Sequence record: NC_014662.1
Direction: 5' to 3' (one strand)
Source of the DNA: Enterobacter phage CC31
Length of the DNA: 64,000 bases
Shown here: piece by piece, positions 1 through 64,000 of the stretch
How positions within the stretch are numbered: position 1 is the stretch's first letter
Layout: each line of letters opens with the position of its first letter
Notes under the pieces: generated by a model
The model's input: only the letters and a program-made list of their open reading frames with translations
What the model was told of the DNA's origin: nothing
Database searches by the model: none
Program-made: the position numbers and the translations under genes

Positions 1-303
1 CTGCGTGAAAGCGCTGTAATGGAATCAACTAAAGACTTGACCGACGTTCAGAAAGAGAAAGTAGCTTCTCTGACCGAAGGTATGGAATATTCCGACGAAT
101 TCTCAAGTAAGCTGTCTGCCATCGTCGAAATGGTTAAAGGCTCCGTCGAGAAAGAGGTAGTAAATGAAAGCATAAATACTACCGACAATGATGCTGACGG
201 TCTCAACTTCATTACTGAAGAACATATTGAGCCAGAAGAAAAAGTATCAAAACAGCCATCGATGATGGACGCATACGTAGCCTCTGCGGCACGTCTTTCT
301 TAA
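1..303 (+). CDS. 22: prohead core scaffold protein gp22, C-terminal part (5' end outside window)
   Basis: Frame open from window edge to stop at 301-303, immediately upstream of gp23; acidic scaffold-like composition; T4 order 22-23-24. Confidence 0.6.
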   Translation: MRESAVMESTKDLTDVQKEKVASLTEGMEYSDEFSSKLSAIVEMVKGSVEKEVVNESINTTDNDADGLNFITEEHIEPEEKVSKQPSMMDAYVASAARLS

Positions 304-325
304 TTTTTAAAAGGTTATAAAACAC

Positions 326-1888
326 ATGAAAAAGATTAATCCGTTAGTAGAAAAATGGACTCCGCTGCTTGAGAACGAAGCACTGCCTGAAATCGTTGGT
401 GCTGGTAAAAAAGCTCTGATTGCAAAAATCATGGAAAACCAGGAATCAGCTATTAAAACTGAACCTGCATTCCGTGATGAAAAAATCGCTGAAGCATTTG
501 GTTCGTTCCTGACTGAAGCAGAAATTGGTGGTGACCACGGTTATGATGCTCAGAACATCGCTGCTGGCCAAACCTCTGGTGCAGTAACTCAGATTGGACC
601 AGCTGTTATGGGCATGGTACGTCGTGCAATTCCTAACCTGATTGCTTTCGACATCTGTGGTGTTCAGCCAATGAGTTCTCCTACCGGTCAGGTATTCGCT
701 CTGCGTGCCGTTTACGGTAAAGACCCTCTGGCTGCTGGTGCTAAAGAAGCATTCCACCCAATGTACGCTCCAGATGCAATGTTCTCTGGTCAGGGTGCTG
801 CTGAGAAATTCGCTGCTGTAAAAGCTGCTGACGTTCTGACTGTTGGTACTATCGTAGTTCACGATTTCGCTGATGTTGGTCGCGCTTACTTCCAGGTTGC
901 TGAAGGTTTCACAGTAGATGCTGGTGCTACCGATGCTGAAAAACTGGATAAAGCAGTTAAAGCTGCTGAAGAAGCTGGTCAGCTGGTAGAAATCGCTGAA
1001 GGTATGGCTACCTCCGTAGCTGAACTGCAGGAAAACTTCAACGGTTCTACTGATAACCCATGGAATGAAATGGGCTTCCGTATCGATAAACAAGTTATCG
1101 AAGCTAAATCCCGTCAGCTGAAAGCTCAGTACTCTATTGAACTGGCTCAAGATTTACGTGCTGTTCACGGTATGGACGCGGATGCTGAACTGTCTGGTAT
1201 CCTGGCTACCGAAATCATGCTGGAAATCAACCGCGAAGTTGTAGATTGGATTAACTACTCTGCTCAACTGGGTAAAACCGGTATGACTCAGACTGTTGGT
1301 TCTAAAGCTGGTGTATTTGACTTCCAGGACCCAGTAGATATTCGTGGCGCTCGTTGGGCAGGTGAAAGCTTCAAAGCTCTGCTGTTCCAAATCGACAAAG
1401 AAGCTGCTGAAATCGCACGTCAGACTGGTCGTGGTGCTGGTAACTTCATCATCGCTTCTCGTAACGTAGTTAACGCTCTGGCAGCTGTTGATACTGGCGT
1501 TACTCCTGCTGCTCAGGGTCTGGGTCAAGGCTTCAATGCTGATACCACTAAGACTGTGTTCGCAGGTATTCTGGGCGGTCGTTATAAAGTATACATCGAC
1601 CAGTACGCTCGTCAGGACTACTTCACCATTGGTTACAAAGGTGCTAACGAGATGGATGCTGGTATCTACTACGCTCCATACGTTGCTCTGACTCCACTGC
1701 GTGGTTCCGACCCTAAAAACTTCCAGCCAGTCATGGGCTTCAAAACCCGTTACGGTATTGGTATCAACCCGTTTGCTGATAGTGCATCACAGCAGCCGAA
1801 TGCTCGCATTCAGTCTGGTATGCCTTCTATCGTCAACTCTGTTGGTAAGAACGCGTACTTCCGTCGCATCTGGGTTAAAGGTCTGTAA
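326..1888 (+). CDS. 23: major capsid protein gp23
   Basis: 520 aa; long blocks match T4 gp23 as recalled (FGSFLTEAEIGGDHGY, GPAVMGMVRRAIPNLIAFDICGVQP, NPWNEMGFRIDKQVIEAKSRQLKA, DPKNFQPVMGFKTRYGIGINPFA); AAAGG SD upstream. Confidence 0.97.
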   Translation: MKKINPLVEKWTPLLENEALPEIVGAGKKALIAKIMENQESAIKTEPAFRDEKIAEAFGSFLTEAEIGGDHGYDAQNIAAGQTSGAVTQIGPAVMGMVRRAIPNLIAFDICGVQPMSSPTGQVFALRAVYGKDPLAAGAKEAFHPMYAPDAMFSGQGAAEKFAAVKAADVLTVGTIVVHDFADVGRAYFQVAEGFTVDAGATDAEKLDKAVKAAEEAGQLVEIAEGMATSVAELQENFNGSTDNPWNEMGFRIDKQVIEAKSRQLKAQYSIELAQDLRAVHGMDADAELSGILATEIMLEINREVVDWINYSAQLGKTGMTQTVGSKAGVFDFQDPVDIRGARWAGESFKALLFQIDKEAAEIARQTGRGAGNFIIASRNVVNALAAVDTGVTPAAQGLGQGFNADTTKTVFAGILGGRYKVYIDQYARQDYFTIGYKGANEMDAGIYYAPYVALTPLRGSDPKNFQPVMGFKTRYGIGINPFADSASQQPNARIQSGMPSIVNSVGKNAYFRRIWVKGL

Positions 1889-1899
1889 TCCAATTAAAT

Positions 1900-1917
1900 G
1901 GGAGCCGCAAGGCTCCC
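1900..1917 (+). terminator. intrinsic terminator hairpin after gene 23 (GGGAGCC-GCAA-GGCTCCC followed by T-rich tract)
   Basis: Perfect 7-bp stem with GCAA loop read directly, followed by ATTGTTGTTTC. Confidence 0.7.
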
Positions 1918-1973
1918 ATTGTTGTTTCTACGGATGATAAATAAAAGTATAATCCACTAGAGGAAAAGCGACG

Positions 1974-3257
1974 ATGGCTAACATCCATGACCTTCTGCGC
2001 GAATCAACTACAACGACGAGTTCAATTTCTGCCCGTCCTAGCCTCGTTGCATTGACTCGCGCTACTACTAAATTAATTTACTCTGATATTGTAGCTACTC
2101 AGCGTACTACTCAACCTACTGCTGCTTTCTACGGTATCAAATATTTGAACCCTAACAAAGAATTAACGTTCCTTACTGGTGCTACCTACGCAGGTCAAAC
2201 TGGTACTGAGGACCGTAAATCTATTGAAACATTAACTGCTTCAAATAAAGATTCATTTGGCAAGGGTGATTTGTTCAAATACGATGACATTGTTTACAAA
2301 GTACTTGTAGATAATCCATTTGACCAGATTACTGAAACTGATTTAGAAGTTGTAATTCAGATTTCTCTGGTTAAACTCACTACTCGTTTAATGTCTGACG
2401 CTGCTATCACTTCCAAGTTTGAAACTGCTGGAGCTGATATCGCTGAAGCTAAATTCCAAATTGATAAATGGCAGACTCAAGTTAAATCTCGTAAACTTAA
2501 AACGAGCTTGACTGTTGAATTGGCCCAGGACCTTGAAGCTAATGGCTTTGATGCTTCCAATTTTATCGATGATTTACTGGCTACTGAAATGGCCGATGAA
2601 ATTAACAAAGACATTTTACAAAGTCTTGTGACAGTTTCAAAACGATATAAAGTTGAAGGTATCACAGATACTGGATTCATCGATTTATCTTATGCATCTG
2701 CTCCAGAAGCTGGTCGTTCTCTGTATCGCATGGTATGCGAAATGGTTTCTCATATTCAGCGCTCAACATCCTTTACGGCAACATTCGCTGTAGCATCTAC
2801 TCGTGCTGCTGCTGTTCTTGCTGCATCAGGTTGGTTGAAGCATAAACCTGAAGATGATGATTATCTGTCACAGAACGCTTATGGTTTCCTGGCAAACGGT
2901 TTGCCTCTGTATTGCGATACTAACACTCCACTCGATTATGTAATCGTCGGTGTAGTAGAAGATATTGGTGATAAAGAAGTTGTATCGAGTATTTTCTATG
3001 CTCCATACACTGAAGGTATCGACCTTGATGACCCGGAACACGTTGGTGCATTTAAAGTAATTGTTGACCCAGAAAGCTTACAGCCTTCTGTAGCTTTATT
3101 CGTTCGTTATGCATTGTCTGCTAACCCGTATACTGTAGCTAAAGATGAAAAGGAAGCTCGAATCATTGATGGCGGGGATATGGATAAGATGGCAGGACGT
3201 TCTGATTTATCAGTTCTTCTTGGTGTTAAGTTACCAAAAATCATCATTGAAGACTAA
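1974..3257 (+). CDS. 24: head vertex protein gp24
   Basis: 427 aa (T4 gp24 is 427 aa as recalled); gp23-paralog-like C-terminal region; position directly after gene 23. Confidence 0.92.
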   Translation: MANIHDLLRESTTTTSSISARPSLVALTRATTKLIYSDIVATQRTTQPTAAFYGIKYLNPNKELTFLTGATYAGQTGTEDRKSIETLTASNKDSFGKGDLFKYDDIVYKVLVDNPFDQITETDLEVVIQISLVKLTTRLMSDAAITSKFETAGADIAEAKFQIDKWQTQVKSRKLKTSLTVELAQDLEANGFDASNFIDDLLATEMADEINKDILQSLVTVSKRYKVEGITDTGFIDLSYASAPEAGRSLYRMVCEMVSHIQRSTSFTATFAVASTRAAAVLAASGWLKHKPEDDDYLSQNAYGFLANGLPLYCDTNTPLDYVIVGVVEDIGDKEVVSSIFYAPYTEGIDLDDPEHVGAFKVIVDPESLQPSVALFVRYALSANPYTVAKDEKEARIIDGGDMDKMAGRSDLSVLLGVKLPKIIIED

Positions 3258-3263
3258 AAGAAA

Positions 3264-3285
3264 GGGAACCTCACGGTTCCCTTTT
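3264..3285 (+). terminator. intrinsic terminator after gene 24 (GGGAACC-TCAC-GGTTCCC + TTTT)
   Basis: Inverted repeat followed by T run, read directly. Confidence 0.7.
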
Positions 3286-3289
3286 GTAG

Positions 3290-3835
3290 TTATAAAGCAA
3301 ATATATCGAATGTTGGTGCGTATTTTTCTTTAAATCTCTGATAGATTTCTTTCTCGTACAGATTGTAGCAAGGTATACCATGACGCTTGGCTATATCAAC
3401 GGCCACTCGTGTCCCTCCAGTAACGCTAGAGAGTTTTATTGGAGCATAGAATAGTACCATATCCACAGGTGACTGGCAATCCTCTCCGAGCACCTGAAGT
3501 GCATTGCGGGCAAATAGAGTCTTCACTATATCCCGGCACTCATCCCAGTAGCTTGTCACTTCTCTTGCTTTAATTACACTCCTGATTCTCACTTCATTTG
3601 GAAAGTCTTTCCACACCTTTACTCCAACTCCAGTTTTAAGACCATTGAAGCCTTCGTATGGTATGATACGTAATGAACGTTCACGGTCGTATCTACTGAG
3701 CCATGATTCATCTGCACCAGGAGCACCTCCCGAATACGAAAAATGGCCTGACTCCGAAAGAGCCTGACCAGTTAATGACATGACATCTAAAACACGACGT
3801 GGCGTCTCTCGAGAACCGATTAACGCCAAACGCAT
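3290..3835 (-). CDS. DprA/SLOG-like Rossmann-fold protein (function unknown), translationally coupled to rnlB
   Basis: 181 aa; start ATG overlaps rnlB stop (TAATG); motif string LALIGSR...SGGAPGADESW...TGGTRVAVDIAKRHGIPCY resembles DprA/Smf-LOG (SLOG) nucleotide-binding signature. Confidence 0.55.
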   Translation of the reverse strand: MRLALIGSRETPRRVLDVMSLTGQALSESGHFSYSGGAPGADESWLSRYDRERSLRIIPYEGFNGLKTGVGVKVWKDFPNEVRIRSVIKAREVTSYWDECRDIVKTLFARNALQVLGEDCQSPVDMVLFYAPIKLSSVTGGTRVAVDIAKRHGIPCYNLYEKEIYQRFKEKYAPTFDIFAL

Positions 3836-4839
3836 TAGTTACTTACCAGTTCAATCCAAACTGGACGAATTACGCCTTGCACGTAATTGACAAGTTCTTT
3901 CTTGACTACATCAGGATTATCAGCGTCAGTAATGAAGATTTCTTCACGGCCAGCTTCTTCCAGAATATCCTGGACAGTAAGACCCATAACTTTACCAAAG
4001 TCCTTTGGACCAACTTGGCCAATCTTACTGATAACGTTATTGACTCGGTTCAGAGTAGCATAAGCTGCCAGCGTAGAGAAAGCAACCTTATCAACATCAG
4101 TTAATTCAACCTTAGCTTTAATAGGCTTATCGGATTTAGCTTTCTCAGAGAACTTGGAGTTCTTGCATTTAATAGCTACGCGAGAACCATTAGGGAAAAA
4201 TTTAGGGTAGCATGGTTTCAGAACGTAGCCTTCGGCGATATTACTTTCTGATACAACCGCTTGGAATGGCATAGTATTAGCTTCTTCAAGACCATGAGCT
4301 TCAATAGCTTGATTATAGCGATTAACTACAACATCCAGCATATTAGGAATTTGAATCAGGTCATCGAATTTACCACGGCCCAGAAGTGGAGCCATTTTAA
4401 ACCCAAAGACGTTACACATACGTTCCATCATAAAATCATCAACGTAAGACGATTCACCTGATTCGGTAGTCACTTTAATATCAAAGACGTAGAAGTCTTT
4501 TTCACCGTAATCAACACCCTTCTGAATTCCGCCGCCAGCAAATTCACCAAAGATTTGATAAGCTACTGTAGCACCAGTCAGTGCAGCTTGAACAGCTTTA
4601 AAGGACTCGTTATAACGACCCATGATAACCATATAGCCAAAGAAGTCTTCTGCTGGCAGAATAGGACCAGTACGCTTGGCAGGTTGGATGCTATCTTTAG
4701 TTACGATAACAGAGAAGTTAGTGCCGTGAATTTTCTCACGCGCTACCCAAGTTTCAGAGACATCAAAACCAGCATTACGAATACGCTCAATGAATTTACC
4801 GTTGTAGTGGTTCTCGAGCGTTGAATATTTCTCAAACAT
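3835..4839 (-). CDS. rnlB: RNA ligase 2 (Rnl2)
   Basis: 334 aa (same as T4 Rnl2 as recalled); nucleotidyltransferase motif I KIHGTNF; AAGGTG SD upstream. Confidence 0.92.
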
Positions 4840-4847
4840 ATTTCACC

Positions 4848-5108
4848 TTAGAATTTAATTTTGAAAGATTTGCCCTGGTAGTCAGAATTGAACTCATAAG
4901 AGAACTTTTCTTTATTCAGGAATCCTTTTATAGCGGTTTCATGAGAATACCACTCACTTGGAATAATATAAAGGGCTTCAAACTTGCCGCGGGCGGCAGC
5001 GTCGCGAAGATGGTCTTCAATATGGGTTTGAACTTCTTTTGGTAAATTTGTATTAGCTGACTCAGCCATATTCCTGTAGAAATTAGCAAGACTCATTATA
5101 ATCACCAT
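4848..5108 (-). CDS. hypothetical protein
   Basis: 86-aa ORF on the coding strand of the surrounding operon; start position uncertain. Confidence 0.45.
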   Translation of the reverse strand: MVIIMSLANFYRNMAESANTNLPKEVQTHIEDHLRDAAARGKFEALYIIPSEWYSHETAIKGFLNKEKFSYEFNSDYQGKSFKIKF

Positions 5109-5210
5109 ATAAATATCAATAATTAGGGAGGGTTCTATCCTTCTATCGTCAAGCGTATGTACTAGAAAGAATCCGTGAAACCATTATACCACGCGGATTC
5201 TTTAAGCATA

Positions 5211-5792
5211 TTATAGAGGGATTACTTTATACTTCTTATTGCCACGAGCATCACGCTTACAAACTAATTTGCACTTCATGCCGCTTGTGATAGTGTAATC
5301 TTCATCAACCTTCATCCGCATCCAGTCTAATACCATTCCAGATGGGTTCAAAGATTTTTCAACTTCAACCATAATTTTAGTGCCAGACTTATAAAACTTA
5401 GATTCTTGTTGCTCATAGTCAGATAGTGCGCGAGCAAACGCAGATGGGCTTAAGAATTTATTATAACCGTGAGCAGCAGCCACAAATGTATTATCTAAAG
5501 CATGTTTGATATTTTTGATTACGACTGTTGCGTAACCGATGTGTTTTTCTGGATAGTGAGTCATTACAAAGTCCTCATGAACTGCGAAAGTTTTTTGATG
5601 ACGAGATTTTACATCAACATTTGATAAGCGTTTACGATAAACCACTTTCTCTTTTCGTTTAGATTTAGCTTTTGCCGATTCAACTTTAGCATAATATAAA
5701 GCTGCTTCTTCGGGTTTAATACCCGCTTCTCTCGCAATTTCAATAAAACTCAATCCGCACTCATGCTTAAAATGAATCTCAATCGGTGTCAT
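5211..5792 (-). CDS. hypothetical protein with N-terminal helix-turn-helix-like segment
   Basis: 193 aa; N-terminal ECGLSFIEIAREAGIKPEEA resembles an HTH; hairpins on both sides. Confidence 0.55.
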   Translation of the reverse strand: MTPIEIHFKHECGLSFIEIAREAGIKPEEAALYYAKVESAKAKSKRKEKVVYRKRLSNVDVKSRHQKTFAVHEDFVMTHYPEKHIGYATVVIKNIKHALDNTFVAAAHGYNKFLSPSAFARALSDYEQQESKFYKSGTKIMVEVEKSLNPSGMVLDWMRMKVDEDYTITSGMKCKLVCKRDARGNKKYKVIPL

Positions 5793-5849
5793 GGTAATAT
5801 CCTACAGTAAAAGATGTTGATATAATACCACTCTCCAGAAAAAGCAAAA

Positions 5850-5865
5850 GGAGCCTTCGGGCTCC
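5850..5865 (-). terminator. bidirectional GC hairpin with UUCG loop (GGAGCC-TTCG-GGCTCC) downstream of hoc
   Basis: Perfect stem with A/T runs on both sides. Confidence 0.6.
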
Positions 5866-5867
5866 TT

Positions 5868-6679
5868 TTAATAGATGATACCAGCTTCTAAAGCTGAACG
5901 ATGAACAATACGTCCATTACGTGATTCTTGAACATCAACTTCAGGGTAGTCTTCAATCATTTTAGCTAACGTAGCCAAATGACAGTAATAAGGAGTATCA
6001 GAAGCGGTTGCAGTTTTCCAGTCTTTACCTTCTTCAGTAAGTTTCTGAATTGCATCCATAACCCACCAACCAGCCCAGATATAAGCACTAGAGCGATGCG
6101 GAAGTGGATGAACATAGAGAATTGGGCATTCGTCTGGAACAACTGGCTCGGCAGCTTCAACTGTAATATTCAGCACATTTGAAGTTTTAACAGTGTCTTC
6201 GTATCCAGTTGCTTTAGCAGTTACTTCACATGTTAAAGCAACATTTCCTTCCGTTTGAGCTACTGCACTAATATCAGCCGTAGTTTCTCCGGTTGACCAT
6301 TTGTAAGCAAGAGTTGCTCCTGATGGTTGACCTGTTACTCCACAGGTTGCACTATAGCTTTCACCAACTTTAACAGTTTGAGACTGAGCTGAAATAGTAA
6401 CAGTAAGATTCATAACGTCATTTACTGTTAAGTTAGTAGTTGCGGTTTGAATATCGTCTGGGTCTTCACCAGCTTTAGTGGTTGAAGTAACTTTAACTAC
6501 TTTAGTTCCAGCCGAGTCAGCGGTGTAATCCAAAGTATCAGTCACAGATGATTGTACTACAACCATTCATAAGTTATAGTTGCTCCTTCTGGCGCTCCGT
6601 TAACAGTTGCTGTAAACTGTTGTGAATCTCCAACTTTGATAGTGGGATTTAGAGGAGTTAAATCTACTGTAGTAGCCAT
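5868..6679 (-). pseudogene. hoc: hoc (outer capsid decoration protein) interrupted by an apparent single-base frameshift near 6557-6568
   Basis: 40-codon N-terminal frame (MATTVDLTPLNPTIKVGDSQQFTATVNGAPEGATITYEWL*) aligns with T4 Hoc N-terminus; 232-aa downstream frame carries Ig-like repeats and the conserved capsid-binding C-terminus (PILYVHPLPHRSSAYIWAGWWVMD...YPEVDVQESRNG). Confidence 0.8.
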
Positions 6680-6694
6680 ATAATTTCCATTATT

Positions 6695-6713
6695 TAAGAG
6701 GGACAAGCCCTCT
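6695..6713 (-). terminator. hairpin (AGAGGG-ACAAG-CCCTCT) between inh and hoc
   Basis: Inverted repeat read directly; function inferred. Confidence 0.4.
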
Positions 6714-7468
6714 TATGATAAAGTTACAAATGAAGAGTTTCGGGTTTCTCTTACTTGAACTGAACCATTACGTTTGATGTAATAAATCAAGCTCAAAAGA
6801 GTTTGATGAGCAGTAGGATGCTCAAATGACAGTGGTCTAGATTTCCAATCTGGATTTTCAAGAATCCACTGATAAATCCACCAAGGAAGAGTAGCATAAC
6901 CTGGATTACGCCCAATTAAATGCAGAGATGGACTGAAATCAGCCGGAAGCTCGAATGTGTCAGTTTCAATAACTTTGACAACTTTATCCATAGCTTCATT
7001 AAATTCATCTTGGGTCATATTCCCTACTGGAATTTTATGAACTTCGCCGTCATCTGAAACTGCAATAACAGAATCACCAATCGGAGCTTCAAGGATTACA
7101 CCTTTAACTGAGTCCATTGGCTTACCAAAATGAGGGTCGATATCAGTTACTTTCACTTGTGGTGCGTCAGCAGATACAGAATCAATCAATAGACGAGCTT
7201 CTTCTTTAGCTTCATCTTTAAAAATAGCAGTGCCTTTGGCTTCATCATCAGCTTGAATGAGGTCATAAATTGAAAGACCGTCATTATCTTCTGGCATAGG
7301 TTCTTCTGCTAGTTTAGCCAATTCGACTTCAAGGTCAGCGACCATATTGTCGAAGGCTTTAGTTTTCTTCAGCTTAATACCGAAGGTTTCAGCGTACTCG
7401 GCAAGCTTCTCTTTGGCTTCTTTTTTCTCAAGTGCACCGATTTCAGCAATATAATCTTTATCTAACAT
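6713..7468 (-). CDS. inh: probable Inh (inhibitor of prohead protease), capsid internal protein
   Basis: 251 aa from ATG at 7468 (the ORF-track start 7534 lies upstream of the promoter); T4 synteny hoc-inh-uvsW; acidic protein. Confidence 0.6.
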   Translation of the reverse strand: MLDKDYIAEIGALEKKEAKEKLAEYAETFGIKLKKTKAFDNMVADLEVELAKLAEEPMPEDNDGLSIYDLIQADDEAKGTAIFKDEAKEEARLLIDSVSADAPQVKVTDIDPHFGKPMDSVKGVILEAPIGDSVIAVSDDGEVHKIPVGNMTQDEFNEAMDKVVKVIETDTFELPADFSPSLHLIGRNPGYATLPWWIYQWILENPDWKSRPLSFEHPTAHQTLLSLIYYIKRNGSVQVRETRNSSFVTLS

Positions 7469-7483
7469 AGTAGCCTCGTTGTG

Positions 7484-7491
7484 TATAAATA
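7484..7491 (+). promoter_or_regulatory. T4-type late promoter TATAAATA for uvsW
   Basis: Exact TATAAATA about 30 nt upstream of uvsW ATG (7521), AAGGAA SD between. Confidence 0.65.
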
Positions 7492-7497
7492 TAAATG

Positions 7498-7505
7498 TAT
7501 TTATA
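7498..7505 (-). promoter_or_regulatory. T4-type late promoter (TATAAATA on minus strand) for inh
   Basis: TATTTATA on plus strand = TATAAATA on minus, about 30 nt upstream of inh ATG (7468). Confidence 0.55.
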
Positions 7506-7520
7506 ACTAAGGAATCGGCA

Positions 7521-9023
7521 ATGCACGATATCAATGTAAAATTTCATGATTTTAGTCATGTGTTTATTGAATGTGATGAATCCACATTTCATGAACTAAG
7601 AGACTATTTTAGTTTTGAAGCTGATGGCTACAAATTCAATCCAAAATACCGTTATGGGCATTGGGATGGACGTATTCGTCTTCTGAACTACGATCGTCTG
7701 CTTCCGTTTGGCCTCGTCGGACAAATCCGCAAATTCGCTAATAGTATGGGTTATTCAGTTTACTTCGAACCGAAGATTTTTGAGACTGAAGAAATTACTC
7801 GTGAAGCGTTTGATGATTGGCTGGGCAATCTCAATATTTACTCTGGGAGTAAAAAGATTGAGCCTCACTGGTATCAGAAAGATGCAGTGTTTGAAGGATT
7901 AGTTAATCGCCGTCGAATTTTGAACCTTCCAACGTCTGCTGGTAAATCTTTAATTCAATGCTTACTTGCTCGTTATTATGTTGAGAATTATGAAGGTAAA
8001 ATTTTAATCATCGTTCCAACAACAGCATTAGTAGACCAGATGATTAACGACTTCTGTGATTATCGTCTATTTGGTAAACAACATTGTCTTGGTATTCGTT
8101 CAGGTACAAAGCGTGATTCTGATGCAATGATTTATGTTGCCACCTGGCAAACAGCAGTAAAACAGCCAAAAGAGTGGTTCCATCAATTCGGCATGATGAT
8201 GAACGATGAATGCCACCTGGCTACCGGTAAGTCTATTTCTACTATCGTTGCTGGTCTAAATAACTGCATGTTTAAGTTCGGCTTATCCGGTTCATTAAAA
8301 GACGGAAAAGCTAATATCATGCAATATGTTGGAATGTTTGGTGAAATTTTCAAACCAGTTTCAACATCACAGCTTATGGAAGATGGACAAGTAACTGACT
8401 TAAAAATTAACTCTATTTTCCTTCGGTACCCGGATGAGTTTACCGTCAAAATGAAAGGTAAAACTTATCAAGAAGAAATTAAAGTTATTACAAATGCAAA
8501 ACGTCGCAATAAATGGATAGCTAATCTTGCAGTAAAATTGGCTAAGCGAGACGAAAATGCATTTCTGATGTTTAAACACGTGGCTCACGGTAAAGAGCTA
8601 TTTGAAATGATTAAAGAACTTGGGTATGAGAAAGTGTATTATGTTTCAGGGGAAGTTTCTACTGAAGTTCGTAATGCTCTGAAGGTGATGGCTGAAAATG
8701 GAACAGGAATTATCGTAGTTGCGTCTTATGGCGTTTTTTCTACTGGCATTTCTGTAAAGAATCTCCATCATGTTATTTTAGCTCACCCAGTTAAATCAAA
8801 AATTATCGTTCTGCAAACAATCGGTCGCGTACTTCGTAAACATGATTCTAAATCAGTTGCTACAGTATGGGATATCATCGATGATATGGGTGTTAAACCA
8901 AAATCAGCAAATGCTAAGAAAAAATATGTTCATTTGAACTATGCTTTAAAGCACGCGCTGGAGCGCATTCAAAGATATGCAGACGAAAAATTCAATTACG
9001 TAATGAAACAAATCGATATTTGA
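7521..9023 (+). CDS. uvsW: UvsW DNA/RNA helicase
   Basis: Start MHDINVKFHDFSHV; close match to T4 UvsW throughout (helicase motifs LNLPTSAGKS, MMNDECHLATGKS, QTIGRVLRKH). Confidence 0.93.
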   Translation: MHDINVKFHDFSHVFIECDESTFHELRDYFSFEADGYKFNPKYRYGHWDGRIRLLNYDRLLPFGLVGQIRKFANSMGYSVYFEPKIFETEEITREAFDDWLGNLNIYSGSKKIEPHWYQKDAVFEGLVNRRRILNLPTSAGKSLIQCLLARYYVENYEGKILIIVPTTALVDQMINDFCDYRLFGKQHCLGIRSGTKRDSDAMIYVATWQTAVKQPKEWFHQFGMMMNDECHLATGKSISTIVAGLNNCMFKFGLSGSLKDGKANIMQYVGMFGEIFKPVSTSQLMEDGQVTDLKINSIFLRYPDEFTVKMKGKTYQEEIKVITNAKRRNKWIANLAVKLAKRDENAFLMFKHVAHGKELFEMIKELGYEKVYYVSGEVSTEVRNALKVMAENGTGIIVVASYGVFSTGISVKNLHHVILAHPVKSKIIVLQTIGRVLRKHDSKSVATVWDIIDDMGVKPKSANAKKKYVHLNYALKHALERIQRYADEKFNYVMKQIDI

Positions 9024-9030
9024 GGAAGTT

Positions 9031-9261
9031 ATGAAAACATTCGAAGAAGTCATTTACGAAGCTACTATCGACACGTTTATGAGTAAGATTGCTCAGTGCC
9101 AAACTTTAGAAGGTTTAGAAGAACTGGAAGCTTATTACAAAAAGCGTGTTAAAGAAGCTGACCTGAAAGATACTGATGATATCTCTATTCGAGATGCATT
9201 GGCAGGAAAAAGAATGGAATTTGAATCTGAAGATGAGTCAGAATCAGAAGAAGAATTCTAA
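9031..9261 (+). CDS. uvsW.1: UvsW.1 small acidic protein
   Basis: 76-aa ORF directly after uvsW, as in T4. Confidence 0.8.
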   Translation: MKTFEEVIYEATIDTFMSKIAQCQTLEGLEELEAYYKKRVKEADLKDTDDISIRDALAGKRMEFESEDESESEEEF

Positions 9262-9268
9262 TAAAAAA

Positions 9269-9287
9269 GGCCCCTCAAAAGAGGGGC
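9269..9287 (-). terminator. hairpin GGCCCCTC-AAAA-GAGGGGC, T-run on minus strand
   Basis: Read directly; lies between convergent uvsW.1 and the uvsY operon. Confidence 0.55.
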
Positions 9288-9314
9288 AAACCACAAGTGG
9301 CATAAAACACTAGG

Positions 9315-9482
9315 CTACATTAAAAGTTGCGTTTCGTTTAATTGCTCTTCTGCGCTTTCGCTTACCGGCAATTCAATCGCATAATTATAACAAGCACCTG
9401 GATGAACAGGGCCTTTATCTGTTTCAACAACCAACGCCGAATCAATCGGTTGCTTACAGACAGCACAAATCTTTTCAGACAT
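9315..9482 (-). CDS. hypothetical small protein (uvsY-downstream, Cys-containing)
   Basis: ORF downstream of uvsY; likely start MSEKICAVCKQ. Confidence 0.45.
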   Translation of the reverse strand: MSEKICAVCKQPIDSALVVETDKGPVHPGACYNYAIELPVSESAEEQLNETQLLM

Positions 9483-9515
9483 GATTGTCTCCTCAGTTAT
9501 TAACAATTCTATTTA

Positions 9516-9929
9516 TTAGTCGCCTGCTTCAAACCTACGCATATCAATAATGTGCTTGATTGAAAATCCGCGAGACTTAATAGCATCCATCGCATCGCGA
9601 CAGAACTCTAACAAAATTCCCCAGTATTGCAAACTTGTATCAATACGAAGAACTTCTTTATCGGCAGACAGAACAGTCTTCATCTCAGACTTTTCATAAC
9701 GGTCCATGCTGAACTCGTCACCATCACCTCTACCTGTATAGTAATCCAACTTCTGCTTTAACGCGGACTTCTTCGAAGCCTCGATGCGAAGCATTTCTTT
9801 ACGAATAGCAGACAATTTTGTCAACCACTTACCATAAAGAACTGGATTATTAGCTGCTTCATACTGCAATTTAGTTGAATCAATAATCAAATCTTGTTTC
9901 AACTCTTCCTGTAAATCTTCAAGCTTCAT
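9516..9929 (-). CDS. uvsY: UvsY recombination mediator
   Basis: About 137 aa; near-identical blocks to T4 UvsY (LEDLQEELK, YYTGRGDGDEFSMDRYEKSEMKTVLSADKEVL, LQYWGILLEFC). Confidence 0.92.
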   Translation of the reverse strand: MKLEDLQEELKQDLIIDSTKLQYEAANNPVLYGKWLTKLSAIRKEMLRIEASKKSALKQKLDYYTGRGDGDEFSMDRYEKSEMKTVLSADKEVLRIDTSLQYWGILLEFCRDAMDAIKSRGFSIKHIIDMRRFEAGD

Positions 9930-10005
9930 AATCACCTTTCTTTGTTCAATTTGTTACTCTAGCAAGGAACTCAAAACCATTATAACCATCTTGAAATAAA
10001 AGCGA

Positions 10006-10404
10006 TTAGTTACGGCTTGAGCTTGCCAATTGAAGCTTAATCTGTTCAAGGTCGTCCGGGTTGTCAATGACGGAGAACTGAACTTCAACGATAAGCGTGT
10101 AATCATCGTAAACCGGAGTGACGTTCACCTGAAGACGACGAATGCGTGGTTCATAGTTTCTTATAGCAGATGTGATGTTTCGTTCTACTGTGTCAGCCGT
10201 AAGAGGAGTCATGTTCTCGAAAAGCTGGTCTTGTAAATCACACCCAAAGTTAGGGTCAAATGGACGGCTTCCCTTTCTTGTTGTTATAATACCTAAAAGA
10301 GAGTTTTTAATTGCTCGTAACCCACGAGCACGTGCAACGTCTTTGGACCAGTTCATTTTAAGTTCAGGGTCCAAATCCGAATAAAGGTCGTTTATATTTG
10401 CCAT
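10006..10404 (-). CDS. 25: baseplate wedge protein gp25
   Basis: 132 aa; matches T4 gp25 (ITTRKGSRPFDPNFGCDL, NYEPRI, IDNPDDLEQIKLQLASS). Confidence 0.93.
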   Translation of the reverse strand: MANINDLYSDLDPELKMNWSKDVARARGLRAIKNSLLGIITTRKGSRPFDPNFGCDLQDQLFENMTPLTADTVERNITSAIRNYEPRIRRLQVNVTPVYDDYTLIVEVQFSVIDNPDDLEQIKLQLASSSRN

Positions 10405-11033
10405 TACAGATACCTGAAGAATTCTTTAAGGCCTTTAATCACTTCAACGTGAGTTGCTCCGCATTTCTGACATTTCACAGGAACTGCTAGATAAACGGTA
10501 GGCTTTAAAAGCATATTTTTGATGCGGATAATATCCTCTTCAGTGATAGCTGAGTAAAGGTCATCGATTTCTTTGTCATTCAAATCTTCGATTGAAATGG
10601 TTTCACCATTCACATAGATGTACTCGATACACGTAGCAATCATCTGTGCGATGTTTTTATCATCGAATAATTTTGGATAACGAAGCTTAAGTTTAAAATT
10701 CGCTAGAGGATACCAGAGTTCCTCTGGTTCATCGATTTGTGCAGATGTAAAGTTAATCGGCGTTAATGTTTCGTGACCTTCTGGACATATCCAGATGTTC
10801 TCATGATTAACCTCACCTAATGAGTGAGACCATAACTGAATCAGCAGAAGTTCTGACTCTTGCTTGTTAAGGTTTCGTGCTGATGTACAATTATTAATCA
10901 GCCGTTTTACTACTTCACCAATGTTTCCATTGATTTTGCCATCGATGAGCTCTTTGTATTCTTCTAACGTAAAAGCTCTGCATTGGATATCAGAGCCATT
11001 AATCTGGACTTCAAATTTGTAATCGTAGTTCAT
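10404..11033 (-). CDS. 26: baseplate hub protein gp26
   Basis: 209 aa (T4 gp26 about 208 aa); synteny 25-26-51. Confidence 0.8.
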   Translation of the reverse strand: MNYDYKFEVQINGSDIQCRAFTLEEYKELIDGKINGNIGEVVKRLINNCTSARNLNKQESELLLIQLWSHSLGEVNHENIWICPEGHETLTPINFTSAQIDEPEELWYPLANFKLKLRYPKLFDDKNIAQMIATCIEYIYVNGETISIEDLNDKEIDDLYSAITEEDIIRIKNMLLKPTVYLAVPVKCQKCGATHVEVIKGLKEFFRYL

Positions 11034-11050
11034 ATTAGCTCCTTACGGAC

Positions 11051-11062
11051 TATTTATAAATA
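11051..11062. promoter_or_regulatory. divergent overlapping late promoters (TATTTATAAATA palindrome) for gene 26 (minus) and gene 51 (plus)
   Basis: TATAAATA on plus at 11055-11062 and on minus (TATTTATA) at 11051-11058, between divergent late genes. Confidence 0.65.
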
Positions 11063-11082
11063 TTTCAATAAAGGAGACCTCT

Positions 11083-11835
11083 ATGGCCAATATAATTCGT
11101 TGTGTACTACCGGACGGGGTCCATCGTTTTAAACCCTTCACGGTAGCTGATTACAGAGATTTCCTTCTGGTTCGTAATGATATGCAACATAAAACTTACG
11201 AAGAGCAGAAGGTGATTATAAAAGAACTTTTAGCTGATTACTTTGGTGAATATCCTGAGACTTTACGTCCATACATGTTCATGAAGGTATTCACTGGCTC
11301 AATCGGTAAAACAAAAATTCCAGTAGCTTTCACCTGTCCGACTTGCGAAAAACAAAAGCAAGTTCTGTTTGACATCAGCCAAGAAGATTTGGTTGAGCCT
11401 ACTATTGAAGTTGCCGGAATCACAATAGCTTTTAAATTCCCTGAGAAGGAATACGAAGATAAAGCTGCAATGATTTACGATTGCATTAAAGCAATTAAAT
11501 ACAACAATCAATGGTATCCTTGGAAAGAGATGTCAGAAGACAACCAAATCCAAGTGATAGAAGCAATTGACTTTACAACGTTTGAAAAGATTTACACTCA
11601 ACTAACTCCAATGAGATTTGAACTTAAAATGAAATGTTGCGAGTTAAGAACAAACGTGTATGAAGACATTTTATCAGTCTTTAAGCTTCTTATAAACCCA
11701 GATGAAATTTTTAGCTTCTATCAAATCAATCACACTCTGGTTAAAAGTTCATATGATTTGAACAGCATAATGGGTATGATTCCAATCGAGCGAAGCATCG
11801 CCCTTTCGTTAGTAGAGAAGGACAATAAGAAATGA
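11083..11835 (+). CDS. 51: baseplate hub assembly protein gp51
   Basis: 250 aa (T4 gp51 about 249 aa); synteny. Confidence 0.8.
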
Positions 11836-13016
11836 CAGTACTACAACGTCCAGGTTTTCCTAACTTAAGCATAAAGCTCTATGAAAATTACGATGCTTGG
11901 TTAGATAACCGTTTCCTTGAATTAGCAGCAACTGTAACGACACTCACTATGCGTGATGGTCTTTATGGCAGAAATGAAGGGATGCTGCAATTTTATGATA
12001 ACAAAAATATGCATACCAGAATGAATGGTGACCAAATCATTCAGATTTCTGTGGCCAATGCAAACAGTAAAAGAACATTGAACCGCATTTACGGTTGTAA
12101 GCATTTTTCAGTTTCAGTTGACTCTAAAGGCGATAACATCATCGCAATTCAACTTGGATTGGTGCACGAGATTATCAACCTCAAGTTTAGTCGTTGTTTC
12201 TTCAACGATGCTGGTGAGTCAATTAAAGAGATGATTGGTGTAATTTACCAAGAAACTCCTCATATTGCTCCAGCTATAAACTCGATTAACACCTACGTTC
12301 CACGGGTTCCATGGACGAGTACGTTAAAGGACTATTTAGCTTGGGTTAGAGAAATTTCACTTGCCGTTGAAAGTGACCAATTCGTATTTGTGTGGGAAGA
12401 CATCTATGGCATTAACATGATGGACTATGCATTTATGATTGCACAAGAGCCTATCCCGGTTGTGGTCGGTGAACCAAGACAAATCGGTCAAATGGTTAAT
12501 GAGTTGAATACGGACTTGGCATATGACTTTGAATGGCTCACTAAAGCTAACCAATTTACCCGAAACCCAATGGCTAACGCTACATTTTATGCTCACAGCT
12601 TCTTGGATAATCAATTCCCTCGAATTGTTACGGGCGATGGTTATAACTCGGTGTTAGTGTCTCGTTCAGGTTCATATTCTGAAATGACTTATCGTAACGC
12701 ATACGAAGAAGCTCTGCGATTAGGAACGATGGCACAATATGATGGTTATGCTAAGTGCACGATGGTTGGTAATTTTGAATATACTCCAGGTCAAAAGATA
12801 AACTTCTTTGACCCTAAAAACCAATTCCGCACAAACTTTTACGTAGATGAAGTTATTCATGAAGTTTCTAATAACGAATCAATAACTACATTGTATATGT
12901 TTACTAACGGACAGAACTTAAGTCCAGTAGAACCAATTAAGGTGAAAAATGAATTTAAACCTAATACTTCCAATGAAAACAATTCAAGTGAACCAGAAGG
13001 AAATAAAAATTCCTAA
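11832..13016 (+). CDS. 27: baseplate hub protein gp27
   Basis: 394 aa (T4 about 391 aa); ATGA overlap with gene 51. Confidence 0.88.
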
Positions 13017-13476
13017 GCTTGGATTGAAGCATCACAACATGCTGAAAGAAGTTAAATCTCCGGAAGAGAATTTATCTCTGCTGATTAATTCAATTCATCC
13101 GGGTTTAACACCAGCCGAAATCGATTACGTTTCAATTCATTTACTTGAGTTCAACGGTAAGATTAAAAGTAAGGTAGTCAAAGACGATTTTGAATATGAC
13201 CTTTCAACTTTAAGAATTGTTCAACGATTAGAATTTCAATTCGCTGGTCATACTTTCAAATTCAGAGCTCCTGAGCAGTTTGAAGGATTTGGCGGTGTTG
13301 ATAAGATGCTTTCAAAATGCCTTGAAACGGTAGACGGTAAAAAAGAAGATGTCGACTTCATGAAGATGCCAGCATTTGTGACCAAATGGGCAGATGACAT
13401 TTCAAGTACCGTAGCAGTAAGCGGCCCTAATGGCGACATCAGAGGAGTTGCCAAAATCATAGGAATTTTTGAATGA
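12949..13476 (+). CDS. 28: baseplate hub distal subunit gp28
   Basis: 175 aa (T4 about 177 aa); AAGGTG SD before ATG at 12949; overlaps the 3' end of gene 27. Confidence 0.75.
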
Positions 13477-15233
13477 AAACCGAAAACATGAAGACTATGC
13501 GTCGGAAGGTTATTGAAGAGGGTCGTAGTGAAAGAGATGCAGCGAAAGCTGCATCAACTCAAGCCGAATCTTTATCAGTTCTTTCTTCACAGCTTGATGA
13601 TTTACAAACTCAAGCTGAGCTTACGTCTGAAGTAATTGAGGATAAAGGTAATCAAGTTATTGATGCCTTGAATCGAGTTGACCAAAGCATAATTGATACT
13701 ACTGCCGGGGCTGAATTAACTGCCGAAGCATCTGAAAGAACCACGGAAGCTGTTAAGCAACAGACCGAAGTGTCAAACAAGATTTCAGATAAGCTCAGTA
13801 AGCTGACTGAACTTTTAAATGAACGTCTTTCAGCTATCACTCCGAATCTTCCGCAGATATCTGTTCCCGATACATCTCTGTCTGTAGTTGAAGATGCAGT
13901 ACCTGTTGATATAGTGACACCAGGGTTACCAGAGTTACTTCAGGAGTTAATTCCTGACCCTGTCAATAATACCAATAACCCTAACGATGCGTTCTTCCCT
14001 ACCGTTCCAGAGAACCCAGAGAGTGATTCTAAAAAGGGAGCTGACGAGGAACGTAAGAAGAAAGACTCTGACACTCTGAGTAATCTGCTTAAAGCTACAA
14101 AAAGTGGATTTAAGGCTTCAATGAGTATCACGGATAGAATAGCTGGAATGCTTTTCAAGTACACGGTAACTGCTGTGATTGAAGCTGCTAAAACAGCCGC
14201 ATTGCTGTTCTCTATTGTGCTCGGTATCGATGTCATAATGAAGCACTTCAAATATTGGTCAGACAAATTCACTTCAGACTTTGATAAGTTCTCTGCTGAA
14301 GCTGGCGAATGGGGAAGCACATTATCATCTATATTCGGAACACTTGAAAACATTCAGAAGTTCTGGGAAGCTGGAGACTGGTCTGGATTGACTGTTGCTA
14401 TTGTAAAAGGCGTAACTGAAATCATTTACAACCTCAGTGAACTCATTTCTTTAGGAATGTCAAAAGTAGCTGCCGCTATTCTTTCACTTATTCCTGGCTT
14501 AGGAGATGCTGCATTATCTGTTGAAGGAGCTGCATTAGAAGGTTTCCAAGAAAGAACCGGTAACTCTCTTTCTAAAGAAGACCAAGATACATTAGCTAAG
14601 TATCAATCATCTAAGATTGAAAAAGGCGAAAACTTCTTCGATAAAGTATCTCAAGGTAAAACTTGGATTGTTAACAAAATAACTGGAGATGCTAACATTT
14701 CTGATTTTGTTACAGACGAAGAAAGAACAGCTCAGAACGAAAAACTCCGTCAGATGAAACCTGAAGAAAGGGAACAAGTTCTGAAGAAAGGTAATGAAGC
14801 TCGTGCTGCTATTGTCAGATTTGAAAAATACATGGAACAAATCAATCCTGACGATAAACGTTCAGTTCAATCAGCTGATAAAGCATACGCTAATCTTCAG
14901 ACACAGTTAAATGACACTGACCTGAATAATTCTCCTATTACCAAAAAAGAATTAAATGCTCGTATGAATATTGTTACTGCTAAGTATGATAAGCTCAAAG
15001 GCAAAGAACCACAGCCTGCTCCATCATCTCAATCTGAAGATGTTAAAAAAGTCGAAAGTATCGAGAAGAATAAAGCAGCTGAAAAAGCTTCATTAGGAAC
15101 TGGCGCAGGAGCTGCAGCAGCTAACTTGTTCAATACAAACAACGTCATTAACAACAGTAGAACTATAAATACTGTTAGTCCTGTAACGAGCACTAATGCT
15201 CCAGGCGTATTTGGTGCAACTGGTGTTAACTAA
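13473..15233 (+). CDS. 29: baseplate hub / tail length determinator gp29
   Basis: 586 aa (T4 about 590 aa); ATGA overlap with gene 28; extended coiled-coil-like composition. Confidence 0.88.
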   Translation: MKTENMKTMRRKVIEEGRSERDAAKAASTQAESLSVLSSQLDDLQTQAELTSEVIEDKGNQVIDALNRVDQSIIDTTAGAELTAEASERTTEAVKQQTEVSNKISDKLSKLTELLNERLSAITPNLPQISVPDTSLSVVEDAVPVDIVTPGLPELLQELIPDPVNNTNNPNDAFFPTVPENPESDSKKGADEERKKKDSDTLSNLLKATKSGFKASMSITDRIAGMLFKYTVTAVIEAAKTAALLFSIVLGIDVIMKHFKYWSDKFTSDFDKFSAEAGEWGSTLSSIFGTLENIQKFWEAGDWSGLTVAIVKGVTEIIYNLSELISLGMSKVAAAILSLIPGLGDAALSVEGAALEGFQERTGNSLSKEDQDTLAKYQSSKIEKGENFFDKVSQGKTWIVNKITGDANISDFVTDEERTAQNEKLRQMKPEEREQVLKKGNEARAAIVRFEKYMEQINPDDKRSVQSADKAYANLQTQLNDTDLNNSPITKKELNARMNIVTAKYDKLKGKEPQPAPSSQSEDVKKVESIEKNKAAEKASLGTGAGAAAANLFNTNNVINNSRTINTVSPVTSTNAPGVFGATGVN

Positions 15234-15242
15234 GGAATAATC

Positions 15243-16292
15243 ATGGCTATAAGAGCTACAGAAATTCTAGATAAAGCTTTCGGCAGTGGAGAAAAGACCT
15301 CTGCCGGCCAAAGCTCTATTTCATCAACTCGAAGAAGTACTGTAACAGCTCAATATCCGGCAGAACGTTCTGCCGGTAACGACGCTGCAGGAGACCTTCG
15401 TGTTCATGACCTTTATAAGAACGGATTGCTGTTTACTGCATACGATATGAGTTCAAGAACGACTCCCGACCTTCGTAGTATGCGTCAATCACAATTGAGT
15501 AAATCAGCAAGTTCTATTCTCAATAGTCTTGGAATTAAAAACAACGGACAAGTCGATAAATCTCCGATTGCGAATATTTTACTTCCACGTTCTAAATCAG
15601 ACGTTGAATCAATATCACACAAGTTCAATGATGTTGGTGATTCATTAATGACTCGTGGTAATAACTCAGCTACTGGAGTATTGAGTAACGTTGCATCTAC
15701 AGCAGTATTTGGTGCATTAGATTCAATCACTCAAGGTCTGATGGCTGACAATAACGAGCAAATCTATAACACTGCACGAAGCATGTATGCGGGCGCAGAT
15801 AACAGAACGAAAGTATTCACTTGGGATTTGACTCCTCGTTCAGTGGCGGATTTGGTTTCAATTATTCAAATATACGAGTACTTTAACTATTTCAGCTACG
15901 GTGAAACCGGTAATTCAACTTATGCTAAAGAGTTGAAAGGACAATTAGATGAGTGGTACAAAACAACTCTGTTATCTCCATTGACTCCAGATGGAGCTGA
16001 TTTGAATAACACAATGTTTGAAAATATCACTTCATTCTTAAGTAATGTTATTGTTGTGACTAACCCAACGGTATGGTTCATCAGAAACTTTGGTAAGACA
16101 TCTAAATTCGATGGAAGAGCTGAAGTGTTTGGCCCATGCCAGATTCAGAGTATTCGCTTCGATAAAACTCCGAATGGTCAATTCAATGGTTTAGCAATTG
16201 CTCCTAATATGCCAAGCACATTCACTCTGGAAATTACTTTCCGTGAAATCTTGACACTGAACAGAGCATCACTTTATGCAGAAGGTTTCTAA
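15243..16292 (+). CDS. 48: baseplate tail-tube junction protein gp48
   Basis: 349 aa; synteny 29-48-54. Confidence 0.85.
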   Translation: MAIRATEILDKAFGSGEKTSAGQSSISSTRRSTVTAQYPAERSAGNDAAGDLRVHDLYKNGLLFTAYDMSSRTTPDLRSMRQSQLSKSASSILNSLGIKNNGQVDKSPIANILLPRSKSDVESISHKFNDVGDSLMTRGNNSATGVLSNVASTAVFGALDSITQGLMADNNEQIYNTARSMYAGADNRTKVFTWDLTPRSVADLVSIIQIYEYFNYFSYGETGNSTYAKELKGQLDEWYKTTLLSPLTPDGADLNNTMFENITSFLSNVIVVTNPTVWFIRNFGKTSKFDGRAEVFGPCQIQSIRFDKTPNGQFNGLAIAPNMPSTFTLEITFREILTLNRASLYAEGF

Positions 16293-17254
16293 TGCTTAAT
16301 TTAGATGAATTCAACAACCAAGTAATGAACGTTGATTTCCAACGTACAAATATGTTTAGTTGTGTATTCGCAACGTCTCCATCTGCAAAGTCTCAATTAC
16401 TGTTGGACCAATTCGGTGGAATGCTTTATAATAACTTGCCAGTCTCAGGAGACTGGCTTGGATTATCTCAAGGCGAATTTACACAAGGACTTACATCAAT
16501 TATCACCGCAGGTACTCAGGAACTTGTTCGTAAATCGGGCGTATCTAAGTACCTTATTGGAGCAATGACTAATCGTGTTGTTCAGTCTTTATTGGGAGAA
16601 TTTGAAGTCGGTACTTATTTACTTGACTTCTTCAATATGGCTTTCCCAACATCAGGATTGATGATTTATTCAGCTAAAATTCCTGATAATAGACTGTCTC
16701 ATGAAACAGACTGGCTTCATAACTCTCCGAATATTCGTATCACCGGAAGAGAATTAGAGCCGCTTACTTTAAGTTTCCGAATGGATTCTGAAGCAAGTAA
16801 CTGGAGAGCAATGCAAGACTGGGTTAACTCTGTACAAGACCCTGTCACTGGATTAAGAGCTCTTCCTGTTGACGTTGAAGCTGATATTCAAGTTAACTTG
16901 CATGCACGCAATGGACTACCTCATACAGTGTGTATGTTCACAGGTTGTGTTCCAGTTTCATGTGGTTCACCTGAATTTACTTGGGATGGTGACAACCAAA
17001 TTGCTGTATTTGACGTTCAGTTTGCTTATCGTGTTATGCAGGTAGGTGCTGTTGGTCGTCAAGCTGCTGCTGACTGGGTTGAAGATAGACTTGTTCATGC
17101 TATTGGAAATATTTCTGATGACATGGGTCTGGACTCATCACTGTCAAGACTTAGTAGATTAGGAGGCGCTGCTGGAGGTATTACTCAGATGGGTAATGCG
17201 ATAGGGCGTAAGACTGGAATGTGGAATAGTACTTCCAAGATACTTGGACTATAG
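16292..17254 (+). CDS. 54: baseplate tail-tube initiator gp54
   Basis: 320 aa (T4 gp54 is 320 aa as recalled); TAATG overlap with gene 48. Confidence 0.88.
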   Translation: MLNLDEFNNQVMNVDFQRTNMFSCVFATSPSAKSQLLLDQFGGMLYNNLPVSGDWLGLSQGEFTQGLTSIITAGTQELVRKSGVSKYLIGAMTNRVVQSLLGEFEVGTYLLDFFNMAFPTSGLMIYSAKIPDNRLSHETDWLHNSPNIRITGRELEPLTLSFRMDSEASNWRAMQDWVNSVQDPVTGLRALPVDVEADIQVNLHARNGLPHTVCMFTGCVPVSCGSPEFTWDGDNQIAVFDVQFAYRVMQVGAVGRQAAADWVEDRLVHAIGNISDDMGLDSSLSRLSRLGGAAGGITQMGNAIGRKTGMWNSTSKILGL

Positions 17255-17259
17255 AAAAA

Positions 17260-17277
17260 GGGAGCCGCAAGGCTCCC
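17260..17277 (+). terminator. intrinsic terminator after gene 54 (GGGAGCC-GCAA-GGCTCCC + TTTGTTTTATTT)
   Basis: Same 18-nt hairpin as at 1900-1917. Confidence 0.7.
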
Positions 17278-17283
17278 TTTGTT

Positions 17284-17574
17284 TTATTTGCGGAACACCA
17301 CGAAAGCATTCAGAACAACTTCCGAAGATTGCTCAATGTTAGTTACAGTGATTTTAAACGGAACTTCACCATTGAACTTACCGTTCAGAGTGTAAGCGAT
17401 ATACCCCTCACATTTGTCTTCTGGAATTCCGAAAGGTGCCAGTGGAACCATTTCAACCATTCCTTTAGCAATCTTTTGAATCTCGTTAAAGACCATGTTA
17501 TTGAATTCGTCAGATACTGGAACTACACCTTCAACAACAGTTTCTTGGCCATTCATACGCAGAATCGATTTCAT
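17284..17574 (-). CDS. hypothetical protein (alt-downstream small gene)
   Basis: ORF with GAGGAG SD before ATG at 17574; early-promoter-like motif upstream. Confidence 0.5.
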   Translation of the reverse strand: MKSILRMNGQETVVEGVVPVSDEFNNMVFNEIQKIAKGMVEMVPLAPFGIPEDKCEGYIAYTLNGKFNGEVPFKITVTNIEQSSEVVLNAFVVFRK

Positions 17575-17600
17575 GATGTTCTCCTCAGTTAGTGTAAGTC

Positions 17601-17631
17601 TATAGTAACACACTTCCATGTGCGTGTAAAC
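17601..17631 (-). promoter_or_regulatory. T4 early-promoter-like element (-35 GTTTAC, -10 TATAGT-like)
   Basis: Member of the conserved minus-strand motif family; located just 3' of alt and 5' of the ORF starting at 17574. Confidence 0.5.
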
Positions 17632-17633
17632 GG

Positions 17634-19769
17634 TTAAAGAACGAACTTCTCTGGAGTGTCTTCAACATCAATCATTGAAGCCAACAGAGCAAGAATCTTG
17701 TTGCTTTCTGATGCCTTTGTGGACTTAACAAATCCTTCAAAATCATATGGACTTGGTTCAGGCTGAGGCTCGTCACTGTATTCTACTACTTCACCGGTTT
17801 CCATAAGAACGTCACCATCATAAACAACAGCTTCGTCTAACTGGTCAGCTGTCATTACTTCGCCTTGGATGAATTTCTGATTGTCATACACTAGACCATC
17901 ACTATAAGAAGCATCTACAATGCTGTTGACTTTCAGCATAGTACCGCGAGGCAGAATAACTTCCATTTCACCAGACATGTTGCTCAGGTCACCAGGATAA
18001 ACAACGTTAACTTTCTCACCACCAGTAATAGCCCAACCAATCATGACTCTCGTGCTTTCCGCCTGCTGAACGTCTTTAGCTGCATGAACCTCATCAGTAA
18101 GACCTAATTCAGCATAAGTCATAGAAGCTAACTTGACAGTTTCTGCACTGTTATCTGGCTGATTCAATACTGCACGAGTATTATCAGAAGCCATTGCAAC
18201 CGCTTGGTTACCTTTCCAACCACCAAAAATAATTGGAGACAGAGAAGTTGAAACATAGTTTCTGAAATAGAATACTCTGTTCTTAACCATTGCTTCAAAA
18301 ATTGGTTTACGGACTGACTGCGAACGCCATAAGGTAAGTCCTTCTGGAATTCTGTCACCGCGTTTAAAAGCATCATCCAGATTTTTGATAGCAGTAGTAA
18401 CTTCTTTATAAGACAGCGTATCGTAATTGTCAGCTCTATAACGGCCTAAAAGCATATTGTTGATGTCTGAATAGCCGGAACCAACATACTCTTTGATGCC
18501 GCGTTTTTCTGCATTTGTATATTGAAGAGGTGTACGAGTACGAGTAATATCTTCGATAGTAGCAGAAACGTTTTTAGCATAACCTTGAAGAGCAGCTTTA
18601 ATCATTTTGGTACGTTCAATGTTCCAAAGATTGTTAGCCATTTGCTCTTTATCTTTTGGTTCAAGGTATTGTGGAACTTTAGTCATGATATGTTCCATTG
18701 CTTCATATTTACGCTCTTCTAATGTGTCTAAAAGAGTTTGAGTATATGCTTGCATACTCTGAACTGAAGTTAATGGAGCATTACCAATTCTTGATTCAAG
18801 TTCTTTTACGAATCTCTGCTCAAATTTTTCTGACTGACTTAATTTAATTGTAGTCAGTGATTTCAAATGGAATATAGCTCCAGTGGCTGCCAATTGAGCA
18901 GAACGAGCTTTAGCCGCTTTAGATTCTACCGCGTCCTTTAACTGCTGAGCTTCCGGAATAGGATTTGCTGTAGCTGGTTTACTGAATTCAGCAGCAGTGG
19001 CTTCATACTTTTCAAATTCTTCCGGGTCATGAATGATATCAGAAGTTAATGATTGACTTGCCGCAACTTGACGACGAGATACCTTAGCACGAGCAATAAC
19101 AGATTGGTCAGTACGTTTGTCATTCTCTTGAGCAATAGTAGCTGCTAACGCTTCCGATTTAGAAACTTGCTTACCTGACTTATTGTTGATGTAAACATCA
19201 CCGACCGCAGTGTCAACCTTAGTGAACTCTTCTGTTGATATCTCTGGGATGCCAGGGATGGTCGAGAGGTCAACATTCTTACGATGAATAAGAACATATA
19301 CGTACTTCTTATCGTAATCATAGAGTTCTTTCAGGATAACAAAACGACCACCCAGACGACTCATCACCAAACGGTTGATAATCATCTGCACTGCTCGAGC
19401 TTGTCCACCCATCTTAGACTTATTGATGCGGAACATTACAGCATCCATTTTGTATTTCTTCACAGTTTGAGATACTAAGTCAAACATGGTAGAAATAACA
19501 CCCAATGGATTGCCACCAAGATTTTTCAGCTTAACCAAAGTACCTTTTTCAGATACACCGAGCACAATAGCATGCATCATTTTATCACCAGGCTTAACGT
19601 TCTTGTTAACGTCTCCGCCGCCAGTGTAAGAACACATACGAAGAGCTACTGAACCTTCTGGAGCAGCAATAGCAAAAATCTGTGGAATTTTAGTTTTCGG
19701 ATAAAGATTAGTGACCGGAAGCATTTCTGAATCCGCGTCAAAAATCTCATTTAATTGAAATTCGGTCAT
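17634..19769 (-). CDS. alt: Alt ADP-ribosyltransferase (packaged, injected)
   Basis: About 711 aa from ATG at 19769 (late promoter + GAGGA SD); C-terminal ART-like region YVGSGYSDINNML...YVSTSLSPII; size and synteny as T4 alt. Confidence 0.85.
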   Translation of the reverse strand: MTEFQLNEIFDADSEMLPVTNLYPKTKIPQIFAIAAPEGSVALRMCSYTGGGDVNKNVKPGDKMMHAIVLGVSEKGTLVKLKNLGGNPLGVISTMFDLVSQTVKKYKMDAVMFRINKSKMGGQARAVQMIINRLVMSRLGGRFVILKELYDYDKKYVYVLIHRKNVDLSTIPGIPEISTEEFTKVDTAVGDVYINNKSGKQVSKSEALAATIAQENDKRTDQSVIARAKVSRRQVAASQSLTSDIIHDPEEFEKYEATAAEFSKPATANPIPEAQQLKDAVESKAAKARSAQLAATGAIFHLKSLTTIKLSQSEKFEQRFVKELESRIGNAPLTSVQSMQAYTQTLLDTLEERKYEAMEHIMTKVPQYLEPKDKEQMANNLWNIERTKMIKAALQGYAKNVSATIEDITRTRTPLQYTNAEKRGIKEYVGSGYSDINNMLLGRYRADNYDTLSYKEVTTAIKNLDDAFKRGDRIPEGLTLWRSQSVRKPIFEAMVKNRVFYFRNYVSTSLSPIIFGGWKGNQAVAMASDNTRAVLNQPDNSAETVKLASMTYAELGLTDEVHAAKDVQQAESTRVMIGWAITGGEKVNVVYPGDLSNMSGEMEVILPRGTMLKVNSIVDASYSDGLVYDNQKFIQGEVMTADQLDEAVVYDGDVLMETGEVVEYSDEPQPEPSPYDFEGFVKSTKASESNKILALLASMIDVEDTPEKFVL

Positions 19770-19792
19770 GACAAGTCCTCTATTGTTTCTTA

Positions 19793-19800
19793 TATTTATA
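19793..19800 (-). promoter_or_regulatory. late promoter TATAAATA (minus strand) for alt
   Basis: Minus strand reads CTATAAATATAAG...GAGGACTTGTCATG. Confidence 0.65.
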
Positions 19801-19807
19801 GACAACA

Positions 19808-19823
19808 AAAGCCCCGAAGGGCT
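19808..19823 (-). terminator. hairpin AAGCCC-CGAA-GGGCTT
   Basis: Read directly, between ORF 19824..20042 and the alt promoter. Confidence 0.5.
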
Positions 19824-20042
19824 TTAGACTGCAATAATATTCCTGAAGATTTCAACCTTTCCACCGCCACGGGTAGCAATGACCTCATGCTTGTTAATTC
19901 CGGAAACTCGACCATCTGTAAATGATTCCACTTCACCCTGTGGACGGAATGGTAATTCGACCAAACTCTGTGTTACATTAGCGGCTCGTCCTGAGCCTTC
20001 ACCTGGATGAGCAATTGTGATAATTTCTAAATAGAATTTCAT
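19824..20042 (-). CDS. hypothetical protein
   Basis: 72-aa ORF; ATGA overlap with ligase stop. Confidence 0.5.
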   Translation of the reverse strand: MKFYLEIITIAHPGEGSGRAANVTQSLVELPFRPQGEVESFTDGRVSGINKHEVIATRGGGKVEIFRNIIAV

Positions 20043-21487
20043 AGACCAGTTACCTCATGGAAATCACCCCAGATATCAGCAAACGTATTTGCTACATCTT
20101 TATCACGACGCATTTTAATCGCAATAGGCAAGAACAGCTTGACATAATCAGTTCGCCCTTCAGCAGCTAACCAACCATTACATTCGGATTCAAGAACACC
20201 ACCGATGTAGTCATTCTTGTTTTCCCAAATTCGAGTTCGGTCTAACTCATGAGCATCTTTACCTGGTTTGTCTTTAAGACCTGAACCAGCTTTAACTTTA
20301 ATCAGACCACATTCGGATTCAAGATAAAAACCACCGGCTTTACCTGGCTGCTTGCTATGCTCATAGATATCAACAATACGAAGGTCAATCGTAATAACTT
20401 CTTTGAACTTATAAAGGTTTTTAGAACGGGTGTTTTCCCAGAAAGCCCCAATGTTCTTCAGGATAATACCTTCAAGACCTTCATCAACGTATTTGCGATA
20501 AATGACCTTAGCTTCATCAAGATTATGAACGATGTGGTTCTCAATCAGAATCATCTGAGAGTAACCTTGAACCATCAGTTCTAATGCACGGAAGCGAACA
20601 TCATAAGCAAATCCAGATTGCTTACCTTCGGAATAAACAACATCCAACGGAACGTAATCCCATACTTGGAATTTCATACCAGCAGCTTCTTTAGCTGAGA
20701 TAGTTCCTTTCAGAGATTTGTTAGCCAACCCGTTTGACATTGTACGGGATTCTTCTTTGAATTCCTTAGCTTTACTCAGCTCGGGTAAATCACCGAAGAT
20801 ATCGTCCAATGGACCAGCTGGGAGAGTGCTTGCATGATAGACGAGTTCACCATCAATCATTACACCGCCAGGATGACGTTCACGAGCTTCTTTGGTCATT
20901 TCAATGAGTTGTTGTTTTAACAAATCAAGACCAAGATACTCGTTACCCGCTCGGGACAGAATTTTTACATCATCTAATTCATCACCACGAACTTCAGCAA
21001 ATGCTCTGGCACCATCGGCTTTAAGCTGTGCAAATGCAGGGAACTTGATGTTCTTTTCAATACCTTTTTCATCATAAGATGAAGCAAGCATCTGTGGCTG
21101 TTCGGGAATTAGATTTTTCCATACTTTATTCGCAATACTACGGGATGCGCCACAGCGCAAATCACGAAGCAGAACTTTCTTAACAACTTCTGCATCTGCA
21201 TCAGATGTTTGAGATAAAGCAATTTCAAGTTTTTCCTTTGCGGCATTACCGGTCACAACTCGCTTAGCTAATTTTTCTTCTAACAAATAAAGCATGTCTT
21301 CAAGAGTAAGATGAATATCACCTTTAGGTCTCGTATCCCACTTCTTGATGTAATACTGGAGCTTGCCATCATAAGTCATTCTGAATACTCGCTTCAGAAG
21401 CTCATTATCTTTATGACGACGGATGATAGCTTCTTTTTCTTTGGTAGAGCCAATTGAAGCAATTTCATTGATAATATCTAAAATCAT
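20039..21487 (-). CDS. 30: ATP-dependent DNA ligase gp30
   Basis: Strong match to T4 DNA ligase as recalled (KxDG adenylation motif in FAQLKADGAR; C-terminus FLPIAI...FHEVTGL); GAGGTG SD before ATG at 21487. Confidence 0.95.
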   Translation of the reverse strand: MILDIINEIASIGSTKEKEAIIRRHKDNELLKRVFRMTYDGKLQYYIKKWDTRPKGDIHLTLEDMLYLLEEKLAKRVVTGNAAKEKLEIALSQTSDADAEVVKKVLLRDLRCGASRSIANKVWKNLIPEQPQMLASSYDEKGIEKNIKFPAFAQLKADGARAFAEVRGDELDDVKILSRAGNEYLGLDLLKQQLIEMTKEARERHPGGVMIDGELVYHASTLPAGPLDDIFGDLPELSKAKEFKEESRTMSNGLANKSLKGTISAKEAAGMKFQVWDYVPLDVVYSEGKQSGFAYDVRFRALELMVQGYSQMILIENHIVHNLDEAKVIYRKYVDEGLEGIILKNIGAFWENTRSKNLYKFKEVITIDLRIVDIYEHSKQPGKAGGFYLESECGLIKVKAGSGLKDKPGKDAHELDRTRIWENKNDYIGGVLESECNGWLAAEGRTDYVKLFLPIAIKMRRDKDVANTFADIWGDFHEVTGL

Positions 21488-21545
21488 ATTCACCTCGTTT
21501 ATTGTCCCGAGCGGGTATGACAATTATATCATACCCTTTATAAAG

Positions 21546-21776
21546 CTATTGCCCGCGATACTCACGAATGAGTTCAGCCAGAGTTCGGTGGTAAAGTACT
21601 CCACCATTTTTACGAGTAATGTAGATTGCGCCATTGAACATCGCATCAATCATTTCACGTTGTTTTTGATTATCAGCATGAATGTTACGCGCCTTGAAGA
21701 ACTCTTCTTTGTTTGCGAAACTTTCTAAACGCTTAGTTTTGTCAGTTTGCGGGAACCATTCAATTACGTTAATCAT
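21546..21776 (-). CDS. hypothetical protein
   Basis: 76-aa ORF in the 30.x early region. Confidence 0.45.
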   Translation of the reverse strand: MINVIEWFPQTDKTKRLESFANKEEFFKARNIHADNQKQREMIDAMFNGAIYITRKNGGVLYHRTLAELIREYRGQ

Positions 21777-22642
21777 GCTTTACCTATAGTAGTTTTAGCT
21801 GTAGGCTGACGATTCAGATATTCGATACCTGTCCCAATTCCGTATCCTACACCTGGATTGTAAACAGGAAGATTACCTGGATGCTCATACCACGGCTTAT
21901 AATCAGAAGGACCTGGATTTACCCATTTCTTTGGAAATTCTGGAAACTTATCAAATGGCCAATTCGGAGTAGTCTTTTCAACCTTTTTGAATAAGTCGCT
22001 CAGCTTATCACCGAGGCTTTCCTGGAATTCGCGCTGATTCATCAGACGCTGAACATGTTCCCAGTTATGCACCTTTTCTCCATATTTAGAGGAGGTGTCT
22101 CGCTGACCACGAGGCATAAACATGCAATTGACTTCACCGCCAAAGACTTCATAAGCTGAATCTACATGATGAGGAAGGTCATCAATATAAGCAACAACTC
22201 TGTCGCCATATTTTTCTTTGATTTTCTCAAAGAGTTTAGTCTTTGGCTCAGCATGGTCACAGATGAAAGTTTCAAGGAAAGCACCTGGGAACAAAGCATT
22301 CAAGTTGAATTGACGATTCAGTTTAGCATCTACAGAAGTACCAAGTGCCGTTACTGCAACGAAGTCATACTTATCTTTCAGAGCATTGACAACCTTCAAA
22401 GCATCGTCATACGCAGCCAGATAGCGAATGAAATCTGAGCAATTATATTTGACCATCAGTTGTTGAGCAAATTCTTCGTCTACACCAAACAAATCTTTTG
22501 GAGCAACGAATTGGTCGTCAATAATCATTTCAAGAATGTGATGAACAGGCAGATTGTACTTCTGAGCGAAGTAAGGCAAGCCTGATTGCCACTTTACTAA
22601 TACACCGTCTACATCAGTAGAGATAATTGGTTTATTTGACAT
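21773..22642 (-). CDS. HAD-superfamily hydrolase-like protein (putative nucleotidase/phosphatase)
   Basis: 289 aa; HAD motif I STDVDGVLV near the N-terminus, with candidate motifs II-IV (VTAL, KTKLF, YIDDLP). Confidence 0.55.
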   Translation of the reverse strand: MSNKPIISTDVDGVLVKWQSGLPYFAQKYNLPVHHILEMIIDDQFVAPKDLFGVDEEFAQQLMVKYNCSDFIRYLAAYDDALKVVNALKDKYDFVAVTALGTSVDAKLNRQFNLNALFPGAFLETFICDHAEPKTKLFEKIKEKYGDRVVAYIDDLPHHVDSAYEVFGGEVNCMFMPRGQRDTSSKYGEKVHNWEHVQRLMNQREFQESLGDKLSDLFKKVEKTTPNWPFDKFPEFPKKWVNPGPSDYKPWYEHPGNLPVYNPGVGYGIGTGIEYLNRQPTAKTTIGKA

Positions 22643-22808
22643 TTTTAGCCTTCATTTTAGCAATCATGTAAGCCGCGATACAAGATTTACCCGGCAGCGA
22701 TGGTTGTCCAACTCCACTTAATAGAGTAGTTAACTCTCCTACTTTAATACCGCCTTGATTTAAGCGTTTTAAAACATCAAGACCTTTCATATCATATTTG
22801 ACTTGCAT
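22630..22808 (-). CDS. hypothetical small protein (about 59 aa, below ORF-track cutoff)
   Basis: Hand translation MQVKYDMKGLDVLKRL...; stop overlaps start of downstream gene. Confidence 0.35.
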
Positions 22809-22955
22809 AACATTTTCTCAAAGGTTGCGATACTGTTAGCTGGGCCACTTAGAGTTATCTCTATGAACCCAGGCTGACTTGAAGGACCAATTCTGTATAT
22901 ACATATGGCTAATGTTCTTGCGTATTCCAGAAGGTCCTTCGTTAACCCTCTTACA

Positions 22956-23159
22956 TTAAACTGTTTCATAAATTTCGTCATTAGCAGCTTTAAGAGGTTC
23001 GATTTCACATTCTAAACGAATATCAGTATTCCCATCAACCCATTGTACTTCATAAGCAGGTTGAACACCATATTCTGGGATTGCTTCAGCAGTATCACAG
23101 ATGACTCCCGGAATACCGCCTTTTCGCAGCTGTACGGCTTGTAAAATGTGGTATTTCAT
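22956..23159 (-). CDS. hypothetical protein
   Basis: 67-aa ORF; ATGA-type coupling with upstream small ORF. Confidence 0.45.
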   Translation of the reverse strand: MKYHILQAVQLRKGGIPGVICDTAEAIPEYGVQPAYEVQWVDGNTDIRLECEIEPLKAANDEIYETV

Positions 23160-23324
23160 TCTGCCACCGCATAAGTTGGAATTTGACGAAAGAAATCAGG
23201 GCATTCAAGCTGATACTTAACTTCTGTATCAGAGACAGTTACACCCAGCACTTCAATCATTGGATTGCTCAACATGCCGCGTTCAAATTCAGGTGCTTTA
23301 TTACGAGGAATAGTGATAATCATT
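23157..23324 (-). CDS. hypothetical small protein (about 55 aa, below ORF-track cutoff)
   Basis: Hand translation MIITIPRNKAPEFERG...; couples to neighbours. Confidence 0.35.
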
Positions 23325-23790
23325 ACAGAGTCTCCAATACAGTTTTTACTTTAGCTTCAGCAACTTGTTTAACAATCAGAACACGAACACCTTCAATCGC
23401 GTTGCGAATTTGCTTTTGAGCTTTTTCTGTAGCTTCATCTTCAGTGTAAGGACCAACACAGAAGGGCGATTGAGAACGACTGGCCGGGATGGTCATCATC
23501 CAGAAATCTTTATCTACAGAAGCTTGCTTAACTTCTTCAAGATACTTATGAATATCAGTAGCCAAGAAGAAGCACCATACTACATTGAATACACCAACAT
23601 TAGCATGATGAAGTTTACCATCAACATCAATTGCAATAATGTTTCCACCGCCGTCTATCTTTTTGACTGTAAATGAAGTTAGTCCGTTATTCAACAGCTT
23701 AAGAAGTTCATCAGAATAAGAACTTCCACGATTCTTAAGACAAGTAACACCGGATTCAGTCAGTTTAAACTCTTTATCAATAATGCTCAT
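23323..23790 (-). CDS. hypothetical protein
   Basis: 155-aa ORF in the 30.x region. Confidence 0.5.
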   Translation of the reverse strand: MSIIDKEFKLTESGVTCLKNRGSSYSDELLKLLNNGLTSFTVKKIDGGGNIIAIDVDGKLHHANVGVFNVVWCFFLATDIHKYLEEVKQASVDKDFWMMTIPASRSQSPFCVGPYTEDEATEKAQKQIRNAIEGVRVLIVKQVAEAKVKTVLETL

Positions 23791-23829
23791 AACTATTTCC
23801 TCAAGTAGAGGGGCCGAAGCCCCTAATTT

Positions 23830-24192
23830 TTAGATTACGAATTCGTTTGAAACGATATCCCAAATTGCTTCACGTTGTTCTTCAGTAGTTTTGAGGCTGA
23901 GAACATGACGCAGATAAAGTTTAACCAGAATTTTACGATTATCACCGTTCCAAGAAGGATGAGTTCCTAAATCGCGAGTACGATGATCATCGTGGAAACC
24001 AATTGAAATGACTGAACCTTTGAGTTTGACGTCTAAGGTTGGGCCATTTTCAAAACTGATGAAGACGTAGTTATCTTCCCAGTACATATCGATTTGAGCA
24101 ACTGTGCCATTTTTATGTTCCCAGAGTAAAGTTGTTGAAACGTCCCATGCATTATCTTGAACGTATTTTCTGTTAAAGTTTGTGAAGTTCAT
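23830..24192 (-). CDS. hypothetical protein
   Basis: 120-aa ORF preceded by early-promoter-like motif. Confidence 0.5.
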   Translation of the reverse strand: MNFTNFNRKYVQDNAWDVSTTLLWEHKNGTVAQIDMYWEDNYVFISFENGPTLDVKLKGSVISIGFHDDHRTRDLGTHPSWNGDNRKILVKLYLRHVLSLKTTEEQREAIWDIVSNEFVI

Positions 24193-24227
24193 TTTGTTCT
24201 CCGTTGTATCTGTTTGTTTTTGAGTTT

Positions 24228-24259
24228 ATATACTAACACATACAACGGAGGATGTAAAC
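24228..24259 (-). promoter_or_regulatory. T4 early-promoter-like element
   Basis: GATGTAAACGG (GTTTAC on minus) plus TATATACTAACAC -10 region. Confidence 0.5.
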
Positions 24260-24262
24260 GGT

Positions 24263-24784
24263 TTAGTTCACTTCTGTGAAAATTGTTTGAGGAACTTGCT
24301 CGGTTTTGGCAGTTGCAATCATCTTCATAATGGCAGCTTTTCCTTCAATGTTTTTACGCAAGAACGACTTGCATGCATCATGAGCTTCTTCGGACGTCAT
24401 AAGCGTAGCTATTGAACGCGCTTCCCCTACTTGGTCCAGATTCAACCAAACGTTTTCTTTCTTAGTCTGGCCAAAAGCCGCATACATCACTTCAACGGTC
24501 TTTTCTTCAGTTTCAATCAGAAAATTTTTAATTTCATTTGAAGTAAACCAAGGACACGAATCGCCATTCATACCATCAATATCAGCACCCTTTGGACTTA
24601 TCCAGCCTTCATTTTCAAATCGGATAAGACCAATAGAACCTGAAGCAATTGCTTCACCCTTTGCAATGTAAAAAGGTCTGTCACCGATATAATCGGCAAT
24701 CAATTGATTTACTCGCTGATTGCATCCTTCAGCGAACTTTAAAAAACCTTCTTTGTCTAAGCGGTACAGAACATCACTTTTCAT
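24263..24784 (-). CDS. hypothetical protein
   Basis: 173-aa ORF. Confidence 0.5.
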   Translation of the reverse strand: MKSDVLYRLDKEGFLKFAEGCNQRVNQLIADYIGDRPFYIAKGEAIASGSIGLIRFENEGWISPKGADIDGMNGDSCPWFTSNEIKNFLIETEEKTVEVMYAAFGQTKKENVWLNLDQVGEARSIATLMTSEEAHDACKSFLRKNIEGKAAIMKMIATAKTEQVPQTIFTEVN

Positions 24785-24808
24785 AGTTTCCTCATAAGGC
24801 CCGAAGGC

Positions 24809-25231
24809 CTAGAACATTTTACGTTCGGTCCAGTTATCAAGATTAACTGTGCCAGTTTTCTTCATTTTCTCAATCAAGTTATCTGCGCGAGTGCGTCCAT
24901 TTTCATACCACACTACATCTTCAGAATAACCATCTTCGTCTTCATAAGTTTCTGAACGAATGTGACCGTGAATGCTTGTTTTCAAAACGTATTCAGAGCC
25001 AGTGAACCAGTTAGTCAAAACGATGTACCAGCAGAAATCAGTAGATGGACCATCAGGAGTCATACAGTGAACTACATCTCCTTGCCATGAAGACAGATGC
25101 CACATTGGCTCTTCTACTTCAATTGCTTTATATCCGTCATGGTCTTTCGTTTTGATTTTAGCGTTCAGATTAATTGTGTTCATTTTATTCTCCGTTACCA
25201 TATTGGTTATTGAGATTCTATCATAACACAA
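24809..25231 (-). CDS. hypothetical protein
   Basis: 140-aa ORF preceded by early-promoter-like motif. Confidence 0.5.
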   Translation of the reverse strand: MCYDRISITNMVTENKMNTINLNAKIKTKDHDGYKAIEVEEPMWHLSSWQGDVVHCMTPDGPSTDFCWYIVLTNWFTGSEYVLKTSIHGHIRSETYEDEDGYSEDVVWYENGRTRADNLIEKMKKTGTVNLDNWTERKMF

Positions 25232-25249
25232 CTTTCAACAGATGTAAAC
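25218..25249 (-). promoter_or_regulatory. T4 early-promoter-like element
   Basis: GATGTAAACGGTTAG motif with CTATCATAACAC -10 region. Confidence 0.5.
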
Positions 25250-25251
25250 GG

Positions 25252-25455
25252 TTAGAGTTTTTCGCAACTATGATATTCAGTATCTGTCCAAATACCAAAT
25301 GACGGCAATGATTCTAGCATTGAGTTTCCGACTTTAACTGCGTCTTCCCATGGCCAAAGCGTAGCAACCTTTTCATAGAAAAAGATTGAATCCATGTGTG
25401 AATATTCTGCTGGGTATTCTGATGTAACTTTGAAAATAAATTTACGCTTAAACAT
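25252..25455 (-). CDS. hypothetical protein
   Basis: 67-aa ORF. Confidence 0.45.
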   Translation of the reverse strand: MFKRKFIFKVTSEYPAEYSHMDSIFFYEKVATLWPWEDAVKVGNSMLESLPSFGIWTDTEYHSCEKL

Positions 25456-25476
25456 ATGAACCTCTTAAACAAAAAA

Positions 25477-25496
25477 GGGACTCCCGAAGGAGTCCC
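25477..25496 (-). terminator. intrinsic terminator (GGGACTCC-CGAA-GGAGTCCC + T6 on minus strand)
   Basis: Read directly. Confidence 0.6.
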
Positions 25497-25501
25497 GAAC
25501 T

Positions 25502-25688
25502 TATGCTTTATGCTTTCTTACGTGGATTACCAAAAGCCGTGTCGTGAGCAATAACTTTACGAGCACGAGATGCTAACTTATCTGTTAGCTGATTGATACG
25601 CTTGTTCGAACCACGCTTGTAGCCAGCGCGTTTAGAGGTACCAACAACTTCTTTTACTGCAGTTTTTGCTTTAGCTTGTTTAGCCATT
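25502..25688 (-). CDS. small very basic protein (about 59 aa, below ORF-track cutoff)
   Basis: Hand translation MAKQAKAKTAVKEVVGTSKRAGYKRGSNKRINQLTDKLASRARK...; AGGAGG-like SD (CCTCCTTATATGG on plus). Confidence 0.45.
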
Positions 25689-25835
25689 TTTAGTCTTCCA
25701 TATAAGGAGGTAATAAAAGAGCTCTAAGTCTTAGACAGCTAACCTTTTGCTGACGCATAGAGCCGTTGTTAATGGAAGTTTTGGATATTTAACGTCTGGA
25801 TAACTACCAACCACGACCAAGTCCTCGAAGGGTAC

Positions 25836-26105
25836 TTATTTCAAAGTCACTACGAAGTGACGAACCGCTTTACGAGCTGCTGAACACAGAGGTTTAGCAA
25901 ACTTCAACTCATCTTTCAGAGCAAGTGCATCGCGGAGGTCTGCCTGAACAGGATTCAGATGTTTGAAACCTTTCAGAACTTCCAGTGCTTCGGCGTAAAC
26001 GTCGATAGATGCACCGTAGTTTTCGTGACCTGCGTTCCAGGAGTTGCGCTGCAGATGCAGAGCGTGTTCAAGTTGTTTGTTCATTGACATTATGTCATTC
26101 CTCAA
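25836..26105 (-). CDS. rIII: probable rIII lysis-inhibition accessory protein
   Basis: 89 aa; position immediately downstream of gene 31 as in T4. Confidence 0.6.
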   Translation of the reverse strand: MRNDIMSMNKQLEHALHLQRNSWNAGHENYGASIDVYAEALEVLKGFKHLNPVQADLRDALALKDELKFAKPLCSAARKAVRHFVVTLK

Positions 26106-26215
26106 TACGAGGTTAATAAAAGGTAGACGGTATCAGAGTTTAATCTATGCGTCTACCACCTTGTAATTTCTCCGGGTAACTTTTGTCCGGCAGCCAAATT
26201 ACAATAATATTTATA

Positions 26216-26539
26216 TCACCCGTAGATACACGGAATTGATTTCCAATGACAAGTCACAAATTTTTGTGCAATTTCTTTTGGTTTTTTCATACCAGCAGCG
26301 ACAAGCGGATGAGGTACATTACGAATCTGACCAGTTGGCAGCGGCACTAACATACCGACTTCGAAAATACCTTCAGGAACATCCGCGCCGATTGAATATA
26401 TTTCACACATATCGGGGATTTGTCCGGTTTCTTGTTTGCCGATAACAATACCGCCAGAAGAAACGATTTCATCACCTTGCTGAGGCGGTTCAGAAACCAA
26501 GATAACATGTTCGCCGATAGCTTTAATTGGTAAATCCAT
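26216..26539 (-). CDS. 31: co-chaperonin gp31 (GroES analogue)
   Basis: Matches T4 gp31 as recalled ([38 protein letters not shown]); AAGGTG SD before ATG at 26539. Confidence 0.9.
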
Positions 26540-26595
26540 TGTTACACCTTGTTGTTTGAGCATGAAATAATATTATCATGCTCATATTTAAGCAA

Positions 26596-26949
26596 TTAAC
26601 CTTTGACCTGAACCAGTTTCAGCAGATGCTCTACTTTAACACCATTCACTGAAACGATAGAATCCAGTTTGAATGAACGCCATGCGTGTTTTTCAGTGTC
26701 CCACACAGGAATAGCTTCTGTAGATTCTTTACGAGACACCTGAGAACCAGTGCTTTCAACCAGGTCACTTGGAATGATGTCATGGTCGCGAGTACAACGC
26801 AGAGAGCGGATAGTACCGTCTACTTTCTCAAATACTACCTGAGATTCGCCACGAGCCAGAATTGGTTTCAGAGTATCACGGATTTGTACTTTTTCAGCTT
26901 CAGTCAGTTTAGTTTTCTTAGTCATTAGTTTGGCCTTTATATTCAGCAA
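26596..26949 (-). CDS. hypothetical protein (31.1-like position)
   Basis: 117-aa ORF. Confidence 0.5.
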   Translation of the reverse strand: MLNIKAKLMTKKTKLTEAEKVQIRDTLKPILARGESQVVFEKVDGTIRSLRCTRDHDIIPSDLVESTGSQVSRKESTEAIPVWDTEKHAWRSFKLDSIVSVNGVKVEHLLKLVQVKG

Positions 26950-27259
26950 GATATTGGAAGCGGAATTTATACTTACCGCTCGGTTCTTTTGTTACTTCTC
27001 GTAAAAATACAACAATTGGATTGTACTCGTTGATTGCTGCGATAGCATAATCCAAATCATCGGCAATCTTAGATACAACCTCGAAGCAAGAAGCTCCGTT
27101 GGCTTGTTCCAGTTGGAACGTTGGGCCAGGAATTTCAACGGTGTAGATTTCCAAGTCACGCAGACGTTGTGCTACATATCCAGTGATATCTTCCGGTTCA
27201 GCAGTAATCTTGGTTTTATTCAAATCAAGCATTTTCAACACCACAGTAGTTTTCAACAT
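26918..27259 (-). CDS. hypothetical protein (31.2-like position)
   Basis: 113-aa ORF. Confidence 0.5.
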   Translation of the reverse strand: MLKTTVVLKMLDLNKTKITAEPEDITGYVAQRLRDLEIYTVEIPGPTFQLEQANGASCFEVVSKIADDLDYAIAAINEYNPIVVFLREVTKEPSGKYKFRFQYLAEYKGQTND

Positions 27260-27791
27260 TATACCAATTGAGTTTATTCAGGTTCGTCTTAGGAACATGA
27301 TGAATCTCAATACCAGCATCGCGGAGTATGTTATCCCAACCATCGATGTTTTTATCGTATGTTTCACAATATACGAGTTTCTTAATTCCAGATTGAGCAA
27401 TAGCTTTAGCACAGTCTGGGCATGGTGAAAGTGTAACGTACATCGTAGCGCCTTCAATTGAAGAACCATTACGTGCTGCGAACAGAATAGCATTCAATTC
27501 AGCATGTATTTCGTTAATTTTCGACCACTCAGAGTGTTCAGCTCGGAATTTAGTGTCTAATCCATATTTTGGAATTGGTCCATCTTGACGAAGACCACTT
27601 CCAGGTTTCTTAACTAACCACCCTTTATCTTCAGCGTGGTCGCAACAGTTAACTCCACCGGCAGGAGAACCATTATAGCCGGTAGAAATGATACGACCAT
27701 TTTTCTCAATAACTGCACCGACTTTCCAGGAGCAGCATTTCGATTCTTGGGAAATCAGATAAGCGATTTGTAAGACGGTGCTAGCTTTCAT
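27225..27791 (-). CDS. cd: dCMP deaminase
   Basis: 188 aa; zinc-binding cytidine/dCMP deaminase motifs HAELNAI and PCPDCAKAI. Confidence 0.92.
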   Translation of the reverse strand: MKASTVLQIAYLISQESKCCSWKVGAVIEKNGRIISTGYNGSPAGGVNCCDHAEDKGWLVKKPGSGLRQDGPIPKYGLDTKFRAEHSEWSKINEIHAELNAILFAARNGSSIEGATMYVTLSPCPDCAKAIAQSGIKKLVYCETYDKNIDGWDNILRDAGIEIHHVPKTNLNKLNWYNVENYCGVENA

Positions 27792-28138
27792 TATTGAATC
27801 ACCAAATAGTTTGAACGGTCAGTTTTAATCAGCGTGATTTCAGTATGAAGAGGAATAATCTCTTGTACCGTACTAGTGATTATAAACACCCCGTCTTTAA
27901 AGCGTTTCTTTTTGTCAAAGAAAACATCGCCATAAAAACGTTCACCTACGACAGGAGAAGTCTGGTCTTTTGAAGTGATAAGGATTCCATCATACCCCAC
28001 GCAAGAATTCACCAGACGGTCACACGCTAACACAGAACGAATGAATCCAACACCATCTTCAGTGAATTGAGATTTATCACCACACGCGTTGTAATGTTCT
28101 TTTCGGACACCATCGAAGATGTCAGTTAAATTCATCAA
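27791..28138 (-). CDS. hypothetical protein (cd-downstream)
   Basis: 115-aa ORF, start/stop coupled to neighbours. Confidence 0.5.
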   Translation of the reverse strand: MMNLTDIFDGVRKEHYNACGDKSQFTEDGVGFIRSVLACDRLVNSCVGYDGILITSKDQTSPVVGERFYGDVFFDKKKRFKDGVFIITSTVQEIIPLHTEITLIKTDRSNYLVIQ

Positions 28139-28365
28139 ATTATATCACCTAAAACGTTAGTCATTGTAACATGCCCATGACGGTCAAGAGTTAACAAAGC
28201 TGTCTGGTCCTTTCCGTTATGAGTGATTGTAATCAAAGCTCCATTAGAAACGCGGTCAGGACGGAGCTGAACCTCAGCTCCTGGTACTTTATTTGCTAAA
28301 GCCTGCGCGAATTCTTTGAGCTTTTCCAGAAATTCAATCCGGGTAAAAGTTTTATCAGAAGTCAC
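28135..28365 (-). CDS. hypothetical protein
   Basis: 76-aa ORF. Confidence 0.45.
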   Translation of the reverse strand: MTSDKTFTRIEFLEKLKEFAQALANKVPGAEVQLRPDRVSNGALITITHNGKDQTALLTLDRHGHVTMTNVLGDII

Positions 28366-28648
28366 TGTTGTCCCAGCTATAAATTACGGAGAAGAAAATA
28401 GGGTCATCTTTATCAATATCTAAACGGAAATCAAAAGTCATTGAATAGCTATTGAAAGATGGTGTAACTTTAAATTTAATGCCTTTCCACAGAATTTGTA
28501 AAGCACCTACAATATCCGCATGAATTTGCGCATGAGTCGGTGCTGTTGCTGGAACAAATAGAAAGTTATCTGCAACCTGAGCTACAACAACTTCAGCCAC
28601 TTTACGAAAACTTGAAAGACCTGGACGTACTTCAGTATGAATTCCCAT
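28355..28648 (-). CDS. hypothetical protein
   Basis: 97-aa ORF. Confidence 0.45.
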   Translation of the reverse strand: MGIHTEVRPGLSSFRKVAEVVVAQVADNFLFVPATAPTHAQIHADIVGALQILWKGIKFKVTPSFNSYSMTFDFRLDIDKDDPIFFSVIYSWDNSDF

Positions 28649-28866
28649 TAGTGCACCGTGTGTACTTTAACGTTAACGACAAAGTGAGTAATAACCTCAC
28701 CAATTGGAACGAACTCTACATAATACTCATCTTTGTATCGAGAGTTCATATCGGTGCGAATTTGAGCAAGCTTATTAATGAGCTCAGGTGTCATATTCAT
28801 ACCGACTATTTCACGAAGAAGCTTGTAAGCTTCCTCTTTAACCTGTTCGTGTTTATTATACATCAT
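28648..28866 (-). CDS. hypothetical protein
   Basis: 72-aa ORF. Confidence 0.45.
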   Translation of the reverse strand: MMYNKHEQVKEEAYKLLREIVGMNMTPELINKLAQIRTDMNSRYKDEYYVEFVPIGEVITHFVVNVKVHTVH

Positions 28867-28879
28867 TTCACCTTATGCA

Positions 28880-29101
28880 TTATCGACGATGCCACGGGAG
28901 CATGAGCTTAGTTTTCTTGACAGTATAACTTCTTTCAGGATTAGCTGCTCGAACTTTTAAGCATGTTTCCCAAGCAGCACCTTCTTCGCCATATACGCAA
29001 TAATGATTATCAAATATAACTACGCAACCGGTGCTGCTATTAATGATAGCCCAACATTCATGATAACCCATCAGAAATCTCCATGAGCAACTTGCCAGCA
29101 T
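28880..29101 (-). CDS. hypothetical protein
   Basis: 73-aa ORF. Confidence 0.4.
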   Translation of the reverse strand: MLASCSWRFLMGYHECWAIINSSTGCVVIFDNHYCVYGEEGAAWETCLKVRAANPERSYTVKKTKLMLPWHRR

Positions 29102-29958
29102 TCAACACCGATACGACGCCACATTTCAACTACTTGTGCTCGGTCATCTACTGCAAGCTTAATGTTATAATGAGGAGCAATATCGCGCCAGAAGATTTCT
29201 TCTTTTACGATATCATCTTTACGAGAATCGCCCTGCTTACGCTGCCAATGCCCATGAGTTTCACCGACATGGTCTAATACCCATTTCTGAGTCATGCGAC
29301 GATAAACAGTTTCATCTTCTTTTGTACCAGATTCGCGCCCAGATACAGTAAGAATTTTAAACCCTTTCTGCCGAAGCATTTTCAGGAGTTCAATAACCAT
29401 TTCTTTTGGAGCATCTTCAGCACATTTATCAAGGTCAAATGGTGAACGATGATGGTTATCTGCAAGAGTTCCATCAAGGTCAAAGATAACCGCTTTTGGC
29501 TTAGACAAATCAGGAACGTAAACTTTCTCAACTTCCATCAGTGTATAAAAATGGCGCAGAACATCAATCGGGACTGCTTTATCGCCACGATATTGGTTGC
29601 GCTTAACCAGTTCAGTCCAAGGAACATGGAAGTCCTGGAAAGACATTTCATACAGACCTTTGAAACGAAGTTCCCATTTCTCGACGGTTTTAGGGTTCAA
29701 GTTAGTGTCGCAGACTATAACACCTTTGGTGTGTTCAAGGTCAAGCAGAGACACTGCAGCAGAAATTTGAGCAGCTGTTACTGCACGCTCTTTATGCTTA
29801 GAATATTTGTAAGCATTGCGAGCATCAAGGCCAAACAGCTTTTCACGGAAATCATCACGAGACAGAATGTACCAACCAGGATTTTTAGCGACATATTCAT
29901 TTGCCCAAGTTGACTTTCCACAACCTGGAGCACCGCGAGTCAAAATAATCTTTTTCAT
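29071..29958 (-). CDS. pseT: polynucleotide 5'-kinase / 3'-phosphatase
   Basis: 295 aa; P-loop GAPGCGKST; phosphatase DxDGT motif (VIFDLDGTLA); C-terminus matches T4 Pnk as recalled (IGVECWQVA). Confidence 0.93.
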   Translation of the reverse strand: MKKIILTRGAPGCGKSTWANEYVAKNPGWYILSRDDFREKLFGLDARNAYKYSKHKERAVTAAQISAAVSLLDLEHTKGVIVCDTNLNPKTVEKWELRFKGLYEMSFQDFHVPWTELVKRNQYRGDKAVPIDVLRHFYTLMEVEKVYVPDLSKPKAVIFDLDGTLADNHHRSPFDLDKCAEDAPKEMVIELLKMLRQKGFKILTVSGRESGTKEDETVYRRMTQKWVLDHVGETHGHWQRKQGDSRKDDIVKEEIFWRDIAPHYNIKLAVDDRAQVVEMWRRIGVECWQVAHGDF

Positions 29959-30308
29959 TCAAGTTCCTTTACGAAGTTATCAACATCAGCCTTAGCTTTA
30001 TTATAATCAGCTAGAGTTTTAGCTAACCATTCTTCTTTGCGGCCTTTAAGCAAAGCAGACAAATATGAACCCTGAGCAAATAGCTGTGTAGTCATTAAAT
30101 TTGACATAACATTTGCTAGTTCTGGCGCTTTAGCTTTTACGGCGCGTCGTAAATTTGCTCCAGCTTCGTCTAAGTCTCTGGCGATGTTTTCAAGTTCTTG
30201 TTCTGCGCGAACTGAACCATCATCTACACGAAGTCCATACGAATAAGCATATGAAGCTTTGCGGTATTTTTCGAGTAGAATTTTAATGGACATTAGCAAT
30301 TTCCTCAA
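29955..30308 (-). CDS. hypothetical protein
   Basis: 117-aa ORF. Confidence 0.45.
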   Translation of the reverse strand: MRKLLMSIKILLEKYRKASYAYSYGLRVDDGSVRAEQELENIARDLDEAGANLRRAVKAKAPELANVMSNLMTTQLFAQGSYLSALLKGRKEEWLAKTLADYNKAKADVDNFVKELE

Positions 30309-30498
30309 TAATGACGTTTACACGCGCAGTAGCTTCATCGTATCGAGCTTTAGCTTGCATTGTTTCTACAACAAGGTCTTCGTAAGTCAAATAACCGTCT
30401 TCCATTTGCATACGAGTTTTAGCTGAACCATAGTCAATTGCGCGAGCCTTAAGTTCAGAGATAGCGCCTTCAAGAGCCATTTTAGCAAATTTGTTCAT
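30283..30498 (-). CDS. hypothetical protein
   Basis: 71-aa ORF. Confidence 0.45.
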   Translation of the reverse strand: MNKFAKMALEGAISELKARAIDYGSAKTRMQMEDGYLTYEDLVVETMQAKARYDEATARVNVIIEEIANVH

Positions 30499-30974
30499 AG
30501 TCCAAGTGCCTCATATAATGATTTACGAATATCACGAACATCTTTACCTGCTGGTCGCATTGAACCCTCGACATCCGAAATAAATCCGTTTGCACAATTG
30601 GATTTAATTTGCCCGTAAATTGAAGCTGCTTCAATAAGCTTGTCAATCAAATCACGTTTATAGTCTTCTTCCATGCGAATGCCATACCATTCATCGTAAT
30701 CTTCAACAGGAGCAAATATTTTGAACCAAGTTTCTTCTGAAATATAAGTTTGTTCTTTGAGCTTAAAGACATGAGATGGAATAGTTTCAGTTCCAGGAGC
30801 GAATACTCTCACAGAAACTACAGTAGGCTTTCCACCAATAATTTCAAACCAGGGACTCACAGTAGCTTTACGCATCAATGGAGTTTTGTGACGGGCACCC
30901 TGCATACACAATTTGCGTAGCTGGGTCTTTTTAATTGCAGATAAGAATGAGCCATCTTTTACAAAATAACGCAT
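30495..30974 (-). CDS. hypothetical protein
   Basis: ORF with probable start MRYFVKDG; no recognisable motif. Confidence 0.5.
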   Translation of the reverse strand: MRYFVKDGSFLSAIKKTQLRKLCMQGARHKTPLMRKATVSPWFEIIGGKPTVVSVRVFAPGTETIPSHVFKLKEQTYISEETWFKIFAPVEDYDEWYGIRMEEDYKRDLIDKLIEAASIYGQIKSNCANGFISDVEGSMRPAGKDVRDIRKSLYEALGL

Positions 30975-31004
30975 ATTATTTTCCTCAAAGTTTATTATCC
31001 CGAT

Positions 31005-31020
31005 GAGGCCCGAAGGCCTC
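31005..31020 (-). terminator. hairpin GAGGCC-CGAA-GGCCTC
   Basis: Read directly. Confidence 0.45.
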
Positions 31021-31102
31021 AATTAAAACGTAACTACCATTGCAAGAGCTACGGAACATGCAACTGCAGCGATGAACAGACCGAAACAAAACAGCTTTGC
31101 AC

Positions 31103-31405
31103 CTAACGTGAATTTACGCATTTTGGTTCCTTTAATTCGTAGCGATAGTAACATATCATACCATTAGCATCTTTGGTATAACGAAGAACATCATTTAACC
31201 AAATTCTAAACTCCTGAGAATCAGAATAAGGCATTCCCACGAATGGACGACCATCAACTTCAACGATAGTCCAATGCCCGTTCCAAGGCTTGATTTGGTC
31301 AGGCCAAGATGGATGCACTACCGTTGGCTGGGGTAACTCTGGTGTCTTCTGGGAACATCCAGCCAATAGTCCAATTGATAATACAGTGGCTACTAAGAGT
31401 TTCAC
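31103..31405 (-). CDS. o-spanin (outer-membrane lipoprotein spanin subunit; T4 pseT.2-like)
   Basis: 100 aa; lipoprotein signal MKLLVATVLSIGLLAGCSQ with LAGC lipobox; proline-rich; overlaps the i-spanin stop by 4 nt. Confidence 0.75.
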   Translation of the reverse strand: MKLLVATVLSIGLLAGCSQKTPELPQPTVVHPSWPDQIKPWNGHWTIVEVDGRPFVGMPYSDSQEFRIWLNDVLRYTKDANGMICYYRYELKEPKCVNSR

Positions 31406-31758
31406 TTGGTGGCCTCCTGAAACTCTAGAGTCAATTTGTTGAAAGACTCATTTAACTGCTTTTCAACCAGCTTAGGCTTAGCTTTGACCACATGCTCACG
31501 CTTGGCATCTTTAGCCATTTTAGCGTCAGACTTATCAGCCTCTGCTCTGTTTTCTTTACGAGTCTCATCATACTTATTGAGATTCACAAAGTCTGTTTTT
31601 AACTTTTCAATAGCTTTGCCATTAGCTTCAGCTATTTGTTGCATTTGCTTAAGGTCTTCTTTTAAGCCATCAATCCGTGAAGATTGATATTGAATGAACC
31701 CATAAGCTGTTAATCCGAGCGCCACTAAAATGACGTGGATGTTTGTTATTTTGAACAT
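31402..31758 (-). CDS. i-spanin (inner-membrane spanin subunit; T4 pseT.3-like)
   Basis: 118 aa; N-terminal transmembrane helix followed by charged coiled-coil-like region; immediately upstream of the lipoprotein partner. Confidence 0.75.
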   Translation of the reverse strand: MFKITNIHVILVALGLTAYGFIQYQSSRIDGLKEDLKQMQQIAEANGKAIEKLKTDFVNLNKYDETRKENRAEADKSDAKMAKDAKREHVVKAKPKLVEKQLNESFNKLTLEFQEATK

Positions 31759-32252
31759 AATTTGATGATTGCCTGTACAATATCGTCCTGAGAAAGACCA
31801 TTGATAAGAATATGATGTTCAGCAGGAGAGTTTTGAATTTTGAAGCAAGGGTCCACCATCTCTGCCATTTCTGAAGCAGAAAGACGAGGATTTGAAACAC
31901 CCAGACGATGCTTTCCATAGATTGGGTCTACGATGATGTAGCACTTACAACCATTTACATGAACGTTTGGTTGGGAAATGTTAATCATCACTTCTGCGCC
32001 GTACTTGGTCAGATGATTATCTAAGAAGCTGCGCATTTCTTCTACTGCTTCAGGCATCTTCTCAGCACGTTCTTCATTTACCCGATTGCTGTATTCTTTA
32101 CGAGCCTTTTGACGCTTTTGGTCGCGAGAGTAAGCTACACGTAAATCAGTGATGTAACCCAGAGGACGAGAATTTTTGAAAATACGAATCCCGTCATGGT
32201 GTGTACCTTCGTAAATTTCTACTAGCTCTTCGGCAGTGATTAAGTTCAGCAT
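31746..32252 (-). CDS. hypothetical protein; position and size (168 aa) consistent with T4 alc
   Basis: Synteny only (between rnlA and spanins); early-promoter-like motif upstream. Confidence 0.4.
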   Translation of the reverse strand: MLNLITAEELVEIYEGTHHDGIRIFKNSRPLGYITDLRVAYSRDQKRQKARKEYSNRVNEERAEKMPEAVEEMRSFLDNHLTKYGAEVMINISQPNVHVNGCKCYIIVDPIYGKHRLGVSNPRLSASEMAEMVDPCFKIQNSPAEHHILINGLSQDDIVQAIIKLCSK

Positions 32253-32282
32253 TTCGTTTTCTCCATTTGGTTAGTGTAGAGA

Positions 32283-32312
32283 CATAGTAACACAATCAAA
32301 TGGAGATGTAAA
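32283..32312 (-). promoter_or_regulatory. T4 early-promoter-like element
   Basis: GAGATGTAAACGGTTAG with CATAGTAACAC -10 region. Confidence 0.5.
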
Positions 32313-32315
32313 CGG

Positions 32316-33446
32316 TTAGATGTACTCAGCCGGAGTGAATGGCTTTGTGTTCTTCAAGAATGCACAGTTGAGCTTGGTGATGAGCTGGTCGTCATCAAGG
32401 TCTCCTGCATACATTTTCATGATGATACCGAAAACTTGAGGTAGACCGGCCAATGCGGTTTCAGCTTGAGCGTTTGCTGCGTAAGACTTACGGTCTTTAC
32501 CACGATGAGTAGCATAGAAGTCCTGGCACAGCTTAAGAGAAGAACGCAGATAGTTCAAGTACTGAGTTTCGAAAGCATTGATTTTACCCAACGCAAACTC
32601 GTCAGAATCGAACATACCACGAAGGTCATCTGCCGCGTTATTCACGATGCACTCAAACAGACGCTCGTTGTTGATAATGGAGTCTTTGGTGTGGTGCAGA
32701 GCCGTGTACCATTCGGTTTTCAGCTTAAAGCGTAAACCATCTTCCATAACCATCACGTAACCTTCGATTTGCTCTTCAGCTCGAAGCTTGGAAACAAAAT
32801 CACCTTTAGGAACTTCAAAGGCTTCTACCAGATACTTACGAAAAACTGGATGAGCCAGAAGGTCTTCGTAGTCAACATACTCACCAGTATCGTTTTCACG
32901 AACGTTCAGAAGAACAAGCATCTTTTTAGGATAGCTCAGAACAATTCGGTTCTGCGGAGAGCAGTATTCGAAGTTAGCGGTGAAGCCATCTTTTGCTAAA
33001 TCAATCAGAGCTTCAGCCAAATCCAAATGCTCAATACTTGCCAGCATTGCAGAAGCTTCAACAGCCTGCTCAGATTTGATAGAAGTCTTAGACTTAAAGC
33101 GAATACGATTTTCGCCGTCTAGATAAGTAGAAACCAAAGAACCATCTTCTTTAGCCAGCATGTACTTAACTTTGGAAAGGTCTAGATTCATTGTGAACGG
33201 AGTTTCATTCAGGTTGAAGAACTTTTCCATTGGACGAGATGCAATACGCACTGGGATGTCATCAACATCAAGTTCAAACATGATGCCACGGCACTCTAAT
33301 GCAGACGGCAGAAGCCAGTCAGAGTAAGATGCGTAATGGTAAGAAAACGTGCGGTATTTGTACCCCATTGGAGATACATCATCACGGTAGAAGAAACGAG
33401 TTTCATCGTTACATAGAGTCATGAGCTCATTGAATAATTTTTTCAC
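32316..33446 (-). CDS. rnlA: RNA ligase 1
   Basis: 376 aa; strong match to T4 Rnl1 as recalled (RFFYRDDVSP...YRTFSYHYASYSDWLLPSALECRGIMFE, LVSTYLDG, FTANFEY). Confidence 0.93.
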   Translation of the reverse strand: MKKLFNELMTLCNDETRFFYRDDVSPMGYKYRTFSYHYASYSDWLLPSALECRGIMFELDVDDIPVRIASRPMEKFFNLNETPFTMNLDLSKVKYMLAKEDGSLVSTYLDGENRIRFKSKTSIKSEQAVEASAMLASIEHLDLAEALIDLAKDGFTANFEYCSPQNRIVLSYPKKMLVLLNVRENDTGEYVDYEDLLAHPVFRKYLVEAFEVPKGDFVSKLRAEEQIEGYVMVMEDGLRFKLKTEWYTALHHTKDSIINNERLFECIVNNAADDLRGMFDSDEFALGKINAFETQYLNYLRSSLKLCQDFYATHRGKDRKSYAANAQAETALAGLPQVFGIIMKMYAGDLDDDQLITKLNCAFLKNTKPFTPAEYI

Positions 33447-33856
33447 TTTTTACCCTTATGTTGAGTATTCCACGGAGGATTGAATTTTTTGATGAACATC
33501 GGTTCTTCAAGGTCCATCGTTGAGATTGACATTTCACCGAGTTCGTTGTTTATCAGGAGATTAAAGCACTGTCGAGCATAAAAGCTAACAGTCTTTCCTG
33601 ACATCAGAGCATCGTAAATCTTAGCTGACTTAGTTGAGTCTGACGTCTGGTCTTTGCGATTAATCGCTGTCCTGTAATAATTTATTCTCTTTCTGAGATT
33701 CTTGGTCTTACCGATGTAGACCAACTCATCATCAACTGCAATTGCATATACCACGTTCAACTTGTTTGGAACTTGGACTTGGTCTATAGTGCAATCAGGT
33801 AGCAGCTTCAGTTGAGTGTATTCTATAAAAGAAAACTCGTTAGCAATATCTTTCAT
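33443..33856 (-). CDS. denA: GIY-YIG endonuclease II
   Basis: 137 aa; GIY-YIG core VVYAIAVDDELVYIGKTKNLRKRINYYR; synteny with nrdB. Confidence 0.8.
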   Translation of the reverse strand: MKDIANEFSFIEYTQLKLLPDCTIDQVQVPNKLNVVYAIAVDDELVYIGKTKNLRKRINYYRTAINRKDQTSDSTKSAKIYDALMSGKTVSFYARQCFNLLINNELGEMSISTMDLEEPMFIKKFNPPWNTQHKGKK

Positions 33857-33862
33857 AACAGA

Positions 33863-33878
33863 AGGGCCCGAAGGCCCT
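33863..33878 (-). terminator. hairpin AGGGCC-CGAA-GGCCCT
   Basis: Read directly. Confidence 0.45.
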
Positions 33879-33882
33879 CTCC

Positions 33883-35058
33883 TTACAAATACTTTCTGAA
33901 TTTCAACAGCACATCAGCATCGACATCGTTGTCAATCTGAGCTACAAGGTAACTTGAGATTTCAACTTCTTGTGGAGCAGATTGTACCGCATCTGAGTTT
34001 AAGTATTCACGAATCCATGGGATTGGGTGACGAACAGGAGCGTCAGTAATCGGGCATGGAAGACCACAGCTACGCATACGTGAAACTGTCAGATAGTCAA
34101 TGAAGTCATGAAGGATTTTCACAGATAGACCAGGAACCCCGCCATCGCGCCACAGATGAACTGCCCATTCTTTTTCTTGGCGGTTGATTTCCATGAAGAT
34201 ATCAACTGCTTCTTGTTCGCATTCACGAGCAATCTGAACCCATTCTTCGCCATCAGTACCAAGCTGAAGCTGACGAATAATGTACTGTGTACCCTTAAGA
34301 TGGAGCTGTTCATCACGTGCGATGAACTTCATAATCTTGGAGTTACCTTCCATGATTTCCATGTTCTTATGGAAATTGAAGGTACATGCGAAAGATACGT
34401 AAAAACGAATTGCTTCAAGACCATTGATGACATGCAGACACAGATAAAGTGCTTTCATTAGTTCACGTTTAGCATCAATGACATATCCTTCATACATTTC
34501 AATGTCATTTTGTTGGCATGAACCAAGAGATTCTTCATACCGCTCTTTAGCGTTTTCCCACAGACGAGTCTTCAGAATTACATCGTCATAATAATGACCA
34601 ATTGTCTCAGCTCGTTTCATAATTGCTTCATCGAGAACAATCTCATCAAACACCTTTGCCGGGTCATTCAGCAGGTTACGCATGATGTGAGTATATGAAC
34701 GAGAGTGAATCGTTTCAGAGAACGTCCAGGTCTGGTTCCATGTATCGAGTGATGGGTCAGAAATCAGAGCAGAAAGAACAGCAGCTGGAGCTCGGCCTTG
34801 GATTGAATCCAGAAGGCTTTGATATTTCAGATTATCAAGGAATACGTTTTGCTGGCCAACTGGAAGCTTTTCAAATTGAGCTCGGTCAGTCATCAGGTTA
34901 ACTTCTTCAGGACGCCAGAAGAACGAGAGTTGTTTCTCAATCAGTTCTTCAAATGTACGGTGGCGCTGAATATCATATCGTGCAATACCAAGCCCACTTC
35001 CGAAGAACATCGGCTCGGTCATCAAATCTACTTGTTGCGTATTAAAAACTGTGCTCAT
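33883..35058 (-). CDS. nrdB: ribonucleotide reductase small subunit (uninterrupted, no intron)
   Basis: 391 aa continuous ORF with di-iron RNR R2-like sequence. Confidence 0.93.
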   Translation of the reverse strand: MSTVFNTQQVDLMTEPMFFGSGLGIARYDIQRHRTFEELIEKQLSFFWRPEEVNLMTDRAQFEKLPVGQQNVFLDNLKYQSLLDSIQGRAPAAVLSALISDPSLDTWNQTWTFSETIHSRSYTHIMRNLLNDPAKVFDEIVLDEAIMKRAETIGHYYDDVILKTRLWENAKERYEESLGSCQQNDIEMYEGYVIDAKRELMKALYLCLHVINGLEAIRFYVSFACTFNFHKNMEIMEGNSKIMKFIARDEQLHLKGTQYIIRQLQLGTDGEEWVQIARECEQEAVDIFMEINRQEKEWAVHLWRDGGVPGLSVKILHDFIDYLTVSRMRSCGLPCPITDAPVRHPIPWIREYLNSDAVQSAPQEVEISSYLVAQIDNDVDADVLLKFRKYL

Positions 35059-35105
35059 TATTTACCTCTTAAGACCATCCGTGGTCCAATTATAAACTGA
35101 AAGAA

Positions 35106-37361
35106 TTAAAGCTTACATGCAGAACAATCTTCGGCTTTTGGTTTTTCGATTTCAAAATCGTCGTTACCAGAACCATCACGAGTGTTATGATAGTACAACG
35201 TCTTACCGCCAAAGTACCAGAAGTAAAGCAAGTCGTCCATCATAACAGACATTGGCACTTTACCTTTCTCATAGTTCTGAGGGTCATAGTAAGTATTAGC
35301 TGATGCAGATTGGCATACCCACTTCAACATAATAGCTACTTGAGTCAGATAAGGTTTGTTACCCTGTTTAGCAAGTTTCCATGCATAATCATAGAGGTCA
35401 GCATTCAGTTCAACATTCGGAACTACTTGGTTGAAGCTTCCTTCTTTAGACTCTTTAATAGAGACTGGACCTCGTGGCGGCTCAATACCGTTTGTGCTGT
35501 TGGAAACCTGGGAGGAGGACTCACATGGCATGAGTGCGGACAATGTACTGTTACGGATGCCATATTGCTTGAGTTCTGCACGGAGTGCTTCCCAGTCACA
35601 AACGTAATTCGGCGCCGCGAGCTGGTCAATTCTCTTATTGTACCAGTCGATAGGTAATTCGCCTCGAGACCAACGAGTGTCTTTATAATACTCGCAAGGT
35701 CCTTTTTCTTTTGCAAGTTTAATTGATGCTTTAATGAGTGCATATTGCAGCCTTTCAAACAGTTCATGAGTCAGGTCGTTTGCATCAGCGTATGTAGCAA
35801 AGTTATCTGCCAACCAAGCAGCATAGTTCGTTACACCAACACCCAATGCTCGGCGTTTAAGAGCTTTCAAAGCTTCTTTAACTGGATAACCTTGATAACT
35901 CAAGAGGTTGTCGAGTGCTCGGACTTGGACTTCTGCGAGTTCGTTAATAGTTTCTTGGTCTTGCCAATCGAAGTTGCCGAGCACGAACGCAGACAACGTA
36001 CACAGCGCAATTTCTGCGTCTTCTGAGTAGACGTCTTTAGTAGGTAACGCAATTTCTGCGCAGAGGTTCGATTGCTTAATCGTAGCCACATCACGAATAA
36101 AAGGACCATAATCACCAACGTTATCTACGAAGTAAGGATAGATACGAGCAGTACCCGAACGCTCAGTCAAGAACAGTTCAATTAATTCACGAGCTTTAAC
36201 ACGTTTCTTACGAACATCTGGGTTCTTTTCAAGAGCTTCATATTGTTCACGGAACGCAGCAGCATCTTTGAAATAGTTCTCATACAAACGACCCGCATCA
36301 ATATCCGGAGAGAACAGAGTGATGTAGTCGTCTTTAATCAGACGTTCAAACATCAGGTCGTTGATTTGAACACCATAATCCAAGTGACGAATTCGGTTTT
36401 CATCTACGCCTTTGTTGTTCTTAAGTACGAGGAGGTTCTCAACTTCAAGGTGCCAGATTGGATAGTACAATGTCGCCGCGCCACCACGGACTCCGCCTTG
36501 GGAACAAGACTTAACTGCTGTTTGGATGTGTTTCCAGAAAGGAATAACTCCAGTATGCTTGACTTCTCCGAAGCCGATTTTTGAACCTTCTGCACGAATC
36601 ATACCTGCGTTAATGCCGATACCAGCACGTTTAGAGATGTACTCTACAATTGATTCAGCTGATTTGTTAATTGACTTCAGTGAATCACCAGCTTCAATAA
36701 CAACGCAAGAACTGAATTGACGAGTAGGAGTACGAGCACCTGCCATGATTGGAGTTGGCAGAGAAATTTTCTTAGTTGACACAGCATCATAAAAACGAAT
36801 AGTGTTAACCAAGCGATTTTCACCATCATCCTGGTGCAGAGTCATACCGATGAGCATGAATGCAAACTGAGGAGTTTCGATGATTTGACCCGTGCTGCGG
36901 TCTTTAACCAGGTATTTTTCAATGAGCTGCATTGTACCAGCATACGTCATTTCAAAATCACGGTCATGAACAATTTTACTTTCAAGCAGAGCAATTTCTT
37001 CAGCAGACCATTTGGCAAGAACTTCTTTGTCATATTTGTTGTGATTAACACCAAATGAAATCTGGTCAATAAATGAACGAGGCTCAAACTGCCCATAAAC
37101 TTGCTTACGGAGATTGAACATCGCCAGATTACTTGCGACGTACTGATAATCTGGTTCTTCAATTGAAATCATTGAAGCTGCAACCTTAGTAGCTGCGCGT
37201 TGAATGTCATACGTCGTCATTCCATCTTGCAGATGTGGAACGATAGCTTGATATAGCTCATATGGGTCAACTCGGGTGTTTTCACAACCCCATTCCAGAA
37301 CCTTAATAAGTTTTTCTGGAGTAAATTCCTGAGAGGTACCACTGGACTTAATTACTTTCAT
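35106..37361 (-). CDS. nrdA: ribonucleotide reductase large subunit
   Basis: 751 aa; class Ia RNR catalytic subunit features, C-terminal CxxC tail (DCSACKL). Confidence 0.95.
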   Translation of the reverse strand: MKVIKSSGTSQEFTPEKLIKVLEWGCENTRVDPYELYQAIVPHLQDGMTTYDIQRAATKVAASMISIEEPDYQYVASNLAMFNLRKQVYGQFEPRSFIDQISFGVNHNKYDKEVLAKWSAEEIALLESKIVHDRDFEMTYAGTMQLIEKYLVKDRSTGQIIETPQFAFMLIGMTLHQDDGENRLVNTIRFYDAVSTKKISLPTPIMAGARTPTRQFSSCVVIEAGDSLKSINKSAESIVEYISKRAGIGINAGMIRAEGSKIGFGEVKHTGVIPFWKHIQTAVKSCSQGGVRGGAATLYYPIWHLEVENLLVLKNNKGVDENRIRHLDYGVQINDLMFERLIKDDYITLFSPDIDAGRLYENYFKDAAAFREQYEALEKNPDVRKKRVKARELIELFLTERSGTARIYPYFVDNVGDYGPFIRDVATIKQSNLCAEIALPTKDVYSEDAEIALCTLSAFVLGNFDWQDQETINELAEVQVRALDNLLSYQGYPVKEALKALKRRALGVGVTNYAAWLADNFATYADANDLTHELFERLQYALIKASIKLAKEKGPCEYYKDTRWSRGELPIDWYNKRIDQLAAPNYVCDWEALRAELKQYGIRNSTLSALMPCESSSQVSNSTNGIEPPRGPVSIKESKEGSFNQVVPNVELNADLYDYAWKLAKQGNKPYLTQVAIMLKWVCQSASANTYYDPQNYEKGKVPMSVMMDDLLYFWYFGGKTLYYHNTRDGSGNDDFEIEKPKAEDCSACKL

Positions 37362-37659
37362 GCAAATCCTCTAGCGTAAATGTGTCTTTGAATAATCTGT
37401 TTACTATATGAGCTATTATATCACCATGGCAAGCTTTAGGTTTACAAGTGCATCCTAATCTCATTCCACGGAGAGTCTCCAGGTGCTCACGTTTTATTTC
37501 ACCACTCCTAATACGCTTAATGAAGTCCTCTTTAAAGGCTTCAATGGCAGCCTCCCGGCTGCCAGCATTTTTACCAACGTCATTACCCCACATTGTACCT
37601 CGTTGGATATTAACGTCGAAATCGGAATGGTATTTATTAACCACTCGACAAGCTCTCAT
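37348..37659 (-). CDS. hypothetical Cys/His-containing protein
   Basis: 103-aa ORF overlapping nrdA start by 14 nt; GCTCKPKACHGD motif. Confidence 0.5.
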   Translation of the reverse strand: MRACRVVNKYHSDFDVNIQRGTMWGNDVGKNAGSREAAIEAFKEDFIKRIRSGEIKREHLETLRGMRLGCTCKPKACHGDIIAHIVNRLFKDTFTLEDLHESN

Positions 37660-37889
37660 TTAACTTCCACAATAAACCATGTATCATGAATTAATTGATT
37701 AGATTCAAGTCCGAATTCTTCAAAACCGTGCGCTTTTTCGTATGCATGGACAACGTTACGAACATAGAGACGCGCTCCACGAACTTGAATAATTGAACCG
37801 ACCTTTGGAATTTCAGAATCACGGATGTTATAAACTTCTGCGATAGGGTCTTCTTCATTATTTTGAATTACAATTCTAAGATGTGGCAT
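37656..37889 (-). CDS. hypothetical protein
   Basis: 77-aa ORF. Confidence 0.45.
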   Translation of the reverse strand: MPHLRIVIQNNEEDPIAEVYNIRDSEIPKVGSIIQVRGARLYVRNVVHAYEKAHGFEEFGLESNQLIHDTWFIVEVK

Positions 37890-38935
37890 TATGCTTTACT
37901 CACAATAACAACGCGTTCAGTAGATTCACCAACAATTTCAATGTGATGAGCCAGAACTATATGAAAATAGCCATTAATCATAATAGAAGAGTTTAATTTG
38001 AAGTCAGCATCGCACAGTTGCTCATCAGTTTGAGCATAAACGATACTTCCCAAAGCATTTGTAAATTTAGTAATCATACAGCCATTTTTTCCTTTGATTG
38101 TTGGGTGACTTTCATAGTTAACTAACTTGAAGTCTTCGATAACAGCAAATCGGTTTATCCACTTAAGCTGAGATGAAGTTTGCCAGCGCTCAAACTCAAT
38201 TGGAAAATCAATTTCAAGATTGCAGAGTTCTTTTGGCTCTCGACGAAGAATTTCTTCGCACTGCTCAATATGATTTGAATAAATGTGAGTGTTGCCGCCA
38301 GTAAATACCAAATGACCAGGTTTTAAGCCAGTCATTTTAGCTACGATATGAATCAAAGCAGCATACGACGCAATATTGAATGGTAGACCAAGGAATACAT
38401 CTACCGACCTCTGGTACCACTGGAGGTCCAGAAGCCCATTGCGTACGTTGAACTGATATATCATATGGCATGGTGGAAGCGCCATCTTAGGGATGTCTAG
38501 AGGGTTCCAGGCGGTCACAATTTGACGGCGGTCATTAGGTAGTTCTTTGATTCGGTTAATAACCAAAGTCAATTGGTCAACACCCATAAAGTCTCGCCAC
38601 TGCTTACCATAAACCGGACCAAGCTCGCCGTCGACATATCCCATTGAACGAGCTTGATTTTCGTAGTTGTCGTCCCAAACAGTTTTACCATTTGTCGGAG
38701 ACCCATGCTGACGAAGACGCAAATCGTTTACATTCGTTGAACCGGACAAGAACCACAGAAGTTCTGCAATACATGCTTTCCAAGCAAGCTTCTTGGTAGT
38801 CACTGCTGGAAAACCTTCTTGCAAATCAAATCGTAATTGAGTACCAAACACAGCACAAGTGCCAGTTCCTGTGCGGTCGTCAGTTACATAGCCTTCATCA
38901 AAGATGTGTTGAATTAGTTGTTGATATTGTTTCAT
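37889..38935 (-). CDS. td: thymidylate synthase; as sequenced fused in frame to a 62-codon downstream ORF through an A6 run (38085-38090); canonical TS end predicted near 38075
   Basis: TS motifs (DRTGTGT, PPCH active-site Cys, WNP, QWYQRSVD); with A5 instead of A6 the frame would read IKGKMAV-stop and the next ORF (MITKF...) would start at an ATGA overlap. Confidence 0.88.
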   Translation of the reverse strand: MKQYQQLIQHIFDEGYVTDDRTGTGTCAVFGTQLRFDLQEGFPAVTTKKLAWKACIAELLWFLSGSTNVNDLRLRQHGSPTNGKTVWDDNYENQARSMGYVDGELGPVYGKQWRDFMGVDQLTLVINRIKELPNDRRQIVTAWNPLDIPKMALPPCHMIYQFNVRNGLLDLQWYQRSVDVFLGLPFNIASYAALIHIVAKMTGLKPGHLVFTGGNTHIYSNHIEQCEEILRREPKELCNLEIDFPIEFERWQTSSQLKWINRFAVIEDFKLVNYESHPTIKGKNGCMITKFTNALGSIVYAQTDEQLCDADFKLNSSIMINGYFHIVLAHHIEIVGESTERVVIVSKA

Positions 38936-39282
38936 TGGTTTCCTGGACGAAAGAAGATTTCACGGCCTTGTTTATCAAAACGACCAAAAACAGTCATCGT
39001 ATTACCGGAGATAACAACGTTACCTTTAGCAATATGATGAATTGTTTGACGAGTGTTCATCATAATTTTAACACCTAAACCATGAGCAATTCTGATGCCT
39101 TCATCAGCTGCCCAAGTGTCATTGATTTCAACGTCAATACGATAAAATCCATGAGGAATTGTTTTGTACAGCTCAGGTTTACGCTTATACTGTTCAATAG
39201 TAGGAGGATTACCCTCGATTACTAAAGCCCAATTCTTTTGGGCTTCTTCTTGTATCAACGTCAAATGATTATTGATTTTCAT
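38932..39282 (-). CDS. hypothetical protein, paralog of the adjacent upstream ORF
   Basis: C-terminal KGNVVISGNTMTVFGRFDKQGREIFF matches NGNVSFSNGCVTMIGDFFKSGSQVFF of ORF 39269..39589. Confidence 0.5.
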   Translation of the reverse strand: MKINNHLTLIQEEAQKNWALVIEGNPPTIEQYKRKPELYKTIPHGFYRIDVEINDTWAADEGIRIAHGLGVKIMMNTRQTIHHIAKGNVVISGNTMTVFGRFDKQGREIFFRPGNQ

Positions 39283-39589
39283 ATTGTTCTTCCAACGGAT
39301 TGAAGAATACTTGACTTCCGCTTTTAAAGAAGTCTCCAATCATTGTAACACACCCATTTGAAAAGCTAACATTACCGTTCATTGAAGCAAGCAGTACTGA
39401 TTTCATTGAACGACAAAGCTCAATTGGATTATTTCCGGTGCCGTCATATATAGTGTACTCACCATTACGGTATTCTCTGATATCTCCAACCGCAAAGGAT
39501 AACTCATACACGCCGTGTACTTTGTTCCAGTTCTTCCATTTCTTTTGAGTTTTGTAAGTCTCTAACAAACGAAGATTATATCCGTTCAT
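39269..39589 (-). CDS. hypothetical protein, paralog of the adjacent downstream ORF
   Basis: 106 aa; shared C-terminal motif with ORF 38932..39282. Confidence 0.5.
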   Translation of the reverse strand: MNGYNLRLLETYKTQKKWKNWNKVHGVYELSFAVGDIREYRNGEYTIYDGTGNNPIELCRSMKSVLLASMNGNVSFSNGCVTMIGDFFKSGSQVFFNPLEEQYENQ

Positions 39590-40169
39590 AGACAGTCTCC
39601 GTTAATGAAGTTAGTTCATCACAACGTACCCAAGAAGTTTCTACCATTTGGAATGCGTTTTCCCATGCTGGATATGAAATGAAGCTCATGTCCAGAGTGA
39701 CATCAGAGTTAACGCGATGCTTCTTCTGTATTGACGTTTGGACTATACGGTCTGCGTATGGCTGAGCCGTCTCTAGAATCCCCTTACCACCAATAACAGA
39801 ATAGTTATCATTCGGAAGAAGACGAATACGAATGCCACCATGATTTGTGTAGTAGTTATTAGTTTTGTCAAGGAAAGCTTTAAATTCTTCTGGGCTCATG
39901 TAGCCATCAGGAAATAAACCATCTTTTGCTTGAGCAAATGGACGATTCATATCTTGGACAACAATGCACTTGCGACCTTTAAGAGCAGTAGGCATGCTCA
40001 TCCAAGTTTTTGCACCCATGATAACGACAGTGTCTTTAGTGCGTTTTGCAAAGTTTTGCATATCACGCTTGATATGACCCCAAGGCAAGCCATCTTTAAG
40101 ACCAAAAGCATATTCGTTTTGACCGTCAACGGTCTTGGTTCCGCAATAAGCATATACGAGTTGTAGCAT
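39576..40169 (-). CDS. frd: dihydrofolate reductase
   Basis: DHFR-like N-terminus MLQLVYAYCG...FGLKDGLPW; synteny with td. Confidence 0.88.
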   Translation of the reverse strand: MLQLVYAYCGTKTVDGQNEYAFGLKDGLPWGHIKRDMQNFAKRTKDTVVIMGAKTWMSMPTALKGRKCIVVQDMNRPFAQAKDGLFPDGYMSPEEFKAFLDKTNNYYTNHGGIRIRLLPNDNYSVIGGKGILETAQPYADRIVQTSIQKKHRVNSDVTLDMSFISYPAWENAFQMVETSWVRCDELTSLTETVYERI

Positions 40170-40381
40170 TATGATTTCCTGCATTTGATGAGTGCGTTGT
40201 AAAGGCGACGAGTAAATTCAATATTAGCTTCACGACCAATACGAGAGAAGAAGCCTTTAGTCATATCATCATATGATTGCTTTAAGCCAGTAGTGATTTC
40301 ATCGACAGCCTTATTATATCCGGATTTATGAGCTTTGGCTTTAGCTTCTTCAAACTCTTCAAGAGTCATTGTGATTTGCAT
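40169..40381 (-). CDS. hypothetical protein (frd.x)
   Basis: 70-aa ORF. Confidence 0.45.
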   Translation of the reverse strand: MQITMTLEEFEEAKAKAHKSGYNKAVDEITTGLKQSYDDMTKGFFSRIGREANIEFTRRLYNALIKCRKS

Positions 40382-40620
40382 TATCGCACCTCAATATAAG
40401 CGACATACTTAGGAAGAATATAACCATCATCACCAGAACCAATAGCAAAGCGATAATTTTTATTGCGGCCCTGTTCCCAGACTAATTCAACCGTGTGAAC
40501 TGTGCCATAAGTAGTTTCAACGATGAATGGCTTATCATATGCTTCATTTGCATAAAGTGTATCAAGGCAAAAATCAGGACCAATTTTAACCAAACAGATG
40601 TCTTTGTATTCAAGTTCCAT
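40381..40620 (-). CDS. hypothetical protein (frd.x)
   Basis: 79-aa ORF. Confidence 0.45.
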   Translation of the reverse strand: MELEYKDICLVKIGPDFCLDTLYANEAYDKPFIVETTYGTVHTVELVWEQGRNKNYRFAIGSGDDGYILPKYVAYIEVR

Positions 40621-40862
40621 TACAATAATCCTTTTTCTTCAATGAATGCAATATCATCTGGGTCTATACCATAATCCATATCTTCACCAGGTTTCACAAA
40701 GCTAAAATGACCATCCTCCTTGCAAAGTTCTGCTTGGAAAATAGAACCCCATTTATCTTCAAGAACTAAAAGGCCACTGTAATGCTGGCTTTTCATCATT
40801 AGCCCGAGCTCATGAGGAGTTTTGTATTCAAATTCTTTTAATTCAATATTTTTACGTTTCAT
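40620..40862 (-). CDS. hypothetical protein (frd.x)
   Basis: ORF with probable start MKRKNIELKEF. Confidence 0.45.
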   Translation of the reverse strand: MKRKNIELKEFEYKTPHELGLMMKSQHYSGLLVLEDKWGSIFQAELCKEDGHFSFVKPGEDMDYGIDPDDIAFIEEKGLL

Positions 40863-40960
40863 TAACCTTGCCTCATTCCGCATTTAAAGCATTTACCGCC
40901 AAGTGACCACAAACCGGCACCACAATACTTGCATTCCCAATCAGAAAGAATTCGAATCAT
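40862..40960 (-). CDS. zinc-ribbon mini-protein (about 32 aa; CxxC...CxxC), below ORF-track cutoff
   Basis: Hand translation MIRILSDWECKYCGAGLWSLGGKCFKCGMRQG; TAATG coupling to the next gene. Confidence 0.35.
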   Translation of the reverse strand: MIRILSDWECKYCGAGLWSLGGKCFKCGMRQG

Positions 40961-41264
40961 AACCAGCAGCCCTTACAAGACGACGCATCAGTTCCATTCC
41001 GTCTTCAACAGCACAAGCAAGTTCTTCAAATGCTGCTTTAGTGAAGATGAAAGCCGCACCTACTTTCTGGCGTTGAAGATAACCGTTGATGATTTGGTCA
41101 TCCAGCGGGAAGGTGCCATATCCAGTTTCAATTATGCCTGACACTCGGTTACCACGGGAGTGTGGGTCATACTCCATAGTAATCCAAGATACACCTGGAA
41201 AATTCTCAAACTGACAACGTACTTTAACTTTAGGATACGCAATTGAGTGAATATGGTTAGACAT
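40941..41264 (-). CDS. hypothetical protein
   Basis: 107-aa ORF. Confidence 0.45.
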   Translation of the reverse strand: MSNHIHSIAYPKVKVRCQFENFPGVSWITMEYDPHSRGNRVSGIIETGYGTFPLDDQIINGYLQRQKVGAAFIFTKAAFEELACAVEDGMELMRRLVRAAGYDSNSF

Positions 41265-41548
41265 TATTTTGGTTCCTTTTTAGCAATTTTCCAGGCCGCT
41301 TTGAAAGCTTCGACTTCAGAAATTTCAATCCAAAAACCGCTGCCAAAGCCATCGTTATAGCAGGGACAGCCATCGCAGTAATTGTCCCAAGTAAGTACCA
41401 GACCATCACCACGAACAGCACCAGTTTCCATTTCGCGAAGGCGATCTTCAGCAGCTTCAATAACTTCTGGGTCATTCCCTTCAATGATAAAGTACCACTT
41501 GCCATTGTATTCGCTTCCGAGTTTAATTGATTGACGTTGAAGTTTCAT
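41264..41548 (-). CDS. hypothetical protein
   Basis: ORF with probable start MKLQRQSIK; early-promoter-like motif upstream. Confidence 0.45.
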   Translation of the reverse strand: MKLQRQSIKLGSEYNGKWYFIIEGNDPEVIEAAEDRLREMETGAVRGDGLVLTWDNYCDGCPCYNDGFGSGFWIEISEVEAFKAAWKIAKKEPK

Positions 41549-41572
41549 TTTGTTCTCCTTTGTTTTGATAGG

Positions 41573-41604
41573 GCTATAGTAACACACCATAGCCCTGATG
41601 TAAA
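41573..41604 (-). promoter_or_regulatory. T4 early-promoter-like element
   Basis: CTGATGTAAACGGTTAG with GCTATAGTAACAC -10 region. Confidence 0.5.
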
Positions 41605-41607
41605 CGG

Positions 41608-41886
41608 TTAGTCGTCTACTTTTAGCAACTTTTTGAAAGCATCAAATGTTTTCATATGCTTAGCTTCAACATAAACATGCTTAACCATCTTGCCTTCAAG
41701 TGAGAAGACTTCAACTACCAAGTCATAGCACTCATCTTCAACGAGTTTCATGCATTTTGGAGTAGAAGCTTTGTCAAACAGCTGTACCAAGTTGTTGCCA
41801 GCCCAGATGTTTTTGCTGCCATCATAGCTATAATCTTCAGAAAGAACATAAAACATTTCAATCTCCAAAGGGCCCGAAGGCCCCAT
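41608..41886 (-). CDS. hypothetical protein
   Basis: 92-aa ORF. Confidence 0.45.
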   Translation of the reverse strand: MGPSGPLEIEMFYVLSEDYSYDGSKNIWAGNNLVQLFDKASTPKCMKLVEDECYDLVVEVFSLEGKMVKHVYVEAKHMKTFDAFKKLLKVDD

Positions 41887-41888
41887 TA

Positions 41889-42161
41889 TTAAGCGGTGTA
41901 ATCTTCCATCATTTCCATGATGTATTCATAATCTTCTTCGTCTTGAGCATAAAAATTCTTAACCCAAAGACCGATGTCTACTTGATGACCAATTAATTTA
42001 ATTTCTGGCCATCCGTCGCCTTGACCACTTTCATTTACAACTTCAAATTTCAAACCACTAAACGGGCTATTGAAACGAGAGCCATCGTCAAACTGCAAAT
42101 CAACTACTTTACCATTTTCTTTAACGAGGTCGCATACGATGTCAATTACAAGTTGTTTCAT
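41889..42161 (-). CDS. hypothetical acidic protein
   Basis: 90-aa ORF. Confidence 0.45.
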   Translation of the reverse strand: MKQLVIDIVCDLVKENGKVVDLQFDDGSRFNSPFSGLKFEVVNESGQGDGWPEIKLIGHQVDIGLWVKNFYAQDEEDYEYIMEMMEDYTA

Positions 42162-42190
42162 TTTGATTTACTCTCTGTTGTTTTGATAGT

Positions 42191-42222
42191 GCTATAATAC
42201 CACATCCATGTGGTGATGTAAA
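42191..42222 (-). promoter_or_regulatory. T4 early-promoter-like element
   Basis: GTGATGTAAACGGTTAG with GCTATAATAC -10 region. Confidence 0.5.
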
Positions 42223-42225
42223 CGG

Positions 42226-42450
42226 TTAGTTGCAAATTTCAGAAATAGTGTCAGCCAAGAATTCGCCAGTTTCGTCAGCGCCTACGCAGTAAGATTCAGT
42301 TAAGAATTTTACAATTTTCTCACGAGGACCGAATACTTTGTATTCATATCCCCATTCTACATCGCCTGCTAATTCGCAGTTAAGACCAAATTGTTCAACT
42401 TCAGCTTCGAAATGTTCTTCATCTGCAACGCCGAGATAGATATGTGCCAT
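42226..42450 (-). CDS. hypothetical acidic protein
   Basis: 74-aa ORF. Confidence 0.45.
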   Translation of the reverse strand: MAHIYLGVADEEHFEAEVEQFGLNCELAGDVEWGYEYKVFGPREKIVKFLTESYCVGADETGEFLADTISEICN

Positions 42451-42480
42451 TTTGTTTTACTCCGTTTGGTTGGTGTAAGA

Positions 42481-42512
42481 GTATAGTAACACAGCTTAAA
42501 GCGGATGTAAAC
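42481..42512 (-). promoter_or_regulatory. T4 early-promoter-like element
   Basis: GCGGATGTAAACGG with GTATAGTAACAC -10 region. Confidence 0.5.
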
Positions 42513-42519
42513 GGCAGAA

Positions 42520-42581
42520 TTAACGTAACGTATAAGTTACTTTAGGTGGGAATTGGGAGGTTAATGTAACGTATAAGTTAC
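42520..42581. repeat. two copies of a 21-bp direct repeat (TTAA[C/T]GTAACGTATAAGTTAC), each containing the palindrome GTAAC-N6-GTTAC, 41-bp period
   Basis: Read directly at 42520-42540 and 42561-42581; 20/21 identical. Confidence 0.8.
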
Positions 42582-42600
42582 GATTCCAGAAACAACAAAA

Positions 42601-42620
42601 GGAGCCCGAAGGCTCCTTCT
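42601..42620 (-). terminator. bidirectional intrinsic terminator downstream of gene 32 (GGAGCC-CGAA-GGCTCC with T runs both sides)
   Basis: Read directly. Confidence 0.65.
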
Positions 42621-42624
42621 TTTA

Positions 42625-43545
42625 TTACAGACCGTTCAGCAGTTCGTCGAGGTCTTCATCACCGCTGGAGGCAGAACCGCCAGTTTCCATGAAGTCTTCA
42701 GCTGGTGCTGATTTCTGAGAACCTGCGTTAAAGTTCGCGAGGTCATCTTCAAAGTTGTCCAGGTCTTCACCAACTTTATCAGCCTGAGCAGAAGCGCGAG
42801 ACGCGGCAGTACCCATAGCAGCTGTACCCATAACCTGAAGGAATTTCTTCTGGTTATCTTCGAAAGATTTGAACTGGTCTTTCGCAGTCAGAGTGGTCAG
42901 GTCGACCATTTGTTCCTGCAGTTGTGCCTGATAAGCTTCATCTTCGATATTAGGAATCTCAGATTGACCAAGGAACTTGGATTCATCGTAGTTGCTGAAA
43001 CCAGATACTTTCTTAACTTTCAGAACGAAGTTAGCACCTTCAAACGCACAAGTTACGTCGATTGGAGTTTCGCCCATTTCAACGTCAACGGCAACCATTG
43101 CATTGATTTTGTCCCAAATTTTCTTACCGAAACGATATTTGAAGACTTTACCTTCGTTTTCTGGAGCAGCCGGGTCTTTAACAACCAGGATGTTCGCGTA
43201 GTAAGAAGTTTTGCGTTTCAACAGCTTGTATTCTTCGTTGTTGGTGTTATATGAATCATTCTTGGACAGATATTGACATACTGGGCAAGAATCATAATCA
43301 CCGTGGGTAGAAGTACAGTTTTCAATGTACCATTTACCGCCTTTCTTGAAGCCGTGATTCACCAGAACAGCGAATGGTACGCCTTCATCACCTTTACCTG
43401 GCAGGAAACGGATGACCGCTTGACCGTTACCAGCATTATCCAACTTCAGTTTCCATTCACCTTTATCTTCGGAATTGAAACCTTTAGAACCAGACAGGGA
43501 AGCCAGTTGGGAAGCCAGGGCAGCAGGATTTTTACGCTTAAACAT
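42625..43545 (-). CDS. 32: single-stranded DNA-binding protein gp32
   Basis: 306 aa; near-identical blocks to T4 gp32 as recalled ([44 protein letters not shown], acidic C-terminal tail). Confidence 0.96.
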
Positions 43546-43555
43546 AGATTTTACC

Positions 43556-44209
43556 TTAATATTTACAGTTTTTGACAGTTTTTATGAACAGTTGTTTTGC
43601 TTCTTCGCGGTCAACATTAAGTATCTTTCGATACGCATGTAACTTTGTAGAGTAGTTTGACCAGACCAGATTATCGGTTGCTTGGTCATGTTTATTTATA
43701 ATGTCCAGAAACGAGTCCAGAATTATAAAAGTCTCGAAAGAGATGATATTACTTTGAAGTAATTTGAATATGTATGACGAGTTAACCTTATCATTATAAT
43801 CAAATAACTCATTAAGCGATTTAACTTCAACTTTCTTGCTGAAATAGTAAATATTGCGAACGTCTTCTTCGAAGTTCGACTTGATTAATTTCAGCTTACC
43901 GATATATTCACGATAAAACACTAACGCATCAGCATCGGAAATTTCACCAATCCAAGCGTCCTGGTTAGCTACCAGGTTACTGATGAATATCAAGGTCAAT
44001 TCTTTTAATGTGTACTTCTCAGATAACTTCTTGAAGAAGTATTTGTCACGACGTTTATCGTAAGCCTTATCTGATACTCGCATGCACCAGTTGTACTTGA
44101 CAACATCATATCGACCGTTGAAGTGATTCTTCAACATCAAGTACAACTTGTACACAGACTTACCGTCGATATATCGTCCACCATTTGGTGGCATGCGCAA
44201 TTTAATCAT
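43556..44209 (-). CDS. 59: helicase loader gp59
   Basis: 217 aa (same as T4 gp59 as recalled); basic; synteny 32-59-33. Confidence 0.88.
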
Positions 44210-44505
44210 AACAGGAAATCGAGTGTATTTGTCTTTTGCTGTTTACTAAAGGATGGACGCAATAGATTATCGTCCAATGCTTCGCTCATAATCTTTTCAA
44301 TTATATTACCAGGAATATATTTAGCGAATGCAGTTTCAGGGAAAGAATTTTCTTCTAACCAGTGTGTAGCAGCTTCAAGATAACTCATTCCATGTTCATT
44401 AACTAAAGCTTCGATAGCGAAGCCATTGTTCTGTTTATCTACTAATGTAGTAACAGAATCCGGCTTTTCAGCCGGAGTTTCATCATTTAGGGAAAACAGT
44501 GTCAT
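44206..44505 (-). CDS. 33: late transcription co-activator gp33
   Basis: Start MTLFSLND (T4 gp33 begins MTQFSLND as recalled); C-terminus KTNTLDFLL. Confidence 0.88.
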   Translation of the reverse strand: MTLFSLNDETPAEKPDSVTTLVDKQNNGFAIEALVNEHGMSYLEAATHWLEENSFPETAFAKYIPGNIIEKIMSEALDDNLLRPSFSKQQKTNTLDFLL

Positions 44506-44758
44506 ACAGCTCAATCGCCTCTTCAGTTTCGGCTTCAAATTCATCACGAGCAGATTTGAAGTATAGAGTCAGCAGTCGGTTAAACATCTTACCGTCAACG
44601 CCAAGTTCATCTTTAGCGCGAGTACGAATATCACCAATTAGGGTCTGGAAACCGGAGATTTTCAGTTTATGGTCGGCAGCTTCAACAATTAGTTTCTTGA
44701 GGTCAGCACCATGCACTGCTTCGTCAAATTCAACTGGTTCTTTCTTTTCTTTAGCCAT
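44483..44758 (-). CDS. dsbA: double-stranded DNA-binding protein DsbA
   Basis: 91 aa; synteny between rnh and 33. Confidence 0.75.
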   Translation of the reverse strand: MAKEKKEPVEFDEAVHGADLKKLIVEAADHKLKISGFQTLIGDIRTRAKDELGVDGKMFNRLLTLYFKSARDEFEAETEEAIELYDTVFPK

Positions 44759-44765
44759 AATTTCC

Positions 44766-45689
44766 TCAGAAATCGTTAACGTTTTTGGTTAATTTTGAAA
44801 GTCCTGATTTCACGAAGTAAGGATAGATTTTACCACGTGGAGGTACTTTATAAGAGTTATAATAATCCAGAATTTGATTAGCAATATCTTCTGGAATATA
44901 ATCGAAGTCGATAAGCACTCGGTTTTCATAAAACCGTTTGAGCTGCTCACCTTCAAGAATAGTTGTGATATCTTCTGCGTCACAACACTGTTCAACAAAA
45001 GCAGTTTTAGTTGGTGGAGTACGTTCACCATCTACGCGAGTATACCAGAAATCAGAACGCACAGTAATTGCTGCCACGTTATCTTTCTTATCGCCTTTGA
45101 CTACTTTCATCATACAATCAAGTGCAGGAGAACCTGTCTTCGCTTTAACGAATTTCTTCTGCATCGGAGACCATTGAGTTACATTCGGATATTTGTGCAA
45201 CTGAGTAAAGTCACCATCTGATGAAACGATAAGTACTTTATTACCTTCTAGCGAAAGCTTTTTAGTGAGGACCGCAATATGGTCATCCGCTTCCATTTTA
45301 TCAATATTCATCATATGATAAGGCATGTACTTTTCAAATTCTTCAATTACAGTACGAATACCTTCGAAATAGCCTTCCCAGTCCCATTCAGACTCTTCGC
45401 GACCATCTGCACGGTTCTTTTTGTAGTAATAAGCTTTATCACGACGCCAATAGCCGGACTTAGCATTATCACAACAAATAATTACCTTGTTGTAACCGTC
45501 TTTGCGGAATTTGAATGCGTTAAATTTCAGAGTGCTCAATACCAGATGACGAAGCATCGGAGTAGTGATTTTCTCTTTATCTTTGAAAGTGTGCATCGCT
45601 GTCGCCAATGCGATTTGAGACAAGTCGACTAGAATGTAACCATCTTTTACTTGGTCTTCTTCGTCGAAGAGACAGTTTAAATTAGACAT
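44766..45689 (-). CDS. rnh: RNase H (5'-3' exonuclease / flap endonuclease)
   Basis: FEN-family motifs; close match to T4 RNase H as recalled (ILIVSSDGDFTQLHKYPNVTQWSP); GAGG SD before ATG at 45689. Confidence 0.9.
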   Translation of the reverse strand: MSNLNCLFDEEDQVKDGYILVDLSQIALATAMHTFKDKEKITTPMLRHLVLSTLKFNAFKFRKDGYNKVIICCDNAKSGYWRRDKAYYYKKNRADGREESEWDWEGYFEGIRTVIEEFEKYMPYHMMNIDKMEADDHIAVLTKKLSLEGNKVLIVSSDGDFTQLHKYPNVTQWSPMQKKFVKAKTGSPALDCMMKVVKGDKKDNVAAITVRSDFWYTRVDGERTPPTKTAFVEQCCDAEDITTILEGEQLKRFYENRVLIDFDYIPEDIANQILDYYNSYKVPPRGKIYPYFVKSGLSKLTKNVNDF

Positions 45690-45720
45690 TAGAACCTCGT
45701 TCATTTAGTAACAGAGTCAT

Positions 45721-45728
45721 TATAAATA
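45721..45728 (+). promoter_or_regulatory. late promoter TATAAATA for gene 34
   Basis: Exact TATAAATA about 30 nt upstream of gene 34 ATG (45759); AGGAG SD. Confidence 0.7.
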
Positions 45729-45758
45729 AGTTCTATAATAGCAAATAGGAGCACCATT

Positions 45759-48700
45759 ATGGCAGATTCAATCAAACGCAAGTTTCGTGGCGCTGAAGGC
45801 TTCGATGCTGCGGGTGAAAAAATAGTCAACGTTGCTACTGCTGACCGCACGGTGTTATCCGATGGCGTCAACGTTGAATTCCTTATACAAGAAAACACAT
45901 TACAACAATATGATGAAACACGTGGCTACACTTCTGGCTTCGCAGTAATTTACGACAACCGTATTTGGGTTTCAAATCGTGATATTGCAAAACCTGCCGG
46001 TGCATTCAACGAACTCTTCTGGAACTCAGTACGTACTGACGCCAAGTGGCGAGTAGTTTCAAGCGGAACCACTACTCTGAAATCAGGTGAATTCATTTCA
46101 GTCGACACCAATAAAGGTAACGACATGGTATTCACTCTGCCGAATAACCCACAAGACGGCGATACAATTATGCTGAAGGATATCGGGAACAAAACCGGTA
46201 CTGTAGGCGTAGTTATTAACGCATCAGTACAAGATATCGTTCTGCGTGACCCTACGAATAAAGTTCGTTCTGTTCGTATGACTCATCCGTTGTCTCAGTA
46301 CGTGTTTGTGTTCAGTAACAGATTGTGGAACCTTTACGTTTCAGATTACGCTCGTTATGCTCGCATTGTAACTCCAAGTGCAGTTGTACAAGCACAATCA
46401 AACGACTTTATCGTTCGTCGCTATACTTCTCCAGGTCCAATTCGTATCACTTTACCTAAGTTTGCGAATACCGGAGATATTATCAACTTTACTGACCTTG
46501 ATGGAAAGAACCCTCAATTCCACATGATTGTTAGTACTTTTGATGATAACACTAACATCGGTACTGTTGGTCAAAAATCAGTAGAAGTTCGTACTTCAGG
46601 CGACGGATTCATCGTATATGATGCTTCAGAATCTATCTGGAGAATCTGGGAAGGTGATTTACGCCCACGTATGCGTATCATCACTGATAACGTAACTTTA
46701 ATTCCAAACGATGTTGTTACTGTTTTTGGTGTAAATAACACTACCCAGAAAACTATTGACATCACTTTGCCTACTGATATTGCTGTTGGTGATACCGTCA
46801 CTATCGCAATGAATTATATGCGCAAAGGCCAAAAGGTAAATATCAGAGCAGCTACTGGAGACAAAATTGCTTCAAGTCTTCAATTACTGCAATTCCCTAA
46901 ACGCTCAGAGTATACGCCTGATGCAGCTTGGGTAATGAATGATGTTCTTACTTTCGACGGCACTACTTCTTATGTTCCAGTGCTTCAGTTATCTTATATT
47001 GAAAATGCTGGTTCAAAATACTGGATTGTAGCAGATAATGCTCCGACGGTAGAACGTGTTGATTCAAAAGATAATGAAACTCGTAAGCGTCTTGGTGTTA
47101 TTGCTCTTGCTTCTCAAGCTCAAGCTAACGTTGATTATGAAAATAGTCCAGAAAAAGAATTAGCAATTACTCCAGAGACTTTAGCAAACCGTATTGCTAC
47201 CAAGATTCGTCGTGGTATTGCTCGTCTGGTCACATTAACTGAAATTCAGGCTCCAACTTCTGGTCCGCATCTGGATGATGTTATTGTTACTCCAGCTATG
47301 CTGAATGAAAAAACAGCTACTGAAGAAAGACGCGGTGTTGCTGAAACCGCTACTCAGGCTGAAGCAAATGGTTCAACTGATGATGAAAGAATTGTTACTC
47401 CGAAGAAGCTGCATAACCGTATTGCTTCTGAGACGTTGACTGGTATTCTTAAATTAGTAAGAACTGTTGGAACTGCGGCGGGTATTGGACGAGATACGAA
47501 AGGTACTAACATTTATGACTATGATAACAACATTGATGCGGTAACTCCAAAATCACTGTTCCAATTCAAGTCTACTGAGCAAGCTCAGGGCGCTGTTTAT
47601 CTGGCTACTCAAAACGAAGTAATTGCTGGTGGTCCAGCTCAACCTGGTTTCCCAGTCGTTGTTACTCCACAAACGCTTCACGGTAAAACTTCAACTGATT
47701 CAAGAATCGGTTTGATTCAAATTGCTAAACAAGCTGAAGTAGATGCTGGCACAGATTACACAAAAGCAGTTACTCCTAAAACTCTGAATGACCGTAAGGC
47801 TCGTGAAGATTTAAGTGGTATTGCTGAAATTGCAACTCAAGCTGAATTTGATACTGGAACAGACGATACTCGTATCGTAACTCCATTAAAGGTTAAAACT
47901 CGTTTCAATTCAACCGATAGAACATCTGTTGTTGCTCTGTCTGGATTAGTTGAGCAAGGAACCTTGTGGGACCATTATACATTAGATATCAAAGAAGCAT
48001 CTGAGACCCAGCGTGGTACCGCTGCTCTGGCTACTCAAGTACAAGTTGATGCTGGCACTGATGATAAGACGATTGTTACGCCTAAGAAATTACAGGCTAA
48101 GAAAGCGACTGAGACTACCGAAGGTATTATCCAAGTTGCTAACCAAACTGAAACTGTAGCCGGCACCATCGCTATTAAAGCAGTTTCTCCGAAGAACTTG
48201 AAGTATATTGCTCAGGAAGAAAAAACTTGGGAATCTACTATAGCTCGTCGTGGTTTTGTTAAATTGTCAGAAAAAGCACTTACCTTTAAAGGGGATGCTA
48301 CTAATGGTTCTGGCCGTCTGCTTCCAGGTGACTTAATCAACGAACCTGCTTTGACAGATTTGCCTAAAGAAGGATATGCAGTATCTCCATATGAGATGAA
48401 CCGTGCGCTGCAATACTTCTTACCGGCTAAAGCGAAAGCTGTTGATTCTGATTTGCTTGATGGACTTGATTCAACTCAGTTTGTACGCCGTGATATCGAC
48501 CAAGTAGTTAATGGTAAAATTACGTTCAAAAAGGATGTTACTCTAGAAGCTCCTCTGGTGTCCTCTAGTACGGCCAAGTTCACTACCGTGAATGCTACTA
48601 TATCTGTTGATATTGGTGACACCCTGGGTAATTCTAGAATCAATTTGAATACTCTGGCGAATGGTTGGAACATCGAGACGCTGGCGAATGGTTCAACTCT

Positions 48701-49553
48701 TGATTTTACTGCCGTAGATAAAGTTCTGACACTTAATCGTAATGGAAACGTAACGGTTGCTCAGACTCTGACTGCAATGAACAAAGTTGATGCTAGTAAG
48801 GGCTTTTCAGTCGAAGGTGGTACAATGGTTATCAATCCTTCCTCTACTGAAATTGTCATTGGTACTCAATCTAAGCAAGTAACACTGCAGAACAAAGATG
48901 CTAAGACATTCTCAGTTGTAGACCCTTCTGGTACTTACACCATTCTGAATACCAAGAATGCTTTTGAAATAACGGCTCAAGGGTTCGTTAAGAAAGCTGG
49001 TGATTCAATGACTGGACCACTTCAAATTCAAGCTCCATTAACTGTTCAGATTCCTGAAGGACGAGTTGCTCCTGATGTTAAACCATCAGATGATAACCCA
49101 GCTTCATGGTCTGCATCAATTACCACAGCAACGATTTACAATAAGTTGCCTGGTTATGGTGTTCCAGTTATGGAAAAAGATTCTGAAGGACAAGATACTG
49201 GTTTCGTAGACCATTACGAATATGTTAAAGGTCCTGGTGTATTAACTCAACATGGTATTGGTAAGACTGCGGTCTATCAAATTTGGGCACCTCGCCCAAC
49301 AGTTCAAGAGTTAAACCACAATGCTCAGACTTTCTGGATTCGTAACTTCAACATTGTAACTAATGATTGGGACGAATGGGGTAAGATGTACACCTCAGTT
49401 CAGAGACCTACTGCAGGCGAAATTGGTGCTGTATCAACTTCTGGTTCGGCTTTCAATAACTTAACAATTCGCGACTGGTTACAAATTAAGAACGTTCGTA
49501 TTGTTCCTAATGAAACCACTCGTACTGTTGACTTCATTTGGGTTGATGAATAA
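45759..49553 (+). CDS. 34: long tail fibre proximal subunit gp34
   Basis: 1264 aa (T4 about 1289 aa); repetitive beta-rich fibre sequence; synteny 34-35-36-37. Confidence 0.9.
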   Translation: MADSIKRKFRGAEGFDAAGEKIVNVATADRTVLSDGVNVEFLIQENTLQQYDETRGYTSGFAVIYDNRIWVSNRDIAKPAGAFNELFWNSVRTDAKWRVVSSGTTTLKSGEFISVDTNKGNDMVFTLPNNPQDGDTIMLKDIGNKTGTVGVVINASVQDIVLRDPTNKVRSVRMTHPLSQYVFVFSNRLWNLYVSDYARYARIVTPSAVVQAQSNDFIVRRYTSPGPIRITLPKFANTGDIINFTDLDGKNPQFHMIVSTFDDNTNIGTVGQKSVEVRTSGDGFIVYDASESIWRIWEGDLRPRMRIITDNVTLIPNDVVTVFGVNNTTQKTIDITLPTDIAVGDTVTIAMNYMRKGQKVNIRAATGDKIASSLQLLQFPKRSEYTPDAAWVMNDVLTFDGTTSYVPVLQLSYIENAGSKYWIVADNAPTVERVDSKDNETRKRLGVIALASQAQANVDYENSPEKELAITPETLANRIATKIRRGIARLVTLTEIQAPTSGPHLDDVIVTPAMLNEKTATEERRGVAETATQAEANGSTDDERIVTPKKLHNRIASETLTGILKLVRTVGTAAGIGRDTKGTNIYDYDNNIDAVTPKSLFQFKSTEQAQGAVYLATQNEVIAGGPAQPGFPVVVTPQTLHGKTSTDSRIGLIQIAKQAEVDAGTDYTKAVTPKTLNDRKAREDLSGIAEIATQAEFDTGTDDTRIVTPLKVKTRFNSTDRTSVVALSGLVEQGTLWDHYTLDIKEASETQRGTAALATQVQVDAGTDDKTIVTPKKLQAKKATETTEGIIQVANQTETVAGTIAIKAVSPKNLKYIAQEEKTWESTIARRGFVKLSEKALTFKGDATNGSGRLLPGDLINEPALTDLPKEGYAVSPYEMNRALQYFLPAKAKAVDSDLLDGLDSTQFVRRDIDQVVNGKITFKKDVTLEAPLVSSSTAKFTTVNATISVDIGDTLGNSRINLNTLANGWNIETLANGSTLDFTAVDKVLTLNRNGNVTVAQTLTAMNKVDASKGFSVEGGTMVINPSSTEIVIGTQSKQVTLQNKDAKTFSVVDPSGTYTILNTKNAFEITAQGFVKKAGDSMTGPLQIQAPLTVQIPEGRVAPDVKPSDDNPASWSASITTATIYNKLPGYGVPVMEKDSEGQDTGFVDHYEYVKGPGVLTQHGIGKTAVYQIWAPRPTVQELNHNAQTFWIRNFNIVTNDWDEWGKMYTSVQRPTAGEIGAVSTSGSAFNNLTIRDWLQIKNVRIVPNETTRTVDFIWVDE

Positions 49554-50701
49554 TGGCTAAAATGATGGCGAGTTTTGGACAAGGATTTGTCCAAACTCAA
49601 GTTCTTTCTGAGAACAATTCCGTCAAGTATAAGCTAGCATTTGCGGCAGGGGTAGCTCAGTCTACCCCTTCTGAAGCTTATTATACTTTCCAGGATGAAC
49701 CTGCTGGGGTTCAATATGACGGCCCAGGTATAAACCTGAGAGAATTTAATCCAGCAACTAATCAAATGCTTAACTTCAAAACTTTTAATTTAAATCCTGA
49801 AGACGCAAACGCGGCTACTAAAGCATTTGTGCAACATATGCAAACCCTCCCGGCTTCTGATAATTTGCTTATCATTACATCATATGAGAGGCTTTATTCA
49901 AGCCCTTCTGTAGATGCTTTGATGAAATCTCTTGGTTCAGTTATGTGGCCAAGTATATTTCTTACTACAAATTATGGATGCAATTACTGTGCTTTGTACT
50001 CTATTAGAAGAAAGAAAATAATTGCTGAAAACACAACATATTCAGATTTCAAAAAAGAGAATAGAGACATACGTCCAGCTTTAGAATTCATTTATGATAA
50101 AGCAAATGATATCGGAGCTACTGGATATTCACAAAAAGCTATTGATGATTCAAACACATATATCATTGATAAAGATAATCCAAGTAAAAGATTTCCGCAG
50201 CAGCTTGAGCAAATATCTCCAATAAATCAATACGGAATTGCTCCTGGAGATAAAATGCAGTGGAACTTTGAAGTAAAAGGAGATTCTTCTTTAACAGCTC
50301 CAGGACAAAACATTAGAGTAAATCTTCGTTGGTTCCAAGGCACTTCATATCTTTCTGGAGCAGTAGTTGAAACACAACCGACTGACGCAGATAAATGGAT
50401 GTGGCACCAGAGATATGTAACCGTTCCTGATAATGCTGATGGATTTACAATAATTGCTTCTCGTTATCCAGAAGTAGCTGGTTCTGAAGGAAGCGGTGCT
50501 ATTCGTGAAATGATGCTCACTCAAGTATCGAGAGCTGTAGAACCTCTTATGGACCCGGCTGGATTTGGTGTAAACGGAATCAGAATGAACAATATGATTT
50601 CTGATGGTGTAGATGAAAATACACTGTTAGTTCTTCCTGATACAGAAGACGATAAATCTGGTAATATCTACTCGGCTGACTTCAGAGAGTATAATGACTA
50701 A
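49553..50701 (+). CDS. 35: long tail fibre hinge connector gp35
   Basis: 382 aa; TAATG coupling to gene 34. Confidence 0.82.
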   Translation: MAKMMASFGQGFVQTQVLSENNSVKYKLAFAAGVAQSTPSEAYYTFQDEPAGVQYDGPGINLREFNPATNQMLNFKTFNLNPEDANAATKAFVQHMQTLPASDNLLIITSYERLYSSPSVDALMKSLGSVMWPSIFLTTNYGCNYCALYSIRRKKIIAENTTYSDFKKENRDIRPALEFIYDKANDIGATGYSQKAIDDSNTYIIDKDNPSKRFPQQLEQISPINQYGIAPGDKMQWNFEVKGDSSLTAPGQNIRVNLRWFQGTSYLSGAVVETQPTDADKWMWHQRYVTVPDNADGFTIIASRYPEVAGSEGSGAIREMMLTQVSRAVEPLMDPAGFGVNGIRMNNMISDGVDENTLLVLPDTEDDKSGNIYSADFREYND

Positions 50702-50720
50702 AGCCCTTCGGGGCTTTTGT
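50701..50720 (+). terminator. intrinsic terminator after gene 35 (AAGCCC-TTCG-GGGCTT + TTGTTGTTT)
   Basis: Read directly. Confidence 0.6.
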
Positions 50721-50760
50721 TGTTTCTGAATAAATACAACAAACATATAAGGGGAAGGCC

Positions 50761-51414
50761 ATGGCTGATTTAAAAGCTAACAGTACAATTGGCGGATTAC
50801 CGATTTGGCACCAGGGGAGTTTCCCTCTTTTTCCAATAAACGATACTCTGCTTTACAAGACTTATAAAGTCTACACAGAATATGATAAGCCACAAGCTGC
50901 AGATAACGACTTCGTTTCTAAAGCTAATGGCGGCATTTATGCAAAACCAGTTCAATTCAGTCAGGGATTAACTTTCCTGGATGATAAAGGAGCGACTGTT
51001 ACAATAGGCAAAGCCACTGGAACAGCTGGAGCAACTTATACTGCTTCAATCAAAGTTCCTGCTCAATTTGCTTTTGAGACTGGCGAAGGCAAACCATTTG
51101 TAATTTTTGACCCAGTAACTGACATGACTAAGCCTCGTCTTGTTGTAATGGGAGATGTCTTAGGCAAGTTTTTATACGACGAAGCTGGTCGAGTTTATTC
51201 ACCTGGAAATAAGCCAAATAACGTTGACGTTGGTTTAGGAAATGTAAGTAATGACGCCCAGGTGAAAATAAATACAACTACGTTACAAACAATGGCTGGT
51301 CCATTGGCTGCACCGAACTTAAGTTCTTTAAACGCAGCTTCTGCACCACAACACGTTCCACGTTTTGACCAGATTGTCGTAAGAGACTCTATTCAAGATT
51401 TCGGAACCTATTGA
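50761..51414 (+). CDS. 36: long tail fibre distal connector gp36
   Basis: 217 aa (T4 about 221 aa). Confidence 0.82.
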   Translation: MADLKANSTIGGLPIWHQGSFPLFPINDTLLYKTYKVYTEYDKPQAADNDFVSKANGGIYAKPVQFSQGLTFLDDKGATVTIGKATGTAGATYTASIKVPAQFAFETGEGKPFVIFDPVTDMTKPRLVVMGDVLGKFLYDEAGRVYSPGNKPNNVDVGLGNVSNDAQVKINTTTLQTMAGPLAAPNLSSLNAASAPQHVPRFDQIVVRDSIQDFGTY

Positions 51415-51421
51415 GGAATTT

Positions 51422-54034
51422 ATGGCAACTATCAAACAAATTCAATTTAAGCGTTCTAACGTTGCTGGTAAAAGACCGCTTCCAGCTGATATCGCTGAAG
51501 GCGAATTAGCAATTAATATCAAGGATTCGACTTTATTCACTAAGAACGCTGATGGGCAAATCATTGACCTCGGTTTTGCAAAAGGCGGCAGAATCGACGG
51601 TGACGTTGTACAAGTAGGTAATTATACTCAGACCGGTAATTACATTACTTCTGGTGATGTCAGTGCTAAAACTATTTTAGCCTCAGCAGGTGTTTCATCA
51701 AATGGTGATATTGTTGCTGAAAGAGGCGTAATTCGAACTCGTGCTGCTTCTTCAGGCAACGCTCATTTGTGGTTTGAAGGCGAAGAAATTACAGGTGAAA
51801 ACCGTAATAAAGAACGTGGTGTTTTATATGCTACCCAACAAACAGATACAGATGGGCGAGTAAACCTTCGAGTTTACAATGGTAAAGCCCACGCGGCTAA
51901 TACAAACAACGCGCTGTTCGTGTTTAACGGTGCCGGGGATTTCGCGGCTCCTAAAGATTTGTATGGCCAGCGCTCTCGTTTAAGTATTGAGTCTATAGCC
52001 CCAGTAATGAATACAAATCGCCTTTTAACGGCGAATAAACCATTCGCAAACCAAGTGTATAGCTTTGATGATATAGTCAATTATAAAGCCGGCGAGAATG
52101 GCGCTCTTGCGTTAAACTATGTGTACAAAGGCCGGGCGCATCAGACCGGCACGATTTGGCATCATTTAATCGACGAACGCGAAGCTCCTGAATGGGCTCT
52201 TTATACTGGTTCGGGTCCAGCAAATAAAATGTTCGCGATTCGTTCAGTTGGTACATTAGGACATGCTCAATTCACTGGTAGCTTATTCTTAGGTTCTGGT
52301 AGCAGTGGAACTGGTTTTGTATCTGGAATGGGTGAAGGTTCTTTAGCATTGGGTGATAATGATACTGGTTTCCGTAACGATGGCGACGGGATGTTTAGTG
52401 TAATGGCTAACTCTCGGGCTCTTGTTAATTATAATGCTTCAGCCCCGAAGTTCCAAATTGAGCACAGAAAAGCTACTAGAATCACCCACACTGATAATAC
52501 AAACACAACTATTCTTCCAAGTAACAACAATTCTTTATTGGAAATTGACACTTCGTTAGATGGAAATAATGCTGGTGGAAACGGGTTAACTCTTTTAGGT
52601 TATATTTCAAGCGGAAAATATTATCATTATTTCAGAGGTTCTGGATATGTAGCTTATGATATGGATGAAGGCGTTAAAATTAATAAAGGTGGCTTGAATG
52701 TAGGCGGTAATACATCTATAACAGGAAATACTTATGTAACTGGCGCTGTTACATCAAATGGACAGTTTAAAACTTCCGCAAATGATGGTTTAAAAATTTG
52801 GAATGGCGATTATGGTATGATACTGCGTCGTTCTGAAAATAACTTTTATCTTATCCCAACTGCGCAAGGTCAAGCCGAAAATGGTGGTATTAGTAATTTG
52901 CGCCCGTTTTATATTGATTGTGCTACCGGCAACGCTACTTTAGGACATAACGTAACAATTAATGGCCAATCTACGTTAAATGGCAACGTTACTTTAGGTT
53001 CGGGTCAAATTAACTTGCTTGGGGGTTCAGGTAATATTGGATTTGCAAAAGCAGGTACAAGCCCTTATTCAATGCGAATTTTCTATGCTGGGAATACTGA
53101 ACGTGGCAACAGACTAGAAATAGCTGATGATTCGTCTTATTTGATGTATATTGAACGTCATCCATCTATAGGTATTCAATTAGTTACTAATGGTGGTCAC
53201 ATAAAAACTAATGCTGGTAGCGTTTATACTGAAGCTATAGCGTTAAATAGCGGTGCAAGATTTGTGGCTGATGGAAACATTTATTTACCAAATGCTACTA
53301 ACGGATTTTCTGCTGGTTGGGTATTAGGTCAAATTAACAGCCGTCTTAACGCTGCTGTTCAAAAATCTGGCGATACCATGACTGGTACCTTGACTATTAA
53401 CAACGGTGCAAACACTGGTGTAATGGTTTCTGGTATTACATCTGGTAGTGATAAAGGATTAATACGAGGTAACGTCGACGGTGGCGCTCATGATCAATGG
53501 GAAAACCGTTCTTCTGGTCTTCAATTAGATTGCCCGAGTTCCGATGATAGCGCATATAACGTATGGAAAGCAACTAAATGGGGAGCTTATCATATTGCTG
53601 CAATGGACGTTTATGCTCCAAGTGGTAATGGTTATGTTCGCTTAGTTATTCGTAACGGCGGAGCCCACATTTGGAATAACAGCAGTTATACTTCTCCAGT
53701 GCAGATTAATGCTCCAGAATTTTATCTGACTTCAGATATTTCGTTGAAGAAAGATATTCGTTCAATCGAAGATTCTCGTTCTAACTTGCATAAAGTTGAA
53801 ATTAAACGATATGCAATGAAAGATGGTTCTAACGATAATGCAATCGGTGTTATTGCACAAGAAGTTCAAGAAGTTTATCCAGAACTTGTTAATGAAAATA
53901 AAGACACTGGCAAATTATCTGTTAACTATCGTGGACTTTCTTCTGTTCTTTGGAAAATTGTTCAAGAGCAAGATAAAGAATTGGAAGATGTTAAATCTCG
54001 TTTAGCTCGCATTGAAGAACTTTTGTCTAAATAA
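51422..54034 (+). CDS. 37: long tail fibre distal subunit gp37 with C-terminal intramolecular-chaperone-like domain
   Basis: 870 aa; C-terminus SDISLKKDIRSIED...VIAQEVQEVYPELV...ELEDVKSRLARIEELL resembles autoproteolytic intramolecular chaperone domains of phage fibres. Confidence 0.85.
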   Translation: MATIKQIQFKRSNVAGKRPLPADIAEGELAINIKDSTLFTKNADGQIIDLGFAKGGRIDGDVVQVGNYTQTGNYITSGDVSAKTILASAGVSSNGDIVAERGVIRTRAASSGNAHLWFEGEEITGENRNKERGVLYATQQTDTDGRVNLRVYNGKAHAANTNNALFVFNGAGDFAAPKDLYGQRSRLSIESIAPVMNTNRLLTANKPFANQVYSFDDIVNYKAGENGALALNYVYKGRAHQTGTIWHHLIDEREAPEWALYTGSGPANKMFAIRSVGTLGHAQFTGSLFLGSGSSGTGFVSGMGEGSLALGDNDTGFRNDGDGMFSVMANSRALVNYNASAPKFQIEHRKATRITHTDNTNTTILPSNNNSLLEIDTSLDGNNAGGNGLTLLGYISSGKYYHYFRGSGYVAYDMDEGVKINKGGLNVGGNTSITGNTYVTGAVTSNGQFKTSANDGLKIWNGDYGMILRRSENNFYLIPTAQGQAENGGISNLRPFYIDCATGNATLGHNVTINGQSTLNGNVTLGSGQINLLGGSGNIGFAKAGTSPYSMRIFYAGNTERGNRLEIADDSSYLMYIERHPSIGIQLVTNGGHIKTNAGSVYTEAIALNSGARFVADGNIYLPNATNGFSAGWVLGQINSRLNAAVQKSGDTMTGTLTINNGANTGVMVSGITSGSDKGLIRGNVDGGAHDQWENRSSGLQLDCPSSDDSAYNVWKATKWGAYHIAAMDVYAPSGNGYVRLVIRNGGAHIWNNSSYTSPVQINAPEFYLTSDISLKKDIRSIEDSRSNLHKVEIKRYAMKDGSNDNAIGVIAQEVQEVYPELVNENKDTGKLSVNYRGLSSVLWKIVQEQDKELEDVKSRLARIEELLSK

Positions 54035-54037
54035 TTT

Positions 54038-54053
54038 AAGGGCCTTCGGGCCC
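54038..54053 (+). terminator. hairpin AGGGCC-TTCG-GGCCCT after gene 37
   Basis: Read directly; no strong T-run, may be a stability/processing element. Confidence 0.45.
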
Positions 54054-54067
54054 TAGAGGATTTTTAT

Positions 54068-54853
54068 ATGGCTATAGCTGGTCCTAATATTGGGACATCA
54101 TGGTTTAGAGAAACCGGTCAAAGACCGATGTCTGCCGCTCGAGTGGCAGTAAGACTTCCGGCAAGACCTGGAGGCGCTCGACAAATGGTTGGCTTATCTA
54201 AAGAAGTAAATTATAACATCGGCGCAAATAACTCTTACAATAAAGACACATTAATTAACTACTTACGCTCTCAAGGCTCAACACCTGTAGTTGTTACTAT
54301 CACTGGTAATTTAGTAAGTTATAGTTCTGGTGTAGCATGTCTTGAATTTCCGGCTAATTTACCAAATGCTTATGTACATCTCATTATAAATGGCGGTGTT
54401 ACTCTTTATGGAAGAGGAGGTAACGGTGGCGTTAAAGGGAATGGAGCTGCAGGCGGTCATGCTATTAACAACCAATTTGGTACTCGTCTTCGTATTACAA
54501 ATAACGGTGCAATAGCAGGCGGTGGTGGTGGAGGTGGAGGAAACTCTGCTAATGGTGGTATGGGTGGTGGTGGTAGACCATTTGGTTATGCCGATAAAAC
54601 ACATCCGCCTGCTGCAGCTACTTCACGTGCTGCTACTGATGGTACTTTAACATCTCCAGGTATTGGTGCTGAATATAAAATTGGTACTGCAGTTCAATAT
54701 ACTTGTGGTTCTGGTGGTAATGTTGGAGCAAATGGTGGTGCATCTACAGGAAGGTTAGGAACAAACTATGGAGGCGGATCTGCCGGTAGAGCTGTTATAG
54801 GTAATGCTCCTACATGGAATAAAGTTGGTACCATTTATGGGTCACGAGTTTAA
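54068..54853 (+). CDS. 38: receptor-recognising adhesin gp38 (T2/T6 type, glycine-rich motifs)
   Basis: 261 aa; conserved N-terminal fibre-attachment region and poly-Gly tracts (GGGGGGGGNSANGGMGGGGRPFG) separating variable segments. Confidence 0.85.
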   Translation: MAIAGPNIGTSWFRETGQRPMSAARVAVRLPARPGGARQMVGLSKEVNYNIGANNSYNKDTLINYLRSQGSTPVVVTITGNLVSYSSGVACLEFPANLPNAYVHLIINGGVTLYGRGGNGGVKGNGAAGGHAINNQFGTRLRITNNGAIAGGGGGGGGNSANGGMGGGGRPFGYADKTHPPAAATSRAATDGTLTSPGIGAEYKIGTAVQYTCGSGGNVGANGGASTGRLGTNYGGGSAGRAVIGNAPTWNKVGTIYGSRV

Positions 54854-54881
54854 ACATAAATACCCTTGAAAAGGAGGGTAT

Positions 54882-55538
54882 ATGACCCAGAGAACACCAC
54901 TACCAGGAATATCTGACATTTTATTTGGTGTTCTAGACAGACTCTTCAAAGATAACGCAACCGGGAGGGTACTTGCTTCCCGGATTGTTGCTCTGATAGT
55001 TGTTTTCATTCTTTCGCTTACATGGTATCGCTTGGATGCTATAATGCAAGTATGGAAAGAGTCTCGTTATGAGACTTACACTAAAGTTTTGCAACAAGAT
55101 AAAGAGGCTAAATTTGAAGCATCAGCTCTAGAACAACTACAGATAGCTCACGTTTCGAGCAATGCAGATTTTTCCGCAATTTACTCATTTAGACCACGCA
55201 ACTTAAACTACTTTGTGGATTTAATTGCATATGAAGGGCGACTGCCTAGCACAGTCAACGAAAAAAATTTGGGAGGATTTCCAGTTGATAAGACTTCGAA
55301 CGAATATTCTGCTCATTTGAGAGGTGCATATTTCTCTTCTGAGGATGAATTTGTTTTCTTACCGACTAAGAAAAAGGATGGGGAGTTGAAGTACATGTAC
55401 TCGTGCCCGTATTTCAACCTGGACAACGTTTATGCCGGGACAGTTTCCATGTACTGGTATAGCAAACCACTCTTAAATGAAAATAGATTGGCCGCAATTT
55501 GTAGTCAAGCTGCTAGAACTTTAGGAAGAGCCAAGTAA
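54882..55538 (+). CDS. t: holin T
   Basis: 218 aa (same as T4 holin as recalled); near-identical blocks (SDILFGVLDRLFKDNATG, YMYSCPYFNLDN, QAARTLGRAK); one N-terminal TM helix. Confidence 0.95.
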   Translation: MTQRTPLPGISDILFGVLDRLFKDNATGRVLASRIVALIVVFILSLTWYRLDAIMQVWKESRYETYTKVLQQDKEAKFEASALEQLQIAHVSSNADFSAIYSFRPRNLNYFVDLIAYEGRLPSTVNEKNLGGFPVDKTSNEYSAHLRGAYFSSEDEFVFLPTKKKDGELKYMYSCPYFNLDNVYAGTVSMYWYSKPLLNENRLAAICSQAARTLGRAK

Positions 55539-55546
55539 CAAGGATG

Positions 55547-55819
55547 TTACGGCTTGCTGTACATCATCATATAGCGATATACTGATTCAAAACCTTCATT
55601 AAACTCTTCAACTAGCTGCTGTTTTTCTTCAGCTGTCATTTCTTCAATCATTTTACGGAAGTTACTCTGATTCAGAGGACGACCCAAATCATTCTTAATT
55701 CCAATTTCATTCAAAAATGCAATAAAATGTTCGCGTTTTTCAAGAATGTGTTCAGAACCAAATTTAATCAATACAGAAGCCACAGTAACAATTTCACGAA
55801 CAATTTCAAGTTTAGACAT
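55547..55819 (-). CDS. asiA: anti-sigma-70 protein AsiA
   Basis: 90 aa; matches T4 AsiA as recalled (REIVTVASVLIKF, NFIAFLNEIG, EEFNEGFESVYRY). Confidence 0.92.
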   Translation of the reverse strand: MSKLEIVREIVTVASVLIKFGSEHILEKREHFIAFLNEIGIKNDLGRPLNQSNFRKMIEEMTAEEKQQLVEEFNEGFESVYRYMMMYSKP

Positions 55820-55851
55820 ATCAAGTATTTCCTACGACTTAATGGATTGAG

Positions 55852-55882
55852 ATTATAATAACACAGTCTACTGCGAATGTAA
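55852..55882 (-). promoter_or_regulatory. T4 early-promoter-like element upstream of asiA
   Basis: GCGAATGTAAACGGTTAG with GATTATAATAACAC -10 region. Confidence 0.55.
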
Positions 55883-55886
55883 ACGG

Positions 55887-56144
55887 TTAGTTCACTACTT
55901 CCCAGCGTTGAAGTACATGGCCTGGTAGAGTCACATATTCGTCACCAGAGTCATAGCGAATGGCGTAGCGACCATCAATCAACTCAGCTGATATATACCA
56001 TTCGGCTCCTACTACACGAACCCTACGTTTCATCCAGTGACAAATCTCCATGGCCTCTTGATAGCTGTAGTCCACCATGTCACCGAGCGCAAGCTTGTTC
56101 ATCATTCCTTCAAGATAGCGTTGAATCTCTACTGTCTGGTTCAT
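55887..56144 (-). CDS. hypothetical protein
   Basis: 85-aa ORF. Confidence 0.45.
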   Translation of the reverse strand: MNQTVEIQRYLEGMMNKLALGDMVDYSYQEAMEICHWMKRRVRVVGAEWYISAELIDGRYAIRYDSGDEYVTLPGHVLQRWEVVN

Positions 56145-56494
56145 TAAATTTTCTCGTAGTTTATTTTCAATTCAAATTCGTCAGCAACACCTTTGAGGAA
56201 TTGATAACCTTGCATGACGTCAGAAACACTACGCTTAGAGCTTACGGTGAAATAACAAAATGTTTCTTCACTTGCTTTTATTTCGCAGTGAGTGAGTAGA
56301 GATTCTGGATGATTAATAGCGTTGACAAATTTTTGAAAAGTTGTATCTTCAAAATATTTCCAAGAGCAATCTTGCTCCTCTTGGCTCAAAGAGAACCATA
56401 CCACGAGATGATACACTGGAGTTATTGCATCTACAACACTGGTGTGTTCATCCCATGCTTTCCGTTCGGCTTCGATATGAGAAATCTTATTCAT
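56144..56494 (-). CDS. hypothetical protein
   Basis: 116-aa ORF. Confidence 0.45.
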   Translation of the reverse strand: MNKISHIEAERKAWDEHTSVVDAITPVYHLVVWFSLSQEEQDCSWKYFEDTTFQKFVNAINHPESLLTHCEIKASEETFCYFTVSSKRSVSDVMQGYQFLKGVADEFELKINYEKI

Positions 56495-56765
56495 AATATC
56501 CTTCTGTCATTTCGTCAATAATATTGTCAATATGAGCAATAGCATCTTCAATTCGCTTATCGGAAATTGCTACAATTTCAAACGTACCATTCAAAAACAT
56601 ACGAATGATGAAATCATTGTCATTAATATCCGATTTGACATCATTTTCAATTTCACTTAGAGTATCATAGAAAATGCCAGTGCCATTAAATTGGTCCTGG
56701 AACTCACGGAGTCTCTCGCTGGTATAAGTGACGTAAGGTACCATTTTAATTTCAGATGTGCTCAT
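56487..56765 (-). CDS. small acidic protein (possible Arn-like DNA mimic; tentative)
   Basis: 92 aa (same length as T4 Arn as recalled), strongly acidic; no sequence-level confirmation. Confidence 0.35.
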   Translation of the reverse strand: MSTSEIKMVPYVTYTSERLREFQDQFNGTGIFYDTLSEIENDVKSDINDNDFIIRMFLNGTFEIVAISDKRIEDAIAHIDNIIDEMTEGYYE

Positions 56766-56848
56766 AACCTTTTCCTTTATGCTTTTGCTTACGACGAGAT
56801 TCTTTTTCCTGGCGCTTCATATCTTTATGAGCGCCGCCTTTATTGAAA

Positions 56849-57064
56849 TCATGCTTTGCTACTGGATTGTTCATAATGCTCTATAACCTCTCTTAGACAA
56901 TATGACTCTAAGTTAAATCTTTTAGCAATCCCACACTCTATAATGTGGGACTTCAATTCGTTTGGAACAATATAACCTAATTCAACTATAAAGCGTTTAA
57001 TCTGAGCCTTCTCTGAACGATTAAGGCTATTGAAATAATCACTCTTTCTGTGTATTGTTCTCAT
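56849..57064 (-). CDS. hypothetical protein
   Basis: 71-aa ORF. Confidence 0.4.
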   Translation of the reverse strand: MRTIHRKSDYFNSLNRSEKAQIKRFIVELGYIVPNELKSHIIECGIAKRFNLESYCLREVIEHYEQSSSKA

Positions 57065-57350
57065 TTAATTGTTCCAAACGTCGTTCGAGTTCTTTAATCA
57101 TTTCGTTGTTCATTGCTTTGTATATATCAAGCAAGAATGGCTTAACACCGCCGTTATAAGGAGTTTCAAACGGACAGATATAATCTTTACCAAGAAGCTT
57201 CTTCATGAAAGGATGCTCTGCCATTCTGAATCCAGGGTCATTTGCATAAGTTCCCCAGTTTTCATCCATCATTTCATTAGCACGTTGCAGAGAAGCAATT
57301 TGAGTTTTGATTAAAATGATGTTGTGACGCAGACATGATAAATCAGACAT
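57039..57350 (-). CDS. hypothetical protein
   Basis: 103-aa ORF. Confidence 0.45.
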   Translation of the reverse strand: MSDLSCLRHNIILIKTQIASLQRANEMMDENWGTYANDPGFRMAEHPFMKKLLGKDYICPFETPYNGGVKPFLLDIYKAMNNEMIKELERRLEQLNENNTQKE

Positions 57351-57733
57351 TAGTATAAATCCTCGGAAAATAATGTATCAGCAGGGCCGCCTTTCTGGCG
57401 GCGAGTATTAATTTGACCAGCATGAGTTGCAATGATTAATGCTTCTTTGCGAGTAAGATAATTTCCCCATTGGTCCAGGAAACCTTGGTCATCACCATAA
57501 ACTTGTTCAGAAACTACCTTATCACGCATTTGGTCTAATACTAGAGCCATGTCTTTTGAATAATGACGAGTCCCTGGAATAACTAACTCTCCGCCATCTT
57601 TCAATTTAAAACGATTAGCTGCACAGACGATAACTCGTTGAAGTAAACGGCCATCCCACCAGTCAGCTTTAATGAAACAGATTTCAGGAATTCGTTCGCC
57701 GATATTCTGAGTTTCGATTAAATCACCATTCAT
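57350..57733 (-). CDS. hypothetical protein
   Basis: 127-aa ORF; ATGA coupling with neighbours. Confidence 0.5.
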   Translation of the reverse strand: MNGDLIETQNIGERIPEICFIKADWWDGRLLQRVIVCAANRFKLKDGGELVIPGTRHYSKDMALVLDQMRDKVVSEQVYGDDQGFLDQWGNYLTRKEALIIATHAGQINTRRQKGGPADTLFSEDLY

Positions 57734-58140
57734 TTGAAGAATCCTTTAATTTTCTGCCACAGAGTTTTTGGTTCACGAATTCCCCAAACACGAAGTTCAG
57801 GTTCTTTAACTACTTCGTTAATCCACTCTTCAACTTCTTCAAGCTCTTTCTTTGCGATGACGACAGAACATGAATCAATGAAGCGAGCCAATGCCTGCAT
57901 GTAAGTTGCACAATCACCACAGTGACGACCTAAAGAACTGTGAACTGCATAACAACCTTTGTATTTACGTTCAATGCTACCAAGATGTGTTCCACGGAAC
58001 CAGACTTCCCATGCTTCGGTTGGTAAGTAGTGTTCATCTGTTACTCGTTCAGCACAACGCTGAAGTTCATTCAAAATCGCTGGACGGTTCATTGACTTTT
58101 TGACGCGGTCGATTTGAGCATTCAGGTTTTTCATGTTCAT
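57730..58140 (-). CDS. hypothetical protein (motA-downstream)
   Basis: 136-aa ORF with several Cys/His (CAERVTDEH, HCGDCATYM). Confidence 0.5.
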   Translation of the reverse strand: MNMKNLNAQIDRVKKSMNRPAILNELQRCAERVTDEHYLPTEAWEVWFRGTHLGSIERKYKGCYAVHSSLGRHCGDCATYMQALARFIDSCSVVIAKKELEEVEEWINEVVKEPELRVWGIREPKTLWQKIKGFFK

Positions 58141-58154
58141 CTTTAATTTCCTTA

Positions 58155-58799
58155 TTACAGAGTGTCAACAGCGTGGATGATGTTTTCAATGTTTTCCTGA
58201 GTACGTGGAATGTCCAGGTATACATTGCCATTTTTGGAATGTTTAGCAACCATTCCGAGGTCTTCGAAGTGTTTAACTTGTTCTTCAGTCATTTTGTAAC
58301 CAGAGATACGGAAGTTACCTTTGTTTGATACCTCGAAGCTGCGAATACCGAAAGTACGTTTTTCAAGTACCGCGATGAAGTTGCTACGATAAACATCCAG
58401 TTTTTTGATTGTGAACAGATTATCTTTAGTAGCCAGAATTTCCATCATCAGATTTTTGTCTGCTTCCATCTGGTCAGTAATCGGACGAGCTTTACGAGTG
58501 TTACGTTTTTCCAGAAGTTCTGGTGCATTTTCTTCTGCGTAGATAACTGCTGCCTGGTTGATGATTTCTTGACCTTCAGCAGATACAATCAGACCATCAC
58601 CTGATTTTTCAATCAGACCTTTCTTAATCAGAACACCGATGTTGCTGTTAACTGAAGCAGCTGAAAGTTTATCTGCCAGAACGTCACGAACTTCGGAAGA
58701 AGTGATGAAGTCTTTCTTAGCGACTACAATCAGAACGTTTGCAGCATTTTCAGAGATAGAGTTTTCAGAAGCTTTAACGATATAGATTACTTTAGACAT
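58155..58799 (-). CDS. motA: middle-promoter transcription activator MotA
   Basis: Start MSKVIYIVKAS; strong match to T4 MotA as recalled (NSNIGVLIKKGLIEKSGDGLI, YRSNFIAVLEKRT, KNGNVYLDI). Confidence 0.92.
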   Translation of the reverse strand: MSKVIYIVKASENSISENAANVLIVVAKKDFITSSEVRDVLADKLSAASVNSNIGVLIKKGLIEKSGDGLIVSAEGQEIINQAAVIYAEENAPELLEKRNTRKARPITDQMEADKNLMMEILATKDNLFTIKKLDVYRSNFIAVLEKRTFGIRSFEVSNKGNFRISGYKMTEEQVKHFEDLGMVAKHSKNGNVYLDIPRTQENIENIIHAVDTL

Positions 58800-58832
58800 T
58801 TTGTTTCTCCAGGTTCCGTATTTGTTTTGATG

Positions 58833-58867
58833 AGATAATAGTATCAAACTTTTAAGCCGATGTAAAC
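58833..58867 (-). promoter_or_regulatory. T4 early-promoter-like element upstream of motA
   Basis: CCGATGTAAACGGTTAG motif. Confidence 0.5.
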
Positions 58868-58908
58868 GGTTAGTTTAGCACCTTCCGAAAAAGATGCTAT
58901 CAAACAGC

Positions 58909-59199
58909 TTAGCCTCGGAAGAAGTCCGCGAAGAGCTTCTTGGCTTCGTTCAGAGTTTCTGCTACATCTTCAACTTCAGCGTCAAGCACTGCAACCATAT
59001 CATAGTTGTTGACGTACACCCAGACTAGCACGTAGTTTTCGCTTTCAGTGTTATACCAAATTGTCAGATAACTATTGCTATCAGTGTTTGATGAGTGTAA
59101 ACGGGCTGCATGCATCGTATCATCAAGGTCAACACCTGAGTTAGCCAGTAAAGCATTTAAGTTATTGATTAAAGTTTTCATATTTTCCTCATTTTGCAA
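58909..59199 (-). CDS. hypothetical acidic protein, paralog of adjacent ORF
   Basis: 96 aa; shares Y..Y...SE.Y.L..V.V......A......E...E....EA pattern with ORF 59189..59452. Confidence 0.5.
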   Translation of the reverse strand: MQNEENMKTLINNLNALLANSGVDLDDTMHAARLHSSNTDSNSYLTIWYNTESENYVLVWVYVNNYDMVAVLDAEVEDVAETLNEAKKLFADFFRG

Positions 59200-59452
59200 C
59201 GTAAGCTTCTAAAACTTCTTCAAATGTACCTTCAAGTTCAGGGCATCCCACGAAATCAGCTTCCATCGTTTCCAAATCTACCAGAACTTCAGTTAAAATA
59301 TATTGACTTTCATTGTGGTCATAAACCATAACCCAGTAGCGTGCTTGTGTGTCTTTATCAATTGACATTCTGTTGAATTTAACATAAGCGAAATCAGAAG
59401 TTTCTGTGATAACACCACCATTTTTTAAAGCAGCTACGATAATTGAAATCAT
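59189..59452 (-). CDS. hypothetical acidic protein, paralog of adjacent ORF
   Basis: 87 aa; see paralog. Confidence 0.5.
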   Translation of the reverse strand: MISIIVAALKNGGVITETSDFAYVKFNRMSIDKDTQARYWVMVYDHNESQYILTEVLVDLETMEADFVGCPELEGTFEEVLEAYVAK

Positions 59453-59482
59453 TTTTGTTTTACTCCGTTTGTTTTTGATAGA

Positions 59483-59514
59483 GCTATAATACCATAAGCA
59501 AACGACGATGTAAA
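59483..59514 (-). promoter_or_regulatory. T4 early-promoter-like element
   Basis: GACGATGTAAACGGTTG with GCTATAATACC -10 region. Confidence 0.5.
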
Positions 59515-59639
59515 CGGTTGATTGAAAGAATTTTTAAAGTTAACCAGAACGGTTGAGGGAATGTGGGTAGAAAGGATGATTAATTATATGGACTCGGCTC
59601 TAGAATTCACTAGAGCCGTGTAGAGTGATACAGAAGCTC

Positions 59640-61022
59640 TTACAGAGCCTCCAAGTCCTTCATATACTCAGTTTCCGGAGTAGTTTCTTGCCAGTATTTC
59701 AATTCAGCTTTCAAGTCTTTAGCCTGTTGAGCCAGTTTCTTGGCTTCATCACTTGTGATGTGATAGATGTTCATTGAAACCAACTTATCTGCAAATGGAG
59801 CATACGTTGGACGAGATTCAAGTTCAGAAGTCAGTTGCTTACGAGTTTTGCCTTGAATGACAATACTACCTTCAATAACTTCTTTGATGAACATTGCTTT
59901 TGCCAAAGCAAGTTTGAACGCTTCATCGCATTCTTTGATTTTGTGTTCAATTCGTTTAACAATATAAGTCTTACGAACTTCCACAAAGTGTTTGATGAGC
60001 TCAGAAGAACTTTGGAACTTATCGTTCAACTTTCCGTTTTCATCAATGACTACGATGAACTGAGACATCTTCTCAACCAGTTTGAAGTCACGCATGATTT
60101 TCTCATGGCGATACTTTTCGTCGCATTCACCAAGCATATAGTCTTTTTTGAACTTAACTTTAAAACCAAAACCGGTTTTAGAACAATCATCGACATAAGA
60201 GATGAAGTTCTTATCTACCATTGGTTCAAGCACTTTTTCTACATAAGTTTCGCGGTCAAACTTAGCTGGAATCTCACTGATGTACATCTGAGACGCAGAA
60301 GTGAACTTGTAAAGACCACGACATTCAATTGACCCATCTTCAAGACGAACTACTTCACCGCGGAATTGAGGAATCTGAACTTCTGGTTCTTTATCCAGCT
60401 TTCCTTGAAGAGCCAATTTAGTGCATTCAACTACTGATTCAAAACTATGTGGAAGAATCTTAGTAGCATAACCAGTTGCAATTCCCTGTACACCGTTCAA
60501 AAGAACAGTTGGAATAATTGGAAGATAAAATGCCGGCGGAACGTGTTCTTTGTCTTTATGCTCAGGAGCAATTTCAGTATCTTTGTAGACCTTACGGAAA
60601 TTGTCAGAAATACGACAGAAGATATAACGAGATGCTGCCGCTTTTTGCACCAATCGTGAACCGAAGTTACCTTGACCATCCAGAAGAGGATAGTTGTTGT
60701 TCCAAGTGTTTGCCATCAATGCACCAGCATCTTGTGCCGAACCTTCACCATGGTGATAACCAAGGTCAGCAACACCGCCAGCAACAGAAGCAAGTTTATG
60801 GAATTTTTCTTTATTACCACGAGACAAATCTAGTGCACGAGCAATAACAAATCGCTGAACCGGTTTGAAGCCATCAATTAAGTTAGGAATCGCACGGTTT
60901 TCTACTGTGTAGATTGCGAATTCTTTAGCTTCATTATCAATGATACTCTGAAGGTCTCTCAAATTGAGCTGACCTATTGAGTCATCAACTTGTTTAGCCA
61001 TCATGTCAAAAATAGTTGTCAT
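59640..61022 (-). CDS. 52: DNA topoisomerase II medium subunit gp52
   Basis: Strong match to T4 gp52 as recalled (YTVENRAIPNLIDGFKPVQRFVIARALDL, GGVADLGYHHGEGSAQDAGALMANTWNNNYPLLDGQGNFGSR); exact start codon uncertain (61022, 61004 or 61001). Confidence 0.92.
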   Translation of the reverse strand: MTTIFDMMAKQVDDSIGQLNLRDLQSIIDNEAKEFAIYTVENRAIPNLIDGFKPVQRFVIARALDLSRGNKEKFHKLASVAGGVADLGYHHGEGSAQDAGALMANTWNNNYPLLDGQGNFGSRLVQKAAASRYIFCRISDNFRKVYKDTEIAPEHKDKEHVPPAFYLPIIPTVLLNGVQGIATGYATKILPHSFESVVECTKLALQGKLDKEPEVQIPQFRGEVVRLEDGSIECRGLYKFTSASQMYISEIPAKFDRETYVEKVLEPMVDKNFISYVDDCSKTGFGFKVKFKKDYMLGECDEKYRHEKIMRDFKLVEKMSQFIVVIDENGKLNDKFQSSSELIKHFVEVRKTYIVKRIEHKIKECDEAFKLALAKAMFIKEVIEGSIVIQGKTRKQLTSELESRPTYAPFADKLVSMNIYHITSDEAKKLAQQAKDLKAELKYWQETTPETEYMKDLEAL

Positions 61023-61028
61023 ATTACC

Positions 61029-61163
61029 CTACCAGATTAAATTACCGAGGTCCATCATAACACATGCAAGAAAAAGCATTATTTCATAAATAACATAACA
61101 GACTCCAACAAATCCAGCTGAAGCTATAATTAAAGCCAAAATAATACTTACAGTAAGTTTCAT
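61029..61163 (-). CDS. small hydrophobic membrane protein (about 44 aa)
   Basis: Internal Met start MKLTVSIILALIIASAGFVGV of ORF 61029..61322; position of T4 ac/stp-like small genes. Confidence 0.35.
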   Translation of the reverse strand: MKLTVSIILALIIASAGFVGVCYVIYEIMLFLACVMMDLGNLIW

Positions 61164-61342
61164 TTTGTTAGACCTGTGTAGTAGAACAAACGTTCTACAG
61201 CCAATGCGGCTACACCAAAGCACATGCTTCCAATGACTCTTGGTGGAGGGGTTAACCCCTCCCAAATAAAAATACCAGAGGCAATGAACAGCGGAGCCAT
61301 AAGCAAGAACACCAAAGCCCAAATCTGTTTGAATGGACTCAT
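61160..61342 (-). CDS. small hydrophobic membrane protein (about 60 aa)
   Basis: Internal Met start MSPFKQIWALVFLLMAPLFIASGIF of ORF 61160..61378. Confidence 0.35.
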   Translation of the reverse strand: MSPFKQIWALVFLLMAPLFIASGIFIWEGLTPPPRVIGSMCFGVAALAVERLFYYTGLTK

Positions 61343-61343
61343 A

Positions 61344-61790
61344 TTAATATGCCTGCAGAATAAATTTGAAGTTATCATTCAGCATACGATTCATTTCTTC
61401 AAGGTTCTGGTAAGAATCGTTGTGTTTACGGGTGAATGCCAGAGCCAATTGGCCTTTACCAAAGCCAGTAGTCAGAGGTTTCATTTTGTCAGCTGGAATG
61501 AAATACACATCATAGATGACGTTGTTTGAACGCATGGTGCGACCGAGCTGAGAACGGCCTTGACGAATCTGAGACAGAACATTCATGAAACCGGACTTAG
61601 AACGTTGACGACCAACGTAGAATCGTGCTGCTACTGCACGCCAAGCTGATGCACCTTTTACCATGAAGTAGAAGCCTGGTTCAGCCAGAACAGATGGGTC
61701 AACATATCCTACAGTTTCGCCATTTTTCACAGAAACAACATGAGTACCGCCAGCTGCCAGAATATCACCACGAGTCATATAATCACGCAT
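61344..61790 (-). CDS. ndd: nucleoid disruption protein Ndd
   Basis: Matches T4 Ndd as recalled ([52 protein letters not shown]). Confidence 0.9.
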
Positions 61791-61827
61791 ATCATTTTCC
61801 TCAATCAATTAAAAGTTTATCCTCAAC

Positions 61828-61841
61828 GGGCCCGAAGGCCC
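61828..61841 (-). terminator. hairpin GGGCC-CGAA-GGCCC
   Basis: Read directly. Confidence 0.45.
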
Positions 61842-61845
61842 TGAA

Positions 61846-62052
61846 TTAAAGCCCGGAGCTTTGCTGAGCACCGTTCATCAGAACTTCTACAGCACCTTTC
61901 AAACCTTCAGTTTGAATGACGTTAACAATTTCAACAGTCGCCCAAATGCTAAAACCGATTCCAACAAAAACCATAATAGCTATTATGGAAAAGAAAATCC
62001 AAAAAATCTTTTGCATTTTATTCATGCTAGAACTATAAACTTTGCGACCCAT
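61846..62052 (-). CDS. small membrane protein
   Basis: 68-aa ORF with one hydrophobic helix (IFWIFFSIIAIMVFVGIGFSIWA). Confidence 0.45.
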   Translation of the reverse strand: MGRKVYSSSMNKMQKIFWIFFSIIAIMVFVGIGFSIWATVEIVNVIQTEGLKGAVEVLMNGAQQSSGL

Positions 62053-62069
62053 AATATTTTCCTCAGAAG

Positions 62070-62183
62070 TTAATCCATGCCATTACAACATCATGTGCTA
62101 AGGCGAATGCGAAAGCTCCAAAGAGCACCATCAGAAGAGTTAAAGTCCAGATGGCTTTGAGAATCTTTTTGATGATGTTCATT
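62070..62183 (-). CDS. small membrane peptide (about 37 aa, below ORF-track cutoff)
   Basis: Hand translation MNIIKKILKAIWTLTLLMVLFGAFAFALAHDVVMAWI; early-promoter-like motif upstream. Confidence 0.3.
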
Positions 62184-62209
62184 TGTTTCTCCGTTAGTTG
62201 ATTTCTAGT

Positions 62210-62241
62210 CTATAGTATACCATCTAACGGAGGATGTAAAC
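62210..62241 (-). promoter_or_regulatory. T4 early-promoter-like element
   Basis: GGAGGATGTAAACGGTTGAG with CTATAGTATACC -10 region. Confidence 0.5.
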
Positions 62242-62248
62242 GGTTGAG

Positions 62249-62806
62249 TTAAAGATTTAGATACCAACCTTGGTAGTTGCTCTTGCGAACCACTGACTTG
62301 AGGTCTTCATGGTCACCAGCGAACTTTAGGGTAAACTGGTAAACACTAGGCCCACTTTCTACCACATCTAATATGATAATACAGTCTGCTATCCTGTGTG
62401 TCAAGAAGGGTCCTAGGTTTATCCCTGAGCCACCGGGATAGTCACCCGAGTAACCAGTTGTAACTGAAATCCACTTTGAATCTGACTGGTGAGTTTTGAC
62501 CTCGACCCGGAGTCCACAGAATCGAGGATGAGCAAGAACATCCCACGCGTATGTGTAAGGGTCGTCATGATTTTCTTGACCGCCTGCAACATAGCCGTCC
62601 ATCCAATCAGCTACTGCTTTTTCAGCTAACTGAGCAATTGCACAACGATTGATTACTTCAGTTTTATCTTGGTCCGGGTCTTGGCGCAGAGAATAAGCGG
62701 CAGTGCTTTTAATTTTGACCCTATCTTCTGGAGTTAAATCACTGAACGCCCGGGTAAAAGTCTTCAGGGCTTTCAATCTCAACAGGCCTGGATTCGTCTT
62801 TTCCAT
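62249..62806 (-). CDS. hypothetical protein (185 aa from ATG at 62806; size and position compatible with T4 denB, unverified)
   Basis: AGGA SD before ATG at 62806; 185 aa equals the T4 DenB length as recalled; no motif confirmation. Confidence 0.4.
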   Translation of the reverse strand: MEKTNPGLLRLKALKTFTRAFSDLTPEDRVKIKSTAAYSLRQDPDQDKTEVINRCAIAQLAEKAVADWMDGYVAGGQENHDDPYTYAWDVLAHPRFCGLRVEVKTHQSDSKWISVTTGYSGDYPGGSGINLGPFLTHRIADCIIILDVVESGPSVYQFTLKFAGDHEDLKSVVRKSNYQGWYLNL

Positions 62807-63029
62807 AAATTCCTCTGATATGTAGTTCACCAAAATAAATGCGGTCATCTTCTTCAAGATATTCTGCATCAGCAGGAGGGATTTCATTCACCACTTCATC
62901 ACAGTGTAACCAAGCATAATGAACATCTCCTGGATGTTTGACCAGTTTTCTGCAATATACTGATTTTGCATAATGGTCTCCACGAAGATTAACAACAGCT
63001 GAATCACTTACGTTGAATGGATTAATCAT
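62739..63029 (-). CDS. hypothetical protein
   Basis: GAGGA SD before ATG at 63029; overlaps the next ORF by 68 nt. Confidence 0.4.
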   Translation of the reverse strand: MINPFNVSDSAVVNLRGDHYAKSVYCRKLVKHPGDVHYAWLHCDEVVNEIPPADAEYLEEDDRIYFGELHIRGIYGKDESRPVEIESPEDFYPGVQ

Positions 63030-63048
63030 GACAGCTTCCTCAAAAAGA

Positions 63049-63064
63049 AAGGGCCCGAAGGCCC
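63049..63064 (-). terminator. hairpin AGGGCC-CGAA-GGCCCT downstream of rIIB
   Basis: Read directly. Confidence 0.5.
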
Positions 63065-63069
63065 TTAGA

Positions 63070-63981
63070 TTAGATATAACAATCAGTTTCTTGGTTGTAT
63101 TCCGCTTCACGGATTACTTTGTACTGGCAAGTACGCATTTTAGCGTTGTTGTAATCTACCGGGATAGATACTACATCTCGTGGATGTACTTTAACAACTA
63201 CCAGACGGTCATTACCACCGCGGAAGTGTTTGATGTAACTGCGAGCACAAACGTGCAGACCAGCTTCGCAGGTGCGATTTTCATCTTCAACTACATGAGT
63301 ACGAGGCATTTTAACTACTCGACCGATTGAGTTATCGAAGCGACCGGTATAGCAGTCAGTGTAATCGTTACGAATAACTTTCCATGCCAGGAAGTGTCCA
63401 TCTTCAGTGATTTCGATGTCGTTAGCCTGCAGGAAGTCAAACAGACGAGTCACAGCAGTTTTACTTGGGTTTTCCAGCAGATTTTCCAGGAATGGCAGAT
63501 AGAATTCAAAATCTTCACCATTCTGCATATCGTTAATGATACGGTCTACAAGGCCAGATTTGATTTCAATGTCCTGATAGAACAACTGACCATTTTCAAT
63601 GCGAATGTTACCATCAACATAAGAAGTGATTGCCTTCTCAATGTTAATCAGATTAATCGCAGATTCAAAATCACCATCAACACAGAACTGAAGAGCTTCT
63701 TTAAAGTTTGGATGGTCTTTATCAGCAGCGTAAGTATCACGGCCTACTGTGATAGACAGGAACTTAGAAGAACCAGCCCATACAACATCTTCTGGATTGA
63801 AGACTTTAACTGGCGAAGTCACTTTAACTTCCGGTTCAACTTCCGCTTTACGGCTTTTAATTTCATTAACAACACGACGAATAGTATCAACAGAACAAGA
63901 ATAAATTTCTGCTAATTCGGTTTGAGTATAGCCCTGCATGAATTCATCATGAATGGCTACTTTTTCTACATCATTAAACAT
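63070..63981 (-). CDS. rIIB: rIIB membrane-associated protein
   Basis: 303 aa (T4 about 312 aa); N-terminal HTH (YTQTELAEIYSCSVDTIRRVV) and conserved blocks (FEFYLPFLENLLENPSKTAVTRLFDFLQANDIEITEDG, VKVHPRDVVSIPVDYNNAKMRTCQY). Confidence 0.85.
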   Translation of the reverse strand: MFNDVEKVAIHDEFMQGYTQTELAEIYSCSVDTIRRVVNEIKSRKAEVEPEVKVTSPVKVFNPEDVVWAGSSKFLSITVGRDTYAADKDHPNFKEALQFCVDGDFESAINLINIEKAITSYVDGNIRIENGQLFYQDIEIKSGLVDRIINDMQNGEDFEFYLPFLENLLENPSKTAVTRLFDFLQANDIEITEDGHFLAWKVIRNDYTDCYTGRFDNSIGRVVKMPRTHVVEDENRTCEAGLHVCARSYIKHFRGGNDRLVVVKVHPRDVVSIPVDYNNAKMRTCQYKVIREAEYNQETDCYI

Positions 63982-64000
63982 TTTAACAACAGAGACTTTC

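What the first reader, a model, noticed from the sequence alone, without database searches (positions are those of the whole stretch)
3290..3835. DprA/SLOG-like Rossmann protein translationally coupled to RNA ligase 2
The ORF immediately downstream of rnlB (stop/start overlap TAATG), lying between rnlB and gene 24, encodes a 181-aa protein. Its motif string LALIGSR...SGGAPGADESW...TGGTRVAVDIAKRHG resembles the nucleotide-binding signature of the DprA/Smf, LOG and related SLOG Rossmann domains. Tight coupling to an RNA-repair ligase suggests a nucleotide- or RNA-end-processing partner, for example in tRNA repair or a counter-defence against host anticodon nucleases or nucleotide-signalling immunity. 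I do not recall a characterised T4 protein of this type at this locus.
Basis: inference. Interest (0 to 1): 0.6.

Follow-up and report, generated by a model that had tools for sequence, protein, structure and literature searches.

The report
Phage DprA-like SLOG protein beside RNA ligase 2
The ORF is a real, strongly conserved phage gene for a small nucleotide-binding (SLOG/DprA-like) protein made together with RNA ligase 2; databases already label the family, nobody has tested its function, and this T4-like branch has lost two signature residues.

Summary
A 181-aa ORF lies on the minus strand at 3290-3835. Its ATG overlaps the TAA of rnlB (TAATG), and a hairpin terminator follows it. dN/dS against close relatives is 0.03-0.05.

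The family is large: 1398 phage records and 6402 cluster representatives. Relatives are fused to NADAR, Macro and DUF4326, and lie near Macro, NADAR and NAMPT genes. This matches a published but untested prediction of ADP-ribose-signal handling.

All checked fusions carry R34 and H94-P95. The enterobacterial T4-like clade, this ORF included, has Y34 and T94-S95, and sits directly after Rnl2.

Most likely it is a pre-replicative nucleotide/ADP-ribose-ligand binder, probably non-catalytic, used in counter-defence. A role as a direct Rnl2 partner is possible but unproven: T4 has rnlB without it, and Krischvirus has it with no rnlB nearby.

It is a known kind with an untested function, of moderate interest.

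The parts
3290..3835 (-). 181-aa ORF encoding a single stand-alone SLOG (DprA-like) Rossmannoid domain
3833..3837 (-). TAATG: the rnlB stop codon overlaps the SLOG start codon by one base
   Evidence: Read directly from the sequence. Gaps of -18 to +6 nt between the Rnl2 match and the SLOG start in most related T4-like loci.
3809..3817 (-). G7-S8-R9 loop after strand 1. It has the form of the DprA G-S/T/A-R motif and is the presumed phosphate contact.
   Evidence: Invariant or near-invariant across the family. Aligned to IGTR of H. pylori DprA and VGSR of E. coli Smf.
3710..3736 (-). Y34-S35-G36-G37-A38-P39-G40-A41-D42 loop. S35, G36 and D42 are invariant. Position 34 is Arg in the wider family but Tyr here.
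   Evidence: Alignments A1/A2. Per-locus site table. Fusion proteins all carry R34, apart from two exceptions with H or Y.
3551..3556 (-). T94-S95, which replace the family's near-invariant H94-P95 (HPxW motif)
3494..3508 (-). R110-N111-x-x-Q114 on helix 4. By eye it resembles the RN of the DprA FPxRNR motif.
   Evidence: R110 is invariant; N111 and Q114 are at least 90% conserved. The correspondence to DprA is an inference from motif order, not an aligned result.
3410..3418 (-). G140-G141-T142 cap of helix 5, the SLOG phosphate-binding helix cap. No Glu lies three residues later; position 145 is Ala.
   Evidence: Invariant. Helix 141-151 in the model.
3261..3284 (-). Intrinsic-terminator hairpin plus T-run, 6 nt after the ORF stop. 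It lies between the convergent gene 24 and the SLOG gene.
   Evidence: Terminator scan. Fold of -17.2 kcal/mol, z -4.2.
3835..4839 (-). rnlB, RNA ligase 2 (334 aa), immediately upstream on the same strand
   Evidence: Pfam RNA_ligase and T4_Rnl2_C. PHROG 548 at E 1.1e-124.
4848..5108 (-). 24.2-like ORF (86 aa), in the same transcription unit
   Evidence: PHROG 3012. T4 gene order.
5211..5792 (-). 24.3-like ORF (193 aa; DUF2774 plus an extra C-terminal domain), the first gene of the unit
   Evidence: Pfam DUF2774 at 9.9e-21. PHROGs 1566 and 7636.
5183..5208 (-). Candidate MotA-type middle promoter (TGCTTAA, 13 nt, TATAAT) upstream of the 24.2-like ORF
   Evidence: Pattern TGCTT-N13-15-TATWAT gives 4 matches against 0.32 expected. 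Sequence. Reading it as a promoter is an inference from the T4 middle-promoter consensus, recalled from memory.
5822..5846 (-). Second candidate middle promoter (TGCTTTT, 12 nt, TATTAT) upstream of the 24.3-like ORF
   Evidence: Inference as above.
5845..5870 (-). Terminator hairpin after hoc, which marks the upstream limit of the 24.3-24.2-rnlB-SLOG unit

Best explanation
The ORF encodes a stand-alone SLOG-superfamily Rossmannoid protein. It belongs to a very large, phage-dominated, DprA-like family (PHROG 768).

Proposed ligand site. A pocket at the C-terminal ends of the strands binds a phosphate-bearing adenine-nucleotide or ADP-ribose-type ligand. The pocket is built from the G7-S8-R9 loop, the S35-G36-G37...D42 loop, R110/N111 on helix 4 and the G140-G141-T142 helix cap.

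Expression. The protein is made before replication from the 24.3-24.2-rnlB-SLOG transcript. The TAATG overlap allows translation to re-initiate after Rnl2.

Proposed role. It acts in counter-defence by binding an NAD-/ADP-ribose-derived or related nucleotide product of host immunity, as a sponge or sensor. The enterobacterial T4-like clade has replaced the family's R34 and H94-P95, so this member is more likely a binder than the enzyme its ancestors may be.

Shown here: the gene is real; the fold; the motif conservation; the operon boundaries; the fusion and neighbourhood pattern of the family; the clade-specific substitutions.

Inferred: the pocket assignment, the ligand class, the non-catalytic mode, the expression timing and the anti-defence role.
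For: Fold.
- PHROG 768 matches at E 1.7e-57.
- The AF2 model has pLDDT 93.8.

Conserved loops. G7, R9, S35, G36, D42, R110, G140, G141 and T142 are invariant in 83 diverse members.

Family context.
- Members scoring about 182-193 bits against the family profile are fused to NADAR, Macro, DUF4326, YAcAr and SLOG-cluster4 domains. These include 1475-1488-aa polyvalent proteins.
- In 117 unique IMG/VR loci, Macro lies within 3 kb in 10, NAMPT in 9 and NADAR in 4.
- Pakpunavirus K5 has the gene about 1 kb from a PRPP-synthetase-like gene, a NAMPT-like gene and a Macro gene.
- A Mesorhizobium locus has NADAR and DUF4326 flanking it.
- This window itself encodes a DUF4326 protein at 37348-37659.

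Published comparative genomics independently predicts that viral SLOG domains bind or degrade cADPR-type signals (PMC9503650).

Clade-specific loss of R34 and H94-P95 is shown.

Operon structure: terminators at 5870-5845 and 3284-3261, and enriched middle-promoter-like motifs.
Against: - No ligand, binding or phenotype data exist for any member; none was found in the literature searched.
- The NADAR/Macro/DUF4326 fusions all involve the ancestral R34/H94-P95 type. Transferring that inference to this derived clade is therefore uncertain.
- No Macro, NADAR or NAMPT gene lies near the ORF, or within this 64-kb window, at the sensitivity used.
- The nearest solved structures are ssDNA-binding DprA proteins, not small-molecule binders. 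The Arg of the GSR motif matches a DprA ssDNA contact.
- The pocket geometry could not be inspected because model coordinates are not returned.
Confidence: 0.4

Rival explanations
1. Dedicated partner of RNA ligase 2. The SLOG domain binds a single-stranded RNA end, or a nucleotide adduct on it (5'-App, 2'-phosphate, ADP-ribosyl or NAD cap). It then hands the substrate to Rnl2 or clears it for Rnl2. The two proteins would together form a phage RNA-repair module against host ribonuclease or RNA-modifying defences.
For: - The TAATG overlap, and the same immediate adjacency (gaps of -18 to +6 nt in most), occur in 24 loci from 8 SLOG lineages. These share only 36-66% identity, while the other flanking genes change.
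- RNA ligase is the most frequent non-structural neighbour: within 1 kb in 22 of 117 unique loci.
- Two rhizobiophage-like contigs place an ancestral-type SLOG 0.4-1.1 kb downstream of a differently built RNA ligase (N-terminal PHA02142 OB domain plus RNA_ligase, no Rnl2 C-domain), together with Macro, PTH2 and a metallophosphatase.
- The clade that sits after Rnl2 is the one with remodelled residues 34, 94 and 95.
- The DprA-type Arg of the GSR motif is kept.
Against: - T4 and its close relatives keep rnlB with no SLOG gene.
- Krischvirus Makalu_003 keeps the SLOG gene next to gene 24 with no rnlB within 4 kb.
- The RB43/Slopekvirus adjacency is inherited synteny within an inverted inh-hoc-...-rnlB-SLOG block, so all T4-type cases may be one ancestral event.
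- Stop/start overlaps are common between unrelated genes in T4-like genomes (general knowledge).
- No true Rnl2-SLOG fusion was seen; the one candidate, P0024, is an internally deleted chimera.
- No interaction test could be run.
Confidence: 0.25
2. A true DprA-like recombination mediator. It binds phage ssDNA and loads or modulates the recombinase (UvsX or host RecA), as current database labels imply.
For: - The GSR motif aligns with DprA. H. pylori DprA R52, R143 and R170 are ssDNA contacts, conserved in ShosA (PMC12961424).
- One relative is fused to a RecJ-type exonuclease.
- A jumbo-phage survey suggested phage DprA copies as extra ssDNA binders (PMC7824862).
Against: - The match is below the Pfam gathering score (13.8 against 29.6 bits), and only the N-terminal third aligns.
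- There is no SAM domain and no C-terminal winged-helix domain (181 aa, one domain).
- The recurrent fusion partners are NADAR, Macro and DUF4326, not recombination proteins.
- The gene sits with an RNA ligase and not with uvsX/uvsY. T4-like phages already have UvsY as mediator (RB43 annotation; general knowledge).
Confidence: 0.12
3. Mimic or decoy of DprA-like antitoxins of host defence systems (ShosA of ShosTA, PsyrA of PsyrTA). It would keep the toxin silenced during infection.
For: - Weak PADLOC hit to PsyrA (E 0.011, residues 3-44).
- ShosA neutralises ShosT through ssDNA and RecA binding, not by direct toxin binding (PMC12961424).
Against: - The hits are generic SLOG-fold similarity and no better than to LOG or Moco-carrier proteins.
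- The protein lacks ShosA's SAM domain and extra helix.
- The family is spread over phages of many hosts, which does not suggest a specific decoy.
Confidence: 0.05
4. LOG-type phosphoribohydrolase. It would cleave the N-glycosidic bond of a nucleotide to release a free base, remodelling nucleotide pools.
Against: - The catalytic Glu of the LOG PGGxGTxxE motif is absent. Position 145 is a near-invariant Ala.
- No Pfam LOG (Lysine_decarbox) hit appeared.
- This clade has additionally lost R34 and H94-P95.
Confidence: 0.05

Closest known systems
PHROG 768 / RefSeq 'DprA-like DNA recombination-mediator protein' of phages (e.g. Enterobacter phage PG7, Klebsiella phage JD18, Escherichia phage RB43 ORF250w)
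   Same: Same family. The match is full length at E 1.7e-57. Identity is 100-98% to the PS49 and PG7 copies and 36-66% to JD18, Moon and RB43. The position after rnlB is the same.
   Different: Nothing differs at family level. The name is a homology label only, and no member has been characterised. The enterobacterial T4-like branch differs from most of the family at residues 34, 94-95 and 129.
Bacterial DprA/Smf (Pfam PF02481; PDB 3MAJ, 4LJK, 3UQZ)
   Different: The match is below the Pfam threshold. There is no SAM domain and no C-terminal winged-helix domain, and the protein is 181 aa against 280-380 aa. The fusion partners and neighbours point to NAD/ADP-ribose and RNA themes, not transformation or recombination.
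Viral SLOG domains surveyed by Iyer, Burroughs, Anantharaman and Aravind (Viruses 2022, PMC9503650)
   Same: Stand-alone phage SLOG proteins, frequent in medium and large phages, fused or linked to Macro and NADAR. They are predicted to sense or degrade cADPR-type signals. I reproduced that fusion pattern independently.
   Different: That paper assigns viral SLOGs mainly to a 'YpsA-like clade'. Here DprA is the nearest neighbour by both sequence and structure. Its main text does not mention the Rnl2 linkage, and I did not find the loss of R34/H94-P95 in this clade reported in the passages read.
ThsA SLOG domain of type I Thoeris (PDB 7UXS, 6LHX)
   Same: Same superfamily. It is a non-catalytic SLOG that binds an ADP-ribose-derived signal (3'cADPR), which is the mode of action proposed here.
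ShosA antitoxin (PDB 8ZVA)
   Different: It is host-encoded, has a SAM domain, acts as a dimer and binds ssDNA and RecA (PMC12961424).

Membership tests
SLOG superfamily (Smf/DprA-LOG Rossmannoid) | Three-layer alpha/beta Rossmannoid fold, with structural neighbours drawn from SLOG families | tested here: met
SLOG superfamily (Smf/DprA-LOG Rossmannoid) | Conserved glycine-rich loop after strand 1, a GxD/E-type loop after strand 2, and a GG(x)T helix cap before the last helices | tested here: met
   G7-S8-R9, S35-G36-G37...G40-x-D42 and G140-G141-T142 are invariant or nearly so in A1 and A2.
PHROG 768 (phage 'DprA-like' family) | Full-length significant match to the family profile | tested here: met
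   E 1.7e-57, residues 2-174 against profile positions 5-181 of 191.
DprA/Smf (Pfam PF02481 DNA_processg_A) | Profile score above the curated gathering threshold | tested here: not met
   13.8 bits against a cut-off of 29.6; only residues 3-43 align. 78 of 83 relatives give weak hits, best E 1e-6; the rows printed (first member and the fusion proteins) are all below the cut-off. hhalign against E. coli Smf aligns 63 columns at probability 5%.
DprA/Smf (Pfam PF02481 DNA_processg_A) | G-S/T/A-R motif after strand 1, whose Arg contacts ssDNA | tested here: met
   IGSR aligns with IGTR of H. pylori DprA and VGSR of E. coli Smf. R52 of HpDprA is an ssDNA contact (PMC12961424). Its identity with the GTR arginine is inferred from numbering.
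DprA/Smf (Pfam PF02481 DNA_processg_A) | Typical architecture with an N-terminal SAM domain and/or a C-terminal winged-helix (DML1) domain | tested here: not met
   181 aa forming a single domain that spans the whole protein.
DprA/Smf (Pfam PF02481 DNA_processg_A) | ssDNA binding, dimerisation and RecA loading | not testable with these tools
   Requires biochemistry.
LOG phosphoribohydrolases | PGGxGTxxE motif with the catalytic Glu | tested here: not met
   G140-G141-T142-R-V-A145. The position three residues after Thr is a near-invariant Ala. No Pfam LOG hit.
YspA/YAcAr (PF10686) and YpsA (DUF1273) SLOG families | Significant match to the family profile | tested here: not met
Ancestral-type phage SLOG (the form fused to NADAR/Macro/DUF4326) | R34 before SGG, and the H94-P95-x-W motif | tested here: not met
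   The window protein has Y34 and T94-S95. All but 2 of the 20 fusion/long proteins checked have R34 and all have H94-P95 in their main SLOG domain. The same split appears across 80 viral loci.
ThsA-type cADPR-sensing SLOG | Residues that contact 3'cADPR | not tested

The most novel reading that the evidence does not exclude
The enterobacterial T4-like clade is a remodelled SLOG that has become the substrate-recognition partner of RNA ligase 2. It would bind an RNA end carrying a nucleotide adduct left by host defence (ADP-ribosyl, 2'-phosphate/Appr>p-related, NAD cap or 5'-App) and couple its recognition or removal to Rnl2 sealing. This would tie RNA repair to the NAD/ADP-ribose conflict network. 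It would also give the first handle on the biological role of T4-type Rnl2, which to my knowledge has remained unknown since the enzyme was described in 2002.
Probability: 0.2. Interest if true: 0.7.

Novelty: new member of a known kind. Interest (0 to 1): 0.4.

Why it matters
The family is one of the commoner uncharacterised accessory genes of large phages. It occurs in 1398 of 50,697 phage records and has 6402 cluster representatives in metagenomes. It is routinely annotated as a 'recombination mediator' on homology alone.

The evidence here suggests that label is probably misleading. The family belongs with the Macro/NADAR/DUF4326/NAMPT toolkit that phages use against NAD- and ADP-ribose-based immunity.

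A direct test would either add a new class of anti-signalling protein or correct a widespread annotation. In T4-like enterobacterial phages, including therapeutic Enterobacter and Klebsiella phages, the derived clade's fixed position after Rnl2 also offers a tractable route to the unsolved question of what Rnl2 does in vivo.

Tried and rejected
1. Sequence search of the PDB with the single protein found nothing meaningful. With the profile, only the N-terminal 46 residues matched HpDprA, at E 0.02.
2. hhalign of the family profile against E. coli Smf aligned 63 columns at 5% probability. Forcing a global alignment failed. Smith-Waterman against Smf was no better than shuffles, z -0.7. The correspondence of R110-N111 to the DprA RN motif therefore remains a by-eye inference.
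3. I tried to test an Rnl2-SLOG complex with AF2, using a linker and a paired alignment of 11 loci.
4. The afdb50 fold library was not available.
The narrow alignment gave only 10 loci; the two examined more closely (L086, L092) look phage- or prophage-like.
6. I first read the RB43/Slopekvirus arrangement as an independent co-relocation of rnlB plus SLOG. Checking RB43 showed an inversion of the whole inh-hoc-...-rnlB-SLOG block, so I rejected that argument.
7. P0024 looked like an Rnl2-SLOG fusion. It is an internally deleted chimera.
8. Isoelectric point does not discriminate between roles. The family median is 7.9, with a range of 5.2-9.6.
9. The PADLOC hit to PsyrA is a weak similarity limited to the N-terminal ~40 residues.
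10. Literature searches found no experimental study of the phage family.
Full report
**Observation.** The window is a T4-like genome of the Karamvirus type. It is about 95% identical in nucleotides to Enterobacter phages Entb_43 and PG7. The local order is gene 23 (326-1888, +), gene 24 (1974-3257, +), then on the minus strand the ORF in question (3290-3835), rnlB (3835-4839), a 24.2-like ORF, a 24.3-like ORF, hoc and inh, followed by uvsW on the plus strand.

Its ATG (3835-3833) shares one base with the TAA of rnlB, giving TAATG on the minus strand. rnlB is a bona fide Rnl2, with Pfam RNA_ligase at 3.9e-21 and T4_Rnl2_C at 2.2e-18.

The ORF is a real gene. dN/dS against two close relatives is 0.028 and 0.051. 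Phage T4 has 29 nt between gene 24 and rnlB and no such gene.

**What the protein is.** Pfam gives only a sub-threshold hit to DNA_processg_A (13.8 bits against a cut-off of 29.6, residues 3-43). NCBIfam gives nothing. PADLOC gives a weak N-terminal hit to PsyrA. PHROGs gives a full-length match to phrog_768, 'DprA-like DNA recombination-mediator protein', at E 1.7e-57. Several GenBank and RefSeq records of near-identical phages already carry that label.

An AlphaFold2 model built on 43 homologues is confident (pLDDT 93.8, pTM 0.88) and has the alternating strand/helix order of a Rossmannoid domain.
- Foldseek against the PDB puts H. pylori DprA first (E about 1e-4). The ThsA SLOG domain bound to 3'cADPR, ShosA, TM1055, Moco-carrier proteins and LOG enzymes follow.
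- Against predicted viral structures, the best hits (TM up to 0.86) are uncharacterised phage proteins, some labelled DprA-like.

The SLOG assignment is therefore solid. DprA is the nearest characterised relative, but the protein is not a member of the curated DprA family. It lacks DprA's SAM and winged-helix domains. It also lacks the catalytic Glu of the LOG PGGxGTxxE motif, since position 145 is a near-invariant Ala.

**The family.** tblastn finds a homologue in 1398 of 50,697 phage records. The hosts include Klebsiella, Pseudomonas, Escherichia, Vibrio, Aeromonas, Acinetobacter and Rhizobium. An exhaustive profile search finds 6402 cluster representatives at E <= 1e-3, and 2564 at E <= 1e-30.

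In 83 diverse members the invariant residues are G7, R9, S35, G36, D42, P59, R110, G140, G141 and T142. Near-invariant residues include R34, H94, N111, Q114 and C129. Of those 83 members, 78 give weak DNA_processg_A hits, 36 give weak SLOG-cluster4 hits and only 2 hit YAcAr.

Many members are multidomain. Fusion partners are:
- NADAR (P0058, P0059, P0113, P0174, P0085);
- Macro (P0113, P0074);
- DUF4326 (P0113, P0204, P0170);
- YAcAr plus SLOG-cluster4 in 1475-1488-aa polyvalent proteins;
- a RecJ-type exonuclease (P0096);
- DUF7831 (P0190).

**Neighbourhoods.** I examined 117 unique IMG/VR loci.
- An RNA ligase lies within 1 kb in 22.
- Macro lies within 3 kb in 10. Several of these are annotated 'phosphatase' but are Macro domains.
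- NAMPT lies within 3 kb in 9, PTH2 in 7 and NADAR in 4.

In Pakpunavirus K5 the gene lies about 1 kb from a PRPP-synthetase-like gene, a NAMPT-like gene and a Macro gene. A Mesorhizobium locus has NADAR and DUF4326 on either side. Otherwise the neighbours are highly variable: there are 46 SLOG lineages at 60% identity, and few neighbour families are shared by more than three lineages. The present window also encodes a DUF4326 protein at 37348-37659, and it has only one SLOG copy.

**Literature.** Iyer et al. 2022 (PMC9503650) surveyed viral SLOG domains. They noted fusions to Macro and NADAR, and predicted that these domains sense or degrade cADPR-type ADP-ribose signals. An earlier jumbo-phage paper by the same group suggested that phage DprA/Smf copies might be extra ssDNA-binding proteins (PMC7824862). 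Genome-announcement papers simply list the gene under 'recombination'. I found no experimental work on any phage member. The main text of PMC9503650 does not mention an Rnl2-SLOG pairing.

**The link to Rnl2.** In the enterobacterial T4-like phages (SLOG identity 36-99% to this ORF), Rnl2 is directly upstream on the same strand in 24 loci from 8 lineages. Most gaps are -18 to +6 nt, and they are -1 (an ATGA overlap) in the Slopekvirus/Pseudotevenvirus group.

I first took the RB43 arrangement (srd-rnlB-SLOG, with NAMPT 1.3 kb downstream) as an independent relocation. Inspection of RB43 shows that the whole inh-hoc-...-rnlB-SLOG block is inverted relative to T4. That adjacency is therefore inherited synteny.

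The two genes are also separable. T4 has rnlB alone. Krischvirus Makalu_003 has the SLOG gene next to gene 24 with no rnlB within 4 kb.

In favour of a real link, two rhizobiophage-like contigs (L064, L045) place an ancestral-type SLOG 0.4-1.1 kb downstream of a differently built RNA ligase. That ligase has an N-terminal PHA02142 OB domain plus RNA_ligase, and no Rnl2 C-domain. Macro lies nearby in both contigs, and L064 also has PTH2, a metallophosphatase and NAMPT.

Overall, a shared pathway with the ligase is plausible but rests mainly on gene order.

**A clade-specific change.** Every T4-type Rnl2-adjacent SLOG, including this one, has lost residues that are otherwise near-invariant:
- R34 becomes Y, F or another residue;
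- H94-P95 of the HPxW motif becomes T-S, Y-P, A-G and similar;
- C129-W-T becomes F/Y-W/Y-A.

Nearly all of the NADAR, Macro, DUF4326, RecJ and DUF7831 fusion proteins keep R34, and all keep H94-P95 in their main SLOG domain. C129 is less constant. From the model's secondary structure, residues 34 and 129 sit at the C-terminal ends of strands 2 and 4, and residue 94 sits in the loop before helix 4. That is where Rossmannoid ligand sites lie. This placement is an inference, because model coordinates are not returned.

Two consequences follow. The ADP-ribose inference drawn from fusions applies most directly to the ancestral type. The derived clade has probably changed ligand or lost catalysis, while keeping the phosphate-binding loops.

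**Expression.** On the minus strand a hairpin terminator follows hoc (5870-5845). Another follows the SLOG ORF (3284-3261; -17.2 kcal/mol, z -4.2). Between them lie the 24.3-like ORF, the 24.2-like ORF, rnlB and the SLOG gene.

The pattern TGCTT-N13-15-TATWAT, which resembles the T4 MotA-dependent middle-promoter consensus (from memory), occurs 4 times in the window against 0.32 expected. Two of the four sites sit directly upstream of the 24.3-like and 24.2-like ORFs (5846-5822 and 5208-5183). Pre-replicative co-expression with Rnl2 is therefore likely, but it is inferred.

**Conclusion on mechanism.** I commit to the following, at about 0.4 confidence. The protein is a nucleotide-ligand-binding SLOG module, most likely for an adenine-nucleotide or ADP-ribose-type compound. 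It is made early together with Rnl2 and acts in counter-defence, and in this clade it is probably a binder and not an enzyme.

The main rival, at about 0.25, is a dedicated Rnl2 partner that recognises RNA ends or adducts on them. A genuine DprA-like recombination mediator comes next (about 0.12). An antitoxin mimic and a LOG-type hydrolase each stand at about 0.05.

**Novelty.** The fold and the family are already known and labelled, and the NAD/ADP-ribose reading has been published as a prediction. The added elements are modest:
- the demonstration that the 'recombination mediator' label fails the DprA membership tests;
- the consistent position after Rnl2 in enterobacterial T4-like phages;
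- the loss of R34 and H94-P95 in exactly that clade.

It is a new member, arguably a sub-variant, of a known kind. Interest is moderate because the function of a very common phage gene remains untested.

Noticed in passing
window 37348-37659 (-): A 103-aa DUF4326 protein (Pfam E 1.5e-20) lies between nrdA and td. DUF4326 is a recurrent fusion partner of the ancestral-type SLOG family, so this phage carries both as separate genes about 34 kb apart.
   Followed up: partly
window 5868-6706 (-): hoc appears split into a 49-aa ORF (6557-6706) and a 232-aa ORF (5868-6566). The PG7 record also calls it a 'putative split head outer capsid protein'.
   Followed up: no
window 37889-38935 (-): The thymidylate synthase ORF is 348 aa. 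From memory, that is about 60 residues longer at the C-terminus than T4 Td. It may be read-through into an intron or a true extension.
   Followed up: no
window 5211-5792 (-): The 24.3-like gene encodes 193 aa: DUF2774 at residues 3-63 plus an extra C-terminal domain (phrog_7636). T4 gp24.3 is only 56 aa.
   Followed up: no
L007 (Enterobacter phage PG7, KJ101592) 8001-8545: The PG7 copy of the SLOG gene is broken into three tblastn pieces, and the deduced ORF is 140 aa. This is either a frameshift or a sequencing error in an otherwise 98% identical gene.
   Followed up: no
P0024 (299 aa, NCBI-sourced protein): This is an in-frame chimera of Rnl2 segments joined to SLOG residues ~62-181. It is probably a deletion variant or an assembly artefact, not a natural fusion.
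   Followed up: partly
window 5171-5200 (-): The inverted repeat GAATCCG...CGGATTC encloses the TATAAT of the candidate middle promoter upstream of the 24.2-like ORF. It could be a regulatory hairpin or a weak terminator.
   Followed up: no
L064 1-8504 (206.7-kb rhizobiophage-like IMG/VR contig): A same-strand early-gene block reads NAMPT - PTH2 - Macro - metallophosphatase - RNA ligase with an N-terminal OB domain - 131-aa ORF - SLOG. It looks like a combined NAD-salvage, ADP-ribose and RNA-repair cluster.
   Followed up: partly
L110, L111, L119, L128, L139, L059, L076 (IMG/VR loci): A PTH2-type peptidyl-tRNA hydrolase lies within 0.5-3 kb upstream of ancestral-type SLOG genes. This holds in 7 of 117 unique loci, mostly T4-like environmental contigs.
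   Followed up: no
L003/L173/L174 (Escherichia phage RB43): Relative to T4, the block inh-hoc-...-srd-rnlB-SLOG is inverted and expanded, and uvsY/uvsW now sit next to gene 24. NAMPT and dam lie just downstream of the SLOG gene.
   Followed up: yes

Follow-up and report, generated by a model that had tools for sequence, protein, structure and literature searches.

The Hoc protein of T4-like phages is non-essential in the laboratory and attaches to the capsid via its C-terminal domain (reviewed in PMC9958956). In T4 itself, Hoc consists of 376 residues (PDB entry 5VF3, chain Z) with three Ig-like domains, and the gene is intact; the Ig domains of RB49 Hoc (PDB entry 3SHS) offer a second point of reference. 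Enterobacter phage CC31 (GU323318) is the founding member of the genus Karamvirus. According to Petrov et al. 2010 (PMC2993671), it came from sewage in New Orleans and was isolated on E. coli B strain S/6/4. That paper contains no mention of hoc and gives no sequencing method for CC31, and we found no literature discussing the hoc gene of this phage. Here we describe the CC31 hoc locus in a stretch of 64,000 nucleotides from sequence record NC_014662.1, referred to below as the window.

As in T4, hoc in CC31 is located between inh and a set of small ORFs plus rnlB, beside uvsW. The whole of Hoc is not encoded by one uninterrupted ORF; it is divided between two frames of 40 and 232 codons on the minus strand, and comparison with relatives places a deletion where they meet:
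6557-6679, minus strand: hoc 5' fragment with strands A to C of Ig-like domain 1; 40 codons and a TAG stop (ADB81680.1)
5868-6566, minus strand: hoc 3' fragment, -1 frame; 232 codons and a TAA stop (ADB81679.1)
6561-6562, minus strand: deletion junction; the 10 bp CAGTTGATGA (coding strand) of relatives are absent between these two bases

The upstream frame begins at ATG 6679-6677 (translation MATTVDLTPLNPTIKVGDSQQFTATVNGAPEGATITYEWL) and ends at TAG 6559-6557, and the downstream frame runs from ATG 6566-6564 to TAA 5870-5868. The second ATG sits 7 nt upstream of the first frame's TAG, such that start and stop overlap within 10 nt (ATGGTTGTAG). In an exact-sequence look-up, both products are identical to GenBank proteins of CC31, namely ADB81680.1 (40 aa, 'head outer capsid protein') and ADB81679.1 (232 aa, 'Hoc-like head decoration'). 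Thus, the split has been on view in the public CC31 annotation (GU323318) since 2010. The original prediction, made from the nucleotide sequence, gave the coordinates and translation of the 40-codon frame correctly and likened it to the T4 Hoc N-terminus; it aligns with T4 Hoc residues 2-40 (..TITYAWSVDNV..).

The full-length protein was rebuilt by putting back the missing residues and was then compared with T4 Hoc. The rebuilt protein matches 5vf3_Z (376 aa) with an E value of 7.5e-72, its residues 2-273 corresponding to T4 residues 96-373, and its first domain also aligns with T4 residues 2-93 (TITYEWSVDDV versus TITYAWSVDNV). The two proteins are homologous throughout, including the C-terminal capsid-binding domain (YVHPLPHRSSAYIW...GIIY), which is nearly invariant in the sequence comparison. 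Frames and homology therefore agree with the earlier view that the gene is hoc, that it is broken after codon 40, and that the rest of the protein, with its conserved C-terminus, continues in the -1 frame from 6566.

Tandem Ig-like domains at the N-terminus are indicated by Pfam matches, a predicted structure and Foldseek. The Pfam matches to Ig_3, Ig_2 and Big_2 all fall under the curated cut-offs; the 5' fragment matches Big_2 with an E value of 7.6e-4. An AlphaFold2 model of the Hoc of an intact relative (P0003; 43-sequence alignment, mean pLDDT 88.5) shows two β-sandwich domains, and Foldseek against the PDB matched tandem-Ig proteins and RB49 Hoc (3shs), whose domains are Ig-like as are those at the N-terminus of the CC31-type protein. 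The model gives the following domain map:
Residues 3-91: Ig-like domain 1 (Ig1), with strands at 4-8, 13-15, 19-27, 34-41, 52-56, 61-72 and 79-91
Residues 96-178: Ig-like domain 2 (Ig2)
Residues 179-200: linker
Residues 201-273: C-terminal domain

On this map the deletion strikes residues 40-43, at the end of β-strand C of Ig1. The 40-aa peptide retains four Ig1 strands, and the 232-aa product, in which Met-Val precedes ancestral residues 44-273 (computed mass 24.9 kDa), contains the last three of the seven Ig1 strands, the whole of Ig2, the linker and the C-terminal domain.

Only two DNA records cover most of hoc, those of Enterobacter phage vB_VIPECLUMC02 (Karamvirus) and Klebsiella phage KLB31, to which the CC31 gene is about 95.4-95.5% and 73.5% identical, respectively. 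Both carry an intact hoc of 822 nt encoding 273 aa. In the DNA alignment the site reads GAATGGTCAGTTGATGATGTAGTACAA in vB_VIPECLUMC02 and GAATGGTCTGTTGACAATGTAGTTCAG in KLB31, and CC31 has a ten-position gap between GAATGGT and TGTAGTACAA; that is, the relatives read GAATGGT, CAGTTGATGA, TGTAGTACAA, with the middle segment missing from CC31. In a third relative, taken from an ENA assembly, the 10 bases agree with those of vB_VIPECLUMC02. The missing CAGTTGATGA corresponds to codons 40-43 (S-V-D-D), amounting to whole codons plus one base. At the protein level, all four 273-aa members of the same 90% cluster read EWSVDDVVQ; the site is W-S-V-D-D/N-V in intact relatives and WSVDNV in T4, and the peptide spanning it in intact Hoc is ...ITYEWSVDDVVQ....

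The closest of these proteins, the vB_VIPECLUMC02 Hoc (WFG78914.1, 273 aa) and its mates P0003, P0005 and P0006, share with CC31 the order inh-hoc-small ORFs-rnlB, about 98% amino-acid identity and the architecture of two Ig-like domains plus a C-terminal domain. They differ from it in that CAGTTGATGA is present and the ORF is single, whereas in CC31 the segment is absent and the gene is split into 40 and 232 codons.

The split had been attributed to a single-base frameshift, a reading that the alignment with relatives overturns, since 10 bp are missing. Adding one base would, by arithmetic, rejoin an ORF of about 270 aa as had been proposed, although the real lesion is 10 bp long and the ancestral length is 273 aa. 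There is no mononucleotide run at the deleted bases in this alignment, CAGTTGATGA being mixed sequence, and a homopolymer error would remove or add one base, rarely two, inside such a run. The alignment likewise reveals no microhomology at the breakpoints, which rules out direct-repeat slippage as the mechanism of deletion. In the intact sequence, the deleted bases do make up the 5' half of an imperfect inverted repeat (GTCAgttGATGAT...ATCATCtgTGAC). Such a structure could have promoted loss of the segment in vivo, or could have made a polymerase jump in vitro during PCR or sequencing.

Under an artefact reading, which includes the second of these routes, the missing 10 bp would be a flaw of the 2010 record, produced by a polymerase jump over the hairpin or by an assembly or editing error, and the living phage would have an intact 273-aa Hoc. 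In addition to the inverted repeat, this reading is favoured by the occurrence of the deletion allele in one record only. No other occurrence of the junction allele was found in the sequence resources searched, which hold one CC31 sequence; the exact 232-aa protein is not in the contig index, and the truncated forms in the 90% cluster are the CC31 entries only. A junction 28-mer is absent from IMG/VR, as is the intact 32-mer, and the gapped pattern gave one unrelated chance match in the JGI metagenomes.

A further point on the side of artefact is that td (thymidylate synthase; 38074-38935, minus strand), in the same window, has a homopolymer +1 that could be a sequencing error. Here CC31 has A6 at 38085-38090 (GGAAAAAATGG) versus A5 (GGAAAAATGG) in the closest relative. 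The additional A lies 15 nt before the stop codon, the C-terminus KGKMAV* is replaced, and the frame runs on into the next small ORF (…KGKNGCMITKFTNALGS…). The td change may plausibly be a sequencing error, or it may fuse td to that ORF, which would change a C-terminus that is important for catalysis. The earlier description of hoc and td as two homopolymer-type lesions holds for td, with A6 against A5, and fails for hoc, which has lost 10 mixed bases. With 10 bp gone and no repeat at the breakpoints, a base-calling error appears less likely at hoc than at td.

The accuracy of the record at large was gauged by mapping every annotated vB_VIPECLUMC02 CDS on the window (77 for positions 1-49553 and 25 for the remainder). 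Clean frame-breaking indels among these roughly 100 CDS are confined to hoc and td, beyond a 1-nt gap in a 31-codon ORF; mixed gap runs in hyp251, frd, gp36, gp37 and h292 were dismissed as alignment noise, being compensated within divergent stretches. The 31-codon hypothetical ORF, whose homologue lies at about 56762-56852 (minus strand) and has a 1-nt deletion at about 56829 relative to vB_VIPECLUMC02, is itself of doubtful reality. With so few frame-breaking indels among the mapped genes, the CC31 record appears to be generally accurate, which argues against an artefact at hoc. So do the atypical character of a 10-bp non-repetitive loss for either Sanger or pyrosequencing error, the depositors' annotation of two CDS rather than one, and the frequency of real hoc disruptions in other phages. 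We regard an artefact as unlikely. The caution about sequencing error attached to the original prediction is thereby weakened, given how unusual such a loss would be as a base-calling error, and retyping the lesion from a homopolymer slip to a 10-bp deletion moves the balance from sequencing error towards real mutation.

Apart from the deletion, the gene has not decayed. Measured against its two close relatives, the CC31 gene differs by 17-22 synonymous and 5-6 nonsynonymous changes (dN/dS 0.08-0.09). Twelve substitutions, 5 of them nonsynonymous and 7 synonymous, are found in CC31 alone, and this comparison revealed no second stop and no further indel. From these substitution patterns, hoc appears to have been under purifying selection for essentially all its divergence. 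In view of this lack of decay in the rest of the gene, the deletion would be very recent, having arisen in the isolate or its laboratory stock, or else not real; undiminished purifying selection is also what an artefact would show. The substitutions are unevenly placed: CC31 matches both close relatives at every one of the first 117 nt of hoc and departs from them by about 3-4% over the rest of the gene, and in the 42 nt that precede hoc it differs from vB_VIPECLUMC02 at a single base. This block of identity (6563-6720, minus strand), which may mark a mosaic or recombination boundary, ends close to the deletion.

What the split gene could still produce depends on its transcript and on the start signals of the downstream frame, for which the following features are relevant:
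7498-7505, minus strand: late promoter motif TATAAATA, T4-type, upstream of inh; likely start of the inh-hoc late transcript
5845-5870, minus strand: intrinsic terminator directly after the hoc stop codon
6556-6580, minus strand: new 9-bp RNA hairpin made by the junction, ACUAUAACU / GGUUGUAGU, -8.6 kcal/mol

The TATAAATA motif occurs 10 times in the window versus 3.4 expected, and two copies stand back-to-back in the inh/uvsW intergenic region (7484-7491, plus strand, and 7498-7505, minus strand; span 7484-7505). Because the terminator follows hoc directly, hoc is predicted to be the last gene of the inh-hoc late transcript, and its early termination would have no downstream polar effect. A scan of the whole window at Rfam gathering thresholds found no structured RNA or intron at the site. 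The junction hairpin holds AUG 6566 and the UAG stop within its loop and 3' arm, and the closest match to a Shine-Dalgarno sequence, AAGGAG (6588-6583), lies 16 nt away from ATG 6566. Given this distance and the position of the ATG inside the hairpin, independent initiation at ATG 6566 is unlikely. The overlap of stop and start in ATGGTTGTAG makes termination-reinitiation possible, and from the sequence context the 232-aa product could arise only via this inefficient process.

These features bear on a reading in which the deletion is real and ribosomes that stop at UAG 6559-6557 restart at AUG 6566-6564, yielding a 24.9-kDa Hoc that retains capsid binding. In that case the Hoc of CC31 would be shortened, frayed at its N-terminus and lowered in occupancy. 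Restarts beside nonsense codons are classical in T4 rIIB, and here stop and start overlap within 10 nt. The 232-aa product also keeps Ig2 and the C-terminal domain complete and with a confident predicted fold: in the model of this product Ig2 and the C-terminal domain stay at a pLDDT of about 90, with the first 50 residues at 55-78. Attachment of Hoc to the capsid is through the C-terminal domain (PMC9958956), and the natural 185-aa, one-Ig Hoc of other Karamvirus phages indicates that one Ig-like domain plus the C-terminal domain is viable. On the other hand, no Shine-Dalgarno sequence is suitably spaced from the AUG, the AUG is inside a hairpin of -8.6 kcal/mol, reinitiation is usually inefficient, and about 47 residues of an unfoldable Ig1 remnant (three of seven strands) would invite proteolysis or aggregation. 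Production of a working truncated Hoc in this way is accordingly a doubtful prospect.

We instead favour a genuine and recent 10-bp deletion that would shift the frame at the end of strand C of Ig1. Translation from the normal hoc start would end after 40 codons, giving a 4.3-kDa peptide that is presumably functionless. Because the remaining 232-codon frame seems to lack a ribosome-binding site that it could use by itself, the CC31 stock that was sequenced would make little or no capsid-bound Hoc and would be a spontaneous hoc-defective mutant. The loss would be tolerated because Hoc is dispensable in laboratory culture. The sequence comparisons and the model establish the gap itself, both frames, the ancestral form, the domain map and the absence of other decay; we infer that the deletion is present in the phage as well as in its record, and that Hoc is absent from virions. 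To this reading, a real deletion that leaves virions with no Hoc or almost none, we assign a probability of roughly 0.57. Of the two fates suggested originally, pseudogene or truncated Hoc translated from the internal ATG at 6566, the former is thus preferred, with hoc at best the source of an N-terminally truncated protein.

A long Hoc could in principle be recovered by recoding, either through a programmed -1 frameshift at the junction or through a hop like that of gene 60. The junction, GAAUGGUUGUAG (GAA UGG UUG UAG), contains no slippery heptamer of the form X XXY YYZ, and the two-frame layout with its coding gap is not conserved, the relatives having a single uninterrupted 273-aa ORF; a programmed -1 frameshift was rejected on these grounds. 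Since the relatives' ORF is uninterrupted, nothing about the arrangement is conserved or programmed. Together, the continuous ORF of the relatives and the missing slippery site make recoding of any kind very unlikely.

For the hop variant, take-off from UUG 6562-6560 and landing on UUG 6533-6531 would skip 26 nt and yield a product of 260 aa and 27.9 kDa, 13 residues short of the ancestral protein. The take-off and landing codons match and the frames are right, UAG 6559-6557 follows directly after the take-off UUG, and the take-off codon is within the hairpin. However, chance alone would place a UUG among the first 15 codons in about 13% of cases (there are 2 UUG in 232 codons), and the upstream peptide bears no nascent-peptide signal like that of gene 60, being ordinary Ig strand sequence common to intact Hocs; the site has nothing else typical of gene 60. 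The hop would also cost Ig1 the 13-residue stretch that lies between its strands C and E. That the deletion happened to create a bypass site of the gene 60 kind, with a 260-aa Hoc decorating the capsid, is an even slimmer chance than recoding as a whole. If true, it would be a spontaneously arisen translational bypass that rescues a frameshifted gene.

The preferred reading, loss of Hoc through a real deletion, makes the split an ordinary loss of a dispensable gene. CC31 is then probably a natural hoc-defective phage, a defect that is relevant to those who use it for capsid structure, display or mucus-adherence work. The CC31 Hoc entries in the databases (40 aa and 232 aa) are fragments and are unsuitable as full-length references. 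Beyond such record-keeping, the significance of the split is small.

The length of the reconstructed protein is a separate matter. It was correctly anticipated to be about 100 aa shorter than T4 Hoc, with two Ig-like domains in the CC31-type ancestor versus three in T4, and 273 aa is the normal intact form in the closest relatives. The shorter Hoc appears from these comparisons to be a property of the clade, unrelated to the lesion. Hoc is 185 aa long, with one Ig-like domain, in most other Karamvirus phages and 360-377 aa long in T4-type phages; within Karamvirus, two-Ig Hoc is found only in CC31 and vB_VIPECLUMC02-like phages. Alignment of the 185-aa form (P0025/P0026) with the 273-aa form (P0003) shows a clean in-frame absence of Ig2. 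The one-Ig proteins, such as that of Aeromonas/Enterobacter phage PS49 (P0025), share genus and C-terminal domain with CC31, but whereas they lack the whole of Ig2 in frame, CC31 has half of Ig1 severed by a frameshift.

Interrupted hoc genes are also present in other T4-like phages. Phage T2 has long been described as being without Hoc. The disrupted genes we located are:
Klebsiella phage Nispero (OL539458.1): hoc as 52 aa + 242 aa, an A-run at about codon 45 having changed by 1 nt
Metagenomic phage ERZ14207130 NODE_4: hoc as 76 + 201 aa, with a frame change at codon 76 by a GGG run
Phage T2 (AP018813.1, 367-1477): hoc in three pieces, frames alternating 1-2-1-2, three frame changes
Escherichia phage OE5505 (NC_054926.1): hoc with an in-frame stop

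The 'Hoc x2' of Erwinia phage Cronus (NC_055743.1, 601-1536) was rejected as a split gene; it is a tandem pair, each member having its own C-terminal-domain homology. Just downstream of the split hoc in ERZ14207130 NODE_4, on the opposite strand, a 73-aa ORF (2129-2353, minus strand) resembles the Hoc C-terminal capsid-binding domain (tblastn E 6e-11).

Among T4-like phages, hoc thus appears to suffer loss or breakage repeatedly, as would be expected of a gene that is dispensable in culture. T2, OE5505, Nispero and ERZ14207130 NODE_4 resemble CC31 in that a dispensable hoc is interrupted and annotated in pieces. The lesions themselves differ: those of Nispero and ERZ14207130 NODE_4 are indels of a single nucleotide at short runs and could stem from sequencing error, and the three frame changes of T2 reflect older decay, whereas CC31 has a single 10-bp deletion.

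Follow-up and report, generated by a model that had tools for sequence, protein, structure and literature searches.

The region described here lies in a window of 64,000 nucleotides (the whole stretch of DNA that was analysed) from Enterobacter phage CC31, sequence record NC_014662.1, a T4-like Karamvirus with 94.8% DNA identity to Klebsiella phage KaAlpha. All of the genes in question are on the minus strand. The downstream anchor is pseT, encoding polynucleotide kinase/3'-phosphatase (29071-29958; phrog_505, E 1e-113; Pfam HAD_PNKP and AAA_33), and the upstream anchor is the pair of genes for the o-spanin (31103-31405) and i-spanin (31402-31758), which have Rz-like spanin matches (phrog_812/phrog_739) and correspond to pseT.2 and pseT.3 in the T4 annotation. 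Between them, at 29955-31022, stand the three open reading frames that the earlier note had reported. In order of translation these are ORF159 (30495-30974, 159 aa), ORF71 (30283-30498, 71 aa) and ORF112 (29955-30293, 112 aa), each of which likely starts at an ATG preceded by GAGG; these starts are kept in all homologues and are the ones used by the GenBank relatives, while TTG starts would lengthen two of the frames, to 175 aa for ORF159 (30495-31022) and to 117 aa for ORF112 (29955-30308). Stop and start codons overlap throughout, as ATGA between ORF159 and ORF71, by 11 nt between ORF71 and ORF112, and again as ATGA between ORF112 and pseT, and the four genes form a translationally coupled unit of which ORF159 is the first.

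These are genes and not chance reading frames, since each has an end-to-end match to a PHROG family (E 1e-48 to 1e-63), dN/dS against Karamvirus relatives is low, and AlphaFold2 models of ORF159 and ORF112 reach a pLDDT of about 94, albeit from alignments of only 10 and 17 sequences, shallow because the homologue searches retrieved few relatives (4, 9 and 17). With dN/dS at about 0.04-0.2, well below 1, all three are under purifying selection, and there is no sign of positive selection in these comparisons. Their GC content and strand match those of the flanking genes. The description of the three as having no recognisable motifs holds up, in that nothing was found in Pfam, NCBIfam, PADLOC or PDB sequences.

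A fourth conserved ORF, absent from the earlier reading of the block, separates ORF159 from the o-spanin gene, whose 3' end it overlaps. This is ORF32 (MRKFTLGAKLFCFGLFIAAVACSVALAMVVTF; 31023-31121, minus strand), a hydrophobic peptide of 32 aa that matches phrog_26334 (E 1.8e-22), is annotated in KaAlpha and myPSH1140, and is present in 8 retrieved loci that span several genera; its dN/dS is about 0.02-0.05 in four of nine comparisons, the rest being higher or uninformative with only 32 codons to go by. Next to it, at 30975-31022 on the same strand, is an intergenic element comprising a GAGGCC-UUCG-GGCCUC hairpin, then GATAAT, then the Shine-Dalgarno sequence of ORF159, and this element is nearly invariant in 9 Karamviruses while the neighbouring codons vary. 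It marks the border between the spanin/ORF32 unit and the unit that runs from ORF159 to pseT. The GGCC(UUCG)GGCC hairpin occurs seven times in the 64-kb window, against 0.04 copies expected, and always between genes. Several roles for the element were considered and set aside: the sigma-70-like TTGAGG-17-GATAAT upstream of ORF159 is no more frequent than chance, a scan found no U-run after the hairpin as an intrinsic terminator would have, and a promoter/stem-loop shuffling cassette of the PeSL type is rejected because the seven copies are alike in the hairpin only and share no flanks. Nor is the overall folding of the 76-nt hairpin region unusual (z = -0.38).

ORF71 is, on the strength of profile comparisons, a diverged homologue of T4 PseT.1 (NP_049835, 75 aa, an 'uncharacterised 8.8 kDa protein in the pseT-alc region'). 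The PseT.1 profile scores ORF71 at 15.9 bits in hmmsearch, a value reached by none of 3000 composition-matched shuffles, and the ORF71 family supplies the top non-members for that profile among 2610 ORFs (E 1e-3 to 8e-3). In addition, hhalign aligns the two over their full length (59-65 columns, P 1.4e-4, although the probability is only 52.6%), ORF71 hits the PseT.1-like protein of Marfa with BLASTP at 6.5e-5, and both proteins carry an N-terminal L-x-G-x-I-x-E-x-x-x-x-A-x-x-Y-G motif. Both are also encoded by genes of about 70-76 aa between the spanin pair and pseT, although in Karamvirus ORF71 does not adjoin pseT because ORF112 stands between. The divergence is strong, with a pairwise BLASTP E of only 0.044 and no shared curated family (ORF71 matches phrog_26735 only, T4 PseT.1 phrog_2347 only), and ORF71 is acidic (pI 5.0) whereas T4 PseT.1 is near neutral (pI 8.0). 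Given that it resembles PseT.1, ORF71 is probably helical. A tblastn search found it in Karamvirus-type genomes only (29 records). None of the papers searched names pseT.1 in the main text.

ORF159 belongs to phrog_4482, which we call family A; the match (E 1.6e-63) was computed on residues 16-174 of the TTG-extended 175-aa frame, that is, residues 1-158 of ORF159 against positions 4-161 of a 162-position profile, and the gene has the family's syntenic place after the o-spanin gene. A tblastn search found the family in 261 phage records from many T4-like genera, T4 not among them, and it follows the o-spanin gene in at least nine genera, which by these counts makes it the commonest occupant of the interval across T4-like genera. 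Members such as g223 and g225 of phiR1-RT, CPT_Moon241, CPT_Mineola_227 and gp020 of STML-198 are all annotated as hypothetical, have equal length and equal position, and show full-length homology at 28-48% identity, so by sequence ORF159 is an ordinary member and not different in kind. Among Karamviruses its identity ranges from 65 to 100%, in phages that are otherwise about 91-95% alike in DNA. The family comprises just 25 clusters among 1.84 billion representatives, is confined to phages and is never fused to other domains. The model (pLDDT 93.9) predicts a basic N-terminal alpha/beta domain of approximately residues 1-89 (pI 9.9) and, after it, a long acidic hairpin of two helices (90-128 and 135-156). 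Family A therefore has a confident predicted two-domain model and no known fold relative: no PDB fold matches at E<=1e-3, and the structural neighbours of the modelled proteins are generic helical ones. In Jiaodavirus members the C-terminal hairpin is PseT.1-like (E 5e-6), whereas that of ORF159 scores only 2.8 bits, a level that 83 of 3000 shuffles attain (hhalign P 0.014-0.05), and a PseT.1-like module there was not accepted.

The shape of ORF159 might suggest a regulator that binds nucleic acid and acts on early gene expression of the phage or the host, in which the N-terminal domain would bind RNA or DNA and the hairpin would dimerise or hold a partner. We regard this as unlikely. The domain has a net charge of about +7, K15, R20 and K36 in it are conserved, and the gene shares its cluster with alc, a transcription inhibitor; however, charge by itself says little, the Sm-like structural neighbours are at noise level, and neither structure nor sequence comparison gives a significant match to a nucleic-acid-binding fold. 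Even more doubtful, indeed very unlikely, is that the proteins are lysis or envelope accessories acting with the adjacent spanins. Family A does always directly follow the o-spanin gene, and the membrane peptide ORF32 sits between that gene and ORF159, but ORF32 alone is hydrophobic; ORF159, ORF71 and ORF112 are hydrophilic (GRAVY -0.28 to -0.44), lack any lipobox, signal peptide or hydrophobic segment, and match no lysis PHROG. Moreover, the conserved hairpin stands between their genes and the spanin unit, and phages of Tequatrovirus and Mosigvirus achieve lysis with no family A gene.

ORF112 matches phrog_15029 (E 1.5e-48) and is predicted to be a four-helix bundle (pLDDT 94.0; helices 3-23, 28-55, 57-82 and 87-111). 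Profile-profile comparison and a place upstream of pseT assign it to a wider group, our family C, with hhalign giving 94.4% (E 8.5e-8) against the T-even/Dhaka-type family and 95.6% against the Moon type. A T-even-type member is found upstream of pseT in 709 records, and family C lies directly upstream of it in RB69, Dhakavirus, Moonvirus and many Tequatroviruses, including close relatives of T4. For example, RB69ORF231c, Bas39_0058/Bas37_0056, EpJS10_0215 of JS10 and CPT_Moon240 are, like ORF112, next to pseT or one small gene away. These relatives are of similar length (99-120 aa) and homologous over the N-terminal 60-90 residues, but only about 26-34% identical to ORF112, whose C-terminal half cannot be aligned to T-even-type members; even among Karamviruses identity runs from 30% to 99%. 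A PseT.1-like module in its N-terminus was ruled out, 1251 of 3000 shuffles scoring as high. The BASEL records label bas39_0058 and bas37_0056 'putative homing endonuclease', and family C is present in some close T4 relatives and absent from others, which might point to a free-standing homing endonuclease or a mobile cassette. We find this scarcely credible, given that neither HNH, GIY-YIG, LAGLIDADG nor any other nuclease Pfam domain is present in Karam-, T-even-, Dhaka- or Moon-type members, that the Karamvirus member is predicted as a 112-aa helical bundle, and that the GC content of ORF112 is no different from that of its neighbours.

To place the locus among its relatives, annotated regions were compared from T4, RB69, KaAlpha, CkP1, Marfa, CHI14, STML-198, JS10, Moon, Mineola, phiR1-RT, UFV01, Entb_43, myPSH1140, COW86c and Bas39, and 41 T4-like IMG/VR loci, anchored on pseT, were classified with profiles. 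At the level of sequence, the o-spanin-to-pseT interval is shown to be a plastic accessory-gene slot, filled genus by genus with varied combinations of a few recurring families: A, B (PseT.1, including the diverged ORF71), C, and several of 55-65 aa. The combinations seen in the surveyed loci are A, A-B, A-C, B-C, B, A-D-C and none at all. CkP1 has family C duplicated in tandem, phiR1-RT has two copies of family A, and UFV01 and Entb_43 have an additional 57-aa gene. The present Karamvirus has the fullest common combination, with A, a PseT.1-like gene and C, while T4 has PseT.1 alone. The earlier note had described T4 correctly, whose arrangement is pseT, pseT.1 of 75 aa, pseT.2, pseT.3 and alc, with no spare space, and its caution that T4 might turn out to hold the same three genes proved needless; the block is indeed larger than in T4. 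Its proposal that the genes had been inserted is not supported, since ORF71 is a diverged PseT.1 and the other two families are usual occupants in T4-like phages. Because ORF71 is PseT.1-like and the families of ORF159 and ORF112 are widespread at the slot, T4 is, on this comparison, a reduced or minimal state of the slot and not its reference state. The slot genes resemble the clusters of 'novel ORFs' that separate conserved early genes in T4-like genomes (Nolan et al. 2006, PMC1524935) in being small, in having no database matches, in sharing strand and GC content with flanking early genes, and in varying among genomes. Unlike those ORFs they are not unique to one genome, and since their families are common to many genera, a limited repertoire is drawn on. 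Allelic mosaicism is also seen in pseT and the i-spanin gene, with classes of 82-84% versus 99-100%, so it is not specific to slot genes.

Might these proteins be accessory factors for RNA repair that act together with PseT and RnlA, perhaps bringing the two enzymes to cleaved tRNA or inhibiting anticodon nucleases of the host, PrrC among them? ORF112 is translationally coupled to pseT, families B and C constantly adjoin it, the N-terminal domain of ORF159 is basic, and the ORF159 hairpin can be superposed on the arm with which seryl-tRNA synthetase binds tRNA (6r1n, prob 0.96, 69 columns), although this is a generic helical hairpin. However, adjacency to pseT is weak evidence because T4-like genomes are collinear throughout, and neighbourhood was the sole basis on which the earlier note had linked the block to RNA repair or host defence. 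Transposon data (bioRxiv 10.1101/2025.11.20.689424, supplements 7 and 8) speak against it. Neither T4 pseT.1 nor Bas37 gene 0056 or 0057 is essential there, and on the clinical isolate CFE299 insertions in Bas37 pseT are depleted (log2FC -1.90, adj. P 0) while those in 0056 (-0.02) and 0057 (+0.12) are not; the T-even counterparts of families B and C have no effect on K-12 or CFE299 (same source). We take 0056 as family C and 0057 as PseT.1 from position, size and labels identical to those of Bas39, whose sequences were checked, and as Bas37 has no family A gene, the data cover the family-C and PseT.1 positions and not ORF159. That these genes are dispensable where PseT is needed argues against a cofactor role. 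Furthermore, Aeromonas-type T4-like loci (L047, L049, L051 and L052) have spanin and pseT with nothing between, none of 39 non-T4-like pseT loci has family A, B or C, and among Karamviruses the allele class of pseT is not linked to that of ORF112. The families are thus not needed wherever PseT is, nor do they generally co-occur with pseT, and we consider an RNA-repair role quite unlikely; the slot proteins are probably not cofactors of PseT.

What, then, might they do? The reading we favour, and think reasonably probable, is that of a plastic slot for small, binder-type accessory proteins in host takeover or counter-defence. Catalytic motifs, transmembrane segments and signal peptides are all lacking from ORF159, ORF71 and ORF112, which suggests small non-enzymatic binders. 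In T4 the surrounding gene cluster is expressed before DNA replication, and from this and the gene arrangement the three genes would be co-transcribed with pseT and expressed pre-replicatively. Early in infection they would most likely bind a macromolecule of the host or the phage in a stoichiometric manner, as 'host-takeover or counter-defence accessory proteins' that may be dispensable on laboratory hosts and beneficial only on particular enterobacterial hosts. Such a role is argued from the lack of enzyme features, the predicted small helical folds and the turnover of the genes, features that would fit many other functions too, and a host-interaction role in the broad sense would be plausible. 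A bolder version, to which we give only a small chance, would make the slot a counter-defence islet of enterobacterial T4-like phages, with diversifying small inhibitors, each directed against its own immunity or exclusion protein of the host, RNA-targeting ones perhaps among them. PseT.1-like helical hairpins (T4 PseT.1, ORF71 and the C-terminal arm of family A) and family-C bundles would then be the inhibitor repertoire, and this, if true, would account for why the combinations differ by genus and why alleles are so deeply split. PADLOC, which searches for defence proteins, returned nothing significant for the three.

The finding is of little weight in itself, since the slot families are already present in hundreds of T4-like genomes, and the three-gene order is already known as hypothetical proteins in dozens of GenBank Karamvirus genomes. 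There are nevertheless gains for annotation: ORF71 can be named PseT.1-like, RB69ORF231c and the BASEL 'putative homing endonuclease' genes join ORF112 in one predicted four-helix-bundle family, and T4 can be corrected to the minimal state of the slot. If any of the slot families does counter a host defence, the genera that carry A, B and C in all combinations would furnish a ready comparative panel.

The interval between the o-spanin gene and pseT in CC31 is best understood as an accessory-gene slot with plastic content, of a type that is well known; it holds three catalogued families and can be likened to the clusters of "novel ORFs" described by Nolan et al. 2006 (PMC1524935). All genes in the region lie on the minus strand and are transcribed in the order rnlA, alc, i-spanin (31402-31758), o-spanin, a 32-aa ORF, ORF159, ORF71, ORF112, pseT (29071-29958), the cd.x genes and cd. 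The earlier note had placed three ORFs of 117, 71 and about 159 aa at 29955-31022, and there they are, although the first size does not hold. A mechanical ORF list lets two of them begin further upstream, at TTG codons, which gives 117 and 175 aa; because the ATG starts at 30293 and 30974 are, on reading the sequence, preceded by GAGG, are kept in every homologue and are used by the GenBank annotations, we take the proteins to be 112, 71 and 159 aa long. The stop and start codons of ORF159/ORF71 and of ORF112/pseT are merged in ATGA, and 11 nt are common to ORF71 and ORF112, which makes a single translationally coupled unit of the four genes. All three ORFs are real genes, each with an end-to-end match to a PHROG family (E 1e-48 to 1e-63) and dN/dS values of ~0.04-0.2 when compared with Karamvirus relatives; AlphaFold2 models of ORF159 and ORF112 reach mean pLDDT values of 93.9 and 94.0. 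The note did count three ORFs correctly, but it overlooked a fourth conserved one (31023-31121, minus strand; phrog_26334), which encodes a 32-aa hydrophobic peptide, MRKFTLGAKLFCFGLFIAAVACSVALAMVVTF, has its own Shine-Dalgarno sequence, overlaps the final 19 nt of the o-spanin gene, and is found too in Winklervirus, EcS1 and CIP9-type loci; its role is possibly envelope or lysis related.

To describe these genes as "inserted" is to read at least some of the block the wrong way round. Four families are named here: A is the ORF159 type (phrog_4482), B is PseT.1, C is the ORF112 type (phrog_15029) and D is the ORF71 type (phrog_26735). We compared the synteny of annotated regions from 16 T4-like phages, and sorted by iterated profiles the ORFs of the 41 T4-like loci (alc and spanins upstream) among 80 IMG/VR loci retrieved by pseT alignment. 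The families that fill the interval are few and recur: A, B, C, D and several of 55-65 aa. Karamviruses carry (ORF32)-A-D-C, Gelderlandvirus A, Jiaodavirus A-B, Winklervirus ORF32-A-B, Marfavirus A-B-58 aa, Moonvirus A-C-57 aa, Dhakavirus A-C, Tegunavirus A-x-A-x-C, RB69 (Mosigvirus) B-C-ORF230c, and many Tequatroviruses (G8, RB27, RB3, Bas39) B-C; T4 has B only, and the slot of Aeromonas-type phages is empty. Families A, B and C are absent from Aeromonas-type T4-like phages and from 39/39 non-T4-like pseT loci. By tblastn, 261 phage records hold ORF159 relatives and T4 has none. The family C protein of T-even type was found in 709 records, adjacent to pseT in every case. The note's statement that T4 has pseT.1 alone here was correct: pseT, pseT.1 (75 aa), pseT.2, pseT.3 and alc overlap or abut, with no room left. 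From this distribution, Karamvirus is the fullest common combination and T4 the minimal one, and the exact three-gene arrangement is already present in public Karamvirus genomes. None of this would surprise a T4 specialist.

In Yersinia phage phiR1-RT family A is duplicated (g225 and g223; 1789-2265 and 2495-3001 of its locus, L011), the copies being 28% identical. The Karamvirus slot of Citrobacter phage CkP1 reads A-C-C, with a tandem family C duplication (L004 3462-4162; 52% identity) and no D (ORF71-type) gene. In JS10, tblastn detects a family A homologue where no gene is annotated between pseT.2 and EpJS10_0215 (L008 2501-2947); either the gene was overlooked in annotation or the copy has decayed.

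Turnover is high within Karamvirus. The 3.3-kb stretch around the three ORFs has 94.8% DNA identity to Klebsiella phage vB_KaeM_KaAlpha and 91-94% to other Karamvirus genomes (Enterobacter phages myPSH1140 and UFV01, with PG7 over part only). Among Karamviruses, ORF112 identity ranges from 30% to 99% and that of ORF159 from 65% to 100%, with neighbouring genes mostly >90%. In the comparison of the window with loci L001, L012-L014 and L092-L095, however, pseT and i-spanin also fall into two allele classes each (~82-84% vs 98-100% aa identity). These assort independently of one another and of the ORF112 and ORF159 alleles, a pattern that indicates that adjacent genes recombine frequently. UFV01 and Entb_43 add to the A-D-C type a 57-aa gene between ORF112 and pseT (2456-2629 in both L092 and L093), related to Marfa gp236 (E ~5e-7) and found neither in the window nor in KaAlpha; its presence in only some Karamviruses shows that genes are gained or lost at the slot within one genus. 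A hairpin, GGCC(UUCG)GGCC, occurs 7 times in the window (24798, 31007, 33865, 41871, 54041(+), 61829 and 63052) against 0.04 expected, always intergenic, directly past a stop codon and 10-40 nt ahead of the next start. The copy upstream of ORF159 is, with its flanks, essentially invariant in 9 Karamviruses. The seven copies look like the stable C(UUCG)G hairpins that lie between cistrons in T4 mRNAs.

Three modest points are new. The first is that ORF71, which has a PHROG family of its own, most likely represents PseT.1, in diverged form, in the Karamviruses, a reading based on profile, hhalign and BLASTP similarity and on the size and slot that it shares with T4 PseT.1. Four ORF71-type proteins are the best non-members for the PseT.1 profile among 2610 ORFs (E 1e-3 to 8e-3); ORF71 itself scores 15.9 bits, equalled by 0/3000 shuffles, the two families align over their whole length in hhalign (P 1.4e-4, probability 52.6%), and in BLASTP ORF71 matches the PseT.1-like protein of Marfa (6.5e-5). 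The second is that the family C proteins of different genera belong together, and that a label given to some of them is unsupported. By hhalign, ORF112 is homologous to the T-even/Dhaka-type (94.4%, E 8.5e-8) and Moon-type (95.6%) proteins. RB69ORF231c (L097 6317-6673) is also a member, with its annotated start too far downstream: it is annotated as 78 aa behind a 120-nt gap, and its frame reaches an upstream ATG (MKILLENYIKWSDEY...), giving 99 aa that match family C end to end. In BASEL records the gene of family C that lies upstream of pseT is named "putative homing endonuclease" (Bas39_0058, L096 1501-1803, and bas37_0056), a label that looks wrong, as the genes so labelled have no detectable nuclease domain and the model of the Karamvirus homologue, ORF112, is a four-helix bundle. 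The third is a confident two-domain model of family A that has no known fold relative, in which ORF159 combines a basic alpha/beta N-domain (residues 1-89, pI 9.9) with an acidic long helical hairpin, the latter known also as stand-alone versions of 59-71 aa. We checked this hairpin and the family C N-terminus for PseT.1 likeness. A PseT.1+ORF71 profile matches A proteins of the Jiaodavirus type in their C-terminal domain (E 5e-6, 0/3000 shuffles), the window's ORF159 reaches only 2.8 bits (P ~0.03), and ORF112 gives no PseT.1-like signal; a hairpin module common to the families is thus a hint and not a result.

What might these proteins do? The note's "no recognisable motifs" was borne out, with 0/3 ORFs matching Pfam and zero matches in profile searches of PDB sequences, NCBIfam and PADLOC. 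None of the three has a hydrophobic segment, and HMMER, run exhaustively on 1.84 billion representatives, returned only 25 family A clusters (59-168 aa), without domain fusions. Together they appear to be small, phage-restricted, non-enzymatic proteins. The suggested link to RNA repair is not borne out for families B and C, in which such a specific role is unlikely. In HIDEN-SEQ data on E. coli K-12, T4 pseT.1 (17/17 TA sites hit) and, in Bas37, bas37_0056 (family C position) and bas37_0057 (PseT.1 position) are non-essential (bioRxiv 10.1101/2025.11.20.689424). On uropathogenic CFE299, Bas37 pseT is depleted (log2FC -1.90, adjusted P 0), whereas bas37_0056 (-0.02) and bas37_0057 (+0.12), whose families are assigned by position, size and label, with sequences checked for the Bas39 equivalents only, are unchanged (same source), which disfavours families B and C as PseT RNA-repair cofactors. 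Most likely, the three proteins would be small binders that work in the early stage of infection, and would be dispensable on permissive hosts, and we infer for their families an accessory, host-interaction role.

Follow-up and report, generated by a model that had tools for sequence, protein, structure and literature searches.

A probable homopolymer miscall joins thymidylate synthase to a separate 62-codon gene in the deposited sequence of Enterobacter phage CC31

Introduction

Thymidylate synthase (TS) of bacteriophage T4 is encoded by td, in a gene neighbourhood (frd ... td ... nrdA) that T4 has in common with Enterobacter phage CC31. The T4 enzyme (1TIS) is 286 residues long and ends in ...IKGKMAV. 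Mutants of T4 td are viable on thyA+ hosts, where the gene is dispensable. Runs of A are the classical hotspots of spontaneous frameshift mutation in T4, as described by the Streisinger model, and the addition of one A to a run of five is, as in T4 rII, a classic product of replication slippage.

Besides mutation, several known situations may be considered when one reading frame continues into the next. In prfB, a Shine-Dalgarno-like motif stimulates +1 frameshifting by the ribosome. During transcription, efficient slippage of RNA polymerase usually needs about 8-9 or more A/T. Finally, some sequence records carry homopolymer miscalls, that is, one-base changes of a run that are private to the record, are absent from near-identical genomes and, once corrected, restore a conserved protein end.

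These situations are compared here with the 3′ end of td in CC31. The window, namely the whole stretch of DNA that was analysed, comprises 64,000 nucleotides of record NC_014662.1, and all positions refer to it unless another record is named. Genes from td to nrdA are on the minus strand. A preliminary description of the window had pointed out that td is fused to the following ORF by one A in excess, and had left error, mutation and slippage unranked as possible causes. The comparative evidence favours the first of these and speaks against the last.

The td junction in the CC31 record

In the CC31 record, td is a single frame of 348 aa (37889..38935, minus strand) by direct reading. The corresponding protein is exactly ADB81733.1 / YP_004010095.1 / UniProt E5DHW9 and was found on one contig only (165,540 bp). 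Its residues 1-283 make up a typical ThyA-type TS; residues 2-283 match PF00303 (profile positions 1-263 of 266, 321.8 bits for a cut-off of 24.3) and phrog_160 is matched as Td with an E-value of 7.8e-122. Residues 1-284 align with residues 1-284 of the T4 enzyme (1TIS, E = 6.5e-142, about 75% identical). The catalytic cysteine is present in a PPCH motif, ...KMALPPCHMIYQFNV... in CC31 being aligned with ...YMALPPCHMFYQFNV... in T4.

On the coding strand, the junction reads ...ATC AAA GGA AAA AAT GGC TGT ATG ATT ACT..., with a run of six A's at 38085..38090 (minus strand; T6 on the plus strand), where the relatives have five A's or a G followed by four A's. As the preliminary description had stated, the td frame passes the ...IKGK end and runs on into the downstream ORF. 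Removal of one A gives ATC AAA GGA AAA ATG GCT GTA TGA, hence IKGKMAV-stop and a Td of 286 aa. The native TGA (38076-38074) overlaps the start codon ATG (38077-38075) of a 62-codon ORF extending to 37889 (MITKFTNALGS...), and direct reading again bears out what had been proposed. The T4 C-terminus given on that occasion was also the right one, since 1TIS, with its 286 aa, aligns over 1-284 and ends with ...IKGKM plus two residues. Thus, with five A's, CC31 Td has the same length and the same end as T4 Td.

The TS gene proper extends over 38074..38935 (minus strand). This makes 862 nt in the record owing to the extra A and 286 aa once corrected, in agreement with PF00303, with 1TIS and with the 861-nt td of the relatives. 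The ATGA overlap between the start of the 62-codon gene and the native td stop occupies 38074..38077 (minus strand). It is present in all relatives, and in the record the td stop within it is out of frame. A Shine-Dalgarno-like AAGGA is read in the 3′ end of td (38090..38094, minus strand), where it may serve the downstream gene. This motif, which is GGGGA in some relatives, lies upstream of the ATG of the 62-codon gene by 11 nt with five A's and by 12 nt with six.

Compared with T4 Td, the record adds NGC and then 62 residues, so that the ORF as deposited continues for 65 residues beyond K283. The calculated masses are 33.0 kDa for native Td, 6.9 kDa for the small protein and 39.8 kDa for the fused product, for which the preliminary description had given too low a figure (35 kDa). 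In catalysis, TS closes its active site with the C-terminal segment (PMC6514825), and a 65-residue continuation is thus unlikely to be harmless. The known enzymes support this view, which had already been expressed. A TS has a free C-terminus soon after the ...HPxIKG/A motif; CC31 Td as deposited has none there, and recovers it when one A is removed. The best 120 T4-like Td cluster representatives in a database of 5.8 billion proteins are all 285-291 aa long. Nearly all solved TS chains among the matches listed end no more than about 9 residues from the position aligned to residues 281-284 of the query. Neither among these best 120 representatives nor among the solved structures listed was a TS with a comparable C-terminal extension found.

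On its upstream side, td of CC31 differs from that of T4 by the presence of two small genes between frd and td. These adjacent ORFs (38932-39589, minus strand) belong to the same family, both being annotated as phrog_1928 in vB_VIPECLOM01. They look like a tandem duplication, and neither has a Pfam match. The td gene of CC31 is also intronless, unlike that of T4 and of some Karamvirus relatives, which contains an intron or a homing-endonuclease insertion. In EnC07 (L010, 664-2535) and EcL8g (L009), an insertion of ~1 kb with a putative homing endonuclease interrupts td in a T4-like intron arrangement; td of CC31 is uninterrupted.

The 62-codon gene and its neighbours

The 62-codon gene (37889..38077, minus strand; residues 287-348 of the recorded 'Td') encodes a 6.9-kDa protein of family phrog_12548. 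The stand-alone protein matches this family with its residues 1-62 over profile positions 1-63 of 63 (E = 1.1e-10). When the long ORF is used instead, residues 287-348 match the same 63 of 63 positions (E = 5.5e-9) with Met287 as the start. The separateness of the downstream ORF, claimed from the reading frames, is therefore found again in a full-length family match beginning exactly at that methionine. A Pfam search of the 62-aa protein gave no match.

On 38 contigs (NCBI, IMG, ENA, Logan), exactly this 62-aa protein is called as a distinct gene, and five other phages have a 62-aa sequence with 100% identity to the CC31 one. Homologues occur in 23 distinct phage records, always directly downstream of td, with a separate annotation in 22 of the 23. 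They are full-length down to 49% identity and always start at the ATGA junction. The pN/pS of this gene is 0.13-0.43, and the 62-codon ORF is thus a real, separate gene under purifying selection. A 1.9-kb contig in the assembly of Lutimaribacter sp. EGI FJ00015 (MCO0615393-MCO0615395) also carries a partial Td, from the same 90% cluster, together with the identical 62-aa and 77-aa proteins; phage contamination is the most likely explanation for this contig.

Downstream, a 77-aa gene (phrog_2458; 37656..37889, minus strand) has a start codon overlapping the stop of the 62-codon gene (TAATG). It is followed by a nrdA.1-like DUF4326 gene of 103 aa (37348..37659, minus strand), then by nrdA (35106..37361). 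The TAATG junction and the overlap into nrdA fit the translationally coupled pattern of T4-like phages. At td itself, all relatives have the ATGA in which the td stop overlaps the following start codon, and CC31 conforms to this when corrected for the extra A. Between td and nrdA, the small genes (37348-38077; compared with relatives L007, L008, L025 and L028) form a mosaic cassette whose junctions are start/stop overlaps of 1 or 4 nt. The 62-aa gene is absent from KaAlpha and EnC07, the 77-aa gene from vB_Ent31, Pet-CM3-4 and COW86c, and td ends at 286 aa in every arrangement. An exact-sequence look-up found the same NrdA in several different phages, so that NrdA did not single out the CC31 lineage.

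Length of the A run in related phages

The alignment with other T4-like td genes that the preliminary description had called for was made with an 86-nt query across the junction, which recovered 28 records corresponding to 26 distinct phages. Of these distinct phage records, 25 have one base fewer at the junction; the only match over 86 of 86 positions is that of phage PG7. Direct reading of 16 relatives gave GGAAAAATGG or GGGGAAAATGG, always followed by IKGKMAV-stop (IKGKMSV in EnC07). These 16 include the divergent CkP1, Entb_43, COW86c and KMB19, in which the ATGA junction is kept, as well as an unrelated contig of T4-like type in which another gene follows td. In Karamvirus, td is 861 nt long (286 aa) and is joined to the next small gene by the ATGA overlap. 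Synonymous changes (GGA/GGG, AAA/AAG) occur at the junction with the frame unchanged, which shows that the frame is conserved and that selection acts on the protein end. The two-gene architecture is found in all relatives, A6 in the CC31 and PG7 records only.

Larger collections were also searched. In a metagenome scan, the junction was found on one contig, without the extra base. A viral-contig scan returned three contigs, two with A5 and PG7 itself, so that A6 occurs in none of the three viral or metagenome contigs other than PG7 (L004, L005, L027). For a 101-aa segment spanning the junction, a large protein database gave no match, likely because the fused protein, the 286-aa Td and the 62-aa protein share a single cluster, represented by the 286-aa Td.

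These run lengths bear on the idea that A6 serves a purpose, either by producing a functional fusion of Td with the 62-aa protein or by requiring a +1 ribosomal or transcriptional slippage to give native Td. The sequence AAAGGAAAAAATGGC does carry a candidate +1 shift. Movement of a P-site tRNA-Lys from AAA (A2-A4) to AAA (A3-A5) would restore ...K-MAV-stop exactly. The AAGGA motif immediately upstream recalls the stimulator of prfB, and in CC31 as in prfB-type frameshifting it directly precedes a codon allowing the P-site tRNA to re-pair in +1; A6 is moreover seen in two records. However, CC31 departs from prfB at the A site, where the zero-frame codon AAU is neither a stop nor slow or rare. 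Moreover, a recoding site would be expected to combine a conserved shift with a slippery sequence. A need to shift is missing from the relatives other than PG7, which all encode Td in one frame. The slippery sequence is not kept either, several relatives having GGGGAAAATGG, and several have GGGGAAAA, with four A's only. On the side of transcription, a run of six bases is below the length (~8-9 or more) at which RNA polymerase slips efficiently. A C-terminal extension is also lacking in the TS representatives and structures considered above. Because the shift is not conserved, the run is too short and AAU is an ordinary codon, programmed recoding is disfavoured, and we regard it as very improbable.

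Near-identical assemblies

In the phage collection searched, which does not include CC31 itself, the best match to the window reaches 95.6% over 24 kb. Much closer sequences are found in Logan assemblies. Five of them, from runs SRR31617827, SRR31617749, SRR31617811, SRR31617678 and SRR26673754, encode as protein P0003 exactly the Td expected for CC31 after correction (residues 1-283, then MAV). These assemblies share the CC31 gene order td-62-77-103-nrdA and are 98.9% (over 14.4 kb), 97.9%, 99.35% and 99.88% identical to the window, far above any GenBank relative. In the 14.4-kb alignment, the sole internal indel is the td A run. All five assemblies have A5 and none has A6. Several intergenic indels that seemed specific to CC31 when more distant relatives were compared are common to the Logan assemblies and are thus genuine features of the lineage.

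Elsewhere in the comparison set, two near-CC31 Logan assemblies, L036 (18338 region) and L037, have an extra A opposite window position 30647 (ATCAAATCAAATC vs GTCAATCAAATC). The homologue of ORF 30495..31022 is thereby cut short, with 110 aa left of about 159. The comparison set is thus not free of frameshift variants or errors of assembly either.

The PG7 record

A Td of 348 aa is also recorded for PG7 (AHI61155.1, YP_009005516.1, W6ATN0). The preliminary description had named relatives with the same extended td ORF, together with independent reads confirming A6, as evidence that would refute its reading. PG7 formally provides such a relative, but its record is not a credible independent confirmation, for the reasons that follow.

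Inheritance of A6 by both phages, through common descent or local recombination, was envisaged and rejected. Over 300 nt on either side of the run, CC31 differs from vB_VIPECLOM01, an A5 phage, by the extra A only, and from PG7 at 9 sites; with 1 versus 9 differences per 600 nt, the CC31 haplotype fits the A5 phages. The two A6 records thus have no common local haplotype. A6 is not inherited but private to the record of CC31 and, independently, to that of PG7.

The quality of the PG7 record was considered by comparing ~47 kb of CC31, PG7, vB_VIPECLOM01 and KaAlpha. In this interval, at least 10 additional 1-nt insertions are private to PG7, each adding one to a base run, and nine conserved genes are hit. 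The insertions (L021, KJ101592.1 109000-158999) lie opposite window positions 3679, 3754, 5731, 7593, 19733, 26640, 33910, 35179, 42023 and 44155. As a result, hoc appears in two pieces, denA and nrdB form one fused ORF of 1662 nt, and several genes lose length, namely nrdA (2187 nt for 2256), alt (2091 nt for 2136), gp59 (600 nt for 654), a DprA-like gene and three small ones. RefSeq NC_023561 inherits these insertions. A viable phage with all these defects is implausible. Judged by this comparison, the PG7 record appears error-rich, and its A6 does not count as credible support for a real fusion.

A coincidence is nevertheless to be considered. There are about 150 runs of at least 5 bases in 50 kb, and the other PG7 insertions are in none of the long ones. 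Yet CC31 and PG7, from different laboratories, disagree with all other records at one shared run, with the same additional A. This is odd for random errors, and would point to an artefact specific to the site, to curation of PG7 against CC31 or to a mutational hotspot. A general correction of PG7 against CC31 was rejected, other CC31-specific indels being absent from PG7; a curation limited to td is a guess.

Considering a hotspot, it might be imagined that the run toggles so often between A5 and A6, in the manner of a contingency locus, that a consensus may catch either state. The occurrence of +1 A on two unrelated local haplotypes goes in this direction. However, none of the 25 other records, of the 5 Logan assemblies or of the 3 other contigs has A6, and the second case comes only from a record with many obvious insertion errors, so that we give almost no credit to such hypervariability. 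A more elaborate version would have A6 real in both phages as a recurrent Streisinger hotspot leading to the 39.8-kDa fusion, with low-level +1 slippage of tRNA-Lys on A-AAA-A, beside the Shine-Dalgarno-like AAGGA, rescuing some native Td. The run would then act as a leaky, reversible switch of dTMP supply; we consider this scenario very unlikely.

Origin of the extra A

Two explanations deserve a fuller comparison. In the first one, the frameshift would be genuine and private. The sequenced stock would carry A6, produced by +1 A replication slippage and fixed by plaque purification. CC31 would then make the 39.8-kDa fusion of Td with the small protein, its TS being impaired or inactive, and the 62-aa protein could possibly be obtained by internal initiation at Met287. 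The defect would be tolerated because the ThyA of the host supplies dTMP. Several observations go in this direction. Over 14.4 kb, the CC31 record is otherwise free of indels with respect to its nearest relatives, and is not error-rich. A runs are frameshift hotspots in T4, td mutants grow on thyA+ hosts, and frameshifts, natural or at the level of assembly, do occur in the group (the +1 A of L036 and L037). CC31 was, in addition, isolated and grown on E. coli B, according to a review of T4 relatives in which the sequencing method used for CC31 is not stated. The analogy with the T4 hotspots has one limit, namely that the additional A of CC31 is seen in a record only.

Against a genuine frameshift, A6 is absent from the 25 other phage records and from the five near-identical assemblies. 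Nothing downstream has decayed, the 62-aa sequence being that of five other phages. An A6 run would easily revert, and conservation of Td extends to the whole group. Finally, a private mutation of CC31 leaves the identical change in PG7 unaccounted for. Taken together, these points make a genuine frameshift rather unlikely.

In the second explanation, A6 is a miscall of homopolymer length, arising in base-calling or assembly of the deposited CC31 sequence, and we consider this probable. One A too many would have been called in the A5 run near the 3′ end of td, giving rise to the 348-aa ORF. In the real CC31, td would encode the 286-aa enzyme ending in ...IKGKMAV, and the TGA/ATG overlap, with the AAGGA motif in the 3′ end of td, would couple translation of td to that of the 62-aa gene. 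The extra base would bring td into frame with the downstream gene. As no premature stop results and the ORF stays long and intact, annotation probably had no reason to raise a flag.

The signature of such artefacts is found at this position. The difference is of one base in a homopolymer (A6 vs A5), is private with respect to the nearest relatives (the five Logan assemblies and 25 of the 26 records), and its correction restores two conserved products, the 286-aa Td identical to P0003 and the 62-aa phrog_12548 protein. In these respects, CC31 resembles faulty records such as PG7. It differs from a record of the PG7 type in being otherwise clean in the compared region. With no other internal indel in 14.4 kb, an error is not what would be expected from generally poor sequence. 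The CC31 record dates from about 2010, and a literature search found no paper discussing the length of td in CC31 or PG7. On balance, we infer from these comparisons that an error, rather than a mutation in the sequenced stock, is most likely.

Concluding remarks

A second apparent gene fusion is present in the CC31 record. At 5211-5792 (minus strand), CC31 has one ORF of 193 aa where vB_VIPECLOM01, KaAlpha and PG7 have two overlapping genes, of about 80 aa (phrog_1566) and 117 aa (phrog_7636). The two frames are joined by two 1-nt insertions 12 nt apart (5567, 5579), in a locally divergent patch, one of the insertions being in an A run (CATCAAAAAACT vs CATCAACAACT).

Regarding td, the 348-aa thymidylate synthase of the CC31 and PG7 entries is probably not a real protein. 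The effects are visible in other genomes. In at least seven newer ones (AS6, EnA02, ZX13, fGh-Ecl01, EnC15, RZH and CkP1), the 62-aa ORF bears the name 'dTMP thymidylate synthase' or 'dTMP synthase', likely by homology transfer from the fused entries; among the loci compared here, L003, L011, L013, L014, L018, L019 and L023 carry this mislabelled ORF. The fused entries also cause Td and the small protein to be merged in one 90% sequence cluster. The main value of the present observation thus lies in database curation rather than in biology. If the extra A were real, CC31 would be a natural td-defective T4-like phage, of modest interest for the host dependence of nucleotide metabolism.
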